Below are positions 1-64,000 of a DNA stretch of 64,000 nucleotides, one piece after another. The translations under genes and the position numbers were made by a program. The notes beneath the pieces are model-generated. The model ran no database searches. It was given only the letters and a program-made list of their open reading frames with translations, and was not told the origin of the DNA. The DNA comes from Candidatus Krumholzibacteriota bacterium (GTDB lineage: Bacteria; Krumholzibacteriota; Krumholzibacteriia; JAJRXK01), in contig CAVSGG010000001.1 of the NCBI GenBank assembly GCA_963727455.1, forward strand, positions 32,001 to 96,000, given 5' to 3'. Every line of letters begins with the position of its first letter. The first letter of the stretch is position 1.

Positions 1-2
1 CC

Positions 3-2051
3 GGAGTCTCCGTGTACCAATGTGAGAGCGGTTGTACCTCAAGCACCTTCACCAGTGTTGCGATCAACGACAACAGCTTCTCGGGAAATACAGACGGAGT
101 TTGGAGCAACCTCGACTATCTCACGGTCGACGCCACTTGCAACTGGTGGGGTGACGTGAGCGGTCCGGCCGCCACCACTCCTCTGAACGCGGGAACCGGC
201 GACGCGGTCGAAGGGGACGTCACCTACTGGCCGTGGCTGGACGGCGACATCACGGGTACGCCCAGCTGCAGCGTCTTTCCCAACACTTTCGCGGTCGAGC
301 CGCCCAGTGGTGTGGAGATCACGCCGTGTGCTCCCTGTCTCACCGTGCCGGTGGTCCTCCACCGTAGCGACAGCACCCCCATCCGCGGCTTCAGCATCAC
401 CTTCGAGCTCAGCTCGGAGTTGCAGCTGTGCGGTAGCGGAATCGTTCCCAGCTATGGTACCGATAGCTGGGTCAATGGCTTCAGCAGCGGCGACGTTCAG
501 GACTTCGTTCTGGACCACGGAGACGGCACCTACACCGTCGATCGTTCCATTTTGGGAAGCGCCTGCGGCTCGGACCAGGAAGGAGATGCGTTTACCGTCG
601 ACGTGGCTTCCACCCTCGGAAGTGCCAGCGGGACGGGGACCATCACCATCCTCAGCGTAATCGTGCGTGACTGTGACAACGGCCCCTTGCCGGGCGGTTC
701 TGCCGGTGCGGCGACGATCGACATCGATGCCACCGCCCCCGATGCGGTCACCAGCCTGAGTGCTTCGCAGGTGAAGACCGGTAACGGCACGAACGGCACC
801 ACGAAGATCCATCTCGCCTGGACTGGTCCTACCGATCCGGATGCAACCACCATCACTCTGTACCGTAAGGGCTTCGGCCACTATCCCGAATATGACGATG
901 ACGGTGGCGCGGTGCCGAGCACTCCGGCCGACCCGTCGGCAGCCGCTGGCGACGGTTGGGGCATTGCGGCGACCCTGCCCGCCTCGGCCACCAGCTACGA
1001 CGACGAGCCCACGAACCGTGACTTCTGGTACTACGTGGCCTTCGTCGACGACGGCTGTAACCTCAGCCCGGTCTCCAACCAGACCGGCGGAACTCTCAAC
1101 TATCACCTCGGTGACGTTGCAGACGGAAGCCCTACTCCGGGCGCTGGAGACAACTCGGTCGCTACGATCGACATCTCCGCCCTGGGCGGCGGTTACGGCA
1201 CGAGCGAAGGAAATACCTACTACTCGAACTACCTCGATGTGGGACCGACCACCGACTACAGCGTCGATGCGCTGCCCACCACAGACAACGAGATCCAGTT
1301 CGAAGACCTGATGATGTTCGCCATCAACTACGGACAGGTGAGCAAGGGAACTCCTGCGCTTGCGGCCGCGGCCTTCAACGAAATCACGCTGAAGACCGTG
1401 CCCTTCGGAGATGATGGTCTCTCGGTGGAGATCCACATGGCCGGCGACGGGACCCTGCAGGGCGTACACGTACCGCTGCAGTGGAATGCGAACGCGCTGC
1501 GGCCGGTCGCGATGCGCGAAGGTTCCTTGATGGCCAAACAGGGCCGCACCGCCATGGTGCTTTCCGCCAAGCCGGGAGAGGTCGACGCGGCCGTCTTCGG
1601 GAAGGGCGCGGGCATTTCGGGTGAGGCGCTCCTGGCGGTCATCGACTTCCGTCGCATCGGGGATGGGGATCCCGGGATCACTCCCGGTGAGATCGTCGCC
1701 CGCGACGAACTCAACCACGAGCAGCCCATCAACGGTACTCTCGTCAGTGGCAGTGCGAATACGGCTCTTCCCAGCCGTACCGTGCTCAACGCGAACTACC
1801 CGAATCCCTTCAATCCCAAGACCACGCTGAGCTTCACCCTGGCCAAGGCCGGCCACGTGAGCTTGCGGATCTACTCGATTGGCGGGCGCAGTGTGGCCAC
1901 GCTCGCGAGCGGGGAGATGAGCGCCGGCCCGCACGAGATTCAGTGGACGGGGATGGACGACCACGGCAAGTCCGTGAGCTCGGGAACCTATCTCGTACGA
2001 TTGGTCGCCCCGGACGTCTCGACCAGTCAACGAATCACACTCTTGAAGTAA
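3..2051 (+). CDS. Large secreted multidomain protein, 5'-truncated: beta-helix end, cohesin-like, FN3-like, dockerin-like, second cohesin-like and C-terminal FlgD-Ig/T9SS-like tail
   Basis: Open from the window edge. Motifs: DATCNWWG (beta-helix cap); TVPVVL..IRGFSITF and LQGVHVPLQWNANAL (cohesin-like); GDVADG..DNSVATIDI and DNEIQFEDLMMFAINYG (dockerin/EF-hand-like); LNANYPNPFNPKTT..WTGMDDHGKSVSSGTYLVRL (tail). Confidence 0.75.
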   Translation, partial: GVSVYQCESGCTSSTFTSVAINDNSFSGNTDGVWSNLDYLTVDATCNWWGDVSGPAATTPLNAGTGDAVEGDVTYWPWLDGDITGTPSCSVFPNTFAVEPPSGVEITPCAPCLTVPVVLHRSDSTPIRGFSITFELSSELQLCGSGIVPSYGTDSWVNGFSSGDVQDFVLDHGDGTYTVDRSILGSACGSDQEGDAFTVDVASTLGSASGTGTITILSVIVRDCDNGPLPGGSAGAATIDIDATAPDAVTSLSASQVKTGNGTNGTTKIHLAWTGPTDPDATTITLYRKGFGHYPEYDDDGGAVPSTPADPSAAAGDGWGIAATLPASATSYDDEPTNRDFWYYVAFVDDGCNLSPVSNQTGGTLNYHLGDVADGSPTPGAGDNSVATIDISALGGGYGTSEGNTYYSNYLDVGPTTDYSVDALPTTDNEIQFEDLMMFAINYGQVSKGTPALAAAAFNEITLKTVPFGDDGLSVEIHMAGDGTLQGVHVPLQWNANALRPVAMREGSLMAKQGRTAMVLSAKPGEVDAAVFGKGAGISGEALLAVIDFRRIGDGDPGITPGEIVARDELNHEQPINGTLVSGSANTALPSRTVLNANYPNPFNPKTTLSFTLAKAGHVSLRIYSIGGRSVATLASGEMSAGPHEIQWTGMDDHGKSVSSGTYLVRLVAPDVSTSQRITLLK

Positions 2052-2062
2052 GTCTGCTCACA

Positions 2063-2091
2063 GGGGGAATCCGCCACGCGCGGATTCCCCC
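2063..2091 (+). terminator. Intergenic hairpin (terminator or mRNA-stabilising stem)
   Basis: 12-bp perfect stem GGGGGAATCCGC/GCGGATTCCCCC just after the stop codon, with no U-tract. Confidence 0.5.
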
Positions 2092-2106
2092 CCGAGGAGT
2101 TTCGGT

Positions 2107-3084
2107 ATGCGACCTAACACCAACTTGGGCTTGAAGCCATTTCTGCTAGCTCTGTTCATGGGTTGTCTCGTCGGGTGGAGTCTTCCCGCCTCAGCCCAGG
2201 TGCCATTGGGACCGCAACCAGCGGTTGACCGCTTTTACTGCGAGGAGATCCTGGTGGTCTCTTTCAATGTCGGCATGGTCCATGACCTGCGCGGGATGAG
2301 CTTGGATCTGGGATTCGATCCCGCGGTCATCTCTCCGCTCGCGGTGCTCGCCGGTGACTTCGTGAACTCGGCGGCATGCGGCTCGTTCGTGCAGTGGTTG
2401 AATCCCAATCCGGGGGAAAATCACCTCTCGATCGATCTCGCCATGCTCGGCTGCTCGCTCAATGGGAGCGGCGAGCTCTTGAAGATCCAATTCGCGGGTG
2501 TTGCCAACGGCTCGAGTCCTCTCGAGGTAAACTCGGTCGAGTTGCGTGACGGACAGAATCATGTCATCCCGTCCCTGCCCGTGAACTCCGCGGTCGAGTA
2601 TCGCTGTCCCCGGCCGGGGATGCTGAGCTTTGTTCCCGATGACGGCAGCTTCGGTTGTGGAGAGGACCTCGCGGTGGATGTTGTGATCGACGACGCCATC
2701 CTCGATCTCCGCGGCTTCTCGCTGATATTGTCCTTCGACAATTCGGTCGTGCACCCGATCTCGGTGAGCGCGGGGGCGCTGGTGAGCGGTGCCTCCTGCC
2801 CCTACTACCTGAACTGGCTCAACCCAGGACCCACAGAATCCACGATCGCGGTGGATGCTGCCAACCTCGGCTGCGCCATCGACGGCCCGGGGGCGATCCT
2901 GCACCTGGTGTTCGAGGGAGTTCTCCAGGGAATCAGCCCACTGGACTGTGTGTCTCTGATCTTCCGCGACGGCCAGAACCATCCCATCGCCATGGAATGC
3001 GCTCCCGCGACACTGGAGTACCGCTGTCCCGTGGCGGACGAATCCACAGGATGGGGAGCGTGGAAGGCGAGGTACGGAGACTGA
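2107..3084 (+). CDS. Secreted protein with two tandem cohesin-like domains and a C-terminal WG-K motif
   Basis: Signal peptide ending ASA-Q; two repeats of DLRG.SL.L.FD..V..P..V.AG...LRDGQNH.I...EYRCP; ends TGWGAWKARYGD; SD GAGGAG. Confidence 0.8.
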   Translation: MRPNTNLGLKPFLLALFMGCLVGWSLPASAQVPLGPQPAVDRFYCEEILVVSFNVGMVHDLRGMSLDLGFDPAVISPLAVLAGDFVNSAACGSFVQWLNPNPGENHLSIDLAMLGCSLNGSGELLKIQFAGVANGSSPLEVNSVELRDGQNHVIPSLPVNSAVEYRCPRPGMLSFVPDDGSFGCGEDLAVDVVIDDAILDLRGFSLILSFDNSVVHPISVSAGALVSGASCPYYLNWLNPGPTESTIAVDAANLGCAIDGPGAILHLVFEGVLQGISPLDCVSLIFRDGQNHPIAMECAPATLEYRCPVADESTGWGAWKARYGD

Positions 3085-3110
3085 ATCGACGGCAATGGGC
3101 GCCGCCGCAC

Positions 3111-4673
3111 TCAGTGCGCCATTCCCCCGCCTTTTCCCGTAGAGCCGCGCAGCAGCAAAAGGAAAGGCAAGAAGATCGCGAACACGAAGAGCACCATGAA
3201 GAACACGTCGTCGTAACCGCGCACGTAGGCCTGCTGTTGCACCTGCATCCCCAGAATCCGCCAACTCTTGGCGGAACCTCCACCGCCTGCCAGAAGATCG
3301 TGGATGGGTGCGCTTGAACCCGTAGTGGCGCGAGTGAGTTCGGTCAGCCTCTCCTGAAGAAGCAGATTCCCCGGCTGAAAGTTCGTGCTCAGCCACGCGT
3401 GATAGGCCTGCGCGTGCCTCGCGAGTACCGTCGAGGACAGAGCAATTCCAATCGAACCCCCTTCGTTGCGCAGGAGGTTGAAGAGCCCGGTAGCCTGTCC
3501 GATTTGCTCCTGGCGCAACCTGGCGAACGCCGCGGTAGTCAGCGGCACGAAGAGAAAGCCCATTCCAAAGCCCTGAAGCATCCGTCCCCAGGTGAGATAC
3601 CAGAAGTTCACGCCGAGATACACGCTGCGCAGAAGCCACATGGACAGAATGTTCATGACCACCCCCACCACGAGCAGCAGGCGCGTGTCCACGCGTCCCA
3701 CCAAGGGCCCCACGATCGCCATGGAGAGAAGCGACATCAGGCCTCCGGGAGACAACATCAATCCAGCCCAAGTGGCGGTATACCCCAAGAGCTTTTGCGC
3801 GAAAAGGGGCAGCATGGTGAAGGAGCCGTAGAGCCCGAATCCGAGCAGGAACATCAGCAGGGTGCCGGTGGCAAACTCCCTGCTCTTGAAGACGCGGAGA
3901 TCCACGAGCGGACGCTTGGTGGTGAAGGAGCGCCACACGAAGAGCGCGAGGCCGAGCAGGGAGATCAGCGCGTAGATTTGGATACGAGGGCTGTGAAACC
4001 AATCGTATCGCTCCCCGCGGTTGAGAAGGATCTCGAGAAATCCCAGTCCCATCGCGATGTAAAGGAAGCTGCTGAAATCGATGCGGCCCTCCGGCTTCTT
4101 CAGGTAAGGAGGATCGGTGATGAAGAGATAGCCAAGGAGGATCCCCAAGAGTCCCAGGGGGGCGTTGATATAAAACACCCAACGCCAACCCACGCTATCC
4201 GTGATCCAGCCTCCCAGGGTGGGGCCCACGATCGGCCCGAAGATGACTCCGACTCCGAAGAGAGCCATCGCCTTGCCGTGCTCTTCTTTGGGAAAGGTCT
4301 CCAGCAAAATGGCTTGTGACATCGGAACCATCGCGCCGCCGGCCAATCCCTGGAGCACGCGCATCCCAACGAGCATGGGCATCGACAGGGCGGCGCCCGA
4401 ACCGACCGAGGCCACGGTGAACGCGGCCAGGGCGGTGAGGTAGGCGCGCTTGCGTCCAAACCAGTTCCCGAGCCAGCCGCTCAAGGGAAGAATGACCGCG
4501 TTGGCCACCAGATACGAAGTGAGGACCCAGGTCACTTCGTCCTGACCCGCCGAGAAGGTCCCCTGCATGTGGGGCAGAGCGACGTTGGCGACGGAGGTGT
4601 CGATCACTTCCATCAGAGTACCCAACATCACCGTTGCCGCGATGAGGTACTTGCTGACCGGCCGGTCGTTCAC
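3111..4673 (-). CDS. emrB: DHA2 family MFS multidrug efflux permease (EmrB/QacA-like)
   Basis: MEVIDTSVANVALPHMQG, WVLTSYLVANA and GPTLGGWITD..WRWVFYIN motifs; many TM segments. Confidence 0.92.
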   Translation of the reverse strand: MNDRPVSKYLIAATVMLGTLMEVIDTSVANVALPHMQGTFSAGQDEVTWVLTSYLVANAVILPLSGWLGNWFGRKRAYLTALAAFTVASVGSGAALSMPMLVGMRVLQGLAGGAMVPMSQAILLETFPKEEHGKAMALFGVGVIFGPIVGPTLGGWITDSVGWRWVFYINAPLGLLGILLGYLFITDPPYLKKPEGRIDFSSFLYIAMGLGFLEILLNRGERYDWFHSPRIQIYALISLLGLALFVWRSFTTKRPLVDLRVFKSREFATGTLLMFLLGFGLYGSFTMLPLFAQKLLGYTATWAGLMLSPGGLMSLLSMAIVGPLVGRVDTRLLLVVGVVMNILSMWLLRSVYLGVNFWYLTWGRMLQGFGMGFLFVPLTTAAFARLRQEQIGQATGLFNLLRNEGGSIGIALSSTVLARHAQAYHAWLSTNFQPGNLLLQERLTELTRATTGSSAPIHDLLAGGGGSAKSWRILGMQVQQQAYVRGYDDVFFMVLFVFAIFLPFLLLLRGSTGKGGGMAH

Positions 4674-5701
4674 GGCTTCTCCGTGAATTCACTCGTGTCC
4701 ACGGTCACGACCGCGGAAAGGCCCAGGCGCAAACGGCATCCGTTCACGCTGCTATCGTCCAAGGCGATGCGCACCGGGAGGCGCTGCACCACCTTTACCC
4801 AGTTCCCGCTCGCGTTTTCTGGAGGAAGCAGGGAAAAGGCCGCGCCCGTCCCCGCGCTGATCGCTTCGACCTTGCCCTTCAACTCGTAACCCTTGTTGCT
4901 GTCGATGTGGATCGTCGCGGGATCTCCCGGGCGGATGCGGCGCAGCTGGGTCTCCTTGAAGTTCGCGTCGACCCAGAGGTGTCCTGCATCCAGGGGAACC
5001 ACCTGGCACAGGGGCTGACCCGTCGCCACTACCTGTCCCGACTGGGCGGACTTGTCGGCCAGCATGCCTTGGCAGGGCGCGACGATGGTGCAGTAGGACC
5101 TTCGGAGCAGCGCAGTATCATGGGCGGCCCCTGCCTTCTGCAGCTCGCGGCGCGAGACTTCCAACTTGGCCTTGGCCGCCTCGAGTCCTTTCCGCATGGC
5201 TTCCAGGCGTGCCTGCGCCACCTCGGCCTGCGTCTTCACCTCGCTGAAGCGGTGCTGCGGTACCGATCCGCGCTCGCTCAGCTCTGCGTAGCGTTGGCGG
5301 TCGGCATTGCTCAGTTCGCTCTCGCTCTGTGCTGCAGCGATCTCCGCACGCGCTTGGGCCACGCCCGCCTCGTCCAGGGCGAGGGTGGCTTTGGCTTTTT
5401 CCACCTTGGCTTCACTCTCCGCTACCGCTTGGTCGAAGTCTCGCGGATCGAGGCGAAAGAGCACTTGCCCCTCCTTCACTTGCTCGTTTTCGCCGACCAG
5501 GACATTCTGAATGGTCCCTGGAACCCGGCTGGCGACGGTGCTCACGTCACCGCCCACGTAGGCATTGTCGGTCGTGGGAAAGATTTGTCCGTGGTGCCAG
5601 TGTCTCCATCCCAGGGCGACGACCACGAGCGCGAACAAGATGATTGTGAGCAATCCGATCGTTCTGCGTTTCATCTCAGTGTGCTCCTCGTCTTGCGACA
5701 T
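4670..5701 (-). CDS. emrA: HlyD/EmrA family membrane fusion protein
   Basis: TDNAYV, WVDANFKETQL and FSLLPPENASGNWVKVVQRLPVRI motifs. Confidence 0.92.
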   Translation of the reverse strand: MSQDEEHTEMKRRTIGLLTIILFALVVVALGWRHWHHGQIFPTTDNAYVGGDVSTVASRVPGTIQNVLVGENEQVKEGQVLFRLDPRDFDQAVAESEAKVEKAKATLALDEAGVAQARAEIAAAQSESELSNADRQRYAELSERGSVPQHRFSEVKTQAEVAQARLEAMRKGLEAAKAKLEVSRRELQKAGAAHDTALLRRSYCTIVAPCQGMLADKSAQSGQVVATGQPLCQVVPLDAGHLWVDANFKETQLRRIRPGDPATIHIDSNKGYELKGKVEAISAGTGAAFSLLPPENASGNWVKVVQRLPVRIALDDSSVNGCRLRLGLSAVVTVDTSEFTEKP

Positions 5702-7553
5702 CCGCGTAGAACTCGGCCGGATCTTCTCCCGCCGTGACCAAGAGTCGCGCCTGATTCCAGTAGCTTTGGTAGTGTCGCGTGATCACCGTGTAACGGCTGT
5801 CCGCGAGAAGGACCTCTGCGTCCAGAACGTCGCTGGAACGCGCCAAACCCGAGCGGTACTGATCTTCCACGATCTGGAGGTTCGTGCGCGCCGCGCGAAC
5901 GTTGTCCTGCGCGGTCGCTTCTTCCCGCAGAGATTGCTTCCACTGCCGCCAGGCCGAGTCCACCGCAACACTCACCCCGCGGCTCACGTCCTTCAGACCC
6001 TGCGTGGCGCGCGCAATTTCGGCCTGAGCCTTTGCGATCTTGGCCTTGCGAGCGCCACCCTCGAACAGATTCCAGCTCATCCCCGCCACCACGGCGTTGA
6101 CGTGCGGGTACGCCATGTAACGGTTTTCTTCGTAACTATGACCGAGACTCAAGTAGATTTCGGGCCAGTACTCGCGGTGTGCGAGCCGTTCTCTCGTACG
6201 CGCCTCCTGCAAGCGCGCCCTGAGGGTTTGCAAGTGTGGGTTTTGGTCGCTCGCGGCGCGAATCAACCCGTCGCACGAAGCATCGAGCATCGGGGCCGGA
6301 CCCAAGGAATCCGGGAGGCTCAGCTCGGCGGAGATTTCACGCCCCAAGATTCGGTTGAGGTCTTGGGTGGCCGAGACGCGCGCGTCCTTCAACTCCTGCA
6401 CCGCATCGTCGATCTCGCGCTCACGCACTTGCGTCTCCAGCAGGTCATTGCGCGCCACCAAACCCTGATCGTACAGGTCCTGGGCAACTTTGCGGTGCGC
6501 GGATACTGCGGCGTGCCGTTGCCTGAGGACGGCGGTCTGGTCCTGCAATCGCAGAACCTGGAGATACGCTGACAGGGCGTCGAGTTGGGCCTGGCGAATG
6601 GAGGCCCAACTCGAAGCTTCGCTCGCCTTCGCACTCTGTCTGGCGGCCTCGACCGAAAGCTTGCGCCGCCCCCCATTGAAGAGGGTCTCCTTCAGGTGGA
6701 TTCCGTAAGCTGCGTTGCTCTTCTGTGCAAAGGGAAAACGCTCGCTTCCGAAAACTGCCTCCACCGGATTGTCGCGTACGGTGTACGAGGCGTCCGCGTC
6801 GATCCGTGGCCACCAGGAAGCTGTGGCGCCTCGAATCTCGGCCTGGGCCTGGAGCGAATCGAAGGGTGCGACGCGTGCGGCGAGAGAATGACGCTCGGCC
6901 AGAACGAGAACCCGGGGCAGTGTCATGAGGGTGTCCGCCCCAGCGGCCTTGGCCAGCGTCACTTCCTGTTGGCTGGCCTCGTTGGGGCCCTGGCTCGCTC
7001 CGAGATGGAGAGTTTCCGCCCGCGTGCCGCGCGCCGCGAAGAAGAGGATTGCGGCCAACAAGATCCAGAGGTGCTTGGCCCTTCCGTGCTTGCTGGGGCA
7101 CGGTCCTCTGTCGCGTTCGACGCTTTCCATCGCGTTGGTCGCCATGCGACTGAGTAGAAGTCCCACTTCCTTTCGCTGCGCGGCGGTAAATCCCTCGGTG
7201 AGAACCCGGTTCCACGACTGCAAGTCCTCTACGATACGCGGCCATCGGCGCCGCGCCTTGGCGGTGAGGAGGATGCGGCGAGCCCTGGCATCCCCGCGAT
7301 TCGCGAGGCGCCGCACATAGCCTTCCCGCTCGAGCGTGCTCAAGGACCGGGTGGTGGCACCGCGATCCATGTGGAGACGGGCTGCGAGTTCCTCTTGGGA
7401 AATGTCGTCCCCCTCCCGGACGAGCGTTCCCAAGAAAAAGAGGTGGTTCTTTCCTATGCCATGCGGGCGCAGGCGTCTCCGTGCAAAGCGGCTGGCGCAG
7501 CGATCGATGATGGAAATCCAGCGTCCGAGCGACTCTTCCGGCTTGTAGTCCAT
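5676..7553 (-). CDS. MarR family regulator fused in frame to a TolC family outer membrane efflux protein
   Basis: aa 1-140 MarR wHTH (SQEELAARLHMDRGATTRSLSTLEREGYVRR..DAR); internal signal-like segment; TolC repeats (WWPRIDADASY, LFNGG, LFEGG, YRSGLARSSDVLDAE); SD AGGAG. Confidence 0.85.
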   Translation of the reverse strand: MDYKPEESLGRWISIIDRCASRFARRRLRPHGIGKNHLFFLGTLVREGDDISQEELAARLHMDRGATTRSLSTLEREGYVRRLANRGDARARRILLTAKARRRWPRIVEDLQSWNRVLTEGFTAAQRKEVGLLLSRMATNAMESVERDRGPCPSKHGRAKHLWILLAAILFFAARGTRAETLHLGASQGPNEASQQEVTLAKAAGADTLMTLPRVLVLAERHSLAARVAPFDSLQAQAEIRGATASWWPRIDADASYTVRDNPVEAVFGSERFPFAQKSNAAYGIHLKETLFNGGRRKLSVEAARQSAKASEASSWASIRQAQLDALSAYLQVLRLQDQTAVLRQRHAAVSAHRKVAQDLYDQGLVARNDLLETQVREREIDDAVQELKDARVSATQDLNRILGREISAELSLPDSLGPAPMLDASCDGLIRAASDQNPHLQTLRARLQEARTRERLAHREYWPEIYLSLGHSYEENRYMAYPHVNAVVAGMSWNLFEGGARKAKIAKAQAEIARATQGLKDVSRGVSVAVDSAWRQWKQSLREEATAQDNVRAARTNLQIVEDQYRSGLARSSDVLDAEVLLADSRYTVITRHYQSYWNQARLLVTAGEDPAEFYADVARRGAH

Positions 7554-7567
7554 CGGCGACTCCTATG

Positions 7568-7595
7568 GTTGCAATTGCAATCAATGCGCGGCAAC
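7568..7595. promoter_or_regulatory. Candidate MarR operator
   Basis: Palindrome TTGCAATTGCAA (7569-7580) plus a further GCAAC half-site at 7591-7595, immediately upstream of the marR RBS. Confidence 0.55.
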
Positions 7596-7651
7596 TTAGG
7601 AACAGGCGACGAAACTGTCAAGCGATGAGCTTCCGGGGGGGAACGGGCGAG

Positions 7652-7684
7652 AAAAAGGCCCGGCGCGCTTGCGCGCACCGGGCC
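7652..7684 (-). terminator. Rho-independent terminator of the cytochrome gene
   Basis: GC-rich hairpin GGCCCGG...CCGGGCC followed by T5 on the minus strand. Confidence 0.55.
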
Positions 7685-7720
7685 CCGCGAGGCATCGATT
7701 CTGCCTTGCTGTCCAAAGCG

Positions 7721-10351
7721 TCACCGCATGAGCGTAACCCTTTGCGTACGAATCTGTTCGTCCGCCCGCAGACGAAGCAGGTAGACGCCGGAAGCGAGTC
7801 GCTTGCCGTTGAAGTCGCGACCATCCCACTGGACCACGTAGCGTCCGGGGTTCTGCGTTTCGTTACGCAGCGACCGGACCTTTCTTCCCCGTAGGTCGTA
7901 GACGTTCAGTTCCACCCTTGCCGTCTTGGGCAAGCTGTAGGAGAAGCTCGTCGAAGAGCCAAAGGGATTCGGATGGTTCGGTGACAGCATGACGATCGTG
8001 GGCATCGCCGGTTCTGCGGCGGTGGCCGTGATCTCCACCTCTGTCCGCACTTGTTCCATCAGCTCGGGCGGGTTCTTGCCCTGAGCCAGCCACGCGTCAT
8101 AGAGTTGTTGGCCCATGGTGTTGGTCGTGTTCTCGTCGCGCAGGAACTCGATATAGCCCGGTGAGGTGCTCTGGTAATAGAGACTCACGAAGACCGAGTC
8201 TGCCTCTGCCGGCAACACGTATTCCGTGTCGTCCCAGTACTGCCCATCGGGATAGCTGTAGCCGACCACGGGGGACTGGACGTTGGCGAAGGCGGCGTTG
8301 GTGAACCCTCGTGGTGGAATTCGGTTGTCGAAGTAGGTCGAGTCGTTGAGCACGAAGTGGAAGCTCGGCCCTGCCGGCAAACTCAGGGCAGATGCGATCG
8401 CGGGGCTGAAGCCGCCCTCGATCTCATAGATCTTCAACTGCGCGTCGTGTTCGATGTGTCCCGTCTCGGAATCATACGCGCCCGAGGTGAACACCGTGGT
8501 TCCCTGGGAATCGACCGCCTCGATCTGCAGCCACATGTGACGTCCCTCGGGATAGCCCGAAGGCAATTTGTGCCCGGTTTGATTGGTCACCCGCACCTTG
8601 ATCCCCGTGGTGGTCGGGGTGACTTCCATGGTCGCGGCTTTTTGCAGCATGGCGCGCGCGCGCAGCTTGCCCGCCTCCAGATGAGCCGGGTCGACCTCGC
8701 TCGCGAAGAAGTCGGGGATGATGTCGGGAACGAAGGTGTTGCCGCCAGTCAGATCATGCAGCGCAAGGTCCGGACGCGTCGAGCCCAGAATGGCGGCCGA
8801 GCCGGACACATCGTGCATGTGGCAGTCCTGGCAGGTGGAGACGATTCCATCCGCCTTGGTCCCGGCGAACTGCGGGGCGTAGATGCCACCATTCGCATAG
8901 TCACTCTGCGTCCACTCCCCGTAGGTGCGCTCCACCTGACCCATGCTGTAGGCGCGGCCGTCGGGATGGTTCTGATCCCACGCGGTGAGCACCAAATCGT
9001 GGCTGCCGTCGTCGTAGTACACCGGGTTGCTCACGTTGTGGCAGGTGCCGCAAAGGTCGCCGCTACGGTGGAAGGGGGAATACAGGAAATCGTGGGGCGC
9101 CGTGGAATCTTGGCGCGGACCACGTCGGACCGGCTGTTGGTCCATGATGAAGGAGCCGTTCGCGTAATCCATCAAGGGGGGATCGATTCCGGCCACCACT
9201 ACGGAGTCGGGCTGGGGAGAGATCCCCGAGACGTAATCGAAGTCCACGATGCTGTGACAGAAGTCACACTGCACGCCCTGGCGATCCTTAGCGTTGAGCA
9301 TGGCTCCACTGGTGTCGTCGCTGTGGCCTTCCTGCCAACCTCCGGGAGAGTGACAGCGAATGCAAATGTCCCCCGAGGAGGGCGCGTCCTGCTCAGCCAC
9401 CGCCAAGCAGGCGAGGAAGAGCGGGTCACGCGCGGCCTGGCCCATCATGCTGCCCTTCCAGTTGTACCAGGGTTCCACCGCGGTATCATAATTCCCGTGG
9501 CAGGTGGCACAGGTCGCGTCCGGGTCCTCCAGGATCTTTCCCTGGTGAGGCTGGGTTCCGTACATCTTGACGTCACGCAAGGTGGTGGGTACCCGGCCGG
9601 TCTGCGCCAGAACCGTGAAGTCGGTCGCGCTGGAGTCACTCCCCGCATTGCCGGCATTATCCACCGCCTCCACCTTGATGCGACTGAAGTCCCCGGGGAG
9701 GTTCACCACGAAGAGCTGGAAGCTCCCTGTGTCGGGCTGGTTGAGCGCGACCGGCTCGAAGCTCGCACCCGAATCGTCGCTGCGGTAGACGTTGATGTGG
9801 TCGATTCCACTCGCATCGCTCGCGGTGTAGCTGACCGTGATCTCGGTACCGGCCTGCAGAGCTTCGCCTCCGTCGGGATAGCTGAGATCGACCAGAGGAG
9901 GCGTCGTATCGGTAGCGCCGGTGGGAGTCAAATAGCCGACAATCTCTGACAGGGGAATGTTCACCGTGGTCATGTAGTTCGATGCACTCAGGCCGGGAAA
10001 GGTCGGGGTGTTGCTGTAGAGGGTACTTGTGATCTCGGTGAGGTTGGTCTTTCCATCATTGTCGGCGTCCACATTCTCGATGGCGAGGATGGCCTGTTCG
10101 CTGGTGAGGCCGTTGTTGCGGCCGGTTTCTACCAGGAAGCCGTAAGGATTCCGGGGGCCTCCCCCGTTGAAGTCGAAGTGGCACACCCCGCAGTGCTTTG
10201 AGTTGCTGGGCAATTGGTCAAGTTGCGTGCCCACCGCATTCGGGTAGACGCTGAAGAATGCCGCGCGAATCGGTGGCTTGGCATTCGCATTGATAAATGT
10301 TGATACGAGAAAGAGAAGGGCGATAAAGCCGAGTAGGAGCAACTTCCGCAT
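7721..10351 (-). CDS. Secreted hexaheme c-type cytochrome with an Ig-like linker and C-terminal FlgD-Ig/T9SS-like tail
   Basis: Signal peptide; six CxxCH motifs (CGVCH, CATCH, CIRCH, CDFCH, CGTCH, CQDCH); TGHKLPSGYPEGR; tail NHPNPFG..YDLRGRKVRSL..WDGRDFNGKRLASGVYLLRL. Confidence 0.88.
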   Translation of the reverse strand: MRKLLLLGFIALLFLVSTFINANAKPPIRAAFFSVYPNAVGTQLDQLPSNSKHCGVCHFDFNGGGPRNPYGFLVETGRNNGLTSEQAILAIENVDADNDGKTNLTEITSTLYSNTPTFPGLSASNYMTTVNIPLSEIVGYLTPTGATDTTPPLVDLSYPDGGEALQAGTEITVSYTASDASGIDHINVYRSDDSGASFEPVALNQPDTGSFQLFVVNLPGDFSRIKVEAVDNAGNAGSDSSATDFTVLAQTGRVPTTLRDVKMYGTQPHQGKILEDPDATCATCHGNYDTAVEPWYNWKGSMMGQAARDPLFLACLAVAEQDAPSSGDICIRCHSPGGWQEGHSDDTSGAMLNAKDRQGVQCDFCHSIVDFDYVSGISPQPDSVVVAGIDPPLMDYANGSFIMDQQPVRRGPRQDSTAPHDFLYSPFHRSGDLCGTCHNVSNPVYYDDGSHDLVLTAWDQNHPDGRAYSMGQVERTYGEWTQSDYANGGIYAPQFAGTKADGIVSTCQDCHMHDVSGSAAILGSTRPDLALHDLTGGNTFVPDIIPDFFASEVDPAHLEAGKLRARAMLQKAATMEVTPTTTGIKVRVTNQTGHKLPSGYPEGRHMWLQIEAVDSQGTTVFTSGAYDSETGHIEHDAQLKIYEIEGGFSPAIASALSLPAGPSFHFVLNDSTYFDNRIPPRGFTNAAFANVQSPVVGYSYPDGQYWDDTEYVLPAEADSVFVSLYYQSTSPGYIEFLRDENTTNTMGQQLYDAWLAQGKNPPELMEQVRTEVEITATAAEPAMPTIVMLSPNHPNPFGSSTSFSYSLPKTARVELNVYDLRGRKVRSLRNETQNPGRYVVQWDGRDFNGKRLASGVYLLRLRADEQIRTQRVTLMR

Positions 10352-10546
10352 GGTCCGCCTCCAGGGGAGTGAGGCGAGCTGCCCTGAGAGCCCATCAGGG
10401 CCGCTCGGTGGGATCGAGAGGGGACCGGCGCCACCCCAGGGGGGAAAGCACGGGGCGGCGCCAAGAGCCCATCAGATCTGATGCTCCGATATTAGGCCGG
10501 TGAGCGAACAAACACAAGTTCGGACTTGGCCTGGCCCGAGGAGAAT

Positions 10547-10891
10547 TTACTGCAGGGACTTGCGGATCTTGCGCTTCAGGCGGCGGATTTTGGTGCGCGC
10601 GAACTTGAGTTGTTCGTGGTCTCCGGCCTCCAGGGCGGCTTGCCGCTTGCGTTTCCATTCCCCGATCTGGGTGCGCACCGCGCCGCGGTCGATTCCCACG
10701 ACTTTGTGGTGCTCATGCATTTCGATGTCCAGTGCGGTGCAGATGCCCTCGAGAATCTGGGCCTTGCGCAGCTGGGTGTAGCCTTGGACCGCCGGATGAT
10801 CGATGCCGGCCGCGATTTCACGCAGTTGCGCGACCGTCATTCCCTTGAGTTGGTGGTAGGTGTATTCCGTTGCTTCAGACACGCTCGCCAT
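10547..10891 (-). CDS. Small basic protein with a Rho N-terminal-like helical domain
   Basis: LKGMTVAQLREIA..GYTQLRKAQI resembles Rho_N; basic coiled-coil C-terminus; SD GAGG. Confidence 0.65.
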   Translation of the reverse strand: MASVSEATEYTYHQLKGMTVAQLREIAAGIDHPAVQGYTQLRKAQILEGICTALDIEMHEHHKVVGIDRGAVRTQIGEWKRKRQAALEAGDHEQLKFARTKIRRLKRKIRKSLQ

Positions 10892-11005
10892 CCTCGCTGA
10901 GGGGTGTCGACTGAGGGGCGGCGAGGAGCTCGATCCGCACCGCGATGTGCAGCATAAATCACCGGAGCGGCGCCGGCAAGGGCCTGAGCCCGCGCCGGTG
11001 TCCGC

Positions 11006-12844
11006 TCAGAGCCGCGTTTCGTTGCGCCCGTCCGGGCCCTCCAACAACCCCTCGGCGGCGAGAATTCGCAGTGCGTTCCCTTTTCCCGCCACGCCCGGCC
11101 GCATCCTGTAGTCGAAGACCATTTTGCCCTCGCGGATCTGGTCCTCGAAGTGAACGTTGCGTGCCACTGGCCCCAATTCCGTCGCGACCTCCGCCAGGGC
11201 GAGGTCATGCGTGGTCACCAGAACGAAGGCGCCACGCTGCACGAAGCGGCGCAGCACTGCGGCCGCGCCGTATCGGCGGTCGTGACTGTTGGTACCGTGG
11301 AAAATTTCGTCCAAGAGGAGGAGGGCGGCGCTGGACTCGCGCGCGCCGGGCTGAGGAGAACACAGCTCCTGGAGTTCTCGCAGTCGCTTTACCTCCGCGT
11401 AGAAGTGCGAAATCCCCTGCGGGAGCGAGTCCACGATGCGCAGGCTCGCCCCCAAGCGTAGGGCACCGAGGCGCAGCCGTTGCGCGTGCACCGGCGCACC
11501 CGCTAGCGCAAGAACCACGTTCAGCCCCACCGTTCGCAGCAGAGTGCTCTTGCCCGACATGTTCGATCCACTGATCACGTAGAGCCGCAGTTCTGGGTCG
11601 AGGCGGATGTCATTCCGCACGCATTCCCGGCGCGGCAAAAGCGGATGGCCCGCATTCGTGGCCTCCAAGCAGGGCCTCTCGACCAGCTCGGGCCACGGGT
11701 CCTCGGCGTGCTCGAAGGCGTAGGCCGAGAGTGCCAGAAGGGCCTCGTACTCGCCGGCGACCTTCAGCCAGGAATCCACACTCTTGGCGTTGTGCGCCAT
11801 CCAGGCCTGGACGGCCAGCCCAAAATGGCTGCGCCACAGCAGAAGAGAGGCAAGCGGCGCGAAAAGAAGGTTGCGCGCCGAATCCAACCATTCGAGGCGC
11901 CGCCGGAGCTGCAGGATGCGGCTCGAGGGGGCTGGCATTCCCGCGGCAAAGAGCGTGGCGCGGAGAGCCGTCAGCCGCACCGACTCGAAGTGCGAGCGCT
12001 CGACCGCCTCAAGTACGCGAGAGAGAGAATCCAGTTGGCCCACCACACCCTCCAGCGCCTCCCACAACGGCTGAAGCCGCGTTTGCAAACGCTGCTCCGC
12101 GTACCAACCCGCAGCCAGAAAAAAGAGGAAGAGGAGAGGCGGTCCCCGAAAGCCCAACCACGCCACAAGGGAGATCACGGTGCATGCACTCAGAACCAGC
12201 ATCCCTGCGCGCTCGAGCCAGCTCGGAGCCTGTACCCGGTGTGCGGCCCAGCCCCGCAGGCGTGAGGGATCCACCCCTGGCCCGACGCCTTCGCAGAGCC
12301 GATCCATCGCTTCCCGGTGTTCGAACTGCGCGCGCAATTCGTCCACTGCGGTCCAACGCGGTGCCAGTTCTTCCAAGGGCGCGGGATGCAACAACCAGGC
12401 AGCCAGGGTATCCTGCCCGGCTTGAGTTTTCGCGCTGCACAAGAGCTGGAACAGCGACCCCTCTCCGAAAAGGTCGAGATGGTCGGCGTAGGGATGGTCG
12501 CTGCGCAGGTAGCGCTCTCCGCTCGGACCCTGCCCCTGCCAGCGGTCCTCGAGGCGGTCCATCCCCCGCTCATAGTGCTCGAGGGCATGGCGCCGTGCTT
12601 CCAGAAGGCGATCTACCCTTTGGTGAATTCCCACCAAGACACAGAAAAAACCGACGGGCAACCCCAACCATAGCGCGGAGTTATCCGAACTGACCAAAAT
12701 CGCCACGAGAAGGAGCGTGAGGAGAAAGAGCCCCAAGCGCAAGTGTGCAAGGGTACGAGAGCGCTTGGACAGCCGCGCCACTTCCTGCTGGCAGCGTCCG
12801 ATTCGGCGGCGATACTCCCCTGAGGCTTCCATGGGACGCAGCAT
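11006..12844 (-). CDS. Membrane-anchored MutS-domain-V family ATPase
   Basis: ISGSNMSGKSTLLR Walker A, SHFYAEVKRL, LLLDEIFHGTNS, VTTHDL; N-terminal TM helices; start uncertain (12886, 12844 or 12832). Confidence 0.85.
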   Translation of the reverse strand: MLRPMEASGEYRRRIGRCQQEVARLSKRSRTLAHLRLGLFLLTLLLVAILVSSDNSALWLGLPVGFFCVLVGIHQRVDRLLEARRHALEHYERGMDRLEDRWQGQGPSGERYLRSDHPYADHLDLFGEGSLFQLLCSAKTQAGQDTLAAWLLHPAPLEELAPRWTAVDELRAQFEHREAMDRLCEGVGPGVDPSRLRGWAAHRVQAPSWLERAGMLVLSACTVISLVAWLGFRGPPLLFLFFLAAGWYAEQRLQTRLQPLWEALEGVVGQLDSLSRVLEAVERSHFESVRLTALRATLFAAGMPAPSSRILQLRRRLEWLDSARNLLFAPLASLLLWRSHFGLAVQAWMAHNAKSVDSWLKVAGEYEALLALSAYAFEHAEDPWPELVERPCLEATNAGHPLLPRRECVRNDIRLDPELRLYVISGSNMSGKSTLLRTVGLNVVLALAGAPVHAQRLRLGALRLGASLRIVDSLPQGISHFYAEVKRLRELQELCSPQPGARESSAALLLLDEIFHGTNSHDRRYGAAAVLRRFVQRGAFVLVTTHDLALAEVATELGPVARNVHFEDQIREGKMVFDYRMRPGVAGKGNALRILAAEGLLEGPDGRNETRL

Positions 12845-12961
12845 ATCCTGCCCAGCCGCCGGGGCCAAGCGCAGGGGAGAACGCAAGCTGCTTCTCTCTT
12901 CTGCTTGGCAGCGCGAGATTGCCCCCCTACAATCGAGGCGGCGCTCTGGTCACCCGGATGA

Positions 12962-13324
<363 letters not shown>

Positions 13325-13342
13325 AACCAGGAGACCCGTTCC

Positions 13343-14068
13343 ATGGCATTTCAAGGCTTCCGTGCGGAATCCTTTCAATTTTTTCGCGAGTTGACGCTCA
13401 ACAACCACCGTCTTTGGTTCGAGTCCCAGCGCGAGGTCTATGAGGAGTTCGTGTTGACTCCCTTCGCGGAGTTGGAACAGGAACTCGCCCCGTCCATGCT
13501 GGAACTCAACCAGAATTTCACGCCGGGCGAGACCGCAGAGGAGCACCTCAGTCGGCTCGAACTCACGGGAGAACTGCCCCCCGAAGGGCCCCATTACAAG
13601 ACGAGCCTCTACCAGTTCTGGTGGAACACGGAGATTCCCCGCCTCTGCGACGGTCACCTTCACATCGGCATCGGAGCCGATGCTGTGACCTTGGGCTTCT
13701 CCATCTATGACTGGTCGTACGATAAGGGGCGGATGCGCGAGGTCTTCAAGCCGCGCCTGCGCGGTCATCTCTCCCTTTTGGACGATTACATCAAGGCGAA
13801 CTACCTGCGGCGCGGATTCGAATTCCGCCGTTTCGTGCGCGGCGCGGGGCGCCTGGGCTTGCGCGAGGGCGAGGCCTTCCCCAACCGGGGGGCCCAGTGG
13901 CAGGACACGCTGGGGTGGGTAGTGAGCCGGCAGATTCACGAGAATTCGTCTCGCCTGACCCCGGGTTCCTTCGTCACCGAATGCAAGAGCACTTTCGAGA
14001 GACTCTATCCTCTTTATGTGTTCTCCAGTGACATGAGATCGGATTGGCGGGACCTTCTGAAAGTCTGA
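13343..14068 (+). CDS. DUF2461-like protein
   Basis: N-terminus FQGFRAESFQFFRELTLNNHRLWFESQREVYEEFV is typical of DUF2461; SD AGGAG. Confidence 0.65.
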   Translation: MAFQGFRAESFQFFRELTLNNHRLWFESQREVYEEFVLTPFAELEQELAPSMLELNQNFTPGETAEEHLSRLELTGELPPEGPHYKTSLYQFWWNTEIPRLCDGHLHIGIGADAVTLGFSIYDWSYDKGRMREVFKPRLRGHLSLLDDYIKANYLRRGFEFRRFVRGAGRLGLREGEAFPNRGAQWQDTLGWVVSRQIHENSSRLTPGSFVTECKSTFERLYPLYVFSSDMRSDWRDLLKV

Positions 14069-14111
14069 TGGGTCAGGCCCGCCCGCTCGACGCAACGACC
14101 GCGCGGCTCCT

Positions 14112-15071
14112 TCAGCGGCGGTCGCGATCCAGTCCCCGGCTCAAGAGCGCCAGCACCAGACCCCAGGCGCTTCCCAACGCCAGACTCTGCGATACGATGC
14201 GCCACAGAAGCGCGCCTCCCGTGAGACCGGAAACCGCCCCCGCGCTCGAGTGCGCGCGCTGGCTGAGTAGCGTCGTGCCCACTCCCATCCCCAAGCGCGC
14301 GAGCACAAAGAAGATCAGCGTGAGAAGAATCGCGGAGGAGAGCGCGACGCTCGCCCCGTAGATCACGGGCAATAGGAAGCGCTCGATGCGCGTGCCCGAA
14401 CGCCGGGGGAGAAGTGGATGGAGAAGCAGTCCCATCATACCCGCGACGATGCTCCCCAGAATCAACGCGAAGCCGAGGGCATCCCGCCCCATGTCCTGCA
14501 ACCAGAACTTGGCGGAGGTGGGCGAGAGCAGCGCCGTCAGTCCCGCCGCGCTGAGGACGAGGAGCATCGCCACCAGGGGTGGCAAAATGCGCTCGGAACT
14601 CTCGTCGCGGAAACGGAAGTCCACCAGGATGCGCCCGTCGATGAAGCGCCTTCCCCTTTCGGTGAACCCGCAGGCCCGGTAGCATTTCAGGGCGGCCGGG
14701 TTGTCCTCGAAGGCGCTGATCCGCACCTCGCGCGCGTGCAGGCCTTCCATGGCGTGCTTGAGCAGGGCCCCCACCAGATTGCGCCCGTTTCCCATTCCCC
14801 GGCGCCGTGGATGGACCATGACGTGCCCGATCCAGTAGGAATCGCGCTCTTCGAGGTTTTCATTCAGCTCGCCATAGGCCACGATTCGCCCGTTGGACTC
14901 GAGCACGAATCCGCTGCCGCGTTCGCGCATCCACTGGGTCACCATTTCCTCGTCCAGGGGGGCCATTTCCCGGGGCGCGGCCTGCCGCATGTCCTCGGCG
15001 GAGGGGGAGAGTTCGGCGATGACGGGCACATCGTCGAAAGTGGCGGGGCGGACGTGGACTTCATTCATCAC
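14112..15071 (-). CDS. GNAT acetyltransferase with a C-terminal multi-TM domain
   Basis: VHPRRRGMGNG acetyl-CoA motif and NPAALKCYRACGF; about 4 hydrophobic helices after aa 165. Confidence 0.75.
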   Translation of the reverse strand: MMNEVHVRPATFDDVPVIAELSPSAEDMRQAAPREMAPLDEEMVTQWMRERGSGFVLESNGRIVAYGELNENLEERDSYWIGHVMVHPRRRGMGNGRNLVGALLKHAMEGLHAREVRISAFEDNPAALKCYRACGFTERGRRFIDGRILVDFRFRDESSERILPPLVAMLLVLSAAGLTALLSPTSAKFWLQDMGRDALGFALILGSIVAGMMGLLLHPLLPRRSGTRIERFLLPVIYGASVALSSAILLTLIFFVLARLGMGVGTTLLSQRAHSSAGAVSGLTGGALLWRIVSQSLALGSAWGLVLALLSRGLDRDRR

Positions 15072-15099
15072 GTCAATTCTACGCGAGAGAGGCAGAACG

Positions 15100-15933
15100 G
15101 TGCAGCAAAAGGATCATTTTCAGAGCGGCGATTACAGAAGCCTGATCGACTGGGCACCCCGCCTGCGGCGGGAGGCTCCCTTTCTCTCCGAGGTCTTTGG
15201 CCACCCCGGGGAAGGCACCATCGTCGATCTGGGCTGTGGCACCGGGGAGCACGCCCGCTGGCTGGCCTCGGTGGGATGGCACGCGCTCGGGGTCGACTCC
15301 TCGGAGAAGCAAATCGAAAGCGCGCGCAGCTACGAGGGTGAGTTCGGCGCGCGCGGGCCCTATTTCCGGCAGGCTGACATGCTCGAGCTAGACGAGGTCT
15401 GTGCGTGGGCCAAAGCAAATTCCGCCTTCCCGCGGGAAGCTCTACCCGATGGCCGGGAATTCGCGGGTGCCCTCTGCGTGGGAAACGTCCTGCCCTATTT
15501 CGAAGAGGAGGAATTGGAACCGCGCCTCGCTGCGCTCGCCCGTCACCTGGCCCCCGGCGCCCCCCTGCTGGTGCAGCTATTGAACTATCAGCGTATCCGA
15601 GCCAAGGACGTGCGCGCGCTCCCGCTGAACGTCCGCCCGGACCCGGAGAATACCCAGGGGGAGATCGTGTGGTTGCGACTGCTGTCCGTCGACGACGAGA
15701 AGCACCTGTGGTTTCATCCCGCGACCCTGGAGTTTCGCCCCGCCGATGAGGAGCCCCTCCAGCTCCGCTCGGCGCGGCGCATCCGCGTGAGAAGTTGGAC
15801 GGCAGAGGAACTCGAGTCTCTGGTAGCGCGCGCAGGGTTTCGCGACTTCAGGCGTTATGGTGGAATGAACCGCGGAAAGTTCGTCCCGGAGGAGAGCCAC
15901 GATCTCGTCTTTACCGCCCTCGGTCCTGGATGA
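15100..15933 (+). CDS. Class I SAM-dependent methyltransferase
   Basis: IVDLGCGTGEHA, GVDSSEKQI, LAPGAPLL; GTG start at 15100 preferred because it avoids overlap with the divergent GNAT gene. Confidence 0.85.
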   Translation: MQQKDHFQSGDYRSLIDWAPRLRREAPFLSEVFGHPGEGTIVDLGCGTGEHARWLASVGWHALGVDSSEKQIESARSYEGEFGARGPYFRQADMLELDEVCAWAKANSAFPREALPDGREFAGALCVGNVLPYFEEEELEPRLAALARHLAPGAPLLVQLLNYQRIRAKDVRALPLNVRPDPENTQGEIVWLRLLSVDDEKHLWFHPATLEFRPADEEPLQLRSARRIRVRSWTAEELESLVARAGFRDFRRYGGMNRGKFVPEESHDLVFTALGPG

Positions 15934-15940
15934 GAAAAGC

Positions 15941-16525
15941 ATGACGGGAAACGAGCACTCCTTGCACGAGGACGAACTCGTGGCGCGGGTGGCCTCAGGC
16001 GATGAAACGGCCCTGCGCCTCCTCGTCGAGCGCTGGCAAGGTCCGGTGTTCACGTTCTTCTTGCGCTGTCTGGGAAACGAAGAGGACGCGCGAGACCTCG
16101 CGCAGGAGTGCTTTCTCAAAGTTTACCGTCACGCCGGGAGCTATCAAGCCCAGGGTCGCTTCCGCTCCTGGTTGTTTCGCATCGCGGGGAACCTCTGCCG
16201 TTCCCGGCTCCGTCGACGCCGTGTCCTGCGTTGGCTCCCACTCAACGAGGAACTCTCTTCGGTGGGACCCGCCGCGCCGCGCTCTTTCGAGGCTGATGCG
16301 CAACAACGAAGTCACGAGATCGGCCGGGCCATTCAGGAATGCGTGGCCGAGCTTCCCGAGCGGCAGCGCCTGGCCTTCAGCTTGCGCCATGAGGGCAATC
16401 TCTCCTACCGCGAGATCGGCAAAATGCTGCACGCCAGCGAGTCCGCCGTCGAATCGCTCCTGGTAAGGGCGACCCGGCACTTACAGGAAAGCCTGCGCGC
16501 GAAGGGCTTCGGAGACGATTTTTGA
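15941..16525 (+). CDS. ECF RNA polymerase sigma factor
   Basis: DARDLAQECFLKVY, FRSWLFRIAGN and LPERQRLAF..LSYREIG motifs. Confidence 0.92.
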   Translation: MTGNEHSLHEDELVARVASGDETALRLLVERWQGPVFTFFLRCLGNEEDARDLAQECFLKVYRHAGSYQAQGRFRSWLFRIAGNLCRSRLRRRRVLRWLPLNEELSSVGPAAPRSFEADAQQRSHEIGRAIQECVAELPERQRLAFSLRHEGNLSYREIGKMLHASESAVESLLVRATRHLQESLRAKGFGDDF

Positions 16526-16579
16526 ACTCCCGCGCAGGATTCGCTGCGCACGCGCGTTGGGTAGAGGTGAAAGGTGAGA

Positions 16580-17017
16580 ATGATGAAGTCGCACGAACAC
16601 TCCCCACGCCTCTTGGCCTATCTCGACCGGCAGCTTTCGGATCGAGAGAGCGAAGCGGTGGAGAATCATTTGGCCGCGTGCGCGGATTGTCGCCGCGAGT
16701 TTCAGTCTCTTCGCACGCTGCAGGAGCGGCTCGACGAGTCGCGTGACTCGTTCGAGTTGAACCTGTGGCCTGAAATCGCGTCGCGCCTCCCCGCACGGAG
16801 TCGCTCGCGAGGACTCTATCGTCTGGGCTACGCGCTCTTGGTGTTGGTGGGGTTGGGGTTGGGCGCATTCGCGGGCTGGACGAGCGTCAGCGGAACGGCT
16901 CCCCCGAACTCTCTCGACTACTTGGCGGAGAGTTCGCTCTTGGATTCACCGCAGGCTTCGTTCAGCGAATCCTATTTGGCCGCGCTAAGTGATGGGGAGA
17001 CGGAGGTGAGTCAGTGA
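16580..17017 (+). CDS. Zinc-finger (zf-HC2) anti-sigma factor
   Basis: YLDRQLS..VENHLAACADC (HxxxCxxC) and a single TM helix. Confidence 0.85.
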   Translation: MMKSHEHSPRLLAYLDRQLSDRESEAVENHLAACADCRREFQSLRTLQERLDESRDSFELNLWPEIASRLPARSRSRGLYRLGYALLVLVGLGLGAFAGWTSVSGTAPPNSLDYLAESSLLDSPQASFSESYLAALSDGETEVSQ

Positions 17018-17535
17018 AGCGTTTCACGCAGCTGGCCCTCGTCCTCTCGCTCGCCATCAACGTCGGATTTGGGCTGGCTTGGCTCAGTCACCGTCGCACA
17101 CCGGTAGATACGGCCCCCCTTCCGCGCCACGAGTTTCATCGCAGAGCGATGGATGGTGATCGCTTCGCGTCACGATCTCACGGAGCGTGGGCTTCGCGGC
17201 GGGCGAGATGGCTCGATCGTCATCTGCATCTGGATCCCAAGCGAAGAGAGGACCTGCGCGGATCTCTCCTGCCTTTGGAACCGGAGATGATGGACACACG
17301 ACACCGTCTCGAGGAAGCGCGCAATGAGTTTGCCCAGCAGTTGCGAGAGCCGGTTCCCGATCGTGACTCGGTACTCGTAACGCATGAGAAGATCAGTCAG
17401 CTCCAAACGCGGCTGGACAGTCTGGTGACAGAGGCGCTGCTCAAAGAAGCGCAGTTTCTGCGGCCAGAGGAACGCCGCAAGCCCGGAGCTTGGTTTCCCC
17501 GCCGACGGGGTACGAACGAAGGAGGAAGACGATGA
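17014..17535 (+). CDS. Periplasmic Spy/CpxP-like (heavy-metal sensor) protein
   Basis: LVLSLAINVG anchor, helical body, FLRPEER. Confidence 0.7.
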   Translation: MKRFTQLALVLSLAINVGFGLAWLSHRRTPVDTAPLPRHEFHRRAMDGDRFASRSHGAWASRRARWLDRHLHLDPKRREDLRGSLLPLEPEMMDTRHRLEEARNEFAQQLREPVPDRDSVLVTHEKISQLQTRLDSLVTEALLKEAQFLRPEERRKPGAWFPRRRGTNEGGRR

Positions 17536-18089
17536 AGAGAAGTAGTAGCTGGACCGCGGCCATTGCCGGGCTTGCCCTCTTGGCAATCCTCATTCCCGCG
17601 GCAGCCTATTCCCAAGCGCCTCGCGCGCCCAAGCAGCAACGCGGCCAGGCTTTGGCCCGTGACAATGGCGGTGCTCCCGGCGCTTTCTTCCGCCAGGCGA
17701 TGGTCGAAAAGCTGGGGCTTAGCGAGGAACAGCAGGCCAAGCTCTCCGAGTTGCGCCTGAAGAATCAACAGGAGCAGATTCGCCTGCGCGGCGAGCTGGC
17801 CAACGCGAAGGCCGAGCTCAAGGCTCTTCTGCTCGACCCGGAAGCGAGTCGGAGCGCAGTGATGATGGCCGGTGACAAGATCGAGGAACTGCGTACGCAG
17901 AAAGCGAAGACGCGCCTCACGCACCAGATGGACGTGCGCGAGCTCTTGACCAAAGAGCAGCGTGCGCAGTGGGTGCAGATGCGCGGCGAACATCACCGGC
18001 ATGGAGAGTGGGGCCGCCGCGGTGGCAGGCATGCCATGCGCGATCGGGGGCCCCGTGGGCAGCAAGCCTGCCCGCGTGCCGATGGCTAA
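17532..18089 (+). CDS. Spy/CpxP family periplasmic chaperone
   Basis: Signal peptide; LGLSEEQ and LLTKEQR (LTxxQ motifs); SD GGAGG; ATGA overlap with the upstream gene. Confidence 0.85.
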   Translation: MKRSSSWTAAIAGLALLAILIPAAAYSQAPRAPKQQRGQALARDNGGAPGAFFRQAMVEKLGLSEEQQAKLSELRLKNQQEQIRLRGELANAKAELKALLLDPEASRSAVMMAGDKIEELRTQKAKTRLTHQMDVRELLTKEQRAQWVQMRGEHHRHGEWGRRGGRHAMRDRGPRGQQACPRADG

Positions 18090-18119
18090 GTCTTGATTGC
18101 CTCGCTTGGTGACACGAAG

Positions 18120-18154
18120 AGGCCCCGCACCTTTCGGTGCGGGGCCTTTCTCTT
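18120..18154. terminator. Terminator between convergent genes
   Basis: 12-bp stem AGGCCCCGCACC/GGTGCGGGGCCT followed by TTCTCTT. Confidence 0.75.
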
Positions 18155-18195
18155 GCTTCAACTCTTCGCGCGACCTGCGCGCAACTTCCGTGAGT

Positions 18196-18885
18196 TTAGA
18201 AGCGGGACTTCATCGCACCCCAGCTGGTTTCCTCGCTGGGAATGATGCAGGAAGAACTGTTGTCGGCACCGGGAGTGTCGAGGGTATCGGTACACGGAGT
18301 CCCTCCAAAGGGGCCGATCTGCCAGGTATTTCCACAGCGGAAGACGTGTCCGGGGACGTCGTTGCCGTCCGGACCCACCTGAGTGGAGCAATAGAGCAGA
18401 TCGCCCGAGCCCAGTGTAGCGACGAGAGCGACGCAATCCACGACGGAGCTCCAGGGCATGGCGTCCAAGACTCCGTCATCGTCCGTATCCAGATCGTCGC
18501 CATTGGCGCCGGTGAATCCCTGGACCAGCATGTGGGTCACGTTGTCATTGTTCTCGAAGCTGAGCGTGAGGTCGACGTCGTAGCCGCTGCAAGCTGGCGT
18601 CGTTCCCGACTTGTGCACGGCGAGATAGCCATCGGCCTGAATGGCCTGACCCGTGAGGTCGGTCACGCTCTCGATGACACCACTGCCGCCGGTGCCGTCA
18701 CCGATCACGATGTAGGTATAGCCGTCCAATGACTGGCCGGGCGTGCCGGCGAGCTCGAAGTACTCATCGGTATCGGCACCGACGTTGTCGATACGGATCT
18801 CGTTGATGACGAGCGCGTGCGCCACCGCGGGGGCGATCAGGCACAGGGCGCAGACGCCCAGGGTGATTTTCTTGAGCAAGTTCAT
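18196..18885 (-). CDS. Secreted lamin-tail-domain-like protein with a C-terminal WG-K motif
   Basis: Signal peptide ending AHA-L; LVINEIRID..DEYFEL (LTD-like); DTDDDG Ca-binding motif; TPGADN; ends TSWGAMKSRF. Confidence 0.78.
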   Translation of the reverse strand: MNLLKKITLGVCALCLIAPAVAHALVINEIRIDNVGADTDEYFELAGTPGQSLDGYTYIVIGDGTGGSGVIESVTDLTGQAIQADGYLAVHKSGTTPACSGYDVDLTLSFENNDNVTHMLVQGFTGANGDDLDTDDDGVLDAMPWSSVVDCVALVATLGSGDLLYCSTQVGPDGNDVPGHVFRCGNTWQIGPFGGTPCTDTLDTPGADNSSSCIIPSEETSWGAMKSRF

Positions 18886-19166
18886 GGATGCATAGCCTCC
18901 TCTATGCCCGCCGACCGACCGCCAGGGATAGGCATCGGAGCGTTTCGGGCAGAATTCAGGAATACGCGGCCTTCAAGGCCCAACCAAGTATAGCAAGTCC
19001 TTGCGGGAGACCACAATCTATGCGGCAAGTTTTTATCCGGGGACCGCGCGCGGGCTTTGGCGCGGATCCAGGCCAGGGGGCCCGGATCCGACGCGCTCTG
19101 ATATCTCGCAACGGGCACGCCGGTGCCGTTTGGGGCGCTTGGAGGAAGTCGCGCCCCTTCCCCGCC

Positions 19167-19631
19167 TCAGGAATTGGTCAGCTTCTGCTTCTGACCGGAT
19201 CCCATGGGCTGCGGGGTGGTCGAGGCCGGCCCGCTCTTGATCTCGCGCTCCTCGCTGCCCACGGGGCGCTTGCCCATCGAGCACGAACCTTCGAAGACGA
19301 CGCCCTCGTCGATGACGAGGCGGCGCGTCTTGATGTCGCCCTCGAGGGTGCTGCCCGACTGCAGCTCGATCTTGTCGTCCGCGGTGATGTTGCCGTCGAC
19401 GCGTCCACCCACGACCGCGTTCTTGGCGAAGATCTCGCCCTTCACCACGCCCGTCTTTCCCACCACGAGGTTCTCGGGTTTGCGGATCGTGCCTTCGAAC
19501 TCGCCTTCGACGCGCAACGTACCTTGAACCTCGACCTCTCCCTTGAAGCGGCAGCCCTTGGCGAGGATCGAGGTGGCATTTGGATCATCTTGTTTCATCG
19601 GAACCTCTGCTTCGTTTTCTTTACCGAACAT
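19167..19631 (-). CDS. Bactofilin (polymer-forming cytoskeletal protein)
   Basis: SILAKGCRFKGEV..LRVEGEFEG..GDIKTRRLVIDEGVVFEGSCSM. Confidence 0.92.
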   Translation of the reverse strand: MFGKENEAEVPMKQDDPNATSILAKGCRFKGEVEVQGTLRVEGEFEGTIRKPENLVVGKTGVVKGEIFAKNAVVGGRVDGNITADDKIELQSGSTLEGDIKTRRLVIDEGVVFEGSCSMGKRPVGSEEREIKSGPASTTPQPMGSGQKQKLTNS

Positions 19632-19657
19632 CTGTTTTCCTCCGCGCGAATGCGCGC

Positions 19658-20452
19658 CTATGGCGACTTGGGTGCCAGGTACTGTCGCGGATCGACAGAC
19701 TTTCCGTCGAGACGGATTTCGAAATGTAGATGCGGTGCACTACTGCGTCCAGTGTTGCCCAGGCGGGCAATCACCTGACCTTGATCCACCGATTGCCCGA
19801 CCTGCACGAGCAAGCGCTGGTTGTGACCGTACAGGGTACTATAGCCGAAGCCATGGTCGATGACGATATAGTTGCCCAGCGATTCGTCATAACTCGCCTC
19901 CACCACTTTGCCTCTGCCCGCCGCGTGGACCGGCGCCCCGTTGGGCGCCACCAGATCCAGGCCGGGGTGGCCGTCGTGTCCCTTCTCGGAGGCGTAGAAC
20001 TCCTTGGACACATAACCTTCGACAGGCCAACGAGTTGGAGCGTGAGAGCGAAGCGCGGCAGCGGCTTCCAAGTGGTTCACGCCGAGCAGTTCCAGGCTGG
20101 CGCTTCGGCTGGCCTGGGTGAGGGAGCTGTCCGGAAGTTGCGCCTTTTCCCGGCCTTCCACCCCCAGCATGGTCAAGACCTGCGCCTTCAGGGCGGTCAG
20201 GTTCTCGATCTCCCGGTTCAGCCGATCGATCGTGGCTACCTGACGACGCAGATCTCGGTTCTCCTGCTCGAGCGCGGTGGCGTGGCGCGCCTGCCCGAGA
20301 ACGCCCGAGTAGTTCACCATGAAGATGATCACGGTCAGCGCGAACGCGGCGAGCAAGATCGCGGTCGCCAGAGCGAGGCCCCGCGATACCGTATATTGCC
20401 GTGTTCGCGAATGGTCCGCGGGCACGATGATGATGTTCCAGGATCGATTCAT
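19658..20452 (-). CDS. M23 family metallopeptidase
   Basis: HPGLDL, YSTLYGHN, GNTGRSSAPHLHFEI; N-terminal TM helix and coiled coil. Confidence 0.92.
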   Translation of the reverse strand: MNRSWNIIIVPADHSRTRQYTVSRGLALATAILLAAFALTVIIFMVNYSGVLGQARHATALEQENRDLRRQVATIDRLNREIENLTALKAQVLTMLGVEGREKAQLPDSSLTQASRSASLELLGVNHLEAAAALRSHAPTRWPVEGYVSKEFYASEKGHDGHPGLDLVAPNGAPVHAAGRGKVVEASYDESLGNYIVIDHGFGYSTLYGHNQRLLVQVGQSVDQGQVIARLGNTGRSSAPHLHFEIRLDGKSVDPRQYLAPKSP

Positions 20453-20586
20453 CCCTCGACCACCCACGAGGAGCCGCCCCGACAGCCGGGACGAAGGGGA
20501 GTTTCGTTCTGTAGGCAGTGCGCGTCAAGCCCCACGCCTGCCCTGGGGCAAGTTCTCACCCCCATGCCCCCCACCTCGCTTCCAGT

Positions 20587-20631
20587 TGGGGATAAGTTGG
20601 GGAGAAAGTCTGTGGATATCCCGGTGGATAG
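20587..20631. promoter_or_regulatory. Cluster of four co-oriented DnaA-box-like 9-mers downstream of parB
   Basis: TGGGGATAA 20587, TGGGGAGAA 20598, TGTGGATAT 20611, GGTGGATAG 20623. Confidence 0.6.
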
Positions 20632-20734
20632 TTTGTAACTCATTTTTTAAGAATGAGTTACTGTGAGATATTGTTTTCCCCGATCGCGGGAGGCCGATCT
20701 GACTCAGATCGGCCAATGCCTTGGAATCGGAGCA

Positions 20735-21649
20735 CTAGAGTTGGGTCTCGATTCCCATGCGCTCCAGGATCCCCTCGAGCTCCGCATCGGAAAAGAAGGG
20801 AATTTCGAGCCGCCCGCGCTCTCCCCGGCGATGGATGCGAGCGGCGGTCCCCAGGTGATGGCGCAGCCGCTCTTCCAAAGCCCGCACCGCAGCACTCTGC
20901 GGTTCCTCGCGGCGGCGGCGCCGCCGCCGACTCCTCGCCGTACTGCTCAGGGAGATGAGGCGCCGGGCTTCGCGCTCCAAAGCGCGCACCGAGAGACCCT
21001 TCTGGGCCGTATGCCGGGCCAGCCGCAGCCTGGCCTGCGAATCCTCCACCGAGAGCAGGGCCCGCGCGTGTCCCATGGTCAGTTGCCCCGCTTCCATCAG
21101 CTCGTGAATGGCGGGTTCCAGCTGCAACAAACGCAGCATATTGCTGATCGTGCTGCGGCTCTTCCCCAGGACGCTGGCCAGCTCTTGGTGGCTCGCATCC
21201 AGAGCGCGCATGATCTCGCGGTAGGCCTCCGCTTCCTCGAGCGGACTCAGGTCCTCGCGCTGGATGTTCTCCAGCAACGCGAGCTTCATCGATTCCGTCT
21301 CTTTTAAGCTGCACACCAGGGCCGGGATTTCCTGCAGGCCGGCGCGGGCCGCCGCGCGCAGGCGTCGTTCGCCGGCCACCAGCTCGAAACCCTCGGGTGT
21401 GCGGCGCACCAGAACCGGCTGCAGAACCCCATTTTGGCGAATGGAATCGCTCAACTCCTCCAGGGCGCTCTCGTCCATGTGATGGCGCGGTTGGTGGGGA
21501 TTGGGCCGCAACTCCTCCAGCGGAAGCATGGTGGCCTGCCGCTCTCCCAACCAGGCTGGCGCGGCCTGCTCCAGACGTTGCGCCGCCGCGGGAGCCACAG
21601 AATTCCCGATGAGGGCGGACAGACCTTTACCCAAGACTCGCTTCGCCAT
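20735..21649 (-). CDS. parB: ParB/Spo0J chromosome partition protein
   Basis: PNPHQPR, GVLQPVLVR, LVAGERRLRA, ENIQREDLSPLEEA. Confidence 0.96.
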   Translation of the reverse strand: MAKRVLGKGLSALIGNSVAPAAAQRLEQAAPAWLGERQATMLPLEELRPNPHQPRHHMDESALEELSDSIRQNGVLQPVLVRRTPEGFELVAGERRLRAAARAGLQEIPALVCSLKETESMKLALLENIQREDLSPLEEAEAYREIMRALDASHQELASVLGKSRSTISNMLRLLQLEPAIHELMEAGQLTMGHARALLSVEDSQARLRLARHTAQKGLSVRALEREARRLISLSSTARSRRRRRRREEPQSAAVRALEERLRHHLGTAARIHRRGERGRLEIPFFSDAELEGILERMGIETQL

Positions 21650-22403
21650 TGCGCATCACTTCCTTGGCAAGACTGAGATAACTCTGGGAGCCCCGACTCT
21701 GGATGTCATGGAGAAGGACCGGCTTCCCGAACGAAGGGCTCTCACCCAGGGTGACGTTGCGGGGGATGACGGTCTCGTAAACCGTTGCTCCAAAATACTC
21801 TTTGGCCTCTTCAGCTACCTGGTTGCTGAGGCGCAGGCGCTGGTCGAACATCGTCAACAGGACCCCTTCGATGCGGAGCTTCGGATTGAGGGTCTGCTGG
21901 ACCAAGTTGATGGTGTTGAGCAACTGGCTCAGGCCCTCCAGGGCGTAGTATTCGCACTGGATGGGAATGAGCACCGCGTCGGCCGCGGTCAGGGCATTGA
22001 TGGTGAGCATTCCCAAGCTGGGCGGGGTATCCAGCAGGATGAAATCGTAGCGCTCGCGCAGTTCGTCCAGGGCCCGCCGCAGGTAGCTCTCGCGATCCTC
22101 GGCCTCCACGAGCTCGACCTCCGCCCCGCTGAGCCGCTGGTCGGCGGGCATGAGGCTGAGATACGGAAGTTCGGTGCCGCGAATCAGGCTTTCCGGCACC
22201 CCGGCCCCGGCCAGAAATTCGTAGCTGGTAAGGTCTTCCGGGGTCGGACGAACCCCCACACCACTGCTGGTATTTCCCTGGGGGTCGAAATCCAGCAGTA
22301 GGACCCTTTTTTCGGCCACGGCCAGGCTAGCCCCCAGGTTCACGACCGTGGTGGTCTTTCCCACTCCACCCTTTTGATTCGAAATGCTGATCACGCGCGC
22401 CAT
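21627..22403 (-). CDS. parA: ParA/Soj ATPase
   Basis: NQKGGVGKTTT, DPQGN, PIQCEYYALEGL, IPRNVTLGESPSFG. Confidence 0.96.
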   Translation of the reverse strand: MARVISISNQKGGVGKTTTVVNLGASLAVAEKRVLLLDFDPQGNTSSGVGVRPTPEDLTSYEFLAGAGVPESLIRGTELPYLSLMPADQRLSGAEVELVEAEDRESYLRRALDELRERYDFILLDTPPSLGMLTINALTAADAVLIPIQCEYYALEGLSQLLNTINLVQQTLNPKLRIEGVLLTMFDQRLRLSNQVAEEAKEYFGATVYETVIPRNVTLGESPSFGKPVLLHDIQSRGSQSYLSLAKEVMRNGEASLG

Positions 22404-22593
22404 GCTAGTTTCTCACTTGCGGCAGGCTTCTCTGCGGACCGAGGGCCCGGACTGCGGAGCAATTTGGCACACGGTAGCTTACGACTGCAAGCTCGGAGAT
22501 GAAGGCGGCCGCATTTCCGCCCATTGCGCCGCGGAATCGTGGCCGTTTCGCAATTCGCTTCCTGCGGAAACTCCCCGGCGGGCGGATTCACGA

Positions 22594-22609
22594 TGTTTCA
22601 CGTGGAACA
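22594..22609. promoter_or_regulatory. parS: parS site 1
   Basis: TGTTTCACGTGGAACA matches the canonical parS sequence. Confidence 0.92.
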
Positions 22610-22634
22610 TGGCCGGCGGACGTCCTGCCGGCGA

Positions 22635-22650
22635 TGTTCCACGTGAAACA
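22635..22650. promoter_or_regulatory. parS: parS site 2
   Basis: TGTTCCACGTGAAACA matches the canonical parS sequence. Confidence 0.92.
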
Positions 22651-22675
22651 TTCCTCCCACCCGGGGCTGCAGAGC

Positions 22676-23317
22676 CTAGTATGCCGGTCGAAAGAGCTGC
22701 AAACAGGGATGGGGGCCGCGCGCGGCCAAGAGCAGGGGACGCGCACCTTCCCACTGCCAGCCCGAGGCGAGAAGCTCCGCCTCGGGTCGATACTCCTCAT
22801 TCAGGAAGAGGACGGCGCGGCCGTTGGCCGCCAAAAATGGGCGCAAGAGCGCCAGGGCACGCGGCGGCTCGGCCACCGCGCGCACAACTCCCCAGGCGAA
22901 GGCCCCGCGCATTTCTGGAGAGCGCGCCAGGACCTCGTGCGCTTGACCTTCTTCCACCCGTGTCGCCGGGAGAGTGAGGCTGGCGATTTCGCGTCGGAGA
23001 AAATCACAAGCCACCGCCCGCCGTTCCAAAAGTACGCTCACCAGCTGCGGGTAACTCAACGCGAGAGGAATTCCGGGAATCCCCGCACCACTGCCCAAGT
23101 CCAAGAGTCTCTGGCCGCGTTCGAGGGACAGTGCCTTGCCCGCAGCCACGGATTCCAGGATGAGGCGCTCCACGAGCGCCTCCCCGCCGGCGCGGCTCAC
23201 CAGGTTCCTCCCGCGATTGAAACGCAGAATCGCATCCCGGTAGCGCACGAAAGGCTCGGGCACAATTCCCTCCGGTAAAAGCGCCTGCAAGAGCGAGTTG
23301 AACCCAGCGTCCGCCAT
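22676..23317 (-). CDS. rsmG: 16S rRNA m7G527 methyltransferase
   Basis: NLVSR, LLDLGSGAGIPGIPLAL, VRAV; synteny upstream of parA. Confidence 0.88.
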   Translation of the reverse strand: MADAGFNSLLQALLPEGIVPEPFVRYRDAILRFNRGRNLVSRAGGEALVERLILESVAAGKALSLERGQRLLDLGSGAGIPGIPLALSYPQLVSVLLERRAVACDFLRREIASLTLPATRVEEGQAHEVLARSPEMRGAFAWGVVRAVAEPPRALALLRPFLAANGRAVLFLNEEYRPEAELLASGWQWEGARPLLLAARGPHPCLQLFRPAY

Positions 23318-23382
23318 GGCCCCTTCCCAGAACCTCAAAAGAGATTCTGTGCTAACTTATTGTCATACAATAAATAAGAATG

Positions 23383-24261
23383 CTAATCCTTGGGGGGCTT
23401 TGCGGGCGCGAGGACCACGTGCCGCCGCGCACCTTCTCCCACGGTATAGCTCTCGACGCCGGCCAGGGGCTTGACTGCGAGATGTACCACGCGCCGTTCG
23501 CGCGGGTGCATAGGTTCGAAGTGCATTTCGATGCCCTCGTCCAGCACGCGCTCGGCCCGCTCCAGGGCCTGGGCCCGTAGGCGCTCTTGCTCGCGTTCGC
23601 GATAGCCGTTCAGATCGACCTGAACCGGGACGTTGGCGTCACATCGCTGGGCGATCATGCGCGAAAGAACATGCTCCAGCGCGTCCACCCCCGTACCGCG
23701 CCGACCGATCAGCGCGCCGGCCTCGTCCTCCGGTACCGTCACGAAGATACGCTGGTACGCAGCGTGCTCGAAATTCAATTCGTAGCTCAGGTCCATCGCA
23801 TCCAGAAGCTCGCGCGCAACCTCTTCCACTTTGACGTTGTGCTCGGGTGTTGGTTCATAGACCTCGCGCGGTCGTTCCTTGGAGGGCTCGATCTTCATCT
23901 CGCTGACGCGCGGAGGCGGGGCCGCTTCTTCGATGACGAGCTCGGGCTTGGCGGAGAACGGGCGGGACGACGAAGACGCACTCCAAGCAAGGCGGCGCAC
24001 AGAGGAGTCGTGCGACACCGGGGGCTGGGCGGGAATCGCGTCGGGAAGCTCCCTGGACACCCGACCAAAACCATCGGACTGATGAATCACGCGCACGCGC
24101 GCCTCTTTGCGAACCGCGGCGAAACCCTGACTCGCGTTCCCTTCCTCCAGCACTTCCACCTTCAACTCGTGCTCGCTCCCGTTCAAGCCCAACAGTTCCA
24201 GTGCTTTTTTCTTGGCCTCGCTCACCGTGACGGCGCTGACCTCGAAGCTTTCACGAATCAC
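23383..24261 (-). CDS. jag: Jag/EloR (KhpB) RNA-binding protein
   Basis: Jag_N start, KH motif LIGRRG, R3H motif MHPRERRVVH; GTG start with SD GAGGA. Confidence 0.9.
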   Translation of the reverse strand: MIRESFEVSAVTVSEAKKKALELLGLNGSEHELKVEVLEEGNASQGFAAVRKEARVRVIHQSDGFGRVSRELPDAIPAQPPVSHDSSVRRLAWSASSSSRPFSAKPELVIEEAAPPPRVSEMKIEPSKERPREVYEPTPEHNVKVEEVARELLDAMDLSYELNFEHAAYQRIFVTVPEDEAGALIGRRGTGVDALEHVLSRMIAQRCDANVPVQVDLNGYREREQERLRAQALERAERVLDEGIEMHFEPMHPRERRVVHLAVKPLAGVESYTVGEGARRHVVLAPAKPPKD

Positions 24262-24277
24262 AATGTCCTCTTTTCTC

Positions 24278-26116
24278 TCATGCGCTCGCGCCGGACAGGG
24301 CTCTTTTTTCCGCCAGCGTTTTCGGGGCGTTGCGATGAATCTGCCAGGTCTGAACGATGGAGAGGATCGTATTGACCAGCCAATAGAGCACAAGGCCCGA
24401 GGGAGTATTATAGAACACGAAGAGCATGAAGATGGGCATGAAGGTCGACATCATCTTCTGCTGCGATGCCATCGCGCCCTCGCCGCCCGTGGCGGCGCTC
24501 GGTGTTCCGATCTTCGTCTGCAGCCACATCCCCGCGGCCATCAGAATGGGCAGAAGAGAGAAATGATCTCCGACCACCGGCAATTTCAATGGCAGATGAA
24601 AGAGCACCTCGGGCCGCGAGAGATCGTTGATCCAACCCCAGAATGGAGCCTGTCTGACTTCGATCGTGTTCCGCAACACAGTGAACAGGGCCCAGAAGAC
24701 CGGCATCTGCACGAGCAAGGGCAGGCACCCCGCCATGGGATTGATGCCGTGCTCCTTGTAGAGCTTCATCATCTCCTTGCTCTGCCGTTGCTGATCGTCC
24801 TTGTACTTCTCCTTGATTTTGCTGAGTTCGGGTTGCACGAGCTGCATCTCGCGCATTGAGCGCGTGCTGCTCTTGGTCAGCGGATAAAAGAGAAACTTTG
24901 TGGCGACCGAGATCAGGATGATCACGAGACCGTAATTCGGAATGAAGCGATGCAGATACAAAAGGAGCCACAGCATGAACTTCGATACGGGCCGGAAAAC
25001 GGCGGGGCCCAAATCGATGAGCGCAGTGAGTGCGGGATCGATCTCGTTCAGTTCGTTGTAATCGCGGGGGCCCAAGAACACCGAGTAATTCAGTCCCGGC
25101 CCCGTCTCGTCCTGTAGTGGTAACTCGATGCTGAAAGTCTGGAGCTCTTTCGCGTAGTCCCCATCGAAGTGCACGTGCCCGAGGCGACGCCCTGGATCGT
25201 GGACGAAGGCCGTGAAGTACTGTCCCATGACGCCGGCCCACGCGACGGTTCCCTCGTGGTCTTTGCGTCCGCCCGAACCGTCTCCCTTTTTCAAGGAATT
25301 GAACGAGGTCTTGTAGGTATCGTCTCCGACGCGCGCGGCCGCTTTGAAGTCTCTGTACTCGCGCGTCGTGTCCGGTTCGGTGTTGGAGATCCCCGAAGGC
25401 CACGAGATCTTCAGCTGCGCCAACTCGGTGCGTGGAAGTTCGTACTTGGCGTGCACGCTGAACGAAGAGAGCTCGTTGTCGAGGCGAATCCTCAGAGAGA
25501 AGGGCGTGCCTCCCTCGAGCTGCGCGCTGAGCGTGATTTCGGCGATAGGCCTCTCCGCGTCGACCCGCACGCGCCAGGGGTTGTGAGGATCTCCGGTGCT
25601 CATCAATCGGGCCCCTTCGGCCTTGAACCTGACGTGGCTCAGGTCCACGACTTTGTTGTCGCGGTAGATCTTCAGCGCGTGCGCGCGCTGGCCGTAGGGG
25701 TCGAGACTGCGCTTGGGAATGAGCTGGACTGGCTGGCCATCGACGGTCTTGAAGTTCTTGAGGGTCCACGAACGAAGATCGGCGCCCACGAGGTCTAGCT
25801 CCGCCACGTACTGCTCGGTTTCCAGGGTGACGAGGGGCCCTTCCGCGGAGGCCTCCAATTGGATTCCGCTTTGGGTGCCCATGCTGTCTGTCGTGGCAGC
25901 TTGCGTGGAGTCAGTCCGCGCGCTCGTGTCGCTTTGTGAGGTGTACGGAGTGTGCGTCGCTTTGGCGGGAGCCGTTTGGGTGGGAGCTTGGGCAACCGCA
26001 AGGCTGTCGCTCTGTCCGGTCTTCTGAGTGTCTTGTGGTGAAGGCGAGAACATGGCCTGCCAGATCAGCAAAACCACGAACATCAGAAAGAAAGCGAGCG
26101 CCGTGCGCTGATTCAT
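24278..26116 (-). CDS. yidC: Membrane protein insertase YidC
   Basis: NYGLVIIL, GINPMAGCLPLLVQMPVF, PSGLVLYW. Confidence 0.96.
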   Translation of the reverse strand: MNQRTALAFFLMFVVLLIWQAMFSPSPQDTQKTGQSDSLAVAQAPTQTAPAKATHTPYTSQSDTSARTDSTQAATTDSMGTQSGIQLEASAEGPLVTLETEQYVAELDLVGADLRSWTLKNFKTVDGQPVQLIPKRSLDPYGQRAHALKIYRDNKVVDLSHVRFKAEGARLMSTGDPHNPWRVRVDAERPIAEITLSAQLEGGTPFSLRIRLDNELSSFSVHAKYELPRTELAQLKISWPSGISNTEPDTTREYRDFKAAARVGDDTYKTSFNSLKKGDGSGGRKDHEGTVAWAGVMGQYFTAFVHDPGRRLGHVHFDGDYAKELQTFSIELPLQDETGPGLNYSVFLGPRDYNELNEIDPALTALIDLGPAVFRPVSKFMLWLLLYLHRFIPNYGLVIILISVATKFLFYPLTKSSTRSMREMQLVQPELSKIKEKYKDDQQRQSKEMMKLYKEHGINPMAGCLPLLVQMPVFWALFTVLRNTIEVRQAPFWGWINDLSRPEVLFHLPLKLPVVGDHFSLLPILMAAGMWLQTKIGTPSAATGGEGAMASQQKMMSTFMPIFMLFVFYNTPSGLVLYWLVNTILSIVQTWQIHRNAPKTLAEKRALSGASA

Positions 26117-26134
26117 GAAAGCCTCGCGGGAAGA

Positions 26135-26413
26135 TCAAAAGTGGTGGGTGCTGGGGATGGAAACCCCTCGCTCGATCGAAGAACTCTCTCTTTTGCCTGG
26201 CTCGGGTACCGGGTCATAACCTCCGGGATGCCAGGGGTGGCAACGGGCGATCCGTTTCACGCTGAGCCACATGCCGCGCAGCACGCCGTGGGACGCGAGT
26301 GCGTCGATGGCATAGTGTGAGCAACTGGGGGTGAAGCGGCAATTCGAACCGAGCAACGGAGAGAGCAGCAATTGGTAGCCGCGAATGCAGAGCACGAGCA
26401 GGCGCTTCAGCAC
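26135..26413 (-). CDS. yidD: Membrane protein insertion efficiency factor
   Basis: [27 protein letters not shown]. Confidence 0.94.
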
Positions 26414-26799
26414 GGAAACTCTCCATTATCCAGGTCGCGCGCATCGGCGCCGTACAAATCGAGTCGCGCGAAAAGTCCGCGCATCTCTTCGATGAGATCT
26501 TCGGTGACAACGCCGGAATCTGCCAGCGTTCTGCGCGCGACAAGCACCAGCCAAAGCGGTCGCTCGAGGCGCGAGCTCAGGGCGCGGTACGCTTCGCGAA
26601 GCAATCGCTTGGCGCGGTTCCGCCGCACGGCGTTTCCCACCTTCTTCGACGCAACCACTCCAAGCGCACAGTTGCCCAGCGAAGCAATTTCCTCGGGGCG
26701 CGGCCTGAAAGCATAGACCACGCAGCAATTTCCGACTGCTTTCCTGCCGTTCTCATACACGCATTGGAATTGCCGCCGAGTTCGCAGAGTCCCCTTCAA
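26407..26799 (-). CDS. rnpA: Ribonuclease P protein component
   Basis: [19 protein letters not shown] (RNR motif); synteny. Confidence 0.92.
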
Positions 26800-26868
26800 G
26801 GGAAAACCCCCGATCGGGAAGACCGCGCGCTACTTACAAGGAACGCGCGTGGCGGAATCCGAAGACGC

Positions 26869-27003
26869 TCACGCGCTCAGACACTTGCGGCCCTTGCTGC
26901 GGCGGCGCTTGAGGATCGTGCGTCCCGCGCGCGTCGCCATGCGCTTCCGGAAACCATGGTCCCGCTTGCGCTTGATTTTACTCGGTTGAAAAGTCCTCTT
27001 CAC
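26869..27003 (-). CDS. rpmH: 50S ribosomal protein L34 (not in the ORF track)
   Basis: Manual translation from GTG: [44 protein letters not shown]. Confidence 0.95.
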
Positions 27004-27306
27004 GATGACACCTCATCAGAAGGTCTGAAGGCGCGGGCGGTTCCCCTAACCATAACTCCACGAGCGCAATACGGTATGCTCAGGGCCGAGCCACGTCAAG
27101 TTTCCCGGCCCAAAGGCCGCCCGCCACGCAGTGCGGGCGCGGCATCGATTTCCCCTGCCAGACCCGCGGGTCAGGCCGCCCGGCTCGCGCCTCACGCAAT
27201 TCGGGAGGGCTTAATGAGCCTATTGGGAAGATCTTAGGAAGAAAGTAATCCTGGGGCACAAAAGTCCCTTGCTCGGCCCCATGCCGCGTGCTACCGTCCA
27301 CTCCCC

Positions 27307-27443
27307 GGTGGATAACCCGCACCCGGCACAGCAACGTTATCCCCAGTTTTTCTGACCTGGGGATAAGATGGGGCTCCACGGGAATATTTTGGGCTAAGTC
27401 CTTACATTTTAATTAGTTCCCGGCTTTTCCCGGATGTGGATAA
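27307..27443. promoter_or_regulatory. DnaA boxes upstream of dnaA
   Basis: GGTGGATAA 27307, TTATCCCCA 27337, TGGGGATAA 27358, and a perfect TGTGGATAA at 27435. Confidence 0.8.
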
Positions 27444-27509
27444 GTCCCTGTGAAGTTGTGTCCTCTGGTCGAGCTTTGCCCCTCGACCCAACGAGAGGAA
27501 GCCCCACTC

Positions 27510-28916
27510 GTGCCCCCTTCTCGAACGACGCCCGCGAATCACACCCAACATGATTCTCTGCGGGACGAGCAAACGCTCTGGACGGAAATCCTCGAAGTTG
27601 TGCGCCAAAACGTCAATCAGCAGACTTTCGAGACTTGGTTTCGCCAGACCCATTTCCTCTCACTGCGCGAGGGGGTCCTCGCCATCCAGGGGCCCAACCA
27701 GTTTTTCGTCGATTGGCTGACGGAGCACCACCTGGAAACTCTGCGCGCGGCGGCCCAGCGGATTCTGGGCCGGAGCATCGAAATCCAGATTTTGGTCGAT
27801 CCGCAGCCCAGCACGGTCGGGAGCTTCGATCCGAGGGCCTCGGTCAGCCCCGCGCCCGAAGCCGACGGCCGGCGACGCACCCCGCGCGAGGCGGGTCTCA
27901 ACCAGCGCTATGTCTTCTCGAACTTCGTGGTGGGAGATAACAATCGCCTGGCGCACGCGGCCTGCGAGGCCGTGGCGGAGCAGCCGGCCCAAGCCTACAA
28001 CCCGCTCTTTCTCTACGGCGGAGTGGGCCTGGGCAAGACCCACCTCATGCAGGCCATTGGCAATGAAGTCCTCACGCGCGACCCACGGACCATGGTGCAC
28101 TACGTCTCGGCCGAAAACTTCATGAACGAACTCATTCAGTCCATTCGCAGCGGGAAGACCTTCGAATTCAAGAACCGCTACCGGAACGTCGACCTGTTGC
28201 TCATCGACGACATTCAATTTCTCGCGGGGAAAGAGAGCACCCAACAGGAATTCTTCCACACGTTCAACGCGCTCTACGATGCCAACAAGCAGATCGTGGT
28301 GACCTGTGACCGGCCACCCAAGGAGATTCCCACTCTGGAGGAGCGGCTTCGTTCGCGCTTCGAGTGGGGATTGATCACGGATTTGCAGGCGCCGAAGCTC
28401 GAAACCCGGATCGCGATTCTCAAGAAGAAGGTGGAGAAGGAAGAAATCGTAATCCCCGACGAAGTTCTGGTGCTCATCGCCGAACGTGTGACGAACAACA
28501 TCCGTGAATTGGAGGGCGCGCTGATCCGGCTTCTGGCCTTCGCCAGTCTGACGGGAAGCAAGATCCACATCGAGATGGCAAAGGAGGTATTGAGCACCTT
28601 TCTGAACCGCAATCGTCCCAAGCGTCCGGTTTCTCTGGTAGAGGTAACCAAGGCGGTGGCTGGGTACTACGATATCTCCTTGGATCTCTTGCGCTCCAAG
28701 ACTCGCACCAAGCCCATCGCCCATGCTCGGCAGATCGCCATGTACCTGTGTCGTGAGCTGACTGGTGCTTCCCTGAATCAGATCGGTATGCGCTTCGGAG
28801 GGCGTGACCACACCACGGTGCATCATGCGTGGCAGAAGATCACGCGTCTGGAGGAAATCGATCCCGACGTACACTCCGAGCTCGAGGATCTGATCAAGTC
28901 GTTGCATAGCGCGTGA
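27510..28916 (+). CDS. dnaA: Chromosomal replication initiator DnaA
   Basis: YNPLFLYGGVGLGKTHL, LLIDDIQF, RSRFEWGL, GGRDHTTV; GTG 27510 with SD GAGG preferred over 27450. Confidence 0.97.
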   Translation: MPPSRTTPANHTQHDSLRDEQTLWTEILEVVRQNVNQQTFETWFRQTHFLSLREGVLAIQGPNQFFVDWLTEHHLETLRAAAQRILGRSIEIQILVDPQPSTVGSFDPRASVSPAPEADGRRRTPREAGLNQRYVFSNFVVGDNNRLAHAACEAVAEQPAQAYNPLFLYGGVGLGKTHLMQAIGNEVLTRDPRTMVHYVSAENFMNELIQSIRSGKTFEFKNRYRNVDLLLIDDIQFLAGKESTQQEFFHTFNALYDANKQIVVTCDRPPKEIPTLEERLRSRFEWGLITDLQAPKLETRIAILKKKVEKEEIVIPDEVLVLIAERVTNNIRELEGALIRLLAFASLTGSKIHIEMAKEVLSTFLNRNRPKRPVSLVEVTKAVAGYYDISLDLLRSKTRTKPIAHARQIAMYLCRELTGASLNQIGMRFGGRDHTTVHHAWQKITRLEEIDPDVHSELEDLIKSLHSA

Positions 28917-29342
28917 CCCGTCCGACCGACTGAACGCGCGTGGGGGCCTTTCTCGGACGAGAGAGACCCCCTTTCTCTTATCGTATCGTGGGGGACAGAA
29001 GTTTGGGCACGAGCTGGGGAAAGGCGGAGGAAAAGACGGGGACGAAATCCACGAGTCGCCCGGAATCTCGACTGGCTTGGGATAAGAGAAGAGGAAGTTC
29101 GTTCTTCTCCCCGGATCATCCGCACCCTGGCTTAGTTGTTAAGGTATTGCGACAATTCGAGTTAAGCTGTGAAATGAGGATTTTATCCCCGAAATCCCCA
29201 GCCCTACGTACTACTACTCTCTTTTTCTCTTAATGAAAGAGAAACAGAGATCCCGCGGGCTTGCTCGTAGGACGGAGCTGCGATAGCATAGCTCTCTCTT
29301 TCTCTTTTGCACTCTTGAGAGTCTTCCAAGCGAGGCCCCACG
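28917..29342. other. oriC: Replication origin oriC (dnaA-dnaN intergenic region)
   Basis: Tandem boxes TTATCCCCG (29183) and AAATCCCCA (29192), GC clamp GCCC, DnaA-trio-like TACGTACTACTACT (29205-29218), then an AT-rich run; gene orientation switches near here. Confidence 0.82.
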
Positions 29343-30467
29343 GTGAAGATCCAGGTTCAACAGAACGAACTCGTACGCGCGCTGGGAGCTGTGGCGAACG
29401 TCGTCAGTAGCAAAGCCACCCTACCCATCCTTTCCACCATACTTTTCGACCAGAAAGGAAAGACGCTCACTCTGTCGGCGACGGACCTGGATGTCTCCGT
29501 GGTCACCAGAGTTCGAGAAGTGGAAGTAGAGAGTGAAGGCAAGGCGGCGGTTCCCGCTGCGAAGTTCGTACCCTTCGTGCGAACGCTCGGCTCCCATTCG
29601 GTCAAGATCGAAGCGGACAAAGAACACGTTCTGCTGCGCAGTGGGAAGGCAAAACTCGAAGAACCCTGCATGGATCCCGATGATTTTCCGGCACTTCCGC
29701 GGGTTCAAGAAGCCGAGTCGTTTACCATTGCCGGGTCAACCCTGGTCGACATGATTCGTACTTGTATCTATGCGACTTCCAAGGACGAAACCCGTCCCGC
29801 CTTACAAGGTGTCTACTGGGAGATTTCCGACGGACACTTCACCATGGTGGCCACCGATGGCCATCGTCTCAGTCGTGTCCGTAGAAAGACCGGGATCGCC
29901 AAAAAATTGAGCCGCAAGCTCATTGCCTCCTCCGGTGGACTGCAGCAGGTCATGCGCTTGGCCGAGAACCTCGACGAGGTGACGATCTATCTGGGTGAGC
30001 ATCAGTTGAGTTTCGAGATGGATACCACCATCATCCATACTCGATTGGTGGAGGGGAGTTTTCCTAACTACGAGCAGGTGCTCCCCAAGAACAACGAGCG
30101 TCGCATCGTCTGCGACCGGGAAGCCCTCATCGATGGCATCCGGCGGGTCAAGGTCTCGGCGGATCGGGTGACCAACCAAATTCGTTTGGGAGTCTCCGGA
30201 AAGACCATGAAACTCTCCGCCAGCGGGACTGAGGGTTCCCGCGCGGAAGACGAAGTGGCGATCGAGTACGAGGGAGAGGACGTTTCCATCGGCTTCAACC
30301 ACGGCTACGTGGAAGACATTCTCAAACACTTCAAGACGGAGAATCTACTCATCGCCCTGGACCGGCCCGACAGCGCCGCGATCTTTCTGCCCGGGGACGA
30401 TGCCAAGGCCGAGATTCTCAAAAGCGACGACTTGTGCCTCTTGATGCCACTGCGGTTGAACGACTAG
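29343..30467 (+). CDS. dnaN: DNA polymerase III beta clamp
   Basis: LPILS, ATDLD, VATDGHRLS, FPNYEQVLP, C-terminal LLMPLR. Confidence 0.96.
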   Translation: MKIQVQQNELVRALGAVANVVSSKATLPILSTILFDQKGKTLTLSATDLDVSVVTRVREVEVESEGKAAVPAAKFVPFVRTLGSHSVKIEADKEHVLLRSGKAKLEEPCMDPDDFPALPRVQEAESFTIAGSTLVDMIRTCIYATSKDETRPALQGVYWEISDGHFTMVATDGHRLSRVRRKTGIAKKLSRKLIASSGGLQQVMRLAENLDEVTIYLGEHQLSFEMDTTIIHTRLVEGSFPNYEQVLPKNNERRIVCDREALIDGIRRVKVSADRVTNQIRLGVSGKTMKLSASGTEGSRAEDEVAIEYEGEDVSIGFNHGYVEDILKHFKTENLLIALDRPDSAAIFLPGDDAKAEILKSDDLCLLMPLRLND

Positions 30468-30498
30468 AAGACCGCCCCCCTGAGCGAGAGGCAATCCG

Positions 30499-31678
30499 GT
30501 GATTTTGACAAGAGTTAAACTCTTGAATTACCGGAATTTGAGCAATCTCTCGCTGGAGTTTTCTCCCAAAATCAATATCTTCTTGGGACGGAATGGACAG
30601 GGAAAAACGAACCTGCTCGAAGCGCTCTCGTACCTGGCCATGGGCCGTTCCCACCGAGGCGCAAAGGACCGCGAGCTGATTCGTTTCGGCAGCGATCACC
30701 TTCATCTCAAAGTGGAAGGATGCGATCGAGAGGGCGAAGATTTCAGCCTGGAAGCCGCTCTCACGACGCAAGGCCAGAAGAGGATCAAGATCGACGGATC
30801 TACGATCGCGCGGAACACCGAGCTCGTAGGGCGCCTGTCGGCGGTACTCTTCCATCCCGATGAGATCGCTCTGGCAAAAGGAAGTCCGGAACACCGGAGG
30901 CGCTTCCTCGATCTCACGCTGAGTGTGGTTGAAGCCTCGTACTTTCAGAATCTGATGGGATACCGTCGAGCCCTGGCGCAGAAGAACCGTTTGCTGAAGG
31001 ATCGACAGTTTGCCACGGAACGGGAATTGGCGGTTTGGGACGCGGAACTGGTCCAGTACGGGACTCCCGTGATCCTCGTCCGCCGGCAGCTTTTGAGCGC
31101 TCTGGAACGCGCTTGCCAGGAGTCATATTCCGCCTTGGCTCCTGACGGCGGGAGCCTCAAAATGGAGCTGGTTCCGTCGTTTCGTCCCCGCAGTCTTCCC
31201 GAGGACGAGGGCGACGAAGCTGCCTTCTGGAGAACGGAATTTCTGCACGCCTTGGGCGAAGGAAGGGCCCGCGAGCGGAAGCTGGGATTCGCCCAGATCG
31301 GTCCCCACCGTGAGCGCCTCGAGCTGCGCCTTCAGGGAAGAGCGCTGCGACGTTTCGGCTCGCAGGGCGAGATGCGATCGGCCGCGATCGCGTTGAAGCT
31401 AGGACAGGCCGCGCTGATTTACGAGCGGACGAAAGAGCGGCCCGTCGTCCTGTTGGATGATATTTTTAGTGAGCTCGATCAGCAGCGGACCCGAGCTCTG
31501 CAGAGTCTGTTGCATCACGAGCATCAGCTTTTCATCGCCACCGCTCGGCTCGACGACGTGGTTGGGATGCGAGACTTCGAGGACTTGAAAGTCTGGCTCG
31601 TTCGCGAAGGGAAACTCGAGGCGATCGACGATTTGCAGAGTATGCAGAGCCACTTCGAGCCAGACAAACTCGAAGGGA

Positions 31679-31686
<8 letters not shown>
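30499..31686 (+). CDS. recF: DNA replication and repair protein RecF
   Basis: GRNGQGKTNLLEA, RRRFLD, GSQGE, LLDDIFSELD. Confidence 0.95.
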
Positions 31687-33998
<2,312 letters not shown>

Positions 33999-34010
33999 TA
34001 GGAGCGCAGA

Positions 34011-36485
34011 ATGGCGGAAGAATTCAAAGAGCGAATTCAGACGGTAAACATTGAAAACAAGATGAAGTCCGCGTATCTGGACTATTCGATGTCCGTGATC
34101 ATATCGCGTGCCCTTCCCGACGTTCGCGACGGACTAAAGCCGGTACATCGGCGAGTGCTCACCGCGATGAACGATCTGAACCTCTCGCCGGGCCGCCCCT
34201 ATCGCAAGAGCGCGAAGATCACCGGTGACACCACGGGTAACTATCATCCACACGGAACCGCCGCGGTTTATGACACCCTGGTGCGCATGGCGCAGGATTT
34301 TTCTCTGCGCTATCCCCTGGTAGACGGTCAGGGAAACTTCGGCTCCATCGACGGAGACAGCCCGGCGGCCGAGCGATACACCGAAGCGCGTCTGGCTCCG
34401 TTCGCGATGGAGCTGTTGCAGGATCTCGACAAGGAAACCGTCGACTTCATTCCCAACTACGACGGATCGCGCGAGATGCCCTCGGTTCTTCCCAGCGCCA
34501 TTCCCAATCTTCTGGTGAACGGAAGCACGGGCATCGCGGTGGGCATGGCCACCAATTGTCCTCCGCACAATTTGTGCGAGATCGTGGACGGACTGATCGC
34601 GCTGCTCGACGACCCGGAGCTGGAAGCCATCCAGCTCTTGGACCACGTGAAGGGCCCCGACTTCCCTACCGGCGGGATCATTCACGGGCGGCAGGGCATC
34701 ATCGATTACATCGCGACGGGACGCGGCCGCATCGTGATGCGCGCACGCTGCGAATACGAAGAGCTCAAGAATGGCCGCGAAGCGATCATCGTCACCGAGA
34801 TTCCCTACTACGTGAACAAGTCGGAGTTGATCCAGAAGATCGCCCAACACGTGCGCGCGGGGATTATCGAGGGAATCGCCGATCTGGCCGACGAGAGCGA
34901 CCGCAAGGGAATGCGCATCGTAATTCAACTGAAGAAGGACGCGCATCGCGACGTGGTACTCAACCAGCTCTTCAAACACACAAACCTTCAGTCGACCTTT
35001 GGCGTCAACAGCATCGCTCTGGTGGGTACGCAACCGAAGCTTCTGAGCCTCAAGGACATGATGTCCGAGTACTTGAAGTTTCGCGAAGAGGTCGTGGTTC
35101 GAAGAACGGAATTCGAATTGCGCAAGGCCGAAGCGCGCGCGCACATCCTCGAGGGTTATCGTATCGCGCTGGAGAACATCGACGAAGTCGTCGAACTCAT
35201 CAAGAAGAGCCCGGATGGGCCGACCGCCCGAGAGCGCCTCATGGAGCGCTTCGAACTCAGCGAGGTCCAAGCTCAGGCCATTCTCGACTTGCGTCTGCAG
35301 AGACTGACCGGCCTCGAACGCGACAAGATCGAAAAGGAGTACCTGGAACTCATTCAGGAAATCGAAAGACTGCGCAGCATTCTCGCCAGCCGCAGTATGC
35401 AACTCGGCATTATCCGGGACGAACTGCTCGAGGTACGCGAGAGATTCGGGGACGAACGCCGCACCGAGATCGTGGATGTGGAGGGGGAACTCTCGATCGA
35501 AGATCTCATTCCCGAGGAAGACATGGTGGTGACCATCAGTCACGGTCAGTACGTGAAGCGGCTGCCGGTCGACACCTATCGCCTCCAGGGCCGCGGTGGA
35601 CGTGGTGTGACGGGCGCGAGCTTGAAGGACGAGGATTGGGTCGAGCACCTCTTCGTAGCCAACACGCACCAGTACCTGTTGGTCTTCACCAGTAGCGGCC
35701 GCTGCCATTGGCTGAAGGTACACCAGATCCCCCAGGCGGGCCGCGCCGCCAAGGGCAAGGCCATCGTGAATCTTTTGGCGCTGGAACGGGAAGAGTTGGT
35801 GCGCGCCATCGTGCCCGTGCCGGGAGAGTTCGACGAGAATCATTACGTGCTGTTTGTCACCGAGGCGGGACTGGTCAAGCGGACCTCGCTGGATCAGTTC
35901 TCCAACATTCGCCGCTCGGGAATCCGGGCCATCGACATCGTCGAGGGGGACCGCCTCATGGGCGCGGCGCTCACCGACGGCAGCACCCACGTGATCCTCG
36001 GCGTGAGGTCGGGAAAGTCGATCCGCTTCGACGAGAACGACGTGCGGCCCATGGGGCGCACCGCCCGCGGAGTGAAGGGAATCGAGCTCTCCTCGGGCGA
36101 CGACCGCGTGGTGGGGATGATCGTGACCGACCCCAACGAAGAGGTCAGCGTGCTCTCGGTGACCGAGAACGGGTATGGCAAGAGAACTCCGCTGACGGAG
36201 TATCGCCCGCAGGGTCGCGGGGGCAAGGGCATCATCACCATGAACATCACCAAGAGGAACGGTCCTCTGGTGGGAGTCCAGCTCGCGCGCGAGGAGGACA
36301 GCCTCATGGTGATCACCCGCAACGGGATCGTGATCAAGATGGCCATGGAGAGCATCTCCAGCATGGGCCGCAACACCCAGGGCGTCCGACTCATCAACCT
36401 GGACGAGGAGGATGTGGTGGCCACGGTGGCGCCGGTTGCGGAGAACTCCGAGCTGGAAGCGGAGGGCGAGGACGACGCGGAATAG
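34011..36485 (+). CDS. gyrA: DNA gyrase subunit A
   Basis: [21 protein letters not shown], GyrA-box QGRGGRG. Confidence 0.97.
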
Positions 36486-36488
36486 GCC

Positions 36489-37388
36489 CTAGTCGGCGCG
36501 CGGACTCGCCAAGAACGCGATCATGGGCCCCTCAGCCCGAGTGAAAGCGGAAGAACGCGCGAGGAAGGTCCACTCGCTGGCAGGAAAGAGCCGCTGGACC
36601 TCTTCGGGGGCAAGACGATAGCGGGTGCGGCGCGGGCCCGCGTGCGGGGCCCCGGGATCCAGCGACGATTCGCTCGCGTAGGTGCGCACGAATACGGCGC
36701 CCGCGGGCCTCAACCGCGCGCGCAGCCCTCTCATCAAAGTTTTTTCGTGGAATCGCACCATCAGCACCAGGCCGAAGGGCGCCTCGGGCAGCCGGGCAGA
36801 ACTCGTCAAATTAATTTGATGAATTGTGATCCGATCCTCCAATCCGTGGCGCCGCGCCCGGTCCTGGGCCAGAGACAGGGCATCAGGCAGGCGGTCGTAG
36901 AGATGGACCCGGTAGCCCAGGGCGGCCAGAAACACCGCATTCCGGCCATTTCCCGCCCCAAGATCCGCGACGGACCCCAGAGCGGGGGCCGGAAGCAGCG
37001 CCCGTTGCTCCTGGAGGTAAGGGTCGGGACTCCACAGGGCCCCGCGACAGGGTCCGGCCTGCAGGGGCAGCTCCTTGGCCGGCCCCGCGAAGTAGCGGGC
37101 GTCATGGCCGCGCTGCAGCAAGTACTGCGCGGCGGCGCGCGCGCGCTCGGGCTCGTCATCGAAGACGATGAGTGAGGAGTCCGTCACGGGCAGCATGTGG
37201 GCGGGAAGATCGGCTGCAAAATCCATGGCCTGACCCAAAGGCAGACACGCGCTCCCGGGGAGATGATTGGCGGCGGAAGGAGGGGGTGGGCGAAGGTCCA
37301 GGATGCGACAGCCCCAGTGCCGCGTTTCCTCGGCGAGGGCGAGAAGCTCGGAAATGCTCGCGGGGCTGAGGGCGGGGCGGGTATCCAT
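36489..37388 (-). CDS. Rhodanese-like domain fused to a TehB-like SAM methyltransferase
   Basis: ILDLRP..HLPGS (rhodanese); ADLGAGNGRNAVFLAALGY (methyltransferase). Confidence 0.7.
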   Translation of the reverse strand: MDTRPALSPASISELLALAEETRHWGCRILDLRPPPPSAANHLPGSACLPLGQAMDFAADLPAHMLPVTDSSLIVFDDEPERARAAAQYLLQRGHDARYFAGPAKELPLQAGPCRGALWSPDPYLQEQRALLPAPALGSVADLGAGNGRNAVFLAALGYRVHLYDRLPDALSLAQDRARRHGLEDRITIHQINLTSSARLPEAPFGLVLMVRFHEKTLMRGLRARLRPAGAVFVRTYASESSLDPGAPHAGPRRTRYRLAPEEVQRLFPASEWTFLARSSAFTRAEGPMIAFLASPRAD

Positions 37389-37477
37389 GGCGCGTTACTC
37401 TAGCAGAGAACTTCTCTTCCGCGGTAGCGCCGCCCCACCCGCAGGCGCTAGTCTCCACGCGCGCCCCGGGAGGTAGC

Positions 37478-38716
37478 ATGGCCACCACGAAGATCAAGGA
37501 TCCGGTCGAAGGGCTCATCGACCTGGACCGCCTGCCCGGCGTTCCCGCGGCGGCGGTGCGCGCCCTCATCGATACCCCTGAACTCCAGAGGCTGCGCCAG
37601 GTCAAGCAGCTCGGGTTCACCGAACTCGTCTACCCCGGCGCCACCCATACGCGCTTCGCCCACAGCCTGGGCGCCTTCCAAGGTTGCCAGCGTACGATGC
37701 GCCAGCTGCGCGCTGCGGGAGCCGAGATCCCTCCCGAGTGGTTCGTCGCCACGGCCCTGGCCTGTCTGCTGCACGACCTGGGCCACGGTCCCTTCAGCCA
37801 CACCTTCGAAGCCGTGGTGCAGCGCAAGCACGAGGAGTGGACTCGAGAACTGGTGACGGGAGGCCCCGCCGTCCCCATGCGCCTCGAGGACATTCTTCCG
37901 GGCACGCTGGATCGCGTGCATCAGCTCCTGAGGGGAGCGGTGGAGGATCCGGAACTCGCATGGCTGGGAGACCTGGTGTCCAGCGCGCTCGACTGCGATC
38001 GCATGGACTATCTGCGGCGGGATTCCCTGCACACCGGCACGCGCTACGGTGCGATCGATCGGGACTGGCTGATCCGGGCCATGGTCCCCAGCCGCGACCG
38101 CCGCGCCATCCTGGTGGTCGAGCAGGGACGCAGCGCGGTGGAACAGTATCTGATCGGGCGCTACCACATGTTTCAGAACGTCTACTTGCACAAGACCGGG
38201 CGTGGCTTCGAGACGGCCTTCCGCGGGCTGTGCCGCCGCTTGCAGATTCTCGGCCCCGGTGCGACTCCCAGAGAGTGCCGGGTCATGCACATCCTGCACG
38301 AGGAAACCCTCGGCTTGGAGCGGTATCTCACTCTGACCGACGCCCACTTCCTGGTCGATCTCGACGCCCTGGTTGCGCACGAAGACTTGACCGTCCGCGT
38401 CCTGGCCCAGGCGCTGCGCTTCCGCCGTCCCTTGCGCAGTATCTCCTCCGACGGAGGGAGCGAAGCGCTCCAGGAGGAATTCGAGCGGCAGCGCGCTCGC
38501 GCGGACAAGGCCGGCCTGGATCCGGACTGCGCAGTGTGGGTGGATCGCGCAGCCGACGTTCCCTACCGCCCCTACTCACCGAGCGAGGGACGCAAGGGTC
38601 TGCGCGTGCGCACCGCATCCGGCCGTTTGGTGGACATCACCGAACTCAGCCCCACCCTCCGGGTGCTCGCGGAGCCGGTGGTGGTGCACCGGCTGTACTG
38701 GGTGGCTTTGCAGTGA
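37478..38716 (+). CDS. HD-domain phosphohydrolase (SAMHD1/YwfO-like dNTPase family)
   Basis: QRLRQVKQLG..YPGATHTRFAHSLG, LLHDLGHGPFSH, DCDRMDYLRRD, VYLHK. Confidence 0.88.
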   Translation: MATTKIKDPVEGLIDLDRLPGVPAAAVRALIDTPELQRLRQVKQLGFTELVYPGATHTRFAHSLGAFQGCQRTMRQLRAAGAEIPPEWFVATALACLLHDLGHGPFSHTFEAVVQRKHEEWTRELVTGGPAVPMRLEDILPGTLDRVHQLLRGAVEDPELAWLGDLVSSALDCDRMDYLRRDSLHTGTRYGAIDRDWLIRAMVPSRDRRAILVVEQGRSAVEQYLIGRYHMFQNVYLHKTGRGFETAFRGLCRRLQILGPGATPRECRVMHILHEETLGLERYLTLTDAHFLVDLDALVAHEDLTVRVLAQALRFRRPLRSISSDGGSEALQEEFERQRARADKAGLDPDCAVWVDRAADVPYRPYSPSEGRKGLRVRTASGRLVDITELSPTLRVLAEPVVVHRLYWVALQ

Positions 38717-38717
38717 A

Positions 38718-38746
38718 AACGCCCCCCGCCAGTGGCGGAGGGCGTT
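38718..38746. terminator. Hairpin between the convergent HD gene and pntB
   Basis: AACGCCC-C-CCGCC/GGCGG-A-GGGCGTT stem. Confidence 0.5.
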
Positions 38747-38794
38747 CCTCTCATCGATGGCGAAGGCTCTTGCCTCCGCGAATTCAGCGGCAGC

Positions 38795-40249
38795 TCAGAA
38801 GGATTCCTTCACCTCGTTGACGACTTCGGTGAGGACCTTCTTGGCGTCTCCGAACACCATGATCGCGTTGTCGTAGTCGAAGAGCTCGTTGCGGATGCCG
38901 GCAAACCCTGGCGACAGCGAACGCTTGATGATGAATACGGTCCGCGCCTCATGCACGTTGAGGATCGGCATCCCCGCAATGGGGCTGTTCGGATCGTTGA
39001 TCGCCGCCGGATTGACCACGTCATTCGCCCCGAGAATGATCGCCACGTCGGTGGTCTTGAACTCGGGGTTGATATCGTCCATTTCGATGAGCTGCTCGTA
39101 GGGCACGTCGGCTTCCGCCAAGAGCACGTTCATGTGTCCTGGCATGCGCCCCGCCACTGGATGGATGGCGTAGGACACTTTGGAGCCGTGCTTCTCCAGG
39201 AGATTCGCGAGCTCTTTGGTGACGTGCTGGGCCTGCGCGACGGCCAGGCCGTAGCCAGGCACGAAGACCACCGATTCGGCGTCTTCGAGAATCATCGCCA
39301 TTTCCTCCGGAGAGGACTGCTTGATGTTCGTGTAGCCCTCGCTGCCGCCGCCCGAGGTGTCACCTCCGAAGCCGCCGATGAGCACGTTGCCCAGGCTGCG
39401 ATTCATCGCCTTGCACATGATCTCCGAGAGGATGATGCCCGAGGCGCCCACCAAGGAGCCCGAAACGATGAGCAGGTTGTTGCGCAGCACGAAGCCGGTC
39501 ATCGCGGCCGCGATTCCCGAGTAGCTGTTCAAGAGCGAGATGACTACCGGCATGTCGGCCCCGCCGATGGGAATGACGGCCAGGACACCCAGAATGAGCG
39601 AGGCTGCCAACACGGCGAGACAGAGGCCGAGGACGAAGGTGCCCGAGTAGCTGCCGAAGGCGAGCATCCCCGCCACTGCCAGCGCGAAGACGAAGAGCAC
39701 CAGGTTCAGGATGTGCCGCCCCGGGAGGAGGATCGGGTTGCCGGTCATCTTGCCCGCCAGTTTGGCGTAGGCCACCAGGCTCCCGGTCAGAGTCACCGCT
39801 CCCACTAAGAGTGAAAGGACGGTGGACACCGCCACGTCCATCCCCCCCAGGACCTGATGGACTTCCAGGACTCCGGTGTGACCGGGCATGGCCATGGTGC
39901 TGTGCACCGCGCGCCACACTACGCTCAAGCCCACCAGAGCGGAGGCCATCCCTCCGAAGCCGTTGAACACGGCCACCATCTCGGGCATTTGAGTCATCTG
40001 CACCCGGATGGCCGCAACCGCTCCGAGCAGACTTCCCAAAATCACGCCCGCGATCATGTAGCGGTAATCGACGGTTTGGGTCGCTCTCAGGTTGATGTCG
40101 AGCACGGTCAGTGCGATGGCCAGGAACATTCCGAAGCCAGCCAGCTGATTTCCGTGACGCGCCGTGCGCACCTTCGAGAGGCGCTTGATTCCAAAGATGA
40201 AGAACGCGGTGGATACCAGGTATCCCAGAGGAATGAGGTTGCTCTGCAT
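38795..40249 (-). CDS. pntB: NAD(P) transhydrogenase beta subunit
   Basis: MTQMPEMVA, IGGADMPVVISLLNSYSG, HPVAGRMPGHMNVLLAEA, GANDVVNP. Confidence 0.96.
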   Translation of the reverse strand: MQSNLIPLGYLVSTAFFIFGIKRLSKVRTARHGNQLAGFGMFLAIALTVLDINLRATQTVDYRYMIAGVILGSLLGAVAAIRVQMTQMPEMVAVFNGFGGMASALVGLSVVWRAVHSTMAMPGHTGVLEVHQVLGGMDVAVSTVLSLLVGAVTLTGSLVAYAKLAGKMTGNPILLPGRHILNLVLFVFALAVAGMLAFGSYSGTFVLGLCLAVLAASLILGVLAVIPIGGADMPVVISLLNSYSGIAAAMTGFVLRNNLLIVSGSLVGASGIILSEIMCKAMNRSLGNVLIGGFGGDTSGGGSEGYTNIKQSSPEEMAMILEDAESVVFVPGYGLAVAQAQHVTKELANLLEKHGSKVSYAIHPVAGRMPGHMNVLLAEADVPYEQLIEMDDINPEFKTTDVAIILGANDVVNPAAINDPNSPIAGMPILNVHEARTVFIIKRSLSPGFAGIRNELFDYDNAIMVFGDAKKVLTEVVNEVKESF

Positions 40250-40252
40250 CGA

Positions 40253-40534
40253 TTACCCCTTCCTCTTGAACATCTGCAGCATGCGATCGGTCACCATGAA
40301 ACCACCCACCACGTTGATCATGGCCACGGTGATGGCGACGAAGCCGAGAATGTTGGCCGTGCTCAGGCGCCCGGTCTGCGCGCAGTAGAGCGCGCCCACG
40401 ATGGTGATGCCGGAAATGGCATTCGCTCCGGACATGAGCGGGGTGTGTAGAGTTGGCGGCACCTTCGTGATGAGCTCGACGCCCAGGAAGATGGCCAGCA
40501 CGAAAACGGTGAGCCCCATCATGAATGGTGACAT
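40253..40534 (-). CDS. pntA: NAD(P) transhydrogenase alpha subunit, membrane part (alpha2)
   Basis: VPPTLHTPLMSGANAISG, NVVGGFMVTDRMLQMF. Confidence 0.93.
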   Translation of the reverse strand: MSPFMMGLTVFVLAIFLGVELITKVPPTLHTPLMSGANAISGITIVGALYCAQTGRLSTANILGFVAITVAMINVVGGFMVTDRMLQMFKRKG

Positions 40535-40536
40535 GG

Positions 40537-41694
40537 CTACTGTTCTCCCTTCTCGCCCAAGGCCTCGGCGGTGGCGGTGTGGATGACCTTGCCCTCGTGA
40601 AGGACGGTACATCCTCCGACGGCGGCGTCCTCGAGATCGACGCGGAAATTGCCCTCGCGATCTGTCATGTCGCTGATGAGGTTCAGAATGTTCTTGGCGT
40701 ACATCTCCGAGGAGTTGACGGGGACGAGCCCCGGAACGTTCATCATCCCAACCAGAGTGACCCCGTGTTTCACCACGGTCTCGCCGGGAACGCTCAGTTC
40801 GCAGTTTCCGCCGGTCTCGACTGCGAGGTCGACGATGACCGAACCCACCCGCATGTTCTCCACCATCTCCGCGGTAACCAGCTTGGGGGCGGGCTTGCCC
40901 GGGATGGCCGCGGTGGTGATGACCACGTCGGCCTGTTCGATGCGTGCCTTCACCAGCTCGCGTTGCCTGGCGAGGAACTCCGCGCTCTGCTCCTTCGCAT
41001 AGCCGTCCTTGTCCTCGACCTCTTGGGCATTCTCGTCGGGGGGAACCTCGATGTACTTTCCTCCCAGACTCTCCACCTGCTCCTTCACCGCCGGCCGCAC
41101 GTCACTCACCTCGACGATCGCGCCCAGGCGCTTGGCCGTGGCGACCGCCTGCAGCCCCGCCACTCCGGCGCCCAAGATGACCACGTGCGCCGGCTTGATG
41201 GTCCCGGCCGGGGTTGTCATCATGGGGAAGATCTTCGGCAGATGGTTGGCGGCCATGATCACGGCCTTGTAGCCGGAGATGTTGGCCTGGGAGCTGAGCG
41301 CGTCCATCTTCTGGGCGCGCGTGATACGCGGCATGCAATCCATGGCCAAACAGCTCATCTTCTTGGCCTGGAGGGATCTCACCAGATCCAGATTGCGCGT
41401 GGGCCAGAGGAAGGAAATCAGCAGGCTACCCTGCTTCATCTGCTCCGCTTCCTCTTGCTGTGGCGGATGAAATTTGAGCACCAGATCGGCGGCGCCATAG
41501 CCCGCGGGGGCATCGGTCACGATCGTCGCCCCGGCCTTGCGGTAGGCGTCGTCGCTGATATAGGCCCCCTCACCGGCCTGGCTTTGAACCGAAACCGCGA
41601 AACCGGCCTTGATCAGCCGCGCCACGGTGTCAGGCGTCGCCGCCACCCGGGTCTCGCCAGGGTGTGTTTCCCTGGGAACGAAGGCGGTCAACAT
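40537..41694 (-). CDS. pntA: NAD(P) transhydrogenase alpha subunit, soluble part (alpha1)
   Basis: ETRVAATP, RAQKMDALSSQ, GAGVAGL, GGNCE; true start ATG 41694 (the longer ORF runs antisense through the tRNA). Confidence 0.94.
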   Translation of the reverse strand: MLTAFVPRETHPGETRVAATPDTVARLIKAGFAVSVQSQAGEGAYISDDAYRKAGATIVTDAPAGYGAADLVLKFHPPQQEEAEQMKQGSLLISFLWPTRNLDLVRSLQAKKMSCLAMDCMPRITRAQKMDALSSQANISGYKAVIMAANHLPKIFPMMTTPAGTIKPAHVVILGAGVAGLQAVATAKRLGAIVEVSDVRPAVKEQVESLGGKYIEVPPDENAQEVEDKDGYAKEQSAEFLARQRELVKARIEQADVVITTAAIPGKPAPKLVTAEMVENMRVGSVIVDLAVETGGNCELSVPGETVVKHGVTLVGMMNVPGLVPVNSSEMYAKNILNLISDMTDREGNFRVDLEDAAVGGCTVLHEGKVIHTATAEALGEKGEQ

Positions 41695-41832
41695 GAAGAT
41701 TCCGTCCCGGTTAAAGGAATAGATCTGCAGCGATTTGCGCCCAAGAAGATAGTCGGACCCCTCCGGGGGTCCAAGACAATCCGTGGACGGCGTTTCGAAT
41801 TCGAATCCGGCCCTTTTGACGCGCTGGCTTCC

Positions 41833-41862
41833 TTGACACCCCCCAAGGCCCGCGATTAGCTT
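41833..41862 (+). promoter_or_regulatory. Sigma70-type promoter for tRNA-His/hisS
   Basis: TTGACA (41833), 18-bp spacer, TAGCTT (41857), just upstream of the tRNA. Confidence 0.55.
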
Positions 41863-41874
41863 AGACGCCCACGT

Positions 41875-41951
41875 GCTGGCGTAGCTCAGCTGGTTAGAGC
41901 ACCAGATTGTGGATCTGGGGGTCGGTGGTTCGAATCCACCCGCCAGTACCA
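41875..41951 (+). tRNA. tRNA-His(GUG), non-canonical: no encoded G-1, G1:U72, A73
   Basis: Cloverleaf: GCTGGCG TA GCTC-AGCTGGTTA-GAGC A CCAGA-TT GTG GA-TCTGG GGGTC GGTGG-TTCGAAT-CCACC CGCCAGT A CCA. Confidence 0.95.
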
Positions 41952-41992
41952 TGCATCCTCCCTCGGCCTTTGAGGGCCCCGAACTCTTGCTC

Positions 41993-43420
41993 ATGGCAAA
42001 GCGTATCGAAGCCAAGCTCGCCAAGGGAATGCGCGACATCGTCGGCGCGCCGATTCGGCGTAGACAGCGTATGATCGAGACCGTTCAGGGTGTGTTCGAG
42101 CGCTTTGGCTTCCAGCCCCTGGAAACGCCCGTCATCGAGGCCCGAGAAGTACTCGTGGGCGCCAAGGCCGGCGAGACCTCCCAGCGCATCTTCAGCTGGC
42201 GGCACGAGGAGGAGGATGCGGAGCTGGGGCTCCGTTTCGATCTCACCGTGCCTTTGGCGCGCTTCGTGGCCGCGCACCCCGAGCTGCGGCGGCCCTTCAA
42301 GCGCTATCAGGTGGGACCGGTCTTTCGGGTGGATAAGCCGGGCGCGGGGCGCTTTCGCGAATTCCTGCAGTTCGACATCGATACGGTGGGCAGCCGGTCC
42401 ATGTTGGCCGACGCTGAGATCCTGGGCGCGATGAGCGAGGCTCTGAGAGCGCTGGGGCTGCCCTCGCACACCATTCGCTGGAACCACCGCGGCGTACTGA
42501 ACGCCGCCCTGCGCCGCGCGAAGATCGAGCCCAGCCGGGCCGCCGGCGTCATTCGCATTCTGGACAAGGAAGACAAAATCGGAATCGAAGGGGTACGGGC
42601 GGAACTGGGAGGAGGGCGCATCGACGCGGAATCGGGCGCACCCATCCCCGGCCTCGGCCTCCCGGAGCCACAGATCCACGCACTGGGCGAGTTCCTCGAG
42701 CTGCATGACGAGACGGATGACGGGCTGGTCGAGAAATCCAAGCGCTTCTTGGCGGGCACGAAAAGCGCCGAGGCGGCACTGAAGGAAATCGACGAACTCA
42801 GGGCCCATCTGGAAGTCATGGGTTGCGCCGAGCGGGTGCGCTTCTCGCCCAATCTCGCGCGCGGGATGGACTACTACACCGGCCCCATCTTCGAGGCCAC
42901 GCTCGATGAGCTGCCCGACTATGGATCGATCATGGGCGGAGGCCGCTACGACGAGCTCGTCTCCCGCTTCAGCGGCGAGCAGTTGCCCGGAGTGGGGGCC
43001 TCGATCGGGGTCGACCGCCTGCTGGCTGCGCTCGATCAACTCGAGAGCCGCAAGCAGAGCGGGACGGTCACCGAAGTGCTCGTTACCACGATGGACCGCA
43101 AGCTTACCCTTACTTACCAGGCCCTGGTTCGCGAGCTGCGCGAGGCCGGGCTGAATGCGGAAATCTATCTGAATCCCAAGGCGCGTCTGGGTGATCAGCT
43201 CAAGTACGCGTCCTTCTGGCAAATTCCCTATGCCGTCATCGTGGGCGAGGACGAGCTGAAGGAAGAAAAGGTCACGATCAAGGATCTCGAGGAAGGCGCG
43301 CGCGCGGCTTCCAAGATGGACGATCGGGCCGAGTGGGTCGAACAACGTCCCGGACAGTTCTCATTGGATCGGGCGAGTTTGATTCCGACCCTCAAGAAGC
43401 TTCTCGGGCACGGAGGCTGA
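41993..43420 (+). CDS. hisS: Histidine--tRNA ligase (divergent, Caulobacter/Rhizobiales-like type)
   Basis: KGMRD, LRFDLTVPLARF, FRVDKPGAGRFREFLQFDID, LARGMDYYTG, GGGRYDEL, GASIGVDRL. Confidence 0.95.
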   Translation: MAKRIEAKLAKGMRDIVGAPIRRRQRMIETVQGVFERFGFQPLETPVIEAREVLVGAKAGETSQRIFSWRHEEEDAELGLRFDLTVPLARFVAAHPELRRPFKRYQVGPVFRVDKPGAGRFREFLQFDIDTVGSRSMLADAEILGAMSEALRALGLPSHTIRWNHRGVLNAALRRAKIEPSRAAGVIRILDKEDKIGIEGVRAELGGGRIDAESGAPIPGLGLPEPQIHALGEFLELHDETDDGLVEKSKRFLAGTKSAEAALKEIDELRAHLEVMGCAERVRFSPNLARGMDYYTGPIFEATLDELPDYGSIMGGGRYDELVSRFSGEQLPGVGASIGVDRLLAALDQLESRKQSGTVTEVLVTTMDRKLTLTYQALVRELREAGLNAEIYLNPKARLGDQLKYASFWQIPYAVIVGEDELKEEKVTIKDLEEGARAASKMDDRAEWVEQRPGQFSLDRASLIPTLKKLLGHGG

Positions 43421-43505
43421 AAGCCCGCACGCGCCCGGGGAATCTCGCTGCACGCGCCTCCCCCGCGCGCCTGCTGGAATGCGCTGTGCTATACTTTTTC
43501 TTTCC

Positions 43506-44561
43506 ATGACCAGGTTTTCCGCATCCACTTTCCAACGAACGCTGGCCAGTTTCGGCGCAGTGGTCTTCGTGCTGCTCGCCATGGAGATCGTGCTGCGCTT
43601 GTTCATCGCAACCCCCTCCACCACCGAACCTGACCCGCAGTTCGAGTACTTTCAGCGCCCTTATTCACGCCAGGTATTCAGTTCGGAGGGCTACAGCAGA
43701 ACTCGCCTCAATCGCTACGGCTTCAACGACAGCGATCCACTGCCGAAGAAGCCGCCCCTGCGGGCGTTGATCGTGGGAGATTCTTTCACCGAGGCGATGC
43801 AGGTGTATCCCGATCAGAACTTCGGGAGCATTGCCGAGTCGCAGGTAAACGGCCTGGAAGTCTGCAACGCGGGGCGTTCCGGTTGGGGACCACCGGATAT
43901 CGCGGCCTTTGTGAAGCTGCGCGCGGCCGAGTTTCGCCCCGACCTCCTGGTCATCCAATGCAACGATCTCGATCTCCAGGAGTTTACGCGCGACTGGGAA
44001 ATCCATCTCCGCCGGACGGACGATGGATACCAGCTCGTCATCCCCAAGAAGCCCGCCGCCAGCAGTGGGGTTCAGCGCTGGGGCGCCGACCTGAAGCGCG
44101 CCTCTGCCCTATTCACGCTCATCCAGAGACGAATCGACGTCCTGACTCGCCTGGAGCGAGACCGGCTCGAGAAACACTTTTCTCCACCGCCCGCGCAGGC
44201 GGCCGAGAATTCCGATACCAATTTTCCTTCCGACGCGGTGGACATGCTGGTGTATCTGTACCGTCAAATGTCCCGCATTTATCCCGACATCATCTATCTC
44301 TACATTCCGCGAATCGATTATTCCAAGAACGGGGGAGAGCTCACCACGCCGCAGAACCGCGAGGTGTACTTGGAGTTTGCCAGGCGCTGTGGGGTTACGC
44401 TCATCGATCCCACCGACGCCCTCTTGAAGGAATACCATCGGAGCGGACAGCCCTGTCACGGCTTTCAAAACAGCGAAATGGGAAAGGGCCACATGAACGC
44501 GCGCGGTCACCGAGTGGTAGGCAAGTTGCTCGCTGAAGAGTTGAGGAAACATCTACCATGA
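43506..44561 (+). CDS. SGNH hydrolase-like O-acetyltransferase partner (AlgJ/AlgX-like), copy 1
   Basis: N-terminal anchor; IVGDSFTE, NAGRSGWG, QCNDLD, GHMNARGH. Confidence 0.78.
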   Translation: MTRFSASTFQRTLASFGAVVFVLLAMEIVLRLFIATPSTTEPDPQFEYFQRPYSRQVFSSEGYSRTRLNRYGFNDSDPLPKKPPLRALIVGDSFTEAMQVYPDQNFGSIAESQVNGLEVCNAGRSGWGPPDIAAFVKLRAAEFRPDLLVIQCNDLDLQEFTRDWEIHLRRTDDGYQLVIPKKPAASSGVQRWGADLKRASALFTLIQRRIDVLTRLERDRLEKHFSPPPAQAAENSDTNFPSDAVDMLVYLYRQMSRIYPDIIYLYIPRIDYSKNGGELTTPQNREVYLEFARRCGVTLIDPTDALLKEYHRSGQPCHGFQNSEMGKGHMNARGHRVVGKLLAEELRKHLP

Positions 44562-45961
44562 TCTTCTCCTCGATCGAATTCTTCGTGTTCTTGGCCCTGG
44601 TCCTCTTGGGCTTGGGACTCTTGCGCAGGGAAGAGGGCCGGCGGAATCTCCTGCTGGTGTCCAGCTACGTATTCTACGGCTGGTGGGACTGGCGCTTCTG
44701 TTTCCTCATTCTCGCCTCGACCATCATCGACTATGCAGCCGGCCGTTTCATGGAACGCAGCTCGACGCAAGTCGCGCGCAAGCGCTGGCTCGTGGTGAGC
44801 CTGGTCGCGAACCTTGGCATTTTGAGCGTCTTCAAGTACGCCAATTTCTTCTTGGGCAACTTCAGGCCGCTGTTCGGTGCGGCGGGGGTGAACCTTCCTC
44901 ACCTGAACATCATTCTGCCGGTGGGGGTCTCCTTCTTCACTTTCCAAACGATGAGCTACTCGATCGACGTCTACCGCAGGAAGTTGCCCGCCACGCACAA
45001 TTTTCGCGACTTCGCGCTCTTCGTTTCCTTTTTCCCGCAACTGGTGGCGGGACCCATCGTCCGTGGCGCCGAATTCCTGCCTCAACTCGCGTTCGTACAT
45101 CCCCTGAAACGCTCGAACATCCACGCGGGACTGGACATCTTTCTGCGCGGTTTCACCAAGAAGGTGTTGTTCGCGGACACCCTGGCGACCTACGTGGATC
45201 CCGTGTTCGCACACCCGGCCGCGTATTCCTCGGGAACGGCGTGGATGGCTGTCATCGCCTACGCCTTCCAGATCTATTACGACTTCTCCGGCTACAGCGA
45301 CATGGCCATTGGCGTGGGCAAAATGATGGGCTTCGAGCTGCCGGTGAACTTCCGGCACCCTTATCGCAGTCTCAACGTCACCGAATTCTGGCGCCGCTGG
45401 CACATCACCCTCAGCGGGTGGTTGCGTGATTACCTTTACATTTCCTTGGGCGGAAACCGAAAGGGCCGCGGGCGCACTTACGTCAATCTGATGCTCACGA
45501 TGTTGCTCGGCGGTCTCTGGCACGGGGCCTCCTGGAATTTCGTGGTATGGGGCGGGCTGCACGGAGCGGCTCTGGCTGTTCACAAACTCTACATGAGCTT
45601 GCGGGGAGAGAATGCCCCCGCCCCCGGCTTCGTGCGCAAGTTCTTCTCCTGGGCCGCGACCTACGTGTTCGTGCTCGTGACCTGGGTGTTCTTCCGCGCA
45701 CAGAACTTCTCTACCGCGTGGACCTATTTGCAGAAGCTCGCCTTCGCGAACGCGCGCGGCATCGAATGGTATTACGTGCAGGCCATGGTGGTCATCGCGT
45801 TGGGGGCGGCGCTGCACATCGCGGTGGTTATGCGCGACGACCGCGAGCTCGTCATCGACTTCCGACGGCCCATCATGTGGGGCGTGGCCGTAGGTATGAT
45901 GATCGTCATCCTCCTCTACTCCCCCTTCGGTAACAGCCCCTTCATCTACTTCCAGTTCTAG
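44558..45961 (+). CDS. MBOAT family O-acyltransferase (AlgI/PatA-like)
   Basis: LPVGVSFFTFQ, FFPQLVAGPI, DFSGYSDMAIG, FWRRWHITLS, GLWHGA, C-terminal FIYFQF. Confidence 0.94.
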   Translation: MIFSSIEFFVFLALVLLGLGLLRREEGRRNLLLVSSYVFYGWWDWRFCFLILASTIIDYAAGRFMERSSTQVARKRWLVVSLVANLGILSVFKYANFFLGNFRPLFGAAGVNLPHLNIILPVGVSFFTFQTMSYSIDVYRRKLPATHNFRDFALFVSFFPQLVAGPIVRGAEFLPQLAFVHPLKRSNIHAGLDIFLRGFTKKVLFADTLATYVDPVFAHPAAYSSGTAWMAVIAYAFQIYYDFSGYSDMAIGVGKMMGFELPVNFRHPYRSLNVTEFWRRWHITLSGWLRDYLYISLGGNRKGRGRTYVNLMLTMLLGGLWHGASWNFVVWGGLHGAALAVHKLYMSLRGENAPAPGFVRKFFSWAATYVFVLVTWVFFRAQNFSTAWTYLQKLAFANARGIEWYYVQAMVVIALGAALHIAVVMRDDRELVIDFRRPIMWGVAVGMMIVILLYSPFGNSPFIYFQF

Positions 45962-46018
45962 CTTACGGCGACACGCCTCCGCGCCTCTCAGCCACCCTAT
46001 GCTATACTCTCTCTTGCC

Positions 46019-47101
46019 ATGATCAGACCACCGCGTCTCCTTTTTCGCCAGGCCATCGCCCGTTTAGGCGCGATCGCTTTCGTTTTGCTTTCCATGGAAT
46101 TCGTGCTGCGTTTGTGGATTGCGACACCCGCGACCACCGAGCCTGATCCACAGTTCGAGTACTTTCAACGCCCCTATTCGCGGCAAGTGCACAGCTCGGA
46201 AGGCTATAGCCGCACGCACATGAACGAATTCGGTTTCAATGACGAAGATCCTTGGCAGCAGGAACCGCGGCGCCGCGCCCTGCTTGTCGGCGATTCCTAT
46301 ACCGAAGCAATGCAGGTCTACCCGGGGCAGAATTTCGGCAGTGTGGCCGAGTCTCTGGTAGATGGCTTGGAGGTTTGCAACGCGGGACGCGCGGGGTGGG
46401 GGCCGCCCGATCTTGTGGCCTTCGCAAAAATCCGTGGAAGGCAATTTTCGCCGGACGTGGTGGTGATTCAGCTCAACGACGGCGATCTCAGGGAGTTTTT
46501 TAGGCCAGGGTCAGCCCACATGATTCCGGATCAGGATGGGTGGGAATTGGTGGTTCCTGAGATAAGAGCGGATGCCTCCTGGAGCCATGCCCTGCTGCGC
46601 TCGTTGATGCAGTCTTCTTCCTTGATCACCCTCCTGGGGTGGCGCAGTAGGACCCTGCTGAATCTCGAGAGGGGGCGTCTCCGCGAACGCTTCGTGCCCA
46701 GGGCGGTGCAGGCTGCCGGCTTGACTGGAAAATCCCGGACTGCGACGGATAGCCAGGGGGTACCTTTCGAAGCAACGGACATGCTCTGTGCTTTGCACTG
46801 GAGACTCAACGAGAGCTATCCCGATCCCATTTACGTCTGCATTCCGCGCATCTCGTACCTGGATGACACCGTTGCCTATCCGCGGCGCCGCGCGATCTAT
46901 CACGAATTTGCCGCGCGTACCGGCGCCGTGTTCATTGATCCCACCGACGCGCTCCTGGCCGAGTACCATCTCCATGGGCAGCCCTGCCACGGATTCCAGA
47001 ACAGCGAGATGGGGAAGGGGCACCTCAATGCACGGGGACATCGGGTGGTGGGCGAGCTTCTCGCGGCCGAACTGCGGAAGCGACTCCCAAAATCGAGGTA
47101 A
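46019..47101 (+). CDS. SGNH hydrolase-like protein, copy 2 (paralog of 43506-44561)
   Basis: Near-identical blocks TTEPDPQFEYFQRPYSRQV, GDSYTEAMQVYP, GQPCHGFQNSEMGKGH. Confidence 0.78.
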   Translation: MIRPPRLLFRQAIARLGAIAFVLLSMEFVLRLWIATPATTEPDPQFEYFQRPYSRQVHSSEGYSRTHMNEFGFNDEDPWQQEPRRRALLVGDSYTEAMQVYPGQNFGSVAESLVDGLEVCNAGRAGWGPPDLVAFAKIRGRQFSPDVVVIQLNDGDLREFFRPGSAHMIPDQDGWELVVPEIRADASWSHALLRSLMQSSSLITLLGWRSRTLLNLERGRLRERFVPRAVQAAGLTGKSRTATDSQGVPFEATDMLCALHWRLNESYPDPIYVCIPRISYLDDTVAYPRRRAIYHEFAARTGAVFIDPTDALLAEYHLHGQPCHGFQNSEMGKGHLNARGHRVVGELLAAELRKRLPKSR

Positions 47102-47178
47102 GCCTTCCTTACTAGGAACGCGTCAGATGCTCATTCTTGCGCGGGCCGCCCTTCATCCTTTGTGTCGAGGTCCGGAAG

Positions 47179-48468
<1,290 letters not shown>

Positions 48469-48581
48469 GAAACTGCTCCCTGTTCTGAAGTGGGGCGGTG
48501 AAGTCGAGAATGGCGCCTCGACATTTACGGGCAGCTTCGATTCAAACAGTCGTTTCGAAGGATCCCGCCAAGGTGAATGAT

Positions 48582-49781
48582 ATGTCGCAAAAGAACGCTA
48601 TCCAAGGAACAGATGCCCACGACGCCGATTTTCCGGCCGAGAACGAAACGGACGCCAAGGAACCCCGCTGGGAGCTGGTTCGCATGGCGCGCAGCTTCTG
48701 GAAGCGGCTCCGCTGGACCGTCCGCCTTCTGGTCTTGGGCGCGGGAGTCTTGCTCGTCGCCCAGCTCTTCGCGCTCTATCGCGCACTCGCCGACCTGCAT
48801 CCCTGGCTCGGTCTCGCGGGGGTGCTCGTGTTCGTGGGGCTCTTGGCTTGGCTGGTGGGCCGCCCCCTCGCGAGTGCGCTGCGTCTTCCCGGGGTGGTGA
48901 CGCCGCCGCGCATGCCCGCGGCTCCGCAACGCACCGCTTCTGACGCCCGGCGCCAGCTGAAGTACCTGGAGCGCTACCTGCGCGCGCAGCAGAGAAATCC
49001 GGCCCTGAGTGCGCAGAAGGAGAAGTTGCAGGAGTCACTGCGAGCGGTGGGCGAGTTGCGGCAGACGGCGCGAAAGCTCGACGATGCGCGGGAGCTCTCC
49101 GCGCGCATCACCCACGTGGAGCGCGAATATGTGCTCCCGCTCCTGGAGCCACTGGATCGTCGTGCCGAGACCCTCATCCATCGCGAGGCCCTGGCCATCG
49201 GGTCGATGACCGCTCTCTCTCCCAACGGCACCCTCGACGCATTCTTGGTGCTATGGCGCAACATCAATCTCGTCGCGGCCCTGGCTCGTCTCTACTACGG
49301 ACGTCCAGGATTGATCGGAACGGGACTCATCCTGCGGGACGTTTCCTCCGCCATCCTACTCTCCAGCGTGCTGGAGCAGATCAGCGACATGGGGGGCAGC
49401 CTCTTGCGCAAGCTCGGGGAGGGCGGGCGCAGCATTCCCCTTTTGGGGGCGCTGGTGGGGCCGGTCCTGGACGGCACGATCAACGGACTCATGACGATGA
49501 AGGTGGGATACCTGGCCCAGGAGCGGTGTCGCTCGTTTCGGGCTTGGGACGGCCGAACCAAGCGCGGTATCATCCGGCGGACCTTTCATCTGGTCGGTGA
49601 TTCGGCCGCGCTCTTCATGGAGGAGCTCAACAAGTCGGTAGTGCAGTCGCTCAACTTGGTGAAATTCACCGCGGAAGCCGGCAAAGGCGCCGCCCACACC
49701 GTGAGCTCCAAGGCGCTCGCTCTGTGGAGGAGCATTCGTCGAGTGATGGGCCCGCAACCGTCCTGGGATCAAGAGTCATGA
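48582..49781 (+). CDS. YcjF/DUF697-like membrane protein
   Basis: Two N-terminal TM helices; TALSPNGTLDAFLVLWRNINLVAALARLYYGRPG. Confidence 0.7.
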   Translation: MSQKNAIQGTDAHDADFPAENETDAKEPRWELVRMARSFWKRLRWTVRLLVLGAGVLLVAQLFALYRALADLHPWLGLAGVLVFVGLLAWLVGRPLASALRLPGVVTPPRMPAAPQRTASDARRQLKYLERYLRAQQRNPALSAQKEKLQESLRAVGELRQTARKLDDARELSARITHVEREYVLPLLEPLDRRAETLIHREALAIGSMTALSPNGTLDAFLVLWRNINLVAALARLYYGRPGLIGTGLILRDVSSAILLSSVLEQISDMGGSLLRKLGEGGRSIPLLGALVGPVLDGTINGLMTMKVGYLAQERCRSFRAWDGRTKRGIIRRTFHLVGDSAALFMEELNKSVVQSLNLVKFTAEAGKGAAHTVSSKALALWRSIRRVMGPQPSWDQES

Positions 49782-50296
49782 ATTCTTCCAAGCGACCGTC
49801 CGCAGAAGACCTTCCCGAAGCCTACCGCGGATATCTCGCCGAAGTCCCCGAGGGGGACATCGTTCTGAGCCTGGCCGTGGCGTGGACGGAGACCAAGGCT
49901 CTGTTGCGCGGGCTCAGCGAAGAGCGGGCGGGGCACCGCTACCAGGAGGGAAAGTGGAGCATCAAAGAAATTTTGGTGCATCTGATGGACACGGAGAGAA
50001 TTTTCGTCACGAGGGCCCTGCGTTTCGCTCGCGGCGACGCCACCGAGCTACCCGGATACGACCAGGACCACTATGTAACGCACTGTAACGCGGGAATTCG
50101 TCCCACCGCAGAACTCATCGAAGAATTTCAATGGATGAGGGGTGGCCATCTCCGCTTCTGGCGTGGTCTTCCCGAGGCGGCCTGGCAGCGTCGCGGCGTC
50201 GCCAATGGGTGCGAATTCACGGTGGCAGCCATCGCTTGGATTCTCGCCGGGCACGAACGCCACCACCGCCGCATCATCCAGGAACGCTATCTCTGA
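49778..50296 (+). CDS. DinB family protein
   Basis: YQEGKWSIKEILVHLMDTERIF, LPGYDQD, AGHERHH. Confidence 0.88.
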   Translation: MNSSKRPSAEDLPEAYRGYLAEVPEGDIVLSLAVAWTETKALLRGLSEERAGHRYQEGKWSIKEILVHLMDTERIFVTRALRFARGDATELPGYDQDHYVTHCNAGIRPTAELIEEFQWMRGGHLRFWRGLPEAAWQRRGVANGCEFTVAAIAWILAGHERHHRRIIQERYL

Positions 50297-50375
50297 GGAG
50301 CTTGCCTGGGCGACACGCTGGCTCTAAGCTGGCGCGGTTCGCTCGCCCCCGTGTTCGCTTGAGGAGGCAGAAGAG

Positions 50376-51494
50376 GTGGGTCCGTCCGTTCTACTTACGA
50401 TCGAGCTCGCGCTGGGGGTGGCGCTCGGACTTTTAGCGGCCCTGCTCTTTCTGCGGCGGCGCAGCACCCCGGCGGGTCTGACCCTGGCCTTCGTGGTGGT
50501 CCTGGCTCTGGCCGTGGTGCCCCCCGCCCTCCTGGGTCCCCGCATGGCGACGCGCCCGAGGCGCGTCCGCGTGGTGAGCGTTCTCGACCAGCCCACGACC
50601 CAGGCCCTGACCGAGGCTTTCACGCGACGCACCGGGATTGTCTGCGACGTGGATCCTTTCGCTGGAGGCACGCAGACCACGGCGGGTCTGATTCTCCAGG
50701 GGCGGCTCCACCCGGACGTTCTTTTGGGGGGAACGGTGGAGATCCACGAGGAACTGGCCCAGAAGCAGCTTCTGGCCCCCCACGTCATTCGCCCAGATAG
50801 CAGGCGCACCAGTCTCTACGACGACCCCGATGGGCGCTGGACTCCGCTCTATCTCGGGCTTTTGGGACTGGTCTACCGGCCTTTGCCGGAGTTCCAGGCA
50901 CGCGCGCCGGACTGGCTCAGTCTGATTCAACCCCGCTTCAAGAACCGGGTCTCCATTCCCGCACCGGACAAATCCGGCGGGGGCCTGGTCTTTCTCGCCA
51001 CCCAGCTGCAGCGGCAGAAAGAGATCGAGAAGTGCTGGGAGTACCTGCAGCTCTTGGACGAAAACGAAGTCCACTGGGAGGACCGCTCGAGCGTGCCCAT
51101 TTCCCGCGTGGCGGCGGGAACCATGGATCTTGGAGTGGCCTGGGCGCACGACGTCCTGCGACGCATCGAGAGCGAGCGACTCCCGGTGAAGATGACCATT
51201 CCGCGCGAAACCGGCTTCGAGGTGGGGGCGGCCAGCATCTTGGCCAACGCGACCGACCCGGAAGCCGCGCAGCGCTTTCTCGATTTTCTCACCGGCAAGG
51301 AGGCGGGGCGCATCCAGGCCGAGGTGGGCCATCGGGTGCCGCTGCGCACCGACATCGATCTCCCCGGCTATCTGGACCACTCGCTGCCCGATTTGAAGAC
51401 CGGCAGTGGAGGGATGCACTACGACCGCGCGTTCGTGGTCAAGAACCAGGACGCGTGGATCAAACGCTGGAAGGCCATGCGCGCGCAGAGCTGA
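50376..51494 (+). CDS. ABC-type extracellular solute-binding protein (Fe3+/AfuA-like) with N-terminal TM helices
   Basis: DVLLGG, DPDGRWTPLY, PAPDKSGGG, AQRFLDFL. Confidence 0.75.
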   Translation: MGPSVLLTIELALGVALGLLAALLFLRRRSTPAGLTLAFVVVLALAVVPPALLGPRMATRPRRVRVVSVLDQPTTQALTEAFTRRTGIVCDVDPFAGGTQTTAGLILQGRLHPDVLLGGTVEIHEELAQKQLLAPHVIRPDSRRTSLYDDPDGRWTPLYLGLLGLVYRPLPEFQARAPDWLSLIQPRFKNRVSIPAPDKSGGGLVFLATQLQRQKEIEKCWEYLQLLDENEVHWEDRSSVPISRVAAGTMDLGVAWAHDVLRRIESERLPVKMTIPRETGFEVGAASILANATDPEAAQRFLDFLTGKEAGRIQAEVGHRVPLRTDIDLPGYLDHSLPDLKTGSGGMHYDRAFVVKNQDAWIKRWKAMRAQS

Positions 51495-51673
51495 AGCGGC
51501 CAAAAGGCGAAAATCGCTCCACCGTTGCGGTCGAAGCGCTCGAACTTGCGTCTTGCGGCCCGCCACCCTACACTTCCTAGCCGGTTTGTGCCGTTTGCGG
51601 CGACTTTCATGCGCGGCCACTGGAAGCGGTGGTTCGCACCCCACGTTCAAGCGAGAGACTCGTAAGGAATCCC

Positions 51674-52426
51674 ATGGCAACACTCGAACTGACCCGTCCG
51701 CTCGTTCTGGCGATCGATCTCGACGAGACCTTCCTGGAGGCGGATGCAAGCTCCAAGCAAGACCTCCTGGACCTTCTCGACGGTTCGCGGGAGCAATTGA
51801 ATCTCATCTACATGAGCCACGACACGGCCGAGGGCTTGATCGGCCTGGCCGCGAAGGCCGAGCTTCCGGTTCCCGATGTCTTCCTTTCCGACAGCGGCAC
51901 CACCGCTCTTAAGGGAGATGGAAGCGGGACCATCGACACCTTGCAGCGGAACATTATTCAACTGTGGCCAGGGAAGGCCGCGGTGAGTCGTGTGGTCGAG
52001 GCCATCGAAGGTGCACAGCTTCTGGAAGACGACTCGCCCTGCCGCCAGGCAGTCCACTACGACAACGATGAAGCCTACGAAGCTCTGGTGAAGGGCACGG
52101 ACTCGATCGGTTGCCACCTGGTACTGCGTCGCAACAATCGGGTGGACGTCTTGCCCTACGGCGTGGACAAGGGATCGTCCCTGGGTCGATGGGTCGTGGA
52201 AGAAAACCACAATCCCATGAGCGTGTTGGCCTACGGCGAGAGCCTCGGCGACGTTTCACTCTTCGGCCGCGGGTGGCGCGGAGTCTGTTTTCCACACGGA
52301 CCACAAGAGATGATCAAGGAGGCCACGCGCTTCCACAACGTGTACGTGGCCGAGGCGGATGGCCCCGCCGGCGTGCTCGATGGATTGCGTCACTTCGGGT
52401 GGATTCCCGCCACCGCCGGAGTTTGA
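51674..52426 (+). CDS. HAD-IIB (sucrose-phosphate phosphatase-like) protein
   Basis: LAIDLDETFL, VDVLPYGVDKG, AYGESLGD; SD AAGGA. Confidence 0.75.
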   Translation: MATLELTRPLVLAIDLDETFLEADASSKQDLLDLLDGSREQLNLIYMSHDTAEGLIGLAAKAELPVPDVFLSDSGTTALKGDGSGTIDTLQRNIIQLWPGKAAVSRVVEAIEGAQLLEDDSPCRQAVHYDNDEAYEALVKGTDSIGCHLVLRRNNRVDVLPYGVDKGSSLGRWVVEENHNPMSVLAYGESLGDVSLFGRGWRGVCFPHGPQEMIKEATRFHNVYVAEADGPAGVLDGLRHFGWIPATAGV

Positions 52427-52470
52427 CGGCAGGGCGAAATTTCCCTGGAACACATCGCTAAGATGGAATT

Positions 52471-52497
52471 CCGGTCCCTTCACGGGGGCCGGTTTTT
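52471..52497 (+). terminator. Rho-independent terminator
   Basis: CCGGTCCC/GGGGCCGG stem followed by TTTTT. Confidence 0.7.
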
Positions 52498-52618
52498 GTG
52501 TCCTCCCTTCGCGCCTCTTGGACAGGCCGGAGGCAAAAAGGGGGAGAAGACGGGAACTCATTTTCACCTCGCTCGTTGAATCCGTGAGCCTGGTAACGAG
52601 ACGGAAAGGTGGAACCCC

Positions 52619-54115
<1,497 letters not shown>

Positions 54116-54155
54116 TGTCGACCGCCGAGGGGCGGGAGACATTGACAGTTTTCAG

Positions 54156-54184
54156 AAAGGGGCGGCCCCCAAGGTCGCCCCTTC
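54156..54184. terminator. Hairpin between convergent genes
   Basis: AAGGGGCGGCC/GGTCGCCCCTT stem. Confidence 0.55.
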
Positions 54185-54206
54185 GTTCATGAGCGCTCGG
54201 AGGATC

Positions 54207-54956
54207 TCAGAGTTTCTCGCAGAAGGTCCCCGCCACCATGTCGTGCAGGGCTTGCTTGCGTTCGTTGGTGAGGACCAACAAATAGCCGAAGAAGAACCAG
54301 CCAGACACGAAGTTCTTGATGAAAAAGCGGAGGCTCGCTCGGGCAAAGCTGCAGCGGCCACCCTCGGTGTCGACCACTTGAATTCCCATGGCGCGCTTTC
54401 CTACCGTGGCCTGCCAACTCGAGGACAAGAGCAGCGCCTCGTAGAGCCAGGCGATGACGGTGGAGACCGCGTAGTAGACCCAGGGCAGCGAGGCCCAAAT
54501 TTCGTGAAAACTCAGGTGCTCAGCGGAGTCGGCCAGGGCCATGTAATTGTCCAGTAGACCGAGAGCGTAGGCGATGAAGAACCAGATCATCCCTACGAAG
54601 CCCATGGCCAAGCCATCGATGATGAAGGCGCCGGCGCGAATCCAAAAGCCCGCGTACTCCACCGGGGCCTCATCCTCTTCGGCCAAAAAACCAGCAGATT
54701 CCGCGCTTTCCTGCACGAAGGGAGCTGCGGGCTGGTCTTGGCCCGAGACTGCGGGCGCGGAAAGCTCTTCTTGCGCGGATGGCGGATCCATGGCATGGGG
54801 GAAATCCATGACGCGCGTCCAGATCTGGTGCTGCTCATTCCAGATGTAATCCGTTGGCCCTAGGCGCCCGGACTGAACGAGTCGCTGGATTTCCTGAAAG
54901 GAGACGGGACCGTGCCGCACCCCCTGGATTCCGTACCAATAGCCGTTCTCGTTCAC
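54207..54956 (-). CDS. RDD family membrane protein with an N-terminal GYF_2-like domain
   Basis: WYGIQGVRHGPVS..YIW; YAGFWIRAGAFIID, QATVGKR, KQALHDMVAGT. Confidence 0.85.
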   Translation of the reverse strand: MNENGYWYGIQGVRHGPVSFQEIQRLVQSGRLGPTDYIWNEQHQIWTRVMDFPHAMDPPSAQEELSAPAVSGQDQPAAPFVQESAESAGFLAEEDEAPVEYAGFWIRAGAFIIDGLAMGFVGMIWFFIAYALGLLDNYMALADSAEHLSFHEIWASLPWVYYAVSTVIAWLYEALLLSSSWQATVGKRAMGIQVVDTEGGRCSFARASLRFFIKNFVSGWFFFGYLLVLTNERKQALHDMVAGTFCEKL

Positions 54957-55055
54957 GACACCCTTCTCCTCGGCGGATCTTCCTCGCATGGACTCGGGGC
55001 TGAGTGTATCCTACTCAGCGCCGATCGACCACCACGCACGGGGAGCTTAGAGCCC

Positions 55056-55478
55056 ATGAGCGAAAAGAGCACTCGAGAACTGATCGAGGAATATTTGGAA
55101 GAAGGCCCTTACGCAGTCGTTGGCGCCTCTACCGACCGCAACAAGTACGGCAACAAAGTGTTGCGTGCGTATCAACAGACCGGTCGTGATGTCTATCCGA
55201 TCAATCCCAAGGCGGAAGAGGTCGAGGGGCTGAAGGCCTACCCCGATCTCGCCAGTCTTCCCTTGGTACCCCGCGGAATTTCCATCATCACCCCGCCCTC
55301 CGTTACGGAGAAGGTCGTCCTTCAAGCGGCCGAGCTCGGGGTGAGCTACGTGTGGATGCAGCCGGGCGCCGAGAGTGAAAAGGCGATCGAGAGCGGCAAG
55401 CGGGCCGGCCTCGGAGTCATTGGAGACGGGAGCTGCGCCTTGGTCGTGATGGGGTTTCATGAAGATCCGAGCAGTTGA
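55056..55478 (+). CDS. CoA-binding protein (YccU-like)
   Basis: AVVGASTDRNKYG, YPINPK, VWMQPGAES. Confidence 0.88.
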   Translation: MSEKSTRELIEEYLEEGPYAVVGASTDRNKYGNKVLRAYQQTGRDVYPINPKAEEVEGLKAYPDLASLPLVPRGISIITPPSVTEKVVLQAAELGVSYVWMQPGAESEKAIESGKRAGLGVIGDGSCALVVMGFHEDPSS

Positions 55479-55520
55479 TCCAGCCTTAGGAAGGCGCGCG
55501 ACTTCGCCGAGCGAACCACA

Positions 55521-58500
55521 GTGAGGAGAATTCCGATGAGACGCATTCCGTGGACCGTTGCCGCTTTGAGCCTGGCACTCAGCCTGGTTTGGGCCCAGTC
55601 CTCGCGCGCAGTCAAACCCCGCTATGAGCGCAAGGGCAACCAGGAGAACGAGGAGGCCAAGAAGAAGGGGGTCATGAGCGAGGACACCTTCAAAGGCCTC
55701 AGCTTTCGGGCATTGGGGCCGGCTCTCACCAGCGGGAGAGTTGGAGATCTGGCGGTCGACCCCAACAATCCCAAGCGCTATTTCGTGGCGGTTTGCTCAG
55801 GCAACGTGTGGAAGACCGAGAACGACGGGACGACCTTCGAGCCTGTCTTCGACAAATACGGCTCCTACAGCATCGGCTGCGTGACGCTGGATCCCAACGA
55901 TCCGCACCTGGTTTGGGTTGGAACCGGAGAGAACAACTCGCAGCGCTCGGTGGCCTACGGGGACGGAGTCTACAAATCGACCGACGGTGGGCAAAACTTC
56001 AAGAACATGGGCTTGAAGGAAAGTGAACACATCGGAATGATCGCAGTGGATCCGCGCAACAGCGACGTGGTGTTCGTCGCGGCCCAGGGCCCTCTCTGGC
56101 GTAGCGGGGGAGATCGGGGTCTCTACCGCACCGAGGACGGCGGGGAAACTTGGGACAAGATCCTCGACATCGACGAAAACACAGGCGTCAACGAGGTTCA
56201 TCTCGACCCGCGCAATCCGGACGTCATGTATGCCACCACCTACCAACGGCGCCGTCACGTGTGGGTCCTTCTGGACGGCGGGCCAGGCAGCGGCATTTAC
56301 AAGTCCACCGACGGTGGAGAGAACTGGGAGGAACTGACGAACGGAATTCCCGATGTCGACAAGGGGCGCATCGGGCTCGCGATTTCCCCCGCCGACCCCG
56401 ACTTTGTCTACGCCATCATCGAAGCCCAGGACAAAGAAGGTGGAGTCTTCCGTAGTACGGATGCCGGAGCCACCTGGAAGAAGATGTCCTCGACCATGTC
56501 GACCAGCCCGCAGTACTACAACGAGCTAGTTTGCGACCCGAATGACCCGGACCGCGTCTACAGCATGGATACTTTCCTCAAGGTCAGCGAAGACGGCGGG
56601 GCGACCTTTTCGCGCGTGCCCGGCAAGTACAAGCACGTCGACAACCACGTTCTGTGGATTGACCCCGACGATACGGACCACATGCGCGTGGGGTGTGACG
56701 GCGGTCTCTATGAAACTTGGGACCGCGCAGCGACCTGGCTGTTCAGAGCCAATCTGCCGGTCACGCAGTTCTACAAGATCGCCATCGACAACGATTCACC
56801 CTTCTACAATGTCTATGGCGGCACCCAGGACAACAACACCATCGGCGGTCCGACCCGCACCAACAGCGCCAGTGGAATCCACAACTACGACTGGTACATC
56901 ACGCTCGGTGGCGACGGCTTTGGGCCGGCGGTGGACCCCGAGGACCCCGATATCGTCTACTCGCAGTGGCAGTACGGCAATCTCGCCCGTTACGACCGGC
57001 GCAGCGGCGAAGTGCAGGACATCCAGCCTCAACCCGAGAAGGGCGAAGTTCTCAAGTGGAACTGGTCGTCGGCCCTCCTCATCAGTCCTCACGATCCGCA
57101 TCGCCTCTACTATGGCGCGAACAAACTCTTCCGCAGCGACGATCGCGGGGACAGCTGGGTGAAGGTGAGCGGCGATCTGACACGCCAGCTCGACCGGAAC
57201 GCGCTTGGGGTGATGGGGCGGGTTTGGAGCGTGGACGCAGTCGCAAAGAACAACTCGACCTCGTATTACGGGACCATCGTGAGCCTTAGCGAATCGCCTC
57301 TGCAGGAGGGACTTCTCTACGTCGGTACCGACGACGGCCTCATTCAGGTGAGCGAGGATGGAGGACAACACTGGCGAAAGCAGGAGAGCTTCTCGAACGT
57401 TCCCGACATGAGCTATGTCTCTTACATCATCGCTTCCTCGCACGACGTGAACACCGTCTATGCATCCTTCGACAATCACAAACGAGGCGACTTCCAGCCC
57501 TACCTTCTCAAGAGCACGAATCGGGGCAAGGGCTGGGATTCGATTAGCGGAGACCTTCCCGAGCGCGGCAGTGTCTACGCGATCGCCGAGGATTACCTCG
57601 ATCCGAATCTTCTTTTCGCCGGTACCGAGTTCGGCGTGTTCTTCACGGTGGATGGAGGCGAGCACTGGATCCAGCTCGAGGGAGGCATCCCCACCATTGC
57701 CTGCCGCGATCTCAAAATCCAACGCCGCGAGAGCGATCTCGTGGTGGGAACGATGGGTCGCGGGATTTACGTGCTGGACGACTACAGCCCGCTGCGCTCG
57801 GCGAGTCGGGAGACTCTGGAGCACGAGGCGCTTCTGTTTCCGGTGAAGAAGGCGGAACTCTATCATCCCGCGACTCCTCTGGGCGGCAACGGCAAGTCGA
57901 GCTTGGGCGACGCGTTCTTTGTGGCGGAAAACCCTCCTTTCGGCGCTGTCTTCAGTTACTACCTCAAGGACGGCTATCAGAGTTTGCGCGAGGAGCGCAG
58001 GAAGAATGAGAAGGAGATCGAGAAGAAGGGCGGAGACAACCCCTATCCCTCTTGGGAAGAGTTGCGGAAGGAAGACGAAGAGGAGGCACCGGCCGTCGTC
58101 CTGGTCGTTCGCGACGAGGCCGGCAAGGTCGTCCGGCGTGTCGTGGGAGAAAGCGGGAAGGGGATCCACCGTACTGCCTGGGACCTGCGCTTTCCCGCTC
58201 CGGATCCTTCCTCTACCAAGGAATGGAAGGCGCCCGATCCCTGGACTGCTCAACCCGCGGGGCCTCCCGTCCTCCCCGGTTCCTACACGGTGCAGCTCAT
58301 GGCTCGGGTGCGCGGCGAGACGAAAACTCTGAGTGAGGAGGTTCCGTTCACGGTCGAAGCGCTGAATCTGGCGAAGTTACCCGCAAAGGACGGCGCAAAG
58401 AACCTGCAATTCCGCAAAGAGACTGCGGAACTGCGACGCGCGGTTTTGGGCGCGCGCCGCTCGATGAAAGAAATCCAAGATCGCATCGATCACATGCGAG

Positions 58501-58862
58501 TTGCGCTCCGCGATACGCCGGGCGCGGACAAATCCCTCACCAACGAACTCGACGGTATCGAGGCGCGCCTGCGAAAGCTGCGCACGCTCATGAACGGAGA
58601 TCACACGATCTCCTCGCGTAGCGAAGCGACCACGCCGGGTTTGGTAGAGAGAATGGATCGAGCGACCTGGGGCTGGAGCAACTCCTCGGCTCCGACGGAG
58701 ACGCAGCGCCAAACCTTCCAGATCGCGCGCGACCAGTTCAAGAACGAGGTACTACCCGAGCTCCAAGAGCTCATGAATTCGGTACTGCCGGACTTCGAGC
58801 AGAAACTCGAGGAGCTGGGCGCGCCGTGGACGCCGGGACGCGTGCCAGAGTATCAGGGTTGA
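55521..58862 (+). CDS. Secreted BNR/Asp-box (VPS10/sortilin-like) glycosyl hydrolase-type protein
   Basis: Signal peptide; repeated STDGG..W Asp-boxes; GGTQDN; AGTEFG; coiled-coil C-terminus. Confidence 0.85.
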   Translation: MRRIPMRRIPWTVAALSLALSLVWAQSSRAVKPRYERKGNQENEEAKKKGVMSEDTFKGLSFRALGPALTSGRVGDLAVDPNNPKRYFVAVCSGNVWKTENDGTTFEPVFDKYGSYSIGCVTLDPNDPHLVWVGTGENNSQRSVAYGDGVYKSTDGGQNFKNMGLKESEHIGMIAVDPRNSDVVFVAAQGPLWRSGGDRGLYRTEDGGETWDKILDIDENTGVNEVHLDPRNPDVMYATTYQRRRHVWVLLDGGPGSGIYKSTDGGENWEELTNGIPDVDKGRIGLAISPADPDFVYAIIEAQDKEGGVFRSTDAGATWKKMSSTMSTSPQYYNELVCDPNDPDRVYSMDTFLKVSEDGGATFSRVPGKYKHVDNHVLWIDPDDTDHMRVGCDGGLYETWDRAATWLFRANLPVTQFYKIAIDNDSPFYNVYGGTQDNNTIGGPTRTNSASGIHNYDWYITLGGDGFGPAVDPEDPDIVYSQWQYGNLARYDRRSGEVQDIQPQPEKGEVLKWNWSSALLISPHDPHRLYYGANKLFRSDDRGDSWVKVSGDLTRQLDRNALGVMGRVWSVDAVAKNNSTSYYGTIVSLSESPLQEGLLYVGTDDGLIQVSEDGGQHWRKQESFSNVPDMSYVSYIIASSHDVNTVYASFDNHKRGDFQPYLLKSTNRGKGWDSISGDLPERGSVYAIAEDYLDPNLLFAGTEFGVFFTVDGGEHWIQLEGGIPTIACRDLKIQRRESDLVVGTMGRGIYVLDDYSPLRSASRETLEHEALLFPVKKAELYHPATPLGGNGKSSLGDAFFVAENPPFGAVFSYYLKDGYQSLREERRKNEKEIEKKGGDNPYPSWEELRKEDEEEAPAVVLVVRDEAGKVVRRVVGESGKGIHRTAWDLRFPAPDPSSTKEWKAPDPWTAQPAGPPVLPGSYTVQLMARVRGETKTLSEEVPFTVEALNLAKLPAKDGAKNLQFRKETAELRRAVLGARRSMKEIQDRIDHMRVALRDTPGADKSLTNELDGIEARLRKLRTLMNGDHTISSRSEATTPGLVERMDRATWGWSNSSAPTETQRQTFQIARDQFKNEVLPELQELMNSVLPDFEQKLEELGAPWTPGRVPEYQG

Positions 58863-58908
58863 GTCGCGTTCTTTTCCGCGTGTTGAGTCCTGGGCTCCCA
58901 AGCACCGT

Positions 58909-60117
58909 TCAGGAGTCCAGGACCTTCACAACCAGTGCGGTCAGATCGTCCTCTTGGAGGTAGGAACCCAGGAACTCGCAAACCGCGCGGTGCAGCGCGC
59001 CCACGATTTTCGCGGCGCTTTCGAAGCGGTGCTGTCGCACCACGTCCACAGCGCGCTCTGGCCCGAAGAATTCTTCCTCTCCTCGCGCCGCCTCGATGAC
59101 TCCATCGGTGAGCACGACGAGGATGTCGCCGCATTTGAATTCGATCGCCTCCATCGGGGTGATCGACATCTTCTCGAACAGCCCGAGCGGCGTGGTCGTG
59201 CTTCTCAGGCTCGTTCGGATTTCTCCTGAAGCATTCAGAATGTAGGCGGTTTCGTGCCCAGCGCTGGTGTATTGGAAACGGCGGCGATGCGGGTCGAGCT
59301 CTCCCAGGAACAGGGTGACGAACTTGTCCGCATCCGTGTCCCGGTAGAGATAATCGTTGGCGCGCTGTAAAATTCCGTGCAGCCCATGCCCCTCGCGCGC
59401 CAGGGCTCGCAAGTAGGCGCGGGTTTCCGCCATCAACATGGCCGGCCCCACGCCGTGGCCGCTCACGTCTCCCACCACGAGGCCAATGGTTTCCCTTTGC
59501 ATGCTGATGTAGTCGAAGTAGTCGCCGGCCACGGATTCGGCGGGGTTGGTCTGCCCCGCGATCTCGTAACCGCTCAAGTGGGGCGCTCTCGCGGGAAAAA
59601 GCCGCTTCTGGATCTGACGCGCGCTGGCAAGCTGCCGCGAGTTGTGGCGGTCGGCGGTGACATCGAGTGCGATCCCGACGCTGCCGAAAATCGTTCGGTC
59701 GCTGGCGAACAAGGGTTTGACGCTGACCGCGAAGTCGCGCCCGCACCAATGCCATTCGTAGGAAGAAGATATTCCCTCGATGGCCTTGAGCTGATGGGCC
59801 AGGGGCTTGAAATTGAAATCGCTGGTGCGAAAGACCTCCTGCATGGTCCGATTCACGATCTCGTCGGGGTCTTGGTGAAGCAGAGCCAGGCCGGAACCCT
59901 GGACCGAGTTGAGGCGCAGAGCGCAGTCCGTCGTCCATACGACGGCAGGGAGGCGATCGATGAGACCCTGAAGGCGTTGCTGGTTGGAGAGCAGCCTTTT
60001 CTCGGTCGAGACGAAGGACGGGCCGCTTCCTCCGGTGCCTTGCCCCCTCTTGATCCTGCGCAAGCGGGTCGTGAATTTCCTCATCCGGGTTTTGTCGTTG
60101 ACTCTGAGGGCTTGCAT
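58909..60117 (-). CDS. PAS-domain PP2C/SpoIIE (RsbU-like) phosphatase
   Basis: VAGDYFD, GDVSGHG, SAGH, LTDGVIEA, DDLT; PAS-like N-terminal part; start uncertain. Confidence 0.85.
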   Translation of the reverse strand: MQALRVNDKTRMRKFTTRLRRIKRGQGTGGSGPSFVSTEKRLLSNQQRLQGLIDRLPAVVWTTDCALRLNSVQGSGLALLHQDPDEIVNRTMQEVFRTSDFNFKPLAHQLKAIEGISSSYEWHWCGRDFAVSVKPLFASDRTIFGSVGIALDVTADRHNSRQLASARQIQKRLFPARAPHLSGYEIAGQTNPAESVAGDYFDYISMQRETIGLVVGDVSGHGVGPAMLMAETRAYLRALAREGHGLHGILQRANDYLYRDTDADKFVTLFLGELDPHRRRFQYTSAGHETAYILNASGEIRTSLRSTTTPLGLFEKMSITPMEAIEFKCGDILVVLTDGVIEAARGEEEFFGPERAVDVVRQHRFESAAKIVGALHRAVCEFLGSYLQEDDLTALVVKVLDS

Positions 60118-60377
60118 CTTGAGACCTCGCGGGCGCGGGGAAAATGGAAGGTGAATGAATGAGAAGTTCCTTCGAAGGAACGGTTCTCCATCCAGGCGAG
60201 AGCTCAATACTCTCTAAGACGATAAGATCCAGCTTCTTCCCCCCAAAAGGTGAATGGCACTCAGATCGCGCGCGTGGGCCGGACGATCCGCCACTGGAAT
60301 TACGCCGCGAAATGGTGTTTCATGGGTTCAGCTCGAATCCCCAGGTATTCCATTGATCTGCAGTTTTGGGAGGATCC

Positions 60378-63300
60378 ATGCTTCGCGAAGCTCCGCGCGT
60401 TCGTCGTCTCACGCTGTATTTTCTCTTTGCTCTCGCTCTACTCGCGCTCGCCCCCCCTTCTCTCTGCCGGGCTAGGTTCGACCCCGGACTATTGGCGGGC
60501 ATGAAGGCGCGCTCGATCGGGCCGGCCGGGATGTCGGGCCGCATCGTTGCCATCGCCTCGGTACCCCAAGACGAAAACCTCATCTACTTGGGAACGGCGA
60601 CGGGGGGACTGTGGAAGTCGGTGAACGGCGGCCTGAATTTCGAACCCGTCTTCGACGACCAAGCGGTCGCGTCCATCGGAGCCATCGCTCTGGAGCCGGG
60701 CAACCCGGACGTCGTGTGGGTGGGCACCGGTGAATCCAATCCGCGCAACAGCGCTTCGGTCGGCGACGGCGTGTACAAGAGTCTCGACGGTGGTCGCACC
60801 TGGCACCACTTGGGACTCGAGAAGAGTGAGCACATCCGCCGTATCGTCATCGACCCGCGCGATCCCGACCGGGTGTACGTGGCGAGCTTGGGCCCGGCGT
60901 GGAGCGATGGCGGGGACCGCGGCCTCTACCGAACCACGGACGGCGGCAAGAGTTGGAAGAAGATCCTGGGAGCCAACGATCGCACCGGTTGCACCGAACT
61001 GGTCATGGATCCGTCCAATCCCAACAAGCTCTTCGCGGCTCTCTGGGAATATCGCCGCTGGCCCTGGTTCTTCGAGAGTGGCGGAAAGGGATCCGGTCTT
61101 TTCGTGAGCTACGACGCGGGCGACAGCTGGGAGCAGCTGAGCGAGGAGGACGGGCTTCCCGCGGGAGAGTTGGGCCGCATCGCGATGGCATTCTCTCCCA
61201 GCGATCCGAAGATCCTCTACGCGCTCGTCGAGGCCGAGGACAATGTACTTCTGCGCAGCGAGGATGGGGGCCACTCCTTCAAGCTCGCGAGTAAGGGAGA
61301 CAATATCGGCAACCGCCCCTTCTACTTCAGCGACATCCATGTCGATCCCGCCTGGCCCAACCGGGTGTATAGCCTCTGGTCACAGGTGAGCGTGAGCATG
61401 GACTCGGGCAAGAGCTTTCAGGTCCTGGTGAGCTGGAGCAAGGCCCATCCGGATCACCACGCCATGTGGATCGATCCTAAGAATCCGCGCCGTTTGATCC
61501 TTGGCAACGACGGTGGAGTGTATCTCAGTCAAGACCGCGGGCAGAGCTGGCGCTTCGTCAGCAATCTTCCTCTGGCCCAGTACTATCACATCGCGGTCGA
61601 CGACGATCAGCCCTACCACGTCTACGGGGGCATGCAGGACAACGGCTCGTGGCGCGGCCCCAACACGGTGTGGGAGAACGGCGGCATCCGGAACTACCAG
61701 TGGGAAGAGGTGGGCTACGGCGATGGTTTCGATACCCGCCCCTATCCGCGCGATTCCATGGTCGGCTATTCCATGAGTCAAGAGGGCTATCTCATCCGCT
61801 GGAACCTGCACACGGGCGAACGCAAGAGCATCCGCCCCGCCCCGCCGAGCGATGAAAAACTGCGCTTCAACTGGAACGCAGGCTTCTCCCTGGACCCTTT
61901 CGATTCCGATACGATTTATCTAGGAAGCCAGTATCTGCACAAGAGCAGTGATCGTGGCGAACACTGGACCATCATCTCTCCCGATCTTACGTCCAACAAC
62001 CCGGATTGGCAGAATCAGGACGAGAGCGGCGGATTGACCCCCGACGTGACGGGCGCGGAGAACTTCACCACGATCGTCGCCATCGAACCGAGCCCGCTCA
62101 AGAAGGGTGTAATCTGGGTGGGCACCGACGACGGGAGACTGCAGCTCACCCGCGACGGCGGCGACCACTGGGAAAGCCTGGAGGGCCATGCGAAGGGCGT
62201 TCCGGACAACACCTGGATTCCCTGTATCTACGCGTCGACCCACGAGCCCGGCACGGCCTTCGTGCTCTTCGAAGACCACCGACGAGGTAACTGGACCCCC
62301 TATGTGTACCGAGTCGACGACTACGGAAAGCACTGGAGGAACTTGGCCACCGACGATATCCGGGGCTACTGCCTGAGCGTGGTGCAGGACCCCGTCGACC
62401 CGCAGCTCTTGTTCTTGGGCACTGAATTCGGTCTCTACTTCAGCCTTGACGGCGGTGAGCACTGGATGAAGTGGACCCACGGGATCCCCACGGTTTCCGT
62501 CATGGGCCTGGCCATTCAGACGCGCGAGAACGACCTCGTGGTGGGTACACACGGACGCTCAGCCTACGTGATCGACGACATACGCCCGCTTCGTACGATG
62601 AGTGAATCTCTTCTGCAGGAGCCCCTACATCTTTTTTCCATTCCCAGCGCGGTCGAGTATCAGGTGAAGCAAGCCGGAGCCTCACGCTTTCCCGGCGACG
62701 GGGAATTTCGCGGCAAATCCCAAGCGCGTGGCGCCATGATCACGGTGGCGGTGCACGATGCGGAGCTTCCCTATCCCGATGAAAAGGTGGAGAAGCAGCG
62801 CAAGAAGAAGGAAAGCGATGCTGACGATACCGAGGCCGAAAAACCCGAGAAGCTGCAGGTGACGGTGCGCAATGCGCGGGGAGAGCGAGTGCGCCACTTC
62901 AAGCGCGAAGTGAAACAGGGCGTCAATCGCATCGTTTGGTCCCTGGACAGCGATGCCTTCAAGAAGATTCCCGGGAACAAGAGCGAGGAGGAAGAGGAAT
63001 CCGACGTCAAGGGAGGTGGTCCGCAGGTAATGCCCGGCACCTACACCGTCACTCTGAGCTACAAGGACTCCAAGGTCGAGGGCGAGCTAAGGGTGCTTCC
63101 GGATCCCAGAATTCCGATCGGCGAGAAGGATCGGCAAGAAGCATGGTCCACTCAGGAGCGTTTGGGTCACCTACAGGAGACCATCGCCGAGGCGGTCGAA
63201 CGAATCCACGCGGCGGACAAGGATTGCGATTTCGTGCTCGCCAAGATCGCGAGACTGAAGTCGGAGGCGAAGTCGCAGGAGAACGAGTCCGCTGATGCGG

Positions 63301-63671
63301 GCGTGGATTCCACACGCTGGCAGGATCTGAAGAAGAAAACCGAGGACCTACAGAAGGGACTCAAGGGACTGGAAGAGCGCCTGCGCGGGCCCCTGAAACC
63401 CAAGGGCTACATCGGCGGGGAATGGCCTTCACGACGCATGGACCGCGCGCGTTGGCTGCTCGGTCCGAGCTGGCAGAAGCCCACCGAAGCCGGACTTCGC
63501 TACCTGCAGTTGGCCGAAGATGATACGCGTCCCGTGCTGGACGACCTGAACCACTTCTTCGAGAACGAGGTTGCTGCCTTCAGGACGGAGGTGGCGTCGT
63601 CGGGATTGACCCTGTTCCCTGAGCGAGATCCGATCGAACTCAGCCCAGAAGGAAGTGGAGCAAAGGAGTGA
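60378..63671 (+). CDS. Second secreted BNR/VPS10-like protein
   Basis: RSIGPAGMSGR, Asp-boxes, GGMQDNG, LGTEFG; paralog of 55521-58862. Confidence 0.85.
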   Translation: MLREAPRVRRLTLYFLFALALLALAPPSLCRARFDPGLLAGMKARSIGPAGMSGRIVAIASVPQDENLIYLGTATGGLWKSVNGGLNFEPVFDDQAVASIGAIALEPGNPDVVWVGTGESNPRNSASVGDGVYKSLDGGRTWHHLGLEKSEHIRRIVIDPRDPDRVYVASLGPAWSDGGDRGLYRTTDGGKSWKKILGANDRTGCTELVMDPSNPNKLFAALWEYRRWPWFFESGGKGSGLFVSYDAGDSWEQLSEEDGLPAGELGRIAMAFSPSDPKILYALVEAEDNVLLRSEDGGHSFKLASKGDNIGNRPFYFSDIHVDPAWPNRVYSLWSQVSVSMDSGKSFQVLVSWSKAHPDHHAMWIDPKNPRRLILGNDGGVYLSQDRGQSWRFVSNLPLAQYYHIAVDDDQPYHVYGGMQDNGSWRGPNTVWENGGIRNYQWEEVGYGDGFDTRPYPRDSMVGYSMSQEGYLIRWNLHTGERKSIRPAPPSDEKLRFNWNAGFSLDPFDSDTIYLGSQYLHKSSDRGEHWTIISPDLTSNNPDWQNQDESGGLTPDVTGAENFTTIVAIEPSPLKKGVIWVGTDDGRLQLTRDGGDHWESLEGHAKGVPDNTWIPCIYASTHEPGTAFVLFEDHRRGNWTPYVYRVDDYGKHWRNLATDDIRGYCLSVVQDPVDPQLLFLGTEFGLYFSLDGGEHWMKWTHGIPTVSVMGLAIQTRENDLVVGTHGRSAYVIDDIRPLRTMSESLLQEPLHLFSIPSAVEYQVKQAGASRFPGDGEFRGKSQARGAMITVAVHDAELPYPDEKVEKQRKKKESDADDTEAEKPEKLQVTVRNARGERVRHFKREVKQGVNRIVWSLDSDAFKKIPGNKSEEEEESDVKGGGPQVMPGTYTVTLSYKDSKVEGELRVLPDPRIPIGEKDRQEAWSTQERLGHLQETIAEAVERIHAADKDCDFVLAKIARLKSEAKSQENESADAGVDSTRWQDLKKKTEDLQKGLKGLEERLRGPLKPKGYIGGEWPSRRMDRARWLLGPSWQKPTEAGLRYLQLAEDDTRPVLDDLNHFFENEVAAFRTEVASSGLTLFPERDPIELSPEGSGAKE

Positions 63672-64000
63672 GGGTCAAAGGGCTCGCCAACATGGTACAG
63701 AACACGGCGGTTGCCACGAACGAAGGTTCGACATCGTACTCGGTGGCGAGGATGGTATTCAGGACGGCCGAGGGCATAGCCATCTCCAGTACCCCGGCCT
63801 GGTAGTTGGCGCCCTGGAGATGGAAGAGCTGTGCCAGGAGGAGTCCGGCGCCGGCGCCTCCCACTAGCCGGAAGATCACCGCGGTGCACAGGGCCTTCGG
63901 GTGGTGGCGTGGGCTGGCGCGGCGCAGCTGCATGCCCAGAATCACCAGGAATACCGGAATGGTCGCCTCGGCCAAGAGATCCACGGTACGCTGAAGACCA
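63640..64000 (-). CDS. AEC (auxin efflux carrier) family transporter, 3' part only
   Basis: IPVFLVILGMQL, LEMAMPSAV..LATEY, TMLASPLTL; ORF runs off the window end. Confidence 0.78.
   Translation of the reverse strand, partial: GLQRTVDLLAEATIPVFLVILGMQLRRASPRHHPKALCTAVIFRLVGGAGAGLLLAQLFHLQGANYQAGVLEMAMPSAVLNTILATEYDVEPSFVATAVFCTMLASPLTLTPLLHFLLG

Follow-up and report, generated by a model that had tools for sequence, protein, structure and literature searches.

G-1 on tRNA-His is among the most conserved of tRNA identity marks, and in eukaryotes this residue is added to tRNA-His by Thg1. Its loss has been used as a phylogenetic character, e.g. for the placement of SAR11, and an alphaproteobacterial tRNA-His system lacking it was reportedly described by Ardell & Andersson in 2006 and by Wang et al. 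in 2007. Published accounts treat the loss as having happened once, within a single clade of alphaproteobacteria. The HisRS of Caulobacter crescentus charges G-1-less tRNA in vitro through reading of the anticodon, U72 and A73, with losses of about 91-fold for U72C and of 91- to 1000-fold for anticodon changes, and with a 5-fold lower efficiency when G-1 was added to its tRNA-His (Yuan 2011, PMC3064791, the latter value from Table 1 therein). Another alphaproteobacterial HisRS is reported in a later study as relying on G1:U72 and A73 and not on the anticodon (PMC7590224). Inserts in HisRS of the alphaproteobacterial type were described in PMC3064791, where the insert in the anticodon-binding domain was named as the likely anticodon reader, and also in PMC3245924. 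A Gly in place of Gln in the motif-2 (IIb) loop is a derived character of the alphaproteobacterial RRCH group, of which C. crescentus is a member, according to Amrine 2014 (PMC3937112).

Here we analysed a 64,000-nt stretch of DNA (in the following called the window, with all features given being on its + strand) from a Krumholzibacteriota MAG. The single tRNA gene that ARAGORN detected in the window is a tRNA-His(GUG) at 41875..41951, matched also by Rfam model RF00005 over 41875–41948 (71.5 bits, E 1.1e-15). Numbering from the sequence and an alignment places G1 at 41875 and U72 at 41947, giving a G1:U72 pair that is followed by C2:G71, with the discriminator A73 at 41948 and an encoded CCA at 41949–41951. 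The -1 base is a T (41874), and there is no encoded G-1 able to pair with position 73. A tRNA-His without G-1, numbered in this very manner, had been proposed in a preliminary description of this DNA, and both ARAGORN and Rfam agreed with it. The D-loop, AGCTGGTTA, has 9 nt including U20a, a feature not exclusive to G-1-less tRNAs as it was also seen in some canonical class-mates, while C2:G71 was present in 42/42 unique G-1-less tRNA-His sequences gathered. The lack of an encoded paired G-1, A73, G1:U72, C2:G71 and the U20a in a 9-nt D-loop are all shared with the tRNA of the RRCH pair, and an S. meliloti record that we checked contained the same tRNA-His type.

Contigs from the independent runs X1, X3 and X4 cover 41948 without any other letter, and a C at this position, which had been considered at the outset, was hence found in none of them; the -1 base at 41874 is covered by contigs from runs X1, X2 and X3. 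The sole differences listed between the window and the independent contigs were at 41844, 41867 and 41871. Run X1 is possibly the source sample. Among the 39 tRNAs of the genome, only the tRNA-His combined G1:U72 with A73 and none had C73, and the commonest -1 base was T (16/39), so that an ordinary +1 cleavage of the tRNA-His would fit. Within family f1, to which the source genome belongs, the -1 base of tRNA-His was T in 9/10 genomes and a G opposite A73 in one (G007), and a G at -1 was also seen in one Thermoanaerobaculia MAG; an unpaired G-1 may be retained in the mature tRNA of both.

The hisS gene starts 41 nt after the end of the tRNA-His gene, just as claimed initially, with its ATG at 41993 and its stop codon at 43418–43420. 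This reading frame (41993..43420 including stop) encodes a 475-aa histidyl-tRNA synthetase, typed by Pfam, TIGR00442 and tree position as belonging to a G-1-independent clade. It reached 363.6 bits with TIGR00442, thereby passing the cut-off of 286.75, and it contains PF13393 (residues 12–343) and the HGTP anticodon-binding domain PF03129 (residues 362–451), with catalytic HisRS motifs such as ARGMDYYTGP and GGGRYD retained. HisZ, a HisRS paralogue and ATP phosphoribosyltransferase regulatory subunit, has a homologous catalytic-core fold, but that identity was rejected for the window protein, as this has a full anticodon-binding domain, is the only hisS product of the genome over the hisS cut-off and scored 182.9 bits with TIGR00443, below the cut-off of 271.65. 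The best PDB matches were eukaryote-like HisRS chains (human 4G84/4PHC, chain 6NHI and Nostoc 3NET) at 224–201 bits, in comparison to 107–113 bits for the canonical enzymes of E. coli and Thermus thermophilus (1KMM, 4RDX), which share with the window enzyme the class IIa fold, PF13393 and PF03129 and use of the same anticodon, but whose cognate tRNA-His has an encoded G-1 paired with C73.

Three segments of this enzyme set it apart. The motif-2 loop RVDKPGAGRFREF (42326..42364, residues 112–124), found as first described, has Gly117 in the column where canonical enzymes carry Gln, and Gln in that column was seen in 0/55 members of the clade versus 16/16 bacterial-type enzymes (Proteus and class-mates). 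Its core reads DKPGAGR in the window HisRS and EKPGPGR in alphaproteobacteria. The insertion domain is lengthened in a clade-specific manner by GGGRIDAESGAPIPGLG (42605..42658, approximately residues 205–222), which follows the LDKxDKxG motif. The LDKEDKIG...GGGRIDAESG insert noted early on is indeed present, and in relatives from outside the clade this stretch is shorter by about 12 residues. Clade enzymes had a median of 36 residues in the region corresponding to residues 186–222, compared with 24 for the remaining eukaryote-like HisRS and 17 for the bacterial type. What had been taken for a C-terminal extension proved upon alignment to be a clade-specific internal insert of about 19 residues in the anticodon-binding domain, ARAASKMDDRAEWVEQRPG (43298..43354, residues ~436–454), which overlaps the PF03129 match and is followed by a tail that aligns with ordinary HisRS; over residues 428–456, clade members had a median length of 29, as against 11 for either of the other HisRS groups. 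Eukaryote-like HisRS outside the clade, in contrast, lack both inserts. The replaced motif-2 Gln, the longer insertion domain and the insert in the anticodon-binding domain are all likewise found in RRCH HisRS.

Upstream of the tRNA gene lies a candidate -35 box, TTGACA (41833..41838), at a spacing of 18 nt from a weak putative -10 hexamer, TAGCTT (41857..41862), that was picked by eye. The preliminary description was right about the TTGACA hexamer but not about its site, as this precedes the tRNA and does not lie in the spacer ahead of hisS. The segment CTTGACAC was invariant in 8/8 aligned upstream regions of family f1 with otherwise diverged flanks, and so were T 41857 and T 41861 of the candidate -10 in this eight-genome alignment, while a consensus scan gave no sigma-70 promoter above threshold upstream of the tRNA-His, the candidate -10 having failed that threshold. 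At this site the TTGACA box would drive both genes, which are probably co-transcribed. The direct linkage differs from that of the alphaproteobacteria, where no tRNA-His was found in the fetched flanks of 15 hisS loci and where two Rhodobacterales loci had, unlike the window, the gene order hisS-hisZ-hisG.

Phylogenetic analyses related the enzyme type to the tRNA type. In a quick tree of 116 rows, the G-1-independent enzymes formed one clade (SH-aLRT 99). Every one of the 46 rows whose tRNA was verified as G-1-less fell into it, as did 2 A73 variants and 7 rows for which the tRNA type was not known, and 0/38 rows with a tRNA verified as canonical. A careful tree of 62 rows, made with LG+C20+F+G4, gave supports of 100/99 for this clade, 100/100 for family f1 and 97/90 for the alphaproteobacteria. 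In both trees, which were made without Caulobacter and with Rhodobacterales, Hyphomicrobiales and Parvibaculaceae as stand-ins, the clade was nested among eukaryote-like bacterial HisRS. As had been anticipated, the window HisRS groups with the G-1-independent enzymes of alphaproteobacteria rather than with canonical HisRS, sharing one clade with those of Rhodobacterales, Hyphomicrobiales, Parvibaculaceae and Rhizomicrobium, yet it is not nested among them. Its initial labelling as a Caulobacter/Rhizobiales-type enzyme therefore holds for the clade but not for the subclade, which is a sister one shared with Acidobacteriota and others, with 38–41% identity to the alphaproteobacterial enzymes and 42–48% to those of Acidobacteriota and other clade members.

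We consider it highly likely that these two genes are a horizontally acquired tRNA-His and hisS cassette that displaced the canonical pair, and that they form a complete alternative histidine identity system. The cassette would work as a two-gene translation unit with a promoter, the tRNA-His and then hisS 41 nt further on. RNase P would cut the tRNA-His at the normal +1 position because no base pairs with A73 to lengthen the stem, such that the mature tRNA is predicted to start at G1 without any G-1. The synthetase would have dispensed with the motif-2 Gln by which canonical enzymes read G-1:C73 and gained the insert in its anticodon-binding domain, and it probably recognizes its tRNA through the GUG anticodon, U72 of the G1:U72 pair and A73, as does the C. 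crescentus enzyme, although some details of recognition may be different, given an identity of only 38–41% to characterized alphaproteobacterial enzymes. An ancestor of family f1 would have acquired both genes jointly by horizontal transfer, whereupon these took the place of the canonical HisRS and G-1:C73 tRNA-His still found in other members of the class. This cassette, present in many other phyla, would have entered this phylum at least four times.

The distribution of the pair bears directly upon its mode of inheritance. Exactly one hisS over the cut-off was found in each of 41 genomes of the class, and the divergent HisRS was detected at E<=1e-30 in 11 of these (10/10 genomes of family f1 together with genome G029), in all of which a G1:U72/A73 tRNA-His lies directly upstream of hisS (11/11). 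Of the other 30 genomes, 17 had a verified canonical g-1/G1:C72/C73 tRNA-His, and a DNA query recovered none in the remaining 13; within the class, tRNA and synthetase types thus covaried. A census of the whole phylum gave a G-1-independent HisRS in 14/208 genomes (f1 10/10, f6 1/12, f4 2/43, f8 1/13, other families 0). As the three additional carriers also have a linked G-1-less tRNA-His, the unit described at the outset is kept in 14/14 carriers. The G-1-independent enzymes of the phylum occupied at least four separate positions in the tree (SH-aLRT 95–100), and both states occurred within one genus, with the cassette in G029 and a canonical hisS (430–434 bits) with a canonical tRNA-His in G104 and G105. 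In G029, a search for what may remain of the canonical Pro-Arg-His..Lys tRNA cluster showed the tRNAs to be dispersed, with the Lys copy near a contig start.

One may argue from these data that the G-1-less pair was ancestral to Krumholzibacteriota or a wider group and that the canonical pair replaced it in most lineages, with family f1 having kept it. The presence in all f1 genomes, the enzymes of which form one 100/100 clade, does show that the pair is old and vertically inherited within that family. Ancestry at the level of the phylum is nonetheless very unlikely, considering that merely 14 of 208 genomes carry the pair, that the four lineages fail to group and are each placed beside enzymes of other phyla, that a single genus has both states and that the canonical enzymes of the class-mates form a coherent clade of their own (support 100 in the quick tree). 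The present HisRS topology instead suggests that transfers into the phylum would be needed.

The same G-1-less tRNA/HisRS pair was also found in Acidobacteriota, Planctomycetota, Acidimicrobiia, Nitrospiraceae, Hydrogenedentota and other MAGs. The taxon labels of some carrier MAGs (‘Chitinophagales’, ‘Bacteroidetes’) may reflect binning errors. When the window tRNA served as DNA query, its matches outside family f1 were largely tRNA-Arg and tRNA-Pro. A canonical tRNA-His was therefore used as the next query, followed by a covariance model, R1; as that model was unspecific, giving other tRNAs more than 70 bits, each match was typed anew with ARAGORN. The tRNA-His was unrecovered in 4/29 genomes of one set and 8/30 of another, and a Methylobacterium record was left out of this search. 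Bacterial eukaryote-like HisRS outside the clade were accompanied by an encoded G-1 with C73 in 22/24 genomes with a recovered tRNA, 2 of the 22 coming from the first of these sets and 20 from the second; the two exceptions were MAGs of Thermoguttaceae, with G-1 and A73, and of Lutibacter, with C73 but no G-1.

That last group is of importance when considering whether the tRNA might gain a 5' G after transcription, or keep its U-1, with a synthetase that needs the extra 5' nucleotide in the way of eukaryotes, which combine A73 with a G-1 added by Thg1. The window HisRS is indeed eukaryote-like (201 bits with human cytoplasmic HisRS and 107 with that of E. coli), A73 is the eukaryotic discriminator and U-1 could in principle pair with it. 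Against this stands that the Thg1 family (PF04446), a check for which had been proposed early, had no matches in the source genome (88.85% complete) and was absent from 41/41 class genomes searched, with a control search detecting that of Methanosarcina. Moreover, all 55 clade members lack the motif-2 Gln by which G-1:C73 is read, whereas relatives just outside the clade that keep this Gln also keep an encoded G-1, and addition of G-1 lowered efficiency 5-fold in the sole tested member of the alphaproteobacterial branch (PMC3064791). We hence regard dependence on an additional 5' nucleotide as highly improbable and favour a mature tRNA starting at G1.

It is still less probable that the resident tRNA-His and HisRS of family f1 mutated independently to A73, U72 and absence of G-1, with no transfer involved. 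Convergence upon A73 is conceivable, as the alphaproteobacterial A73 is perhaps convergent with that of eukaryotes according to Mukai 2017 (PMC5370408). The window HisRS, however, is only 26–28% identical to the enzymes of its class-mates, which are of the canonical type, as against the 42–48% noted above for Acidobacteriota and other clade members, with which it also has the two inserts in common, and such an origin is contradicted by the tree, where it sits on a different deep branch from the class-mates. The tRNA body (positions 8–65) was similarly nearer to foreign G-1-less tRNA-His, with 90–92% identity to those of Thermoanaerobaculia, Acidobacteria and Ignavibacteriota MAGs and 64–81% to the canonical ones of class-mates, a likeness over only 58 positions that is weak as phylogenetic evidence.

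The host was placed by its GyrB, encoded on the same contig as the cassette, whose named relatives were Krumholzibacteria, Krumholzibacteriota or Krumholzibacteriia and one Gemmatimonadales; the host is therefore not an alphaproteobacterium, in agreement with the first impression of the sequence. The source assembly has one tRNA-His among its 39 tRNAs and one hisS over the cut-off, and the second copy of either gene that had been contemplated was not found in this 88.85% complete assembly. Weak sub-threshold hisS matches in a 694-aa frame of contig C5 presumably derive from another class II synthetase. Because the MAG is incomplete and several expected tRNAs are missing from it, the assembly may have missed a Thg1-like gene or another tRNA-His; the nine other genomes of family f1, 93–99% complete, gave the same picture. 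An assembly or binning artefact, with the contig or the cassette coming from another organism, would be in line with a contamination of 6.68% but has a negligible probability, as the 130.7-kb contig that carries the cassette has gyrA at a distance of about 5.4 kb from it, with dnaA, yidC and the gyrB with Krumholzibacteriota relatives also nearby, as the nine other f1 genomes have the same arrangement and as no f1 genome has another hisS.

The locus hence agrees with the RRCH pair in its features and differs in its host, the literature restricting that pair to RRCH Alphaproteobacteria by a taxonomic and not a mechanistic criterion. The G-1-less pair outside alphaproteobacteria was unreported in the literature searched, to which the supplements of the cited papers, possibly with wider taxon lists, did not belong; on that basis the pair was so far known only from some alphaproteobacteria, and Krumholzibacteriota and many other phyla are new additions. 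With evenly divided confidence, we propose that the G-1-less system neither was invented by alphaproteobacteria nor is a synapomorphy of theirs, but is a horizontally mobile tRNA-His and hisS module that circulates among many phyla. This module would be able to supplant the near-universal G-1:C73 system of its host completely, even inside a single genus, and the alphaproteobacteria would be one recipient lineage in which the genes later became unlinked. Caution is due where a G-1-less tRNA-His serves to mark a clade. By analogy with the C. crescentus pair (PMC3064791), the pair found here is also a candidate for orthogonality to the HisRS/tRNA-His of E. coli type, and its relatives would offer genetic-code engineering a much larger pool of such candidate pairs. 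The locus and its relatives indicate that the system is often a compact tRNA and synthetase unit and that the canonical pair would have been replaced repeatedly, which may provide a natural test case of the exchange of an essential rule of tRNA identity through joint import of both partners.

The tRNA-His(gtg) gene at 41875–41951 (+), the sole tRNA called by ARAGORN in the 64-kb window, scored 71.5 bits against the Rfam tRNA model over 41875–41948. In the cloverleaf reading, its acceptor end has G1 (41875) opposite U72 (41947), C2:G71 and A73 (41948) before an encoded CCA, the base at −1 (41874) is T, and the D-loop has nine bases with U20a present. Contigs from other public runs had the same bases at 41948 and 41874, agreeing with an A, and not a C, at the former. 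As the preliminary description had it, hisS starts 41 nt past the CCA (ATG at 41993, stop at 43418–43420, +); its 475-aa product, with a HisRS core and an HGTP anticodon-binding domain, passed the NCBI hisS model (363.6 bits, cut-off 286.75). The observation of a tRNA-His next to hisS was thereby confirmed by ARAGORN, Rfam and the hisS model. Identity as HisZ was rejected for this product, the HisZ model not being passed. The candidate TTGACA promoter, initially placed before hisS, fared less uniformly: the motif is present at 41833–41838 but sits 5′ of the tRNA, and a consensus scan called no complete promoter near it. Because CTTGACAC was unchanged in 8/8 aligned family genomes amid otherwise diverged flanks, TTGACA is likely to be the −35 box of a tRNA-hisS transcript. 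The spacer between tRNA and hisS holds, by eye only, a small hairpin (CCCTC-GGCCTTT-GAGGG, 41960–41976) without a T-run behind it, partly conserved in the closest genomes, which may act in processing or attenuation.

The cassette lies in the replication-origin neighbourhood, in the order yidC (24278–26116, −), dnaA (27450–28916, +), gyrB (32046–33998, +), gyrA (34011–36485, +), methyltransferase, pntB, pntA, tRNA-His, hisS, GDSL hydrolase and MBOAT acyltransferase, with the cassette about 5.4 kb beyond gyrA. The named relatives of GyrB were Candidatus Krumholzibacteria, -ota or -iia at 65–69% identity, with one Gemmatimonadales label besides, and a HisRS 95% identical to the window's was labelled Candidatus Krumholzibacteria; judged by these relatives, the host is not an alphaproteobacterium, in line with the preliminary description. 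Its assembly (3.46 Mb, 18 contigs, 88.85% complete, 6.68% contamination, the window being within a 130.7-kb contig) contained 39 tRNAs, with one tRNA-His and one hisS over the cut-off, and a search for a second copy of either, or for a Thg1 family gene, found none at this completeness. None of the 39 tRNAs has C73, and G1:U72 together with A73 occurs only in tRNA-His. Elsewhere in the window, a 625-aa open frame (5676–7553, −) combines a MarR-type HTH (residues 31–91) with an outer-membrane efflux protein domain (430–604), and may be either an unusual fusion or two genes that a rough ORF prediction ran together.

HisRS of the window type was found at E ≤ 1e-30 in 11 of 41 class genomes, namely all ten of the window's own family and one genome of another family (G029), and exactly one hisS over the cut-off was present in each of the 41. 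The remaining 30 had an ordinary bacterial HisRS, 26–28% identical to the window's. Every one of the 11 carriers had a G1:U72/A73 tRNA-His immediately 5′ of hisS, with T at −1 in ten and G in one (G007), and 17 of the 30 non-carriers had a verified canonical tRNA-His (encoded G−1, G1:C72, C73), the query recovering none in the other 13. Thg1 was found in 0/41 class genomes. Throughout the phylum, 14 of 208 genomes had the window type (10/10, 1/12, 2/43 and 1/13 in four families, none in the other five), and in each of the three carriers from outside the class sample a G−1-less tRNA was again linked to hisS, as in the unit that the preliminary description had proposed. Both states occur within the genus of G029, which has the cassette, since its genus-mates G104 and G105 have canonical hisS together with canonical tRNA-His, the latter inside a Pro-Arg-His..Lys tRNA cluster. 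That cluster was not found intact in G029.

Several class-mates of another family with canonical HisRS (L014–L018) have a tRNA-Arg(CCG) with G1:U72 and A73, and the window genome's own tRNA-Arg(CCG) (contig C10, 158842–158918) has G1:C72; speculatively, this difference may reflect a tRNA set accommodating the new HisRS. In G005 (L043/L045), a member of the window's family, hisS encodes 509 aa; the query match there is split in two although the frame is continuous, which suggests that some 30 additional residues are inserted internally.

Beyond the phylum, a scan of one genome per species, using an alignment of the window HisRS type as query, returned 80 named loci, 13 of which had a G1:U72/A73 tRNA-His just 5′ of hisS (six Thermoanaerobaculia and one each of Acidobacteria MAG, Blastocatellia, Planctomycetota, Acidimicrobiales, Microthrixaceae, ‘Bacteroidetes’ MAG and unclassified bacterium). 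A covariance-model search for tRNA-His in 29 further genomes, with matches re-typed by ARAGORN, recovered it in 25, giving two canonical tRNAs, two A73 variants (one G1:C72, one U1/U72) and 21 of the G−1-less type. The last were from Bryobacterales (three), Hydrogenedentota (two), Nitrospiraceae, Iamia, Planctomycetota (two), an Acidobacteriota MAG, a ‘Chitinophagales’ MAG, an Ignavibacteriota MAG, an unclassified bacterium, six alphaproteobacterial MAGs and two ‘Proteobacteria’ MAGs. A Sinorhizobium meliloti record was likewise of the G−1-less type. Where HisRS was without the inserts described below, tRNA-His was recovered in 22 of 30 genomes and was canonical in 20 of these 22, the other two being the Thermoguttaceae and Lutibacter tRNAs described next.

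Some arrangements departed from these two types. Variants inside the G−1-less clade came from a Planctomycetales MAG (L195, HisRS L119) and a Planctomycetaceae MAG (L196, HisRS L113), one with A73 and G1:C72 in place of G1:U72, the other with U1 facing U72; if genuine, they mean that some members can do without U72 or the G:U pair. A Thermoguttaceae MAG (L226, HisRS L158), its HisRS outside the clade, has the eukaryote-like combination of encoded G−1 and A73. In a Lutibacter MAG (L140 3886–3962, L229) the sole recovered tRNA-His has C73, G1:C72 and T at −1, hence no encoded G−1, and lies directly 3′ of a hisS whose product has the motif-2 Gln and grouped beside the G−1-less clade in the quick tree, possibly a third arrangement of C73 without encoded G−1. 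A Thermoanaerobaculia MAG (L125) has tandem G−1-less tRNA-His genes (2064–2140 and 2314–2390), both 5′ of one hisS, with one compensated anticodon-stem pair differing between copies.

A quick tree of 116 HisRS rows (LG+G4), omitting a truncated Stenotrophomonas copy and 15 class-mate hisS loci without verified tRNA, had one clade (SH-aLRT 99) that took in 46/46 rows with verified G−1-less tRNA, two A73 variants, seven rows of unknown tRNA type and 0/38 rows with verified canonical tRNA; HisRS of the class-mates and Proteus fell in a distant bacterial-type clade (100). A careful tree of 62 rows (LG+C20+F+G4), omitting 16 bacterial-type rows, Bacillus, Haladaptatus and near-duplicates, recovered the G−1-less clade at 100/99 (ultrafast bootstrap/SH-aLRT), so that in neither tree did the window enzyme group with canonical G−1:C73 enzymes. 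Within it, the window's family (100/100) fell in a subclade with Acidobacteriota, Hydrogenedentota, Nitrospiraceae and some Planctomycetota (90/91), and a second subclade held alphaproteobacteria and also G029 (100/100). Alphaproteobacteria were monophyletic (97/90) and joined Acidimicrobiia (98/91). Forcing the 31 non-alphaproteobacterial rows, a group named after the tree had been seen, into one clade was rejected (log-likelihood difference 115.8, p-AU 7e-12). With three extra phylum members added, HisRS of the phylum took at least four tree positions (SH-aLRT 95–100). The topology is compatible with more than one direction of transfer; donations by a stem alphaproteobacterial lineage would produce an identical branching order.

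At the motif-2 column of the canonical Gln, this residue is missing from all 55 clade members (Gly117 in the window enzyme) and present in 16/16 bacterial-type enzymes and most other eukaryote-like ones. Amrine et al. (PMC3937112) treat the change from Gln to Gly at this site as the derived state of alphaproteobacteria, one covarying with the tRNA. Both HisRS inserts noted initially are present, one of about 12 residues after LDKxDKxG and one of about 19 residues, although the latter, first taken for a C-terminal extension, lies within the anticodon-binding domain. Human cytoplasmic HisRS is nearer in sequence to the window enzyme (201 bits) than is E. coli HisRS (107 bits). Over positions 8–65 the window tRNA is 90–92% identical to G−1-less tRNA-His of Thermoanaerobaculia, Acidobacteria and Ignavibacteriota MAGs, and 64–81% identical to canonical tRNA-His of class-mates; this likeness over a short stretch, with the constant linkage, is suggestive of tRNA and HisRS having moved together.

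With nothing at −1 to pair with A73, RNase P would be expected to cut the tRNA-His precursor at +1. Among the genome's tRNAs, T is found at −1 more often than any other base (16/39), and U−1 is the usual leader base for bacterial RNase P. By analogy with C. crescentus HisRS, the window enzyme would recognize the GUG anticodon, U72 and A73. For the C. crescentus enzyme, U72C costs about 91-fold, anticodon changes 91- to 1000-fold and G−1 addition 5-fold, and charging drops 250-fold with E. coli tRNA-His as substrate (PMC3064791). The balance between anticodon and acceptor may differ in the window pair, because for another alphaproteobacterial HisRS a later study found G1:U72/A73 to weigh more than the anticodon (PMC7590224).

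The system was confined to alphaproteobacteria in Yuan 2011 (PMC3064791), in Mukai 2020 and in the Giege 2023 review. Searches of largely open-access full texts gave no report of it in another phylum, and an earlier mention elsewhere is possible. The interpretation of an alternative identity system in a non-proteobacterial host was supported, and from sequence comparison the locus adds a new member, from outside the alphaproteobacteria, to the G−1-independent histidine identity system already known. What is new, on the same comparisons, is that this system appears as one HisRS clade over many phyla, often as a linked tRNA and hisS unit, and that it has, as judged from its distribution, repeatedly displaced the canonical pair.
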